From Chiloscyllium plagiosum (Eukaryota): DNA of 20,000 nucleotides. Shown here piece by piece: positions 1 to 20,000 of the stretch (within the stretch, counting starts at the first letter, position 1; every line of letters starts with the position of its first letter). The translations under genes and the position numbers were made by a program. The notes under the pieces were generated by a model. The model was not told the origin of the DNA. It was given only the letters and a program-made list of their open reading frames with translations, and ran no database searches. The stretch spans positions 64,773,803-64,793,802 of the forward strand of contig NC_057718.1 of the NCBI RefSeq assembly GCF_004010195.1. Direction: 5' to 3'.

Positions 1-1059
1 CTGTGTCAAGCATTGCTTCTTAGTGCAAAGGGAGAGGCAGTCATCGTTTCATGAATAGTCAAGGGAATGGACATGTCACTGAATGGCATTATGTTACGTC
101 AATGTATACAGGGTAAATGCGTTGTATGCACTTCAACCAAAAGGCCTTGTCTGGAAGTCAGTGTCTGAAAGCCAGACCTCAGTGCACTCAGGGGGCACGC
201 AAACTCTGGAGACGACTTATGATATGTGCAGTAAGGAACTAGGAAGCACAAAGGGTTTGTAGCTTGGGAGATTGAGGTGGGAGAGTGCAGTTGCGTGGAC
301 ATGATGCATATAACACTGAGAATTGTAGTCCATGAGCCTTGTTGGGAGGTTTGTGAATTGGCAGAATTAGAGTGAGTGCGAGCACTGCAAATAGCAGGAG
401 TAACTATGACTTTTGTGGATGAGTCTCCCCTGGGGGCTTCACCTGACTGGTTATCTTTGTGAAAGTTTTTATTCGTTTTGGCTATCGTATTGTTGGTCAT
501 ACCTCTGCACTGCCCACTGCAGAAATAGCAGCAATGATTTTTTCTGGCTGGCCAAATTGGCCAAGAGAATAAATGAGAGACGACCACTGATTTGCATGGA
601 TTGAGATAGCCCACAATGCTGAGTGTCAATCCAGGAAATTTCTCGAAACCCAGAGCCTATTTGATTATCAGTGGCGCAGGAAAGATCACCAAGAAGAAAC
701 ATTTGTTTTACAAAATATTTATTGCATGATATAATAGGTACAATTTACACCAACTTGCCAGGCATCATTGCTAAGTACTCTTGGGGACAGCACAGAATAC
801 ATCTGCTCCCGTCAGGTACTTGCACAGACTGCAACTGTCTTCTCTGGAAGACTGTTTAACATCAATGTTATTCATAGAGTTCAATGAACCATGAATATGA
901 ACTCTTTCAGAACCATTTCCTTAAGAAATGTCTCCCCAAAGCTTTTCTACCCCCTTTGTTAGCCACTGTATACTCATGTATACAAATAGATTATGTTTAC
1001 CAGTAACCATCTTCTCCAAAATTTCTGACTTTACAAATGCTGGTGGACTGGATGTCAAA

Positions 1060-1521
1060 CTGAATTGAATTTATTATCACCTGTACCGAGGCACAGTGAA
1101 AAGCTTTGTCTTGCGAGTAATATAGGCAGATCACATATTAATTAGCATAGATAAGTAAATAATAGGTAAACAGCGGCAAAAACAAAAAACACAGGTATAG
1201 GCAAATGTTAAGAGTTTGTGAGTCCATTCAGTATTCTAACAACAGTAGAGTAGAATCTGTTTCGAAACCGGTTGGTGTGTGTGTTCAGGCTTCCGTACCT
1301 TCTCCCTGATGGTAGAAGTCGTAGAAAAACATTGCCAGGGTTGGATGGATCTTTGAGAATGCTGGTGGCCTTTCCTTGTCAGCAGATCTGGTAGATGAAT
1401 TCTAGAGATGGGAGGGTGGTCTTTGTGATTGTCCGGGCCGAGTTCACCACTCTCTGTAACCATCTCTGATCTTGAATGGTACAGTTGTCATCTAGACAGA
1501 ATGCTCTTGATGGCATCCCTA
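1060..1521 (-). mobile_element. Rex1/Babar-type LINE, 3' fragment (decayed ORF C-terminus plus 3' UTR and short-repeat tail)
   Basis: Manual minus-strand translation gives LQRVVNSARTITKTTLPSLEFIYQIC*QGKATSILKDPSNPGNVFLRLLPSGRRYGSLNTHTNRFRNRFYSTVVRILN, the typical Rex1/Babar C-terminus. The element ends in AATAAATTCAATTCA on the minus strand (1061-1075). Confidence 0.85.
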
Positions 1522-1599
1522 CGTTTCACAACTTTCCCAGAATGCAATCTCTTCAGACTTGGAAGAATGATAGATCTTCTACTTGAGGACTTGATTCAT

Positions 1600-2244
1600 A
1601 TCTGTAAATGCAGAGGTGATACACACTGGTTGACTGACTGCCCAAAATCTTGCCAAATGTAAATGTGATTCTATGCACTTTAGCAGGAAGAATGGAGGAG
1701 TTGATTATTATTTAAATAGAGAAAGAATGCAAAAAAGCTGCAGAGATACTGGGATTGGAGACAGTCAGAGTAAGTTCACCAGGATGATTCTAGGTATGGA
1801 GGGATTTTCTAATGAAGAGAGTTGAGTAACCTGTACTCATCGGAGTTTAGAAAATGCAATGTGGCCTATTGAAACATATAAGATACTTAGAGGTCTTGGA
1901 AGGGTAGGTGCTGAGAGGTGGTTTCCCCTTATGGGAGACTCCAGGTCCAGAGTACATATTCTTAGAGTAAGGAGTCACTTATTTAAGACAGAGATGAAGA
2001 GTTTCTTCTCTCAGAGAATAGTGAATCTGTGGAAATGTTCATCACAGAGGGCTGTCAAGGTTGGGTTGTTAAGTATATTCAAGATTGAGACAGACAAGTT
2101 TTTAAAACAGCGAGGCAATCGGGAGTTATAGGGAATAGACAGGAAAGTTAAGTTGAGGCTTTCCAGATCAGGCATGATTTCACTGAATCGTAGAGCTGAC
2201 TTATTGGGCCAAATGGCTAACTCTGCTCCTACATCTTATGTTCC
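1600..2244 (+). mobile_element. CR1-clade LINE, decayed 3' fragment
   Basis: ORF 1859-2131 (IETYKILRGLGRV...FFSQRIVNLW...IFKIETDKFL) matches the CR1 ORF2 C-terminus. The 3' UTR ends GGGCCAAATGGCTAACTCTGCTCCTACATCTTATGTTCC. Confidence 0.85.
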
Positions 2245-2542
2245 ATGAATCATTTCTCCATTGAAGGATCTTTTTTTTCTTGGCTATCCTTCACGGAGAA
2301 AGAAATTCCCAGTAGACACTGGTTATTAGTACATTACTTCATCTGGAGAACACTTAATCTCTTGAAATTCTTTGCACAGAAACTTTTCCTTGTTAATCCA
2401 GGATCTGGTATCCCACGAGAAGCAATTGGTGCAGTTACCATTGATGTTAGTAAAAGGCTTGGGCAGAGTGGGGCAGAATTGATTGAGGAAGATTAATCAA
2501 GATTGGCTCAATATTTTTTGATTACAAACTGATTGTCTCAGT

Positions 2543-2687
2543 GAACATAGAATATAGAACAGTACTGCACATCACTGATTGCTGTTGTGCTGACCTTTTA
2601 TCCTATGCTAAGAGCAAACTAACCTACATACCCTTCATTTTACTATCATCCATATGCCTATCCAAGAGTTGCTTAAATGTCTTAATG
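2543..2687 (-). mobile_element. CR1-clade LINE 3' tail fragment abutting the truncated Gypsy pol
   Basis: Tail repeats GAACATAGAATATAGAACAGTAC, followed by TCCATATGCCTATCCAAGAGTTGCTTAAATGTC (reverse complement of the CR1 ...TFK..LD..M end). Confidence 0.6.
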
Positions 2688-4770
2688 AAATACCCAGGGG
2701 TTTTTCAGAAAGGGCTTTGGACTATCAATGGGGCCAAAGCCACTTTACATGTTGACCAGGAAGCAACTCTGTGATTTTAAAAGGCCTGTCCTGTGCCATT
2801 TGCTTTGCGGGCAAAAGTAGAGGTGAAAATCAGGAGGCTGGAGAGCGAACGAATCATCAAGCCAGTGCAGTTTCCTAAATGGGCAGCACTGGTCCTATCA
2901 ATTCTGAAGCCTGATGGCCCAGTTCGCCTTTGTGGGGATTTTAAGCAAATAGTTTCTCGCAGCTGAATAAGTACCCAATCCCTCACAAAGAGGACTTGTG
3001 CCACAAAGTTGGCAGGCAGGCTGTCCTTTATGAAGCTGAACATGAGCCATGTCTATCTGCAATTGCAACTGGATGAGGAGTCCCAGACGTACGCCTGGGA
3101 CGTACGCCCACAATTAAAACCTGTAAGGGTTTATACCAATATACAAGACCAATATTCAAGACTACTATTTGGGTTATCATCAGCCTGCGCCCTTTTCCGG
3201 CAGACCATGGAGAACGTTTTATAAGGACTACCCAAGATTGCTATTCATCTGGATGACATGCTAATAACAGGGAAGACCAATAAAGAGCACTTGGAGAACT
3301 TGTTCACAGTGCTTAACATTTCTCCCATGCAGCTGTACACCTTAGAAGGGAAAAATGTGTTGTCCACGCATCCCAAGTGACCTGCTTGGGTTATAGAATT
3401 GACAAAACCGGATTACACCTGTTGGGAGATAAAGCGAGGGCAATGAAAAGAGCCCTGGTTCTCATGTCCATACCAGAGCTTAGGTCTTTCCTTGGGTTAA
3501 TAAATTATGACTTAAAATTCATTCATAAGCTTGCTTCCATCTTGGCATGCTTACACCTGCTATTGAAAGTGGGTCAATCTTGGAACTGATCACATAGCCA
3601 AGAAGTAACCTTAAGGGAAGTGAAAAAGTGGTTTTCATCATCCAAAGTGTTGATCCACTACAATCAGAAGCGAGAGGCAGTGCTGATATGCGATGCCTCC
3701 CCATACGGTATTGGAGTGGTGTCAGCTCACTGGTGGCCCAATAGTGTATGCTTCCTGGGCTTTGGTTGATGCTGAACACAAACTGCCCAGTCAGAGAAGG
3801 AAGGTTTGGCAATCATATTTGAAAGATCCACCAGTACCTTTATGGATGGCAGTTTGTAATAGCAACAGATCACAAACCCTTGCTAGGGCTACTAAAGAAA
3901 GACAAGGTGGTGCCACCCATAGCGTCTGGGAGAATTCAGCGATGGACTTTATTCTCAGCACATACAAGTACCAACTAGAACACCATCCAGGAAGGTAAGT
4001 GGCTAATACAGATGCCCTAAACTCCTCCCACTAACAGATATTCCGCCGGTCGTGTCTCCCCTGGAAGAGTCCATGCTGGATTTAAATTTCCTGGACATCC
4101 TTCCGATCACCGCTGACAATATCTGACTGCGGACACAAAAAGATCCAGTCCTAACAAAACAAAAACAGCTGGTGGTAATTGGGGAGACAGAAGGGCCATC
4201 GCAACCAGAACTAAAACCTTTCTGGACCCAGTGAGACTAGATCACTGGAGAGGACAGCATATTAATCTGGGGAGCAAGAGTGATTGTCCTGAGTAAAGAT
4301 TGCCATCAAATACTGGCTGAACCCCACCAGGGTCATCCAGGGGTTTCTAAGATGAAGGTGCTAGCAAGAAGCTATGTCTGGTGGCCAGGGTTGAATACTG
4401 ACATAGCTGTGTTGGTGGGAGAGTGCCCAAGTGCCAATAAGTGCAAACATTATCACCAGCGGCAGCCCACATTCATGGAAACTGCTGGGTAAACCCTGGA
4501 CTCAGTAACGTGTCGACTATGCCAATCTTTTCATGGGCTCAATGTTCTGGACATTGTGGATACCCATTCAAAGTGGTTCGATGTGCATAAAGTCCATTCA
4601 GCAAACTCAGGGATGATAATTGAGAAGCATCGTTCGCGATACTTCTGGAAGTATTCGTCATGGACAATGGAATGTCATTTACTGGCAGGGAATTTGAGTA
4701 TTCCTGAATTTGAACGGCATTCGGTACTTAAGGACCACTCCGTACCATCCATCATTCAATGGTCGAATGA
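2688..4770 (+). mobile_element. pol: Ty3/Gypsy LTR retrotransposon pol, pseudogenised (RT, RNase H, integrase; Mag/K02A2.6-like), truncated at both ends
   Basis: Motifs read across stops and frameshifts: PVPFALRAKVE...WAALVLSILKPDGPVRLCGDFK; LFGLSSACALFRQTME; HLDD at 3246-3257 (decayed YLDD); CDASPYGIG; TDHKPL; integrase HQGHPGVSKMKVLARSYVWWPGL; VDTHSKW; TTPYHPSFNG. Domain order RT-RH-IN indicates Gypsy. Confidence 0.93.
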
Positions 4771-4884
4771 GAGAGACAATTTTAATTCTCTGAAGATTTG
4801 GAAATGCCAGTGTTGGACTAGGGTGGACAAAGTTAAAAATCACACAACACCAGGTTATAGTCCAACAAGTTTATTTGGAAGCAC

Positions 4885-4916
4885 TAGCTTTCGGATTGCT
4901 GCTCCTTCATCAGGTG
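4885..4916 (-). ncRNA. Hammerhead-ribozyme-like core in Penelope-like UTR
   Basis: Minus strand reads CTGATGA-AGGAGCAGCAATCC-GAAA-GCTAG, i.e. CUGANGA, a short stem II (GGA/TCC) and GAAA. Confidence 0.55.
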
Positions 4917-5315
4917 ATTGTCGAGTATAAGATTGTAAGACCCAGAATTTATAGCAAAAGTTTACAGTGTTATGTAACTGAAATTATATGTTGAAAAAGA
5001 CCTGGATTGTTTGTTAAGTCTCTCATCTTTTAGAATGGACATGTTGGTTTCCATTCTTTCATATGTAAATCACAAAACCTTTTTAAAAGTTACATTTTCA
5101 AGTGAACTTTAACAATTGGTGTCATGTCAGCCCAGATAATGCATTGAAGGTGTGAGGTGCCCTGTGAGAGACTATCTGTGCCCCAATGGTCAGACTGATT
5201 CTAATCTAAAAAAGGGATTTACAGAATCTTACATGGATTCATGCAGTTTTTGAGCAAAGTAAAATGTAATTCTGCGAGTACAAAATTCACCCCACAAACT
5301 TATACGTATACATGT

Positions 5316-5600
5316 ACATGTGTGTGTGTGTGTGTGAAGGGGGTGTGGCGGTTGTTATGACTGTCCGTGAGAGAGTGTGTGTATGTGTGTGAGTGTGAGT
5401 GTTAAGGGGTATAGGTCTGTGAGAGGGTGCATGTTTGAGTGTGGGAGTGTAAGTGTGAGCGTATGAGAGAGGGTCTGGCCTCAACAGGGACCTTGGGTTC
5501 ATGTCACACTACAGGTTACCCCATTGTACTATACACACACACAGACAAACGCACACACACAGACACTCCTACAGTCACACACACTCCTACAGACGTATAC
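5316..5600. repeat. Imperfect (GT)n / (CA)n microsatellite tracts inside the Penelope-like remnant
   Basis: Runs of TG at ~5319-5336 and 5375-5460; runs of CA at ~5533-5585. Confidence 0.85.
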
Positions 5601-5627
5601 ACTCATGCAGACCCACTCTCATACGCT

Positions 5628-5709
5628 TTGTCTTTGTAGGTTTTTTTTGACTGTTAACTGTTAGTGTGTCATTGTGTTTGTCAATTTGTATAATGTTGAA
5701 TAAAAAAGA
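5628..5709 (+). mobile_element. Truncated A-tailed insert C (3' UTR-like) at the LTR TATA-like site
   Basis: GT-rich sequence ending ...GTTGAATAAAAAAGA, directly followed by TATAAACACAGGA (5710-5722). Confidence 0.5.
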
Positions 5710-5722
5710 TATAAACACAGGA

Positions 5723-6117
5723 AACTCTGCTGTCGGAGGCAGGCACTGGTTTGGAAAGTTGATTCTGGGTCAGATGGCAAACTCTGGGAGTGGCCCCTAT
5801 GTTGGGGGTGGCCCCCGTTTTGTGAGTGGATTCTGTCTTGGAATGGACTCTGCCCTTTGCGGTTAGCACTTCACCCTTATGTGTATATTGTGTTGGCGCT
5901 GTGCCTTATCATGTAAACAAGGGATTAGGGCACGTTTGTTATTGGCCACTTGGGTATGTTTTTTTTCTTCCTGGTGGTCATATACAAATAAAGTTTTCTG
6001 CACTCAATATTTCTTCACTTTTCCTACACCTACAAGTACACAAGAATGCTGGGGAGAAATAAGCACCACTGCTGTTTGGCAGTAGTATGGGGAGGGGATA
6101 AAAAAAAGAAAAAAAAA
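5723..6117 (+). mobile_element. A-tailed non-coding insert B (retroposon 3' end, probably L1/Tx1-type or a non-autonomous derivative) inside the Gypsy LTR
   Basis: Ends in an A-rich tail (6100-6117). Flanked by imperfect direct repeats TATAAACACAGGA (5710-5722) and TATAAACAGGGGA (6118-6130). Confidence 0.7.
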
Positions 6118-6251
6118 TATAAACAGGGGATTTAGAATCTCCCCAGCTCAGGGGACTGACTCTGAGCTAGCTGGCTATAGCCAGTGTACTGTGCCAAAGT
6201 AAATAAAGCTTGACCTGGTGACAGGATACTGGCCTCTGTGCAGTTATTTTA
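6118..6251 (+). mobile_element. Gypsy-type LTR remnant (TATA, R, U5), probably the 3' LTR of the pol at 2688-4770
   Basis: TATAAA at 6118, AATAAA at 6202, terminus ...GGCCTCTGTGCAGTTATTTTA. Similar in inverted orientation to 6596-6647, which ends ATTATTTCA on the minus strand. The upstream U3 portion is not visible. Confidence 0.75.
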
Positions 6252-6864
6252 TTGGACGTCAAATATTTTCAACTCTTGTACACTGAGTTCTAATGTTACT
6301 TGTAGGATACTTTGATCTTAGGAATTGTTCCATCAGGGCCATGTATTTTAATCTTTGTAGGCTGTAACTTCAGTTTCTTCAGTCATGGTATCTGATCGGA
6401 CAGTGACAGTCATTCCTGTAGCAAGCTTAATGTTTACAATGTGTCCATTAATGTGGATCTCTGAAGGTCAGATCAATTAGATCACTACTGCTGTTCAAAA
6501 CAACAATTTCTGGTTGGAATCCCTTTGGCATTTTTACTAATGGATGTATATTGATTAATGCAGGTACCTCTTTTACTGATAGTTGGTGTTCTACTTGAAA
6601 TAATTCTACAGAGGCCAGTATTCTGTCACCAATCACCCTTTATTTACATAAGGAGAGCCCTTGACACTGAGCCAGCTGCCTCAGAGCCAGCTCTCAGGGT
6701 CAACAAGATGTTTAACACCCGGTTCTTTTTTTTTCTACTGGCTGTGGACCAGCCAGCTCAGAGTCAGTTTCCTTCTCTGACACAAAATGGAGAGTCCTGG
6801 ACACTGATCCAGCTCCCTCAGACCTAGCTCTCAGAATCAACAAGATGTTTAGCACCTAGTTCTT

Positions 6865-7095
6865 TTCTGTTTCTTTTTTAAAATTTTATTAAACAATACA
6901 CAGTTTACAAGGGAGTAGAGTAGCAAAGCCAGGCCCCAAACCCGACCGTTCAACCAGTTTTCAGGGAAATGAGGACAAACCTCAAATCCCAGTTTCGATC
7001 ATTACAAAACAGTAACAATGACAATTGTACATACAAGACAGTCCAATTACATAAAAGACAGTGCATACGTTACAGATCCCCTGAAACCCAGCAAG
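6865..7095 (-). mobile_element. A-tailed non-coding insert A' (short retroposon) in the solo LTR
   Basis: Minus strand starts CTTGCTGGGTTTC and ends TTTAATAAAATTTTAAAAAAGAAACAGAAAA. It is a diverged copy of insert A (8290-8480 and 7132-7160). Confidence 0.8.
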
Positions 7096-7110
7096 TAACA
7101 CCCAGTTCTT

Positions 7111-8480
7111 TTTTTCCCTGTTTATTTTTTGATTTTATTAAACAATTCATAGTTTACAAAACAATGAATACACGGAATACAGGGAGAACTAGCCATTTGG
7201 ATACAGAACTGGCTCAAAGGTAGAAGACAGAGGGTGGTGGTGGAGAGTTGTTTTTCAGACTGGAGGCCTGTGACCAGTGGAGTGCCACAAGGAGCGGTGC
7301 TGGGCCCTCTAACTTTTGTCATTTACATAAGTGATTTGGATGCGAGCATAAGAGATATAGTTAGTAAATCCGCGGATGACACTAAAATTGGAGGTATAGT
7401 GGACAGCGAAGAGGGTTACTTCAGATTACAACAGGACATTGACCAGATGGGCCAATGGGCTGAGAAGTGGCTTAATTCAGATAAATGTGAGGTGCTGCAT
7501 TTTGGGAAAGCAAATCTTAGCAGGACTTACACACTTAATGGTAAGGTCCTCGAGAGTGTTGCTGAACAAAGAGACCTTGGAGTGCAGGTTCATAGCTCCT
7601 TGAAAATGGAGTCACAGGTAGACAGGATAGTGAAGAAGGCATTTGGTATGCTTTCCTTTATTGGTCAGAGTATTGAGTACAGGAGTTGGGAGGTCATGTT
7701 GCAGCTTTTGGAATATTGCTTGCAATTCTGGTCTCCTTCCTATCAGAAAGATATTGTGAAACTTGAAAGGGTTCAGAAAAGATTTACAAGGATGTTGCCA
7801 GGGTTGGAGGATTTGAGCTATAGGGAGAGGCTGAACAGGCTAGGGCTGTTTTGCCTGGAGTGTCGGAGGCTGAGGGGTGACCTTATAGAGTTTTACAAAA
7901 TTATGAGGGGCATGGATAGGGTAAATAGGTAAGTCTTTTCCCTGGGGTGGGGGAGTCCAGAACTAAAGGGCATAGGTTTAGGGTGAGAGGGGAAAGATAT
8001 AAAAAAACCTACGGGGCAACTTTTTCACACAGAGAGTGGTACATGTATGGAATGAGCTGCCAGAGGAAGTGGTGGAGGCTGGTATAATCGCAACATTTAA
8101 GAGGCATTTGGAAGGGTATATGAATAGGAAGGGTTTGGAGGGATATGGGCCGGATGCTAGCAGGTGGAACTAAATTGGGTTGGGATACCTGGTCGGCATG
8201 GACTGGTTGGACCGAAGGGTCTGTTTCCATGCTGTACATCTCTATGACTTTGTAACTAACATTAACAGCTGGATACAAAGAAGCAGCAATTGTACAAGGG
8301 AGAGGAGCAGCAAAGCCAGGCCCGAAACCCTACTGTTCAACCAGTTTTCAGGGAAATAAGGAACCTCAAATCCCAGTTTCGATCATTACGAAACAGTAAC
8401 AATGACATTTGTACATACAAGACAGTCCAATTACATAAAAAAACAATGCATACAATACAGACCCCCAGAAACCCAGCAAG
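7111..8480 (-). mobile_element. A-tailed non-coding insert A, split by a later CR1 insertion (parts 8480-8252 and ~7172-7111)
   Basis: Same 5' start CTTGCTGGGTTTC as A'. The 3' end reads TTTAATAAAATCAAAAAATAAACAGGGAAAAAAA. It is longer than A' by an internal segment that contains the CR1. Confidence 0.8.
7172..8251 (+). mobile_element. CR1/HER1-type LINE, 5'-truncated (RT C-terminal half plus 3' UTR)
   Basis: ORF 7234-7932 contains VTSGVPQGAVLGP, SADDTK (FADD decayed), KCEVLHFG, DLGV, LEYCLQFWSP and LERVQKRFTRM. The 3' end is GGACCGAAGGGTCTGTTTCCATGCTGTACATCTCTATGACT. Confidence 0.95.
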
Positions 8481-9159
8481 TAACACCCAGTTCTTATCTG
8501 TCAACCGGTATTCCCTGACTGGGGCTGTTAATCTGGTCCAGTCAGGGAACTCACATTCTATGAGGTTCACCTAGCTGGCCATGTTACAATCACTACTCTA
8601 CTGTGTAGACTGCTTTACAAAGTATGACTACCAGTAATTCTGCTGTTCTGAAACTGTGGGCGTAATTTTCTCTGAAGTGGCAATAGTGAGAGAGTTGGGA
8701 AGATATGGTGAGAGAAAAAAAATTGGAATCTCAACATTGAAAAAAACCCCTCAATTTCTGCTTAAGTTTTAAATAGTGACTTCAGAATCTTGCCATTAAG
8801 CAGCAATGACTTTATTTCTGTGCATTTGCATCTCATGATTGACCCAAATCATCTGTTTCATAGACTGCTTCCAATTTCCTCTCCTTCCCTGAGAACCTAA
8901 ATGAAACAAATATCTGACATGAAATGCAGAGTACTGAAGGCTTGCCCCTTCAATCCCTTTTCCTCGATTGGTCTTCACTGCTGTTACATTCAATAAAGCC
9001 AATTAATGTTCACTCACGAGTGTAGATCTGATCTTACTCCATTCATTGCCTGGGACATTTTGCTAGGTTAAAAATACTATTTTTGGCAAGTTGTTTTTGT
9101 TATAAACTGAATACTCCTGTCTGTAACAACCATAGCTGATGCTTTATCATAAGCTACCA

Positions 9160-9291
9160 TTCATTCCTGAAGAAGGGTTTATGCCCGAAATGTCGATTCT
9201 CCTGTTCCTTTGATGCTGCCTGACCTGCTGCGCTCTTCCAGCAACACATTTTTAAGATCTGATCTCCAGCACCTGCAGTCCTCACTTTCTC
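9160..9291 (+). mobile_element. Short Penelope-derived element with hammerhead-like core and ~12-bp TSD
   Basis: CTGAAGA-AGGGTTTATGCCC-GAAA-TGTC at 9167-9194. Flanks are CATAAGCTACCA (9148-9159) and CATAAGCTCCCA (9292-9303). Homologous to 19251-19426. Confidence 0.8.
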
Positions 9292-9921
9292 CATAAGCTC
9301 CCAGTGCCTATCAGAGTAATTATCAACAATTATTTAAACTGCATGTGTTGGGATTTAATTTGTGACTACATATTGAACATACTTATTCTCAAATGAGCAA
9401 ACCTGCAGCAGGTTACGGTCATTATTGATTTAGGTCACAAACTGTCTCTAGGATTGTTAATAATTAATCTATGCCAGTGGTCAGTTTATGCATTCTGTGT
9501 ACTAGAAGTAAAGCCAATCATTTATTCTTTGTAGTAATTCATTCAAAAAGAAATTGAAATGAAAATAATACTTACATTTCAAAATGTAACAGAAACCTAT
9601 GTAGCTCATCCTTTTGAAGACATGTTTTGAACTTGAACAAGCAGGGTGATAATGAATATATAATGATATTTTGTCCATCTTCTGAAGCATGCTCCAACAA
9701 ATAAAATTAGATTGCTCACCCTCACCCACACTACTTCATATCATCACTTTTCAGTTCTGTGTGATGCAGACTTTTTTAAGTCAAGTGATTTTTACTGTGA
9801 GGAAAAGCAAAGAGCAAAACCCAAGCCATCACACTTATTATAAAATAAAATGCTGCCAGATACTTAATGATGGAAGTATTAAACAGCAAGCATGGATTGG
9901 GAGAAAAGTACATAGATGTGA

Positions 9922-10085
9922 CAACATAAACAACAAATTATATTTTTATGGCACATTTACCATGATAAAACATCCCCATGTACTTCACAAGACCATTATA
10001 AAACAGAATATAAAACTGAACCATATGAAGGGATATTTAATCAAAAGATAAGAATTTGGTCAAAGCGGTAGGTTTTAAGGTATGG
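9922..10085 (-). mobile_element. Old L2-type LINE 3' end
   Basis: ACAACAAATTATATTTTTATGGCACATTTAC...TACTTCACAAG...TTGGTCAAAGCGGTAGGTTTTAAGG resembles the reverse-complemented L2 3' tail as I recall it. Confidence 0.6.
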
Positions 10086-10254
10086 AAATAAATAAACAGT
10101 GGGAAACATTTAGTGAACCAATTAAAATATTCAACAATAACTATCTATGCTTAGCACATTTGCTCCTTGTCTCTCTGACATCAGTGTCCACCCTTGGACA
10201 CAACCTAATCACGAAGAATCATTTCTTTTGACTTTTCACTCTGGCTTGAGCTTT

Positions 10255-10530
10255 TTAAAATTTATTACGGGGTGTGAACATTGTCGGTGAGGCTTGAATT
10301 TGTAGCCTGCGATCATCCTTGAGAGAGTAATGGAGCTGCTTTTTTGAACTGCTGTAATGCTGGGATGCTGGGGGCTGTTGGGTGGGTAGGGGGCTGGGTG
10401 GGTGTAGATACATCCACAGTGTTGCTCAGGATGGAGTTCCAAGAGTTTGACTTAGATTTGACTTAGTGGCAATAAGAGAACTGCAACATCCATCCAAGCC
10501 AGAATGGTGCAAAACTTGGATAGGAACTGC
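10255..10530 (-). mobile_element. Highly decayed LINE 3' fragment (L2/CR1-group)
   Basis: CCTTGAGAGAGTAATGGAGCTGCTTTTTTGAACTGCTG...GGAGTTCCAAGAGTTTGAC pattern. Appears related in opposite orientation to 16635-16710. Confidence 0.45.
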
Positions 10531-11094
10531 TGATTTATGCTGAAATTAGTTCTACTCAGGATATTGCCACTGAAGGACAGCATGGTGTTCAAGGATTTCT
10601 CTGAGTATTCACTAAGAAGGGAATGATTTAAACTCACCACTTCAGATTTATCCAGCGATTCATATTAAAAAAAACACCCTTGTCAGAGACTCTGTTTTGT
10701 CACCTATCTTCTTTCTGTTGTACTATTAAAATATGAACTTACTGTTATGTGTTGCATCTCCAGTTATAGTTCTTTACAGTCCTCCTTCTATCTTTTGATC
10801 TGAATGCCTGTCAGTTATAGGCAATAATGACTCCCTATTGTAATTTCACCTCTTTGGGTTAATGATATTGCAGGGAACCTAGATGTCATATAAAATACTT
10901 TTTAAACTACCCAAATACGTACTAACTGAAATTTAAAATAGCTTGTTTATCTATGCACCAGTGCTAGGGCAGTGACCTAGAGAGAGAAATCATAGGTCTG
11001 GGTGCTTCTTCTGTTTTGAGATCCCTTATCACCCAGACCCTTTGAACTCTCAACAGACTCTATCAAACTTCTTCTCTTTGGGTCCTGTAAAATA

Positions 11095-11620
11095 GCATAG
11101 TGACATATAGAAAGAGGCCATTTAGCCTGCACCCATTCTTTCAAAGAGAAATCCAGTCAGACATAATAAAACCACCCAGGCCGCCACAATCAATCCGCTC
11201 TGTTCCCATATTTTGTTTTCTTCCCAGGTACTCACTAAATTCAAACACTAATTTGAAGGTGCATCCATCACAATATCAAGGTGGGAGATCATTCCGAATC
11301 CTAGAATCCTAACCATTCATTATGTCAGTTTTTCTTCATGTGGCTGTTGTTTCTTTTGCTAATCGATTTAAATGAAGTTAACTCTGAGTCATCAGTTTAT
11401 TGAACCTTCAACAGTTAGAAACAGTTTCTAATTGTTCTCTAAACCTTTCGTAAAATCATCACATTTCTTAAATCCCTTTGGGCTTCTTAGTTCTCAGGAG
11501 AAAAAAAACCCAGTTTTCTGATAATCCCTCATCCTGAGAGCCAGTTTTTGGAAACCAATAAGATTGATCTGTTTAACACTGATTCAGCAAAACCTCTTCA
11601 CATTTTCACTTTCTACATCT
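11095..11620 (-). mobile_element. Old CR1-clade LINE 3' fragment
   Basis: Tail motif AGAAAGAGGCCATTTAGCC, then CATTCC...ATCCTAACCA, GAAACAGTTTC and TTCTCAGGAGAAAAAAAACCCAG in the expected order for a reverse-complemented CR1 end. Confidence 0.5.
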
Positions 11621-11950
11621 ATATATAAGACCTATCAAAAGAACAAGTTTTAGTCTGTTACGGTTTAAAAATACAGACAACAAATCACAACCTGAACATT
11701 CATTTTATGTTAACATTGCTATTCCTTGAACCTGGTTCTCTGTAGTATCCAGCCAGCAAAACCCAACCAGGTTAGAATCTGACTAGCATCATAAACAATA
11801 ATTTCCTGTACAAATGCAAAGATTTTGAATTGTTGAATATTTTCTATATGGACCTATTCTACTGGCACATGACTTCTGATTTCACTTCCAAACTTAAAAT
11901 TGGCAAATCCTTCCAGTACATTAACACCAATTAATTTACCTGCAATAAAA

Positions 11951-12210
11951 TCAAGAGTTATAGGGTTGTACACCACAAAAACAGACCCTTTGGTCCAATT
12001 TTCCCATGCCAATCAGATATGCAAAATTAATCAAGTCTCATTTACAACACATTTGGTCCATATCCCTCTCAGCCTTTCCTATTCATGTACCCATCCAGAT
12101 GCCTTTTAAATGTTGTAATTGTACCAGCCTCCTCCACCTCCTCTGGCAGCTCATTCGATACATGCACCACCTTTTGCGTGAAAAAGTTGTCCCTTAAGTC
12201 CCTTTTAAAT
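11951..12210 (-). mobile_element. CR1/HER1-type LINE 3' end
   Basis: Reverse complement aligns by eye with 8000-8250 (AAACAGACCCTTTGGTCCAA; GTACCAGCCTCCTCCACCTCCTCTGGCAGCTCATTC; GTGAAAAAGTTG). Confidence 0.9.
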
Positions 12211-12929
12211 ATAAAAATGAAAAGAAAATCTCTTTAAGATATGGGTGTTTTCCCTTAACTTAAAAAAAATTAAGTCTAGAAGTTTCTAACAGACTTTAAA
12301 GCATAATTGGTTATCCTGTTAAGCAGTAAAACATCCTGAGGTAAACAAAAAACCATTGTTCTGCCAAAACAACCCTCATAAACTGTTTTAAAAGAAATCA
12401 TCTTGGTTACTGACATATTGAAAAGTTATTAACACTAGACATAACAAAACCCCAAAGTTACTCACCACAAAGCCAAACTCAAAATTTACAATAATTTATA
12501 TATGTAAATTGGACAGCTTATACATCATAGCATGAAGAAGAATTATGGTTATTTGATATGTCTTTCAATGTGCAGAGGTATGTAATTAAAAAGTCAGAAG
12601 AGGGAAGAAGCCTGGGAAAAGCAAAGTTTCACATATCAATTACCGTTACCAGTAGGCAGTGAATTACACATATGAAGGGCTGAGGGCAGAATTAATTTGT
12701 GACAGAATAATTGTCAGAGTTTCAGATGGGAAACTTATTGGCCCTTTTCTAAAAAAATGATTTGATATCAGAGAAAGCTTCCAACTTTGGCAGCAGTACA
12801 GGGTGTTTGCTCAGGGGCAAGATTTTGGATAAACTGGTCTGGTGTGTGGGTGTTGGGGTAAGGATGTTAAAGAAGGCTCCTCAAACCCTAAAATTGTTGA
12901 ACTCGATATTCATTCCAGAAGGCTGTAGT

Positions 12930-13602
12930 CATTGGGAGTGAAGGAGGAGTGTACCAGAGTGTCTCAGAGAGAATAGTCCTTGCGGGAAGCTGACGAGGGA
13001 GGGGGGAGGATTATGTGTATCAATATGCATCCCACTGGAGGTGACAGAAATGGCTGGTAAGAATCCTCCAAATATGCAAGGTGAGGACAAGGAGGATGCT
13101 GTTGTGCGAGGAAAGAGAAGGGTTGGGGGCTGAAGTGTGGAAGATGGATTGGATCTGTCTAAGGGTCCTGTCATGTATGGTGCTGGGAAATCCTCCATTG
13201 AGGAAGAAGGTGGACATTTCAAAGATGTGCAGGTTAGGTAGGTTGGCTATGCTAAATTGCCCATACTGTTCAAGAACATGCAGGCTAGGTGGGTTAGCCA
13301 TAGGAAATATAGGGTAGGGGGTGGGCTTAGGTAGGATGCTTTTTGGAGGGTCAGTGCGGGTAAGTTGAGCTGAATGGTCTGTTTCCACAGTTTTGGGATT
13401 CTATGGTGATTTCGGAGGCTGCCTTGTTGAAGTTGGCATAATCAAAACAGATGCGGAGGAATGGGGAAAAAGCAATGGATAGAGTCTTTACAGGAAGCAG
13501 GATGTGAGGTATAGTCAAGGTATATATAGTCAAGGTAACTGCAGGGGTCAGTTCGTTTATAGTGGATGTTGGTGGCCAGTCTATCCCCAGAAATAGAAAC
13601 AC
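12930..13602 (-). mobile_element. Penelope-like element (Neptune-like), RT C-terminal/thumb-linker fragment, interrupted by a SINE
   Basis: Minus-strand peptides VSISGDRLATNIHYKRTDPCSYLDY..SHPASCKDSI, FLRICFDYANFNKAASE and EMSTFFLNGGFPST are typical of Penelope-like RT (YxKPTD..YL...S.HP; R..RIC; F..RGYP). Confidence 0.85.
13221..13409 (+). mobile_element. 5'-truncated HE1-type SINE nested in the Penelope-like RT
   Basis: AAAGATGTGCAGGTTAGG...GCTAAATTGCCC...CTGTTTCCACA...GGGATTCTATG, similar to 15361-15500. ATTTC occurs at both flanks (13216-13220, 13410-13414), and the AASE|MSTFF reading resumes across it. Confidence 0.85.
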
Positions 13603-14270
13603 ATTGATATAAGTTTGCTCGCTGAGCTGGAAGGTTCGTTTTCAGACGTTTCATCACCATATTAGGTAACATCATCAGTGAGTCTCCAGTGAAGCACTGG
13701 TGTTATGACCAGCTTTCTATTTATGTGGTTAGGTTTCCTTGAGTTGGTGATGTCATTTATTGTGGTGATGATGTCATTTCCTCTTTTTTTTCTCAGAGAG
13801 TGAAAAATAGGGCTCAAGTTGATGTGTTTGTTGATAGAGTTCTGCTTGGAATGCAGTGCTTCTAGGAATTCTCGTGTGTCTGTCTTTTTGGGTTGTCCTA
13901 GGGTAGATATGTTATCCCAGTTGAAGTGGTATCCTTCTTCATCCGTATGTAAGAATACTAGTAAGAGTGCGTCATGTCTTTCTGTGGCGAGTTGATGTTC
14001 ATGTATCCTGGTGGCTAAATTTCTGCCTAAATGCAGTGGCTAAATGCAGCGTTTGTTACAGTTCTTGCAAGATATTTTGTAAATGACGTTTGTTTTGCTC
14101 GTTATCTGTATAGGGTCTTTTAAGTTCATTAGCTGCTGTTTTAGTGTGTCAGTGGGTTTGTGGGCTACCATGATGCCAAGAGGTCTGAGTAGTCTGGCAG
14201 TCATGTCTGAGATGTCTCTGATGTAGGGAGAGTGGCGAAGGTTTCTGGATGCATTTTGTATGCTTGTTTG
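13603..14270 (-). mobile_element. Penelope-like element (Penelope/Poseidon-like), GIY-YIG endonuclease region plus 3' UTR
   Basis: Manual minus-strand translation: PYIRDISDMTARLLRPLGIMVAHKPTDTLKQQLMNLKDP...NVIYKISCKNCNK...GRNLATRIHEHQLATERHD...HFNWDN...REFLEALHS...SINKHI. The YIG motif is disrupted by a local duplication at ~14027-14050. Confidence 0.88.
13642..13681 (-). ncRNA. Minimal type-I hammerhead ribozyme motif in Penelope 3' UTR
   Basis: Minus strand: TCA-CTGATGA-TGTTACC-TAATAT-GGTGAT-GAAA-CGTC-TGA (stem I TCA/TGA, stem II GTTACC/GGTGAT, GUC cleavage triplet). Confidence 0.7.
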
Positions 14271-14427
14271 GACAACAAGTCTATCCTAGGACAAATATCA
14301 ATCATTAGCATTTTACAGATTTTCTAATAGTCTGTGTTATTATAATAAAACTTTAAGAGCTAAACCAAATGTCTGTAAATAACTTTAAAATGATGAAGTA
14401 GTTCATTGTTTCAATTTCTTCCAGTCA

Positions 14428-16095
14428 GCATATGTTAAGTATAGACAGCAGAGATCGAATGAATCCCTAAAAGAGTATCAAATCAGTAGAAGTATAGTTA
14501 CAATGGAAATCAGGAGGGCAAAAAGGGGATATGAGATAGTTTTGGCAAATAGCATTAAAGAGAATCCAAATGGATTCTACAAATACATTAAGGCCAAAAA
14601 AGTAACGAGGGAGAGAATATGGCCCTTATAGATCAGCAAGGCCACTTATGTGTGGAACTACAGGGGATGGGGGAGATACTACAATAATATTTTGCATCAG
14701 TGTTGACTATGGAGGAGGATATGGAAGCTATAGAACATGGGAAAATAGTGCATTTTTGAATAACAAAGAGGATTGATGAGGGCAGAGCAGTGGACGTGAT
14801 CTATATAACTTCAGTAAGGCGTTCGACAAGGTTCCCATGGTAGACTGGTTAGCAAGGTTAGATCAAATGGAATACAGGGAAATCTAAATATTTGGATACA
14901 GAACTGGCTTGAGATAGAAGATGTAGGGTAATGGTTTAATTTAGCAAAATGTGAGGTGCAAAATTTTGGAAAGGCAAATCAGGGCAGGACTTATATACTT
15001 AATCGTAAGCTCCTGGGATATGTTGCTGAACAAAGCAACCTTGGAGTACAGGTTCATAGTCCCTTGAAAGTGGTGTCACAAGTAGATAGGATACTGAAGA
15101 AGGTGTTTGGTATGGTTACCTTTATTGGTAAGTGCATTGAGTATAGGAGTTGGGAGGTCAGTTGGGCAGCACGGTGGCACAGTGGTTAGCACTGCTGCCT
15201 CACAGCGCCTCACGGTGGCACAGTGGTTAGCACTGCTGCCTCACAGCGCCTTAGACCCGGGTTCAATTCCCGCCTCAGGCGACTGACTGTGTGGAGTTTG
15301 CACATTCTCCCCGTGTCTGCGTGGGTTTCCTCCGGGTGTTCCGGTTTCCTCCCACAGTCCAAAAGATGTGCAGGGTCAGGTGAATTGGCCATGCTAAATT
15401 GCCCCTAGTGTTAGGTAGGGGTAAATGTAGGGGTATGGGTGGGTTTCGCTTGGGCGGGTCGGTGTGGACTTGTTGGGCCGAAGGGCCTGTTTCCACACTG
15501 TAATCTAATCTAATCTAATCATGTTGCAGCTGGACAGGACATTGATCAGGCCATGTTTGGAATATTACATTCAGTTTTTGTCTCCCCACTATAGGAAAGA
15601 TGTTGTTAAACTTGAAAGTGTTCAGAAAAGATTTACAAGGATGTTAGGGGACTTGAGCTATAGGGAGAAACTGAATAGACTGGGGCTATTTTCGCTGGAA
15701 TGTCAGAGGTTTAGGGGCAACCTTACAGAGGTTTATAAAATCATAAGGGGCATGGATAGGGGAAATAGATACTCCCAATCTGGGGTGGGGGAATCCAAAA
15801 CTAGAGAGTCGAAGTTTAAGGTGAGAGGGGAAAGATTTTAAAGAGATTTAAGGGGCAACATTTTTACAGCGACAGTGGTGAGCGCATGGAATGAGCTGTC
15901 TGAGGAAGTGGTGGAAGCTGGTACAGTTACAACATTTAAGAGGCACCTGGATGGATATATGAATAGGAAGAGTTTAGAGGGTTATGAGCTAAGTGCTGGC
16001 AAATGAGACTAGATTAATTTAGGATACCTGCCTGGCCTGGACGAGTTGGACCAAAAGATGTGTTTCCGTGTTGTACAGCTCGATGACTCTGACCC
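14428..16095 (+). mobile_element. CR1/HER1-type LINE ORF2 remnant with large internal deletions and a nested SINE
   Basis: EIRRAKRGYE...IKENPNGFYKYIK, FSKAFDKVP, NLGVQVHSPLK, LEYYIQFLSPHYRKDVVKLESVQKRFTRM. The 3' UTR matches 8050-8250. Confidence 0.92.
15164..15520 (+). mobile_element. Young HE1-type tRNA-derived V-SINE with duplicated 5' head
   Basis: A-box GGTGGCACAGTGG (twice), B-box GGGTTCAATTCC, V-domain TGTGTGGAGTTTGCACATTCTCCCCGTGTCTGCGTGGGTTTCCTCCGG, CR1-like tail plus (TAATC)4. TSD-like TCAGTTG / TCATGTTG. CpGs are largely retained. Confidence 0.95.
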
Positions 16096-16634
16096 TATGG
16101 CTCTATTACATTTGCCTGGAAATTCAAGCTGATTGTTCGCCTCAGCAGTTTCAAACTGATCAATTGTTTTCAACGTTGATCCTCCAAAATACAGTACTGG
16201 GCTTTAAATAGTATTTTGTAGTTTTCTTGCTTGGGACGGTGGAGCTAAACTATACCGCCAAAGCCCAGGCAAATCCAGTTTTTTCATTTCTATGCATTGT
16301 TTCATTTGGTTCACTGCAGCATTGGTCTAAGGCAGTTGCTGCACTGCATCCCCTTCATCTGCATTGCTTAAGGGTTCTGTACACTATGGAGGAAGATATG
16401 GAAGCTATAGAACATGGGAACTGGCCATGAAGTAGGACTACACTGCTGGGGAAGAAACTCAGGAAGGTGGGATAATATGGGGAAACCAGTCTAATGTGCA
16501 TCTTTCTGATTTCGCAACTGCGCTTCACAACGTGAAAAACCTGATTGCTAGAGAATCGATAATCGATGGGTAATGAAGTGAATGTCAGAGCATTTGTGTT
16601 AACAGGGCTTTGAGGGCGTTTTCATTTCAGCACT

Positions 16635-16710
16635 TCAGCACTTTAGAAGTAGGCGCAGTATCACCTTCTCAAGGACAACTGGCGATGGAAAATAAATGCT
16701 GGTCTTGCAA
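16635..16710 (+). mobile_element. Short decayed LINE/SINE 3' tail
   Basis: CACCTTCTCAAGGACAACTGGCGATGGAAAATAAATGCTGGTCTTGC resembles a common elasmobranch L2/CR1-group tail (from memory). Confidence 0.45.
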
Positions 16711-17112
16711 AATTGTTTCACAAGCTACAGTATCATTCATCACAGTCAGTGAAACAAACAAAAATTACAAACCAAGGCTGCAGTTCAAATAAAAGGCTCA
16801 AAATTGCTGCAATGGCTCATTTCATAACAAATGACCTTAATTGAGCTTTTTTCACAAATTGTTGGCATGTCAAGAAATGATGTTACAGCTATGTCAATGT
16901 TACATCTGGGACAATGGAGAAATGTGCAATTATTTCTCCCCTTTGTTCCACACCTCGACTGATAGCAAAGAGATATATTTTTAAGAAGTAGTATTTTAAT
17001 CTCTTGGATGCTGTAACGTTTTAAACAATAACGAAGCAGACTTATTGGTGAGCTTCAATCAAAAGAAATGATGCATGCTTACTTTTGATAACACTCAAAA
17101 ATGTGCTTAACA

Positions 17113-17425
17113 AACATAGAATTCCTACCGCGTAGAAACAGGCCCTTTGACCCAACACCAAAACTCCGAAGAGTAACCCAACCAGACCCATTCCCCTACC
17201 CTATTACTCTACATTTACCCCGGACTAATTCACATATCCTACACATCCGTGAACACTACAGGCAATGTAGCATGGCCAATTCATGGCACATCTTTGGACT
17301 GTGGGAGAAAACTGGAGCACCTGGAAGAATTCCACACAGATAGAGGGAGAATGTGCAAACTCCACACAGACAGGGTCCCTGGAGCTGTGAGGCAGCAGTA
17401 CTGACCTTTGAGCCAGCATGTCACC
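17113..17425 (-). mobile_element. HE1-type V-SINE, older copy with the B-box region deleted
   Basis: Reverse complement of the 15164-15520 pattern: GGACTGTGGGAGAAAACTGGAGCACC, AGAATGTGCAAACTCCACACAG, GCTGTGAGGCAGCAGT. Confidence 0.9.
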
Positions 17426-18099
17426 TGTTTAAAAAGGCACACGTTCCAAAAAAAACAGTATTGTAACATGCACTTAATCACTTGAAAGTCAATATTATTC
17501 AATTTCTCAAAATGGCTGTCAGGCTTGAAAACTTTTTTTCAGTTCAGCAGGAAAAGATGAAGGTGAGTTTTCTGGTGATGAATTCACAGTGGTACTGCAT
17601 GCAATACCGGGTTTCTAGCTTTTCAGTTTTTAATTGAGCCTGAGTAGTAAAAAAAATTAATCTGTACTTAGAGGAAAACGAGCAACTGGGAACCATACTC
17701 TTTTCCCTTAAGGAGTTGCTTTGTTTCGACAATTTCCTAGTGATCTTCATGTACTATATTGATAACACATTCCCTCAATAATTGTGGAATGATGATACAT
17801 TTACTGTGTAAGGCAAGGTCCTTAATCTATAGTGCTTAAATCCCCAGCATACCATGACAACATCTGATCAGACATGTTGTGGCTCACTAACTGGTTGAAC
17901 TAATTCCCGTAAATCTTTGATTGCATCTTCAGGTATTTGCATCAATAATTGATAATAAAGTGTGACTTCTGACTTCTGACAAGAATGTTATCACTGATGT
18001 TCAGTGTGTCTTCAAGGTCTTGTGCAGAAATTACCAGAGGTGCTGAACAAACTGAGTGGAGAATACTGTAAGACCCCTTAATTCTTCAAGAACTTTCTT

Positions 18100-18547
18100 T
18101 ATACAAAGTAGGAGTAGGCCATTCAACCAATTAAGCCCACTCTGCAATGCAATGTGAGCATGGCTGACCCTATATCTGGCACCAAATGACCATCCTCTCT
18201 TCATTTGTTTTTACACTGCCTCTTGATCTGTTTCTTTCTTAAAATATTCAGTGGCTTGGCCTCCAAAACTCTCTGTGGTAGAGAATTCTTTAAGATTACC
18301 TGAGAAAAGAAATTTCTCCTCATTTCAGTCTCAAATGGCTAACCCTGTATCCTAAGACCATGAGCCCTCGTTCTGGTTGTCCCAGGCCAGGCAAAACATC
18401 ACCATCATTACATCATAACAGGCTATCCAGGCCTGTCAATATTATTTCTGTTTCAATGAGATCCCCTTGCACTCTTCTAAAATTCATTGAATACGTGCCC
18501 ATCAACCCAATATCGCCTCATATGACAAACCTGCCATCGCAGGAATT
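18100..18547 (-). mobile_element. CR1-clade LINE 3' fragment (old)
   Basis: GGAGTAGGCCATTC...CATGGCTGA...AAATTTCTCCTCATTTCAGTC...TTTCAATGAGATCCCC (GDLIET on minus). Related to 19728-20000 and 1600-2244. Confidence 0.8.
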
Positions 18548-18639
18548 TGATGATCAGTTGCATTGAGGTCAAGTCTAGTGAAGTGTTTAGCACAATTCAC
18601 TTTCTGTATAATATTGCCACATGTCTTTCTTGTTGCAAT

Positions 18640-18855
18640 AGAAGCAAAACATTGTGGGTGTTGGAAGTCTGAAATAAATGTAGAGATTCTTGAGGAACTC
18701 AATAGTTCTTGCAACATCTGTGGAATTACACTGTACTTGAGACATCAAATCTGTTTCTCTTTTCAGTTACTTTAGAGAGAAAGAGTTAACATCTCATGTT
18801 CAATGTGACTCCACAGATGTTGCCAATTCTACTGAGTTACTCACTGTTCTATTTC
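18640..18855. mobile_element. Decayed Penelope-derived UTR fragments in inverted arrangement
   Basis: ACTCAATAGTTCTTGCAACATCTGTGGA (18697-18724) is inverted as TCCACAGATGTTGCCAATTCTACTGAGT (18810-18837). Confidence 0.5.
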
Positions 18856-19114
18856 TTTCTTGTTATGTTACTTGGCTTAGTGACTGTAATTGATGCAGAT
18901 TCTAATCTGATTCTCGCTGATGGGTTTTTTGACAACTTGAGACCAAAGGGATAAGCTCATGCCTAATTTTCTAATGACAAGGTCACTTTCTTCTGTTTTC
19001 TGACATGAAATGGTATGTGACATGCATGTATTATAGTTCAACTTGCTGTTACCAGTGAAGTGGTCAGGATAGAATTCTAGAATGTTGCTGGTATGTGTAG
19101 TCATGTACATGTCT

Positions 19115-19658
19115 ATCATAGAATCCCTACAGTGTCGAAACAGGCTCTTCAGCACAATAAGTCCACACAAACCCTCTGAAAAGTATCCCACCCAGACCCA
19201 TTCCCCCACCCTATTACTCTACATTTACCCCTGACTAATGCACCCATCCTGGAGACAGTGAGGACTCTAGATGGTGAAGATCAAAGTTGAGAGTGTGTTG
19301 CTGGAAATGCACAGCAGGTCAGGCAGCATGCTTTCCTGATGAAGGACTCCAGCCTGAAACATTGATTTTCCTGCTCCTTGGATAGTGCTTGACCTGCTGT
19401 GCTTTTCCAGCAACACACTCTCAACTAATGCACCTAAGCTATACATCCCTGAACACTATGGGCAATTTAGAATGGCCAATTTACCTAACCTGTACATCCT
19501 TTGAATTGTGAGAGGAAACTGGAGCACCCGGAGGAAACCCACACAGACGTGGGGAGAATGTGCAAACTTCACACAGACAGTCGCCCGAGGCTGGAATTGA
19601 ACTCGGGTTCCTGGTGCTATGAAGCAGCAATGCTAAATGCTGAACTACCGTGCCACCC
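19115..19658 (-). mobile_element. HE1-type V-SINE interrupted by a Penelope-derived insert
   Basis: Tail ATCATAGAATCCCTACAGTG; V-domain GGAGCACCCGGAGGAAACCCACACAGACGTGGGGAGAATGTGCAAACT; B-box reverse complement GGAATTGAACTC. Confidence 0.92.
19251..19426. mobile_element. Fold-back Penelope-derived insert with hammerhead-like core
   Basis: Inverted arms at 19285-19329 and 19383-19426 around CTGATGA-AGGACTCCAGCCT-GAAA (19336-19359). ACTAATGCACC is duplicated at 19234-19244 and 19424-19434. Confidence 0.8.
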
Positions 19659-19727
19659 AACTCTGTCTTGTGTGCAACCTAATAAGGAAGTCATTCTTTA
19701 CATACAACATAGAATCCAATGTTTATT

Positions 19728-20000
19728 CAATAGACAATAGACAATAGGTGCAGGAGTAGGCCATTCTACCCTTCGAGCCTGCACCACCATTCAATATGAT
19801 CATGGCTGATCATCCTTAATCAGTATCCTGTTCCTGCCTTATCTCCATAACCCTTGATTCCACTGTCCTTGAGAACTCTATCCAACTCTTTCTTAAATGA
19901 ACCCAGAGACTGGGCCTCCACTGCCCTCTGGGGAAGAGCATTACACACAGCCACCACTCTCTGCGTGAAGAAGTTTCTCCTCATCTCTGTCCTAAATGGT
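19728..20000 (-). mobile_element. CR1-clade LINE 3' end, running off the window
   Basis: (CAATAGA)n tail, GGAGTAGGCCATTC...TTCGAGCCTGC, and CACCACTCTCTGCGTGAAGAAGTTTCTCCTCATCTC (EMRRNFFTQRVV on minus). Confidence 0.9.

Follow-up and report, generated by a model that had tools for sequence, protein, structure and literature searches.

Stacked poly(A) retroposons at one TATA-like site of a retrovirus-type LTR, probably inserted by a site-specific Tx1-clade LINE

Two long terminal repeats (LTRs) in a stretch of 20,000 nucleotides, hereafter the window, carry A-tailed segments stacked at the same TATA-like place, which raises the question of how unlike segments came to share one position. The original prediction had described three such segments in a solo LTR on the minus strand (6596-8597), bounded by a 5-bp target site duplication (TSD), CTACT. 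Direct reading bears this out, and four copies of the site (8495-8481, 7110-7096, 6864-6850 and about 6727-6713) divide three inserted segments, each with a terminal A-run. In the sense of the LTR, its features are:

8598..8602, no strand: TSD of the solo LTR, CTACT, upstream copy (direct reading)
8496..8597, minus: U3 of the solo LTR, with its GACAGAT end just before the TATA-like site and with CCAAT-like boxes (82-88% identity to the U3 of other copies)
8481..8495, minus: site copy 0, AAGAACTGGGTGTTA, a local variant of the usual ATAAACAGGAGTGTC (direct reading)
8265..8480, minus: 5' part of the upstream copy of family 'A' retroposon, 5'-truncated, starting at CTTGCTGGG (repeat comparison)
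7170..8264 (boundaries approximate), plus: 3' fragment of a CR1/L2-like LINE, an unrelated later insertion into the 'A' copy, with an RT-type open frame at 7168-7932
7111..7169, minus: 3' end of the 'A' copy that the LINE fragment splits, with AATAAA and an A-rich tail
7096..7110, minus: site copy 1, AAGAACTGGGTGTTA
6865..7095, minus: second copy of family 'A', with the same 5' end as the first, a 40-nt internal deletion between TTGTAAA repeats and an A-rich tail
6850..6864, minus: site copy 2, AAGAACTAGGTGCTA
6735..6849, minus: third segment, about 60 nt plus 54 nt of LTR R-like sequence, with an A9 tail at 6726-6734
6713..6727, minus: site copy 3, (AA)GAACCGGGTGTTA
6596..6712, minus: R-U5 of the solo LTR, which contains AATAAA and ends in TTATTTCA
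6591..6595, no strand: TSD of the solo LTR, CTACT, downstream copy (direct reading)

All four site copies carry variants that are private to this LTR, AAGAAC in place of the usual ATAAAC and TGGGTGTTA in place of AGGAGTGTC, and they thus arose by duplication of the local target, not as part of the inserts. Both 'A' copies belong to a family with longer members and are truncated at the 5' end, and the first of them (8480-7111) is split by the CR1/L2-like fragment, whose open frame measures 254 aa and of which a look-alike in locus L040 gives a match to Pfam RVT_1. In the third segment, the first ~60 nt repeat the R of the solo LTR itself at 84% (repeat family D3), and the remaining 54 nt resemble the R of another LTR subfamily.

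The second LTR is a plus-strand remnant, for which two A-tailed segments (5628-5709 and 5723-6117), each followed by TATAAACA(C/G)(A/G)GGA, had been predicted and are indeed found (repeat family D9). It has no U3 left, and its features are:

5628..5709, plus: terminal 3' portion of poly(A) family 'C' with its A-tail, the 5' part lost beside a TG/CA-rich fold-back (83-91% identity to L062, L063, L072, L074 and L084)
5710..5722, plus: site copy, TATAAACACAGGA (repeat family D9)
5723..5926, plus: inner portion of family 'C' that continues directly into the end of a Tx1 3'UTR
5927..6117, plus: end of the 3'UTR of a Tx1-clade LINE, with an A-rich tail at 6100-6117 (identity 69% with the young L092 copy and 76-84% with older ones)
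6118..6130, plus: site copy, ATATAAACAGGGGA
6131..6251, plus: R-U5 of an LTR of a second subfamily, of the GATTTAGAATCTCC type (80% identity to the L076 copy)

The segment at 5723-6117 is accordingly a chimera, in which an internal part of 'C' (5723-5926) is joined to the end of the Tx1 3'UTR (5927-6100).

Most copies of the target family begin with TGTAGTG and end with TTATTTCA, a TATA-like box and AATAAA are present, and a conserved internal region lies downstream of the LTR in 15 or more loci. By its ends, its TSD, its promoter and poly(A) signals, and the existence of both solo and internal-linked copies, the target is the LTR of an LTR retrotransposon or endogenous retrovirus. The Gypsy affiliation named in the original prediction is tentative: none of four internal open frames gave a Pfam match, and an atlas comparison of these frames gave a weak lead (0.76) to a cluster in which 53% of the members carry Caulimovir_coat_dom. 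When LTR copies were sampled through U3 alone, 26 of 30 were empty, the site running straight into R, and the other four (L033, L040, L053 and L056) held an insert exactly after the site, an occupancy of 13%; as with every sample used here, these come from the best-scoring 36-150 of thousands of candidates, and the fractions may not hold genome-wide. It had been laid down beforehand that the prediction depended on the existence of empty LTRs, and with these in the majority the inserts are not a fixed part of the LTR. The same locus is even seen in both states, since L053 and L057, whose flanks match over 1241 nt at 100%, are distinguished by 86 nt inserted at the site. Duplications that repeat the private site variants of each LTR are found in the window and in L091, L092, C83530, C11 and C15, and chance is excluded because the same architecture recurs at unrelated loci.

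These data bear on the proposal that the repeats are native LTR structure or the product of local tandem duplication by unequal crossing-over or slippage. A unit would be doubled by recombination between the site copies at its two ends, arrays with a regular spacing of 380-400 bp exist, and both 'A' copies in the window begin at the same base, so that these two with their common 5' end could represent one insertion doubled by unequal crossing-over. As a general account it is nevertheless highly improbable, given the empty LTRs and given that the stacks hold unlike passengers with unlike truncation points. In L014, for example, a single LTR contains four stacked inserts, a ferritin retrocopy and three differently truncated 'A' copies, while other stacks mix Tx1 with 'A' or 'C'. 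Moreover, the two 'A' copies in the window are ~90-97% alike over repeat blocks, no closer to each other than to copies elsewhere (86-92%).

One type of insert derives from a LINE of very high abundance, of which it is the 3' end; young copies of this LINE are 95-98% alike. The C-terminus of its ORF2 (265 aa compared) matches residues 1054-1242 of Xenopus Tx1 ORF2 with 47% identity over 191 aa (E 6e-40), and its match to an L1-type ORF2 from Polypterus is not significant (E 0.072). At the level of protein similarity, Tx1 kinship is thereby demonstrated for this C-terminal part, where the predicted Tx1-group enzyme is upheld; for the endonuclease and RT parts, the guess is favoured by coordinates, as the Tx1 ORF2 matches that enclose five places of the LINE family extend to residues 46-511, 559-712 and as far as 1304. 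Xenopus Tx1 ORF2 itself contains the domains PF03372 and PF00078. A related public protein of 622 aa (65% identity) carries the RT motif YADD and is 41% identical to Tx1 ORF2 over 99% of its length, and a zf-RVT match scores 23-25.6 bits, below the Pfam cut-off of 27.5. An apparent open frame of 1486 aa in a full-length copy was rejected, as it comes from a run of N. The endonuclease of this LINE presumably makes the specific nick. In L092 a full-length copy stands head-to-tail with a second one at a single site, in the order U3, site, LINE 5' end, LINE 3'UTR with A-tail, site, and a second LINE that begins at the same start nucleotide.

The sequence that follows the A-tails was scored with an 11-mer allowing two mismatches, combined with BLAST against R-U5, which replaced a strict 8-mer (ANCAGGRG) that undercounted old sites. 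Among the best-scoring copies, the site motif and/or R-U5 of the LTR follows the tail in 31 of 40 Tx1 3' ends and in 24 of 34 family 'A' copies, as against 173 and 215 of 5000 control windows (3.5-4.3%), and the inserts thus lie mostly at one LTR site and not at unrelated A/T-rich sites, the other outcome named beforehand as contradicting the prediction. For the Tx1 ends, this is well above the more than 20% of flanks of one kind by which Kojima recognizes target-specific insertion. The antisense motif follows the tail in 1 of these 40 Tx1 ends and 2 of these 34 'A' copies, and about four of each set are off-site. A further 10 young Tx1 copies, of a short-3'UTR variant for which the offset lay ~90 nt too far, were left out of the counts; four of them showed the site, a stack or the LTR, one was ambiguous, one was non-site and four could not be judged.

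It could be asked whether a generic L1-type preference for A/T-rich, bendable DNA, with the TATA box as a hot spot and no sequence-specific enzyme, would produce the same picture. The site starts with ATAAA, which is near the L1 nick consensus, and two of the six ferritin retrocopies described below sit at ordinary A-rich sites. Such a preference, however, does not fit the occupancy of a single position in 13% of the sampled LTRs, the strict sense orientation, the 71-78% of two retroposon families that end at one motif (~4% in controls) or the relationship to Tx1, whose group is known for inserting at specific targets, and it is given very little credence here.

The passengers include host transcripts. 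The ferritin retrocopy in L014 comprises 5'UTR, coding region (PF00210, E 6.5e-27, with a frameshift), 3'UTR and A-tail, and four of the six intronless ferritin copies examined lie at the LTR site with site-derived duplications, the other two lying at ordinary A-rich sites. The parent genes have introns, seen as exon-by-exon matches with gaps on one contig, while the copies are contiguous across the joints; as intronless copies with A-tail and TSD, they are processed pseudogenes. Families 'A' and 'C' are filed as non-autonomous poly(A) retroposons, since no SINE-type head, with its small-RNA origin and pol III promoter, was found in them. Rfam, at its gathering threshold, gave no match in window positions 5000-9000, where the copies are 5'-truncated. 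A long 'A' copy was also considered as an ORF carrier and rejected, as no ORF lies upstream and the copy is an element of ~650 bp inside a 5' LTR.

At least eight loci have a common U3/'A' junction with 82-91% identity, which could reflect hitch-hiking on the amplification of the LTR instead of independent insertions; near L091, no second match with the junction of that locus was seen, which is weak evidence. Such shared junctions at several loci, like the orientation of the inserts in the LTR sense, would be expected if the reverse transcriptase of the LTR element had switched templates onto co-packaged poly(A) RNAs and the inserts had been integrated together with the LTR, and retrocopies embedded in LTR elements have been documented in animals (Tan et al. 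2016, PMC5131818). The retrocopies described in the relevant passages of that study, however, are without poly(A) tails or TSDs, are 3'-truncated and have discontinuous flanking LTR elements, and here all four hallmarks are opposite: every insert has an A-tail, truncation is 5', and the LTR is continuous save for a duplication of 11-15 bp that carries private variants. The full-length tandem Tx1 copies at the same site, the locus found with and without an insert and, weakly, the single junction near L091 also speak against template switching, which is therefore regarded as very unlikely indeed.

The best explanation, held with considerable confidence, is that a site-specific LINE of the Tx1 clade inserts by target-primed reverse transcription and mobilises further poly(A) RNAs as well. 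According to this model, the LINE would nick the ~235 bp retrovirus-type LTRs at one place, at or just after the TATA-like ATAAAC, and reverse transcription by the LINE would be primed on the poly(A) tail. The 5' end would then be joined about 11-15 bp downstream, leaving the insertion flanked by copies of the site. Because an intact site would remain on either side of the insert, the next insertion could use one of them, building head-to-tail stacks in the LTR sense, and the machinery would act in trans on 'A', on 'C' and on cellular mRNAs such as ferritin. In the window, the outcome would be a stack of three segments in the solo LTR and of two or more in the remnant, with the CR1/L2-like insertion and a deletion following later.

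Insertion at this position may also have consequences for transcription. As the original prediction proposed, the LTR promoter may drive the inserts, and an occupied LTR may be disabled. The 38 reads from one single-cell poly(A) run cover just the U3 end plus the site, continuing into the R of an empty LTR; in that run the 5' end of the LINE is without reads, and a second run yielded 0. More tentatively, and with rather doubtful odds, the LINE might have no promoter of its own and live off the U3/TATA of the LTR, since the first base of a passenger comes to lie 11-15 bp after the TATA-like box; the LTR would then serve the LINE as landing pad and transcription unit at once. If so, mRNAs dropped at the site, ferritin among them, would have a promoter from the outset, and the system would be a site-specific retrogene nursery that decapitates a retrovirus-like element.

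Several known systems resemble this one. The original prediction knew of no description of such a system for shark Gypsy LTRs. Two crocodilian Tx1 families, Tx1-8_Crp and Tx1-4_AMi, are, however, already listed as targeting LTR retrotransposons (Kojima 2015, PMC4494074). The passages on these families in that paper give no position within the LTR element, whereas here a single spot of 11-15 bp beside a TATA-like box is used, and compared with what those passages report, the present case adds stacks, thousands of copies, mRNA passengers and a cartilaginous-fish-type genome. In crocodilian Tx1-Mar and SINEU-3, a Tx1 LINE and a non-autonomous partner likewise insert at a common target within another transposon, a TSD is enclosed between tandem insertions and 90% of SINEU-3 copies are target-flanked (PMC4494074); there, however, the insertions lie in a Mariner DNA transposon and the head of the partner derives from an snRNA, while here the target is an LTR and no Rfam head is seen in 'A' or 'C' (window 5000-9000). 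Among named proteins, that of Xenopus Tx1 is the nearest relative (47% in the ORF2 C-terminus), and this element, too, inserts at a specific site of another transposon (Tx1L in Tx1D), although that target is described as a non-autonomous piggyBac element and not an LTR (PMC4494074). The A-tail, the 5' truncation, the TSDs and the trans action on cellular mRNA are shared with mammalian L1 processed pseudogenes as outlined by Tan et al. (PMC5131818); L1 retrocopies are dispersed, in contrast to the ferritin copies examined here, most of which lie in one LTR site. Finally, the combination of a site-specific LINE and a multicopy target recalls R2 and R1 in rDNA, which are mentioned in the same paper (Kojima 2015). 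By analogy, an R2/R1-like reliance on the transcription of the target is possible. The endonuclease of R2 is of a different type, and the target of R2 and R1 is a host gene.

No description of such a system was seen in the papers found that mention Tx1 retrotransposons and sharks, and what is new is a clear further example of a target-specific LINE, a kind already known. It offers a high-copy vertebrate case of one mobile element that uses the core promoter of another as its only landing site, with thousands of natural replicates in the form of empty sites, single insertions, stacks and one presence/absence pair. It also suggests that processed pseudogenes of host mRNAs can arise through a target-specific LINE, at the site that this LINE uses, which bears on what makes retrocopies outside mammals and on whether LTR-flanked retrocopies always imply LTR-mediated retroposition. 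In genome annotation, failure to recognise this would leave such LTRs fragmented or wrongly modelled as long composite repeats.

The solo LTR on the minus strand of the window is interrupted at an 11-15 bp spot (here, the site) that lies at a TATA-like ATAAAC between the U3 and R regions of short LTRs. Its parts are as follows.

8597-6596, minus strand: solo LTR, with CTACT on both flanks
8597-8496, minus strand: U3, matching a family of short LTRs
8495-8481, 7110-7096, 6864-6850 and ~6727-6713, minus strand: four copies of the site motif
6712-6596, minus strand: R-U5, matching the family of short LTRs

Three segments lie between U3 and R-U5, each ending in an A-run followed by a 13-15-nt motif copy, which in this LTR is its own variant of the post-U3 sequence of other LTR copies (e.g. 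ATAAACAGGAGTGTC in L045; L numbers denote loci sampled outside the window). Since the private changes are common to all four motif copies, these must have arisen by duplicating the local target. Two 5'-truncated copies of 'A', a non-autonomous poly(A) retroposon family, make up segments 1 and 2, and both start with CTTGCTGGG. Later, an unrelated CR1/L2-like LINE 3' fragment on the plus strand (~7170-8264), which holds a 254-aa RT-type open frame, split segment 1; given that this fragment inserted into a stacked 'A' copy, the stack is the older of the two. In segment 3, the first ~60 nt repeat the R of the same LTR (84%), and the remainder is 54 nt resembling R from a second LTR subfamily, with A9 at the end. 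Short A-tailed pieces that start like this second R and stop near ...CAGCCAGTGT were also seen in L062, L065, L081, L009 and window 6735-6788, and could either represent very long duplications or have been copied from short RNAs that started in the LTR.

The LTR remnant on the plus strand carries two A-tailed segments 5' of its R-U5, each followed by TATAAACA(C/G)(A/G)GGA.

5628-5709, plus strand: 3' end of 'C', a third poly(A) family
5723-6117, plus strand: chimera of an internal 'C' piece (to 5926) with the terminal ~190 nt of a LINE 3'UTR
6131-6251, plus strand: R-U5 of the second LTR subfamily, U3 lost

The simplest origin of the chimera would be a deletion within a former stack. The start of family 'C' also appears R-like (L056, L062). 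The exact place expected for the missing U3 is occupied by an imperfect fold-back of a TG-rich and a CA-rich arm (5300-5627; e.g. 5458-5477 and 5608-5627 are 95% complementary), which may be another inserted element.

With U3 as the sole query, the genome yielded 1922 first-look candidates, 40 of them scored, and occupancy was read in 30 LTR copies from the 29 non-window loci returned. The site runs directly into R and on to ...TTATTTCA in 26/30 copies, the whole empty LTR being ~235 bp; L042, which is among the 26, bears an unrelated insertion at another position in R. In the other four (L033, L040, L053 and L056) an insert lies exactly after the site. L048, a copy of the same sample, diverges after ~50 nt of R. 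Hence the inserts do not belong to the LTR itself, as the original prediction held, and the alternative that they belong to a fixed consensus was not borne out. A native or tandem-duplicated LTR structure fails to explain the repeats, being contradicted by the empty sites and by the mixed content of the stacks, although tandem duplication may still account for some regular arrays and possibly for the two 'A' copies in the window. In L014, one LTR has four inserts, one ferritin retrocopy and three unlike, differently truncated 'A' copies, with a site copy after each. L056 holds a tandem pair of LINE 3' ends. Inserts may be driven by the LTR promoter, and LTRs that hold them may be disabled. A conserved internal region comes after many of the LTR copies; its open frames gave no Pfam match and, in an atlas comparison, only a weak capsid-type lead, and the Gypsy label of the LTR is tentative.

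The inserts termed 'B', the 3' ends of a LINE, end a coding frame (seen in L075 and L033); searching the genome with this coding C-terminus returned 5841 first-look candidates, and the 150 that were scored showed 87-93% identity. The C-terminus of ORF2 (265 aa) is 47% identical to residues 1054-1242 of Xenopus Tx1 ORF2 (E 6e-40), has no significant match to the L1-type ORF2 of a Polypterus, and its zf-RVT match is weak and under Pfam's cut-off. A public protein 65% identical to it has the RT motif YADD and is 41% identical to Tx1 ORF2 over 99% of its length. Searching the genome with Tx1 ORF2 (49,740 first-look candidates, 36 scored) returned matches of ~50% identity spanning residues 3-1191, and five of the matches listed contain places found with the C-terminus and extend, by coordinates, to the endonuclease and RT parts. 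Because of this kinship, the related public protein and the overlap, the autonomous element appears to be a Tx1-clade LINE, of which the C-terminal 265 aa were read as sequence and the endonuclease and RT are linked by coordinates. L092, which holds a full-length LINE copy, reads from an LTR U3 through TATAAACACACTC, the LINE 5' end, ORF2 (given as N at L092 1312-4796), its C-terminus, the 3'UTR with A-tail and TAAACACACTC into a second LINE with the same starting nucleotide. Young 3'UTR copies are 95-98% alike. L053, on a short contig, and L057, on a chromosome-scale contig, show 100% identity across 692 + 549 nt, and all that sets them apart is an insertion of 86 nt at the LTR site, composed of 41 nt of Tx1 3'UTR and a ~45-nt duplication ending at the usual downstream junction; the difference is either heterozygous or an assembly variant.

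Site use was scored in the sampled loci by two criteria, an 11-mer of the site, up to 2 mismatches being allowed, soon after the tail, and a BLAST match to R-U5 from other loci. One or both were found for 31/40 Tx1 3' ends and 24/34 'A' copies, and the motif was antisense in 1/40 and 2/34. Random windows of the same loci gave the motif in 173/5000 and 215/5000 cases, and the BLAST control gave 21/400. By eye, the nine Tx1 misses comprised four degenerate sites after which the next stacked insert comes, one that is not a true 3' end and four off-site cases; the ten 'A' misses comprised two cut by other elements, three stack cases, one internal and four off-site or unclear. Insertions share a constant 3' junction and usually a duplication of 11-15 nt; longer duplications (~22-75 nt) with very short inserts were also seen. 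A generic A/T hot spot fails to explain the position, contradicted as it is by insertion frequency, orientation and the Tx1 kinship.

In 25/28 non-window loci, homology to family 'A' (4714 first-look candidates) reaches upstream past a G-run and on into a longer element. The window copies begin directly after that G-run, at which reverse transcription may repeatedly stall. In L091, a 5' LTR has ~650 nt of 'A' inside, flanked by AACAAAGAGGACTGT and CCAAAGAGGACTGTC, this locus's own version of the site. The 5' part of 'A' also recurs with a 380-nt period and 96-98% identity on contigs C32 (~3.2949-3.2958 Mb) and C83687, as a satellite-like array.

The L014 ferritin retrocopy has UTRs and an A-tail (Ferritin domain, E 6.5e-27). 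Its parent genes were recognized as exon-by-exon matches clustered in tandem on a single contig (at least 8 intron-bearing genes; C39, ~4.62-4.72 Mb), and many other places are contiguous across exon joints; the retrocopies are numerous (242 first-look candidates). Flanks were examined for five such places, of which those on contigs C83530, C11 and C15 lie at the site, show 13-15-nt duplications of it and adjoin U3 or other stacked inserts. Those on C30 and C10 lie at ordinary sites, one with an 11-nt TSD of unrelated sequence. Including L014, the LTR site accounts for 4/6 ferritin retrocopies.

If the inserts came from template switching within LTR particles, then according to Tan et al. 2016 (PMC5131818) they should be retrocopies without A-tail or TSD, with 3' truncation and a discontinuous LTR; the opposite of each feature was observed here. 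Target-specific Tx1 LINEs, target-sharing partners and TSDs sandwiched by tandem insertions are already described, and Kojima 2015 (PMC4494074) notes two crocodilian Tx1 families that prefer LTR retrotransposons. In the present case the target is a retrovirus-type LTR, the enzyme family appears to be Tx1 and host mRNAs are among the passengers; a search of literature listings, with passages of PMC3747384, gave no description of such stacking in cartilaginous fishes.

Finally, a perfect 41-nt tandem duplication lies within a tRNA-like SINE head (CACGGTGGCACAGTGGTTAGCACTGCTGCC...) at window 15170-15251, and the same head follows several retrocopy tails elsewhere (L065; the flank of the C30 copy).

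Follow-up and report, generated by a model that had tools for sequence, protein, structure and literature searches.

Results

A solo LTR with repeated insertions at one site

The window, i.e. the whole stretch of 20,000 nucleotides of Chiloscyllium plagiosum DNA that was analysed, contains a solo LTR on the minus strand that runs from 8592 to 6596 and measures 229 bp once the inserts are removed. It consists of a 5' part (8496-8592), which starts with TG, and a 3' part (6596-6727), which ends with CA. As is characteristic of a solo LTR, these TG...CA ends are accompanied by a short flanking duplication (AGTAG at 8593-8597 and 6591-6595) and by an internal poly(A) signal (AATAAA, 6639-6644) that is in use: poly(A) RNA reads were found at 6634, and among the 24 of 2124 rows listed at least 23 RNA reads have their poly(A) end some 18 nt beyond the signal. 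The LTR end at 6596 was also seen in mapped contigs. Duplications of 5 bp are associated with Mag-type Gypsy elements.

The inserts are located at the TATA-like position of this LTR, where a 15-mer occurs in four copies on the minus strand. Copy 1 (AAGAACTGGGTGTTA, 8481-8495) flanks insert A on its 5' side and copy 2 (7096-7110) on its 3' side; copies 3 (6850-6864) and 4 (6713-6727) follow. Compared with copy 1, copies 2, 3 and 4 show 0, 2 and 1 differences, respectively. Owing to the duplication, the TATA-like word is largely re-formed in front of the insert (8481-8503), and judging from these letters transcription of the inserted element could start from the promoter of the LTR.

The 3' part of a sister LTR, referred to as plus-type, lies on the plus strand (6118-6251) and is 73% identical to the minus-strand LTR over 99 nt. 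At the equivalent site it carries ATAAACAGGG (6119-6128), located behind an A-run of other inserts, where the minus-strand LTR has AAGAACTGGG; the two words agree at 7 of 10 positions. On the same strand as the plus-type LTR, a broken LTR-retrotransposon pol region (2690-4800; Pfam RVT_1, RT_RNaseH and Integrase_H2C2 in Gypsy-like order) contains stops and frame changes throughout. It is separated from this LTR by other inserts, and no 5' LTR was seen.

Insert A and its relative A'

Insert A (7111-8480, minus strand) represents the 3' end of a retroposon with a poly(A) tail. It is T-rich and non-coding, has about 290 bp of its own sequence and belongs to a high-depth repeat family in all three contig runs mapped. 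It is split by a later insertion, a 3' fragment of a LINE on the plus strand (7174-8250, ends approximate), whose open reverse transcriptase frame (7168-7932) matches Pfam RVT_1 (E 7.3e-09). We take this fragment to be CR1, the name being given from its 3' end.

Insert A' (6865-7095, minus strand) is 91% identical to A over 206 nt, but some 65 nt found in A and in other copies of the family are missing from it. In the mapped sequences, loose ends within A' lie at 6904. The 5' junctions of A and A' are the same, with 28 identical bases (8468-8495 and 7083-7110) despite the 9% divergence; this could be due to a duplication on the spot, to a short element whose 5' end is fixed, or to joining guided by homology. 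Both inserts also have in common a letter at 6997 that is absent from most family contigs. Because of the common junction and letter, A' is probably not an independent witness of events in A, and it probably gives weak, dependent support. In the mapped contigs the depth of the A family drops toward the 5' end, and one contig diverges at 7091.

A and A' are non-coding ends, and the window holds no coding part of their family. As in target-specific LINEs of the Tx1 clade, A ends in poly(A) and is framed by a target duplication some 15 bp long, and insertion has recurred at one site of a multicopy target, as seen in the four copies of the 15-mer in the nest; this likeness to Tx1 is one of the non-coding end. 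No snRNA or tRNA head was found for A: an Rfam search over 5500-8700 gave one match with an E of 1, far below the cut-off. A slight resemblance between the start of A and U1 was discarded. Pattern scans, one for insert A and one for the LTR end, returned 0 loci both in metagenome and in viral contigs.

The tail of insert A contains the site word of the other LTR

Read on the minus strand, positions 7140-7096 are TAATAAAATC AAAAA ATAAACAGGG AAAAA AAGAACTGGGTGTTA. The 10-mer ATAAACAGGG (7125-7116, minus strand), embedded between two short A-runs, is identical at 10 of 10 positions to 6119-6128 of the plus strand, so that the claim of the earlier note, that the tail of A contains the insertion site of the other LTR, is borne out exactly. 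On both strands of the 20-kb window these are the only two exact copies; 0.05 were expected, and two or more copies were reached in 1 of 200 shuffles. We also shuffled the 23-nt tail of insert A with its composition kept and compared it with the site of the other LTR (6105-6145). A shared 10-mer of any kind, mostly A-runs, occurred in 14,048 of 100,000 shuffles and one with at least five non-A letters in 6 of 100,000, figures that exaggerate the surprise since the motif was picked post hoc. This choice is too small an effect to leave chance as the cause of the exact match.

The last G of the word lies 18 nt past the AATAAA of insert A (7134-7139, minus strand), within the 10-30 nt expected for a 3' transduction, and the 3' end of A presents non-element sequence between two A-tracts, as a 3' transduction requires. 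Insert and embedded word together are enclosed by a single target-site duplication whose two copies (8481-8495 and 7096-7110) are identical at 15 of 15 positions. Compared with the local target AAGAACTGGG, the word is identical at 7 of 10 positions, and all three differing letters are those of the other LTR subfamily. The local duplication begins right after GAT; the embedded word has its first letter at the corresponding base and so leaves out the T of TATA.

In the tail of A', a decayed AGAAACAG ends 18 nt after AATAAA (6885-6890). The decayed equivalent of the word that the earlier note had described here does exist (AGAAACAGAA, 6874-6865), but it matches ATAAACAGGG at only 7 of 10 positions and is weak when taken by itself.

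Downstream of copy 3 of the 15-mer lies a chimeric piece (6728-6849, minus strand), composed of a sister copy of the 70 nt downstream of the site in the LTR (85% over 86 nt with the site included), a fragment of plus-type LTR (6737-6768, 87.5% over 32 nt) and an A-run without a poly(A) signal of its own. Up to 6809 this piece is present at the orthologous locus of organism C. It may have arisen by a long duplication, by a long transduction with A' or by a template switch.

Copies in related genomes and in RNA

Sequences from 4 of the 24 runs listed were mapped on 5640-7173 at 80% likeness: three contig runs, one each for organisms A, B and C, and some 2 in 100 reads of one RNA run (X21). The depth over both LTR ends and over A exceeded that over the unique spacer by a factor of hundreds to thousands, which indicates that all are large families, depth being no copy number. 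Long pieces of the locus itself were recovered from organism C (6165-6809), with 28 differences over 644, and from organism B (5643-6076), with 13 over 436; the nest therefore predates these species. Loose ends at 6842 in 82 contigs (X9) and at 6697 in 93 contigs (X13), among the 24 of 2124 rows listed, reveal many LTR copies with a ATAAACAGG-like site.

Among the best 12 of 126 joints, four tie the 3' end of A (6867 or 6874) to an LTR remainder. Each of them is one best-supported row at 80% likeness, and the end joined in it may belong to a related LINE with a similar end. In the X9 joint 6705-6874 the A-run is followed directly by a ATAAACAGG-type site, starting in the same register as the embedded word and without the T of TATA, and in the X13 joint 6768-6867 the end of A leads directly into the ATAAACAGG-type site of a plus-type LTR. 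The copies of A joined to the remainder of a ATAAACAGG-type LTR for which the earlier note had advised looking are thus represented by two rows in related genomes. In the X13 joint 6704-6874, a third type of LTR site is preceded by what is left of the word, still with G letters, and by another A-run; it is a second case of an embedded word, with two G as against three in the word of A. The X13 joint 6697-6874 contains no extra word and leads into a variant site rich in A. A further three of these 12 rows are back-joints at the plus-type site, consisting of a target piece, an A-run and the target again, and the remaining five are differences among LTR types.

RNA reads of run X21 have T rather than C at 6862 (13 of 13) and 6867 (28 of 30), i.e. 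plain poly(A) at the position of the A' word. Should these reads derive from A, its current transcripts would often lack the word at their ends. They may equally be poly(A) reads of foreign origin, since at 6893 1057 RNA reads run on into unrelated sequence. No site where many molecules end was listed for the mapped RNA and contig reads.

Discussion

Origin of the embedded word

We consider it likely that the 10-mer in the tail of A is a short 3' transduction, picked up when the donor of this copy, or an ancestor of the donor, was located in a ATAAACAGG-type LTR. A copy of A residing in an LTR with the TATA site ATAAACAGGG would have been transcribed. Its poly(A) signal would have been situated only about 8 nt before the end of element and genomic A-run taken together, and with so short a distance cleavage some 18 nt downstream of the signal would fall inside the flanking LTR site. 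The RNA would then have been cut and polyadenylated after the G-run of this site. A target-specific LINE enzyme, likely of the Tx1 clade as a candidate assignment, would have nicked the equivalent site AAGAACTGGG of a different LTR subfamily, and priming on the new poly(A) would have fixed the word in the DNA. Transcripts of a copy already carrying the word would be cleaved at this very position, which would pass the word on; the word therefore names the LTR type of an ancestor, which need not be that of the direct donor.

The spacing from AATAAA to the end of the word is 18 nt in A, 18 nt in A' and 17 nt in the tail of insert C (described below), and the 18 nt of A equal the spacing of the LTR's own poly(A) reads. 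The probability of the three specified substitutions that separate the word from the local target is about 3e-6 at 5% divergence. Spacing, joints and register thus sustain the course of events outlined in the earlier note, i.e. a donor in a ATAAACAGG-type LTR, read-through, re-polyadenylation and insertion into a different subfamily. The plus-strand LTR of the window is not the donor; as a candidate it was rejected, its site being occupied by inserts other than A (joints 5705-6148 and 6015-6112). The tail can be read as a record of a hop between LTRs insofar as it preserves an LTR type; an inherited word gives the address of an ancestor and not necessarily that of the immediate donor.

Other origins of the word have to be weighed against a short transduction. 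One subfamily of A might have the word as a constant feature of its 3' end, gained a single time long ago or by convergence, and this copy would then not document a hop that it made itself. The occurrence of similar words in A, in A' and in a contig of organism C is in line with this, cleavage at a fixed distance would pass the word on unchanged, and the letter at 6997 common to A and A' and rare among family contigs is what a minor subfamily would show. We nevertheless regard it as unlikely, because three of the four A-to-LTR joints among the best 12 of 126 rows have no extra word, and the embedded words differ in length (three G in A and two in the X13 contig), each fitting the type of its presumed donor site. 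In its 'acquired once' form this explanation overlaps with transduction and differs only in the frequency of hops. Reverse transcription could also have begun on an LTR-derived RNA or slipped on an A-stretch and then jumped to the RNA of A, which needs no donor copy in a ATAAACAGG LTR. LTRs are indeed transcribed (X21 RNA), and the same nest holds a chimeric LTR piece that ends in an A-run and lacks a poly(A) signal of its own (6728-6849), yet a switch or slippage of this kind predicts neither a spacing of 18 nt nor a word that begins in the nick register of A, and donor-type joints exist among the best 12 of 126 rows; we judge it quite improbable.

Two further explanations dispense with any foreign source. 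A second insertion, of poly(A) alone, could have duplicated the local target, and the duplicate could have mutated since. The 7 of 10 identity to the local target and the three target-A-run-target back-joints at the plus-type site (best 12 of 126) would suit such an origin, which becomes very improbable in view of the three differences, all of them letters of the other subfamily (about 3e-6 at 5% divergence), of the perfect identity of the two 15-bp copies framing A, and of the length of the word, 10 nt against 15 for the local duplication. Decay of a plain poly(A) tail by chance is the least credible of all and close to negligible: half of the word is A and the motif was selected post hoc among many, but the five specified substitutions have a probability of about 1e-8 at 5% divergence over 14 registers, only 6 of 100,000 shuffles match, and a similar remnant occurs in another copy (X13 joint 6704-6874).

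RNA-target annealing

The earlier note also raised the possibility of annealing between the RNA and its target. Annealing to the read-through piece would give a seamless junction. In insert A the word was kept and is followed by an A-run and by a target that differs from it at 3 of 10 positions, and such annealing was therefore presumably not used in this insertion. A more general role is conceivable, and we put it forward with considerable doubt. Given where the poly(A) signal of A is placed, all transcripts of LTR-resident copies may end, ahead of the poly(A), in a target copy of 9-10 bases that serves as a heritable priming guide. As a rather speculative extension, the guide would pair seamlessly on matched LTRs, and a fallback on poly(A) at mismatched LTRs would leave a scar. 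Its letters would perhaps be replaced by those of the LTR subfamily in which active copies currently reside; scars would then map host switching between LTR subfamilies, an idea that we hold just as tentatively. The word is absent in both of two joints at matched sites and present in three of four other sites (A, A' and one contig). This association gives a Fisher p of 0.2, or 0.1 at best, with counts that lack power, and the co-variation of word and LTR type that the earlier note had proposed to check is accordingly not significant (p 0.2). The doublets at the plus-type site (three rows, best 12 of 126) count against a strict rule of matched and mismatched sites.

Relation to known systems

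Short 3' transductions are common for human L1: 71% (248/349) are under 100 bp (PMC13009371), short ones flanked by two poly(A) tracts are frequent (PMC13009371, PMC3649969), and cleavage is expected 10-30 nt after the poly(A) signal (PMC13009371). The tail of A resembles these in its short extra piece with poly(A) on both sides, in the position of the end 10-30 nt past the signal and in that the piece tags its source. Unlike in human L1, the cut seems to be set by A's own signal and not by a bypassed one, and the piece carried along is a target word within a repeat, which names an LTR subfamily instead of a unique locus.

Among Tx1-clade LINEs, Tx1-8_Crp and Tx1-4_AMi show a preference for particular LTR retrotransposons, while SINEU-3 has, with Tx1-Mar, tandem insertions around a 16-bp duplication in a transposon target (Kojima 2015, PMC4494074). 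The nest described here is similar in its insertions at an LTR target, in tandem around a duplication of about 15 bp. It differs from the crocodilian elements Tx1-8_Crp and Tx1-4_AMi, for which the sections consulted in PMC4494074 name neither a TATA-site target nor target words in the tail.

In site-specific LINEs, target bases at the 3' end of the RNA raise the efficiency or accuracy of insertion (PMC7265360, PMC6530143). For R2Ol, SART1Bm and R1Bm the proposed role of these bases is pairing with the target once it has been nicked (PMC6530143, PMC7265360), and 3' transduction into the target has been reported for R1Bm and, with a short poly(A), for R7Ag (as cited in PMC7265360). With R1Bm, R7Ag, SART1Bm and R2Ol, insert A would share an RNA that runs into the downstream target. 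In contrast to annealing in R1Bm and R2Ol, which would leave no extra copy of the target, the word has been retained in A, and behind it come an A-run and a target that does not match it. Among the open papers searched, judged by title and start of abstract, we found no report of a target word embedded in a tail in this way.

Short transduction, targeting of LTR elements by Tx1 and read-through in site-specific LINEs are all already in print, and what is gained is a clean natural example of known processes and not a new principle. If the transduction reading is true, the tails are lineage tags, and one retroposon family moves among LTR subfamilies that differ at 3 of 10 bases of the TATA site. 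A census of the tails in one assembly would then give the direction and frequency of the moves between LTR subfamilies, and would test, without bench work, the part of read-through target bases in the priming of a vertebrate site-specific LINE.

Neighbouring inserts and other elements of the window

A second nest (5640-6128) occupies the TATA site of the plus-type LTR. The tail of its insert C (5699-5721, plus strand) contains AATAAA (5699-5704) and then a target-like word that ends 17 nt later, which is either a second target piece that was carried along or an ordinary target duplication. The nest further includes an internal target-like word (5911-5929), an end with AATAAA (5987-5992) and a piece with an A-run (6016-6117). 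In other genomes, ends of the second nest adjoin the LTR remainder (joints 5705-6148 and 6015-6112), and several retroposon families therefore appear to use one LTR site.

The repeats of the window, with CR1-type LINEs and SINEs among them, are suggestive of a cartilaginous fish. At 13662-14039 on the minus strand, 4802-5640 and 19285-19426 there are pieces that resemble what we take to be Penelope-like elements, including a frame of 124 amino acids that had no match in Pfam, together with a 41-nt inverted repeat with a 60-nt spacer. Inside a CR1-type fragment, an exact tandem duplication of 41 nt (15170-15251) heads a SINE-like element, which is presumably a SINE.
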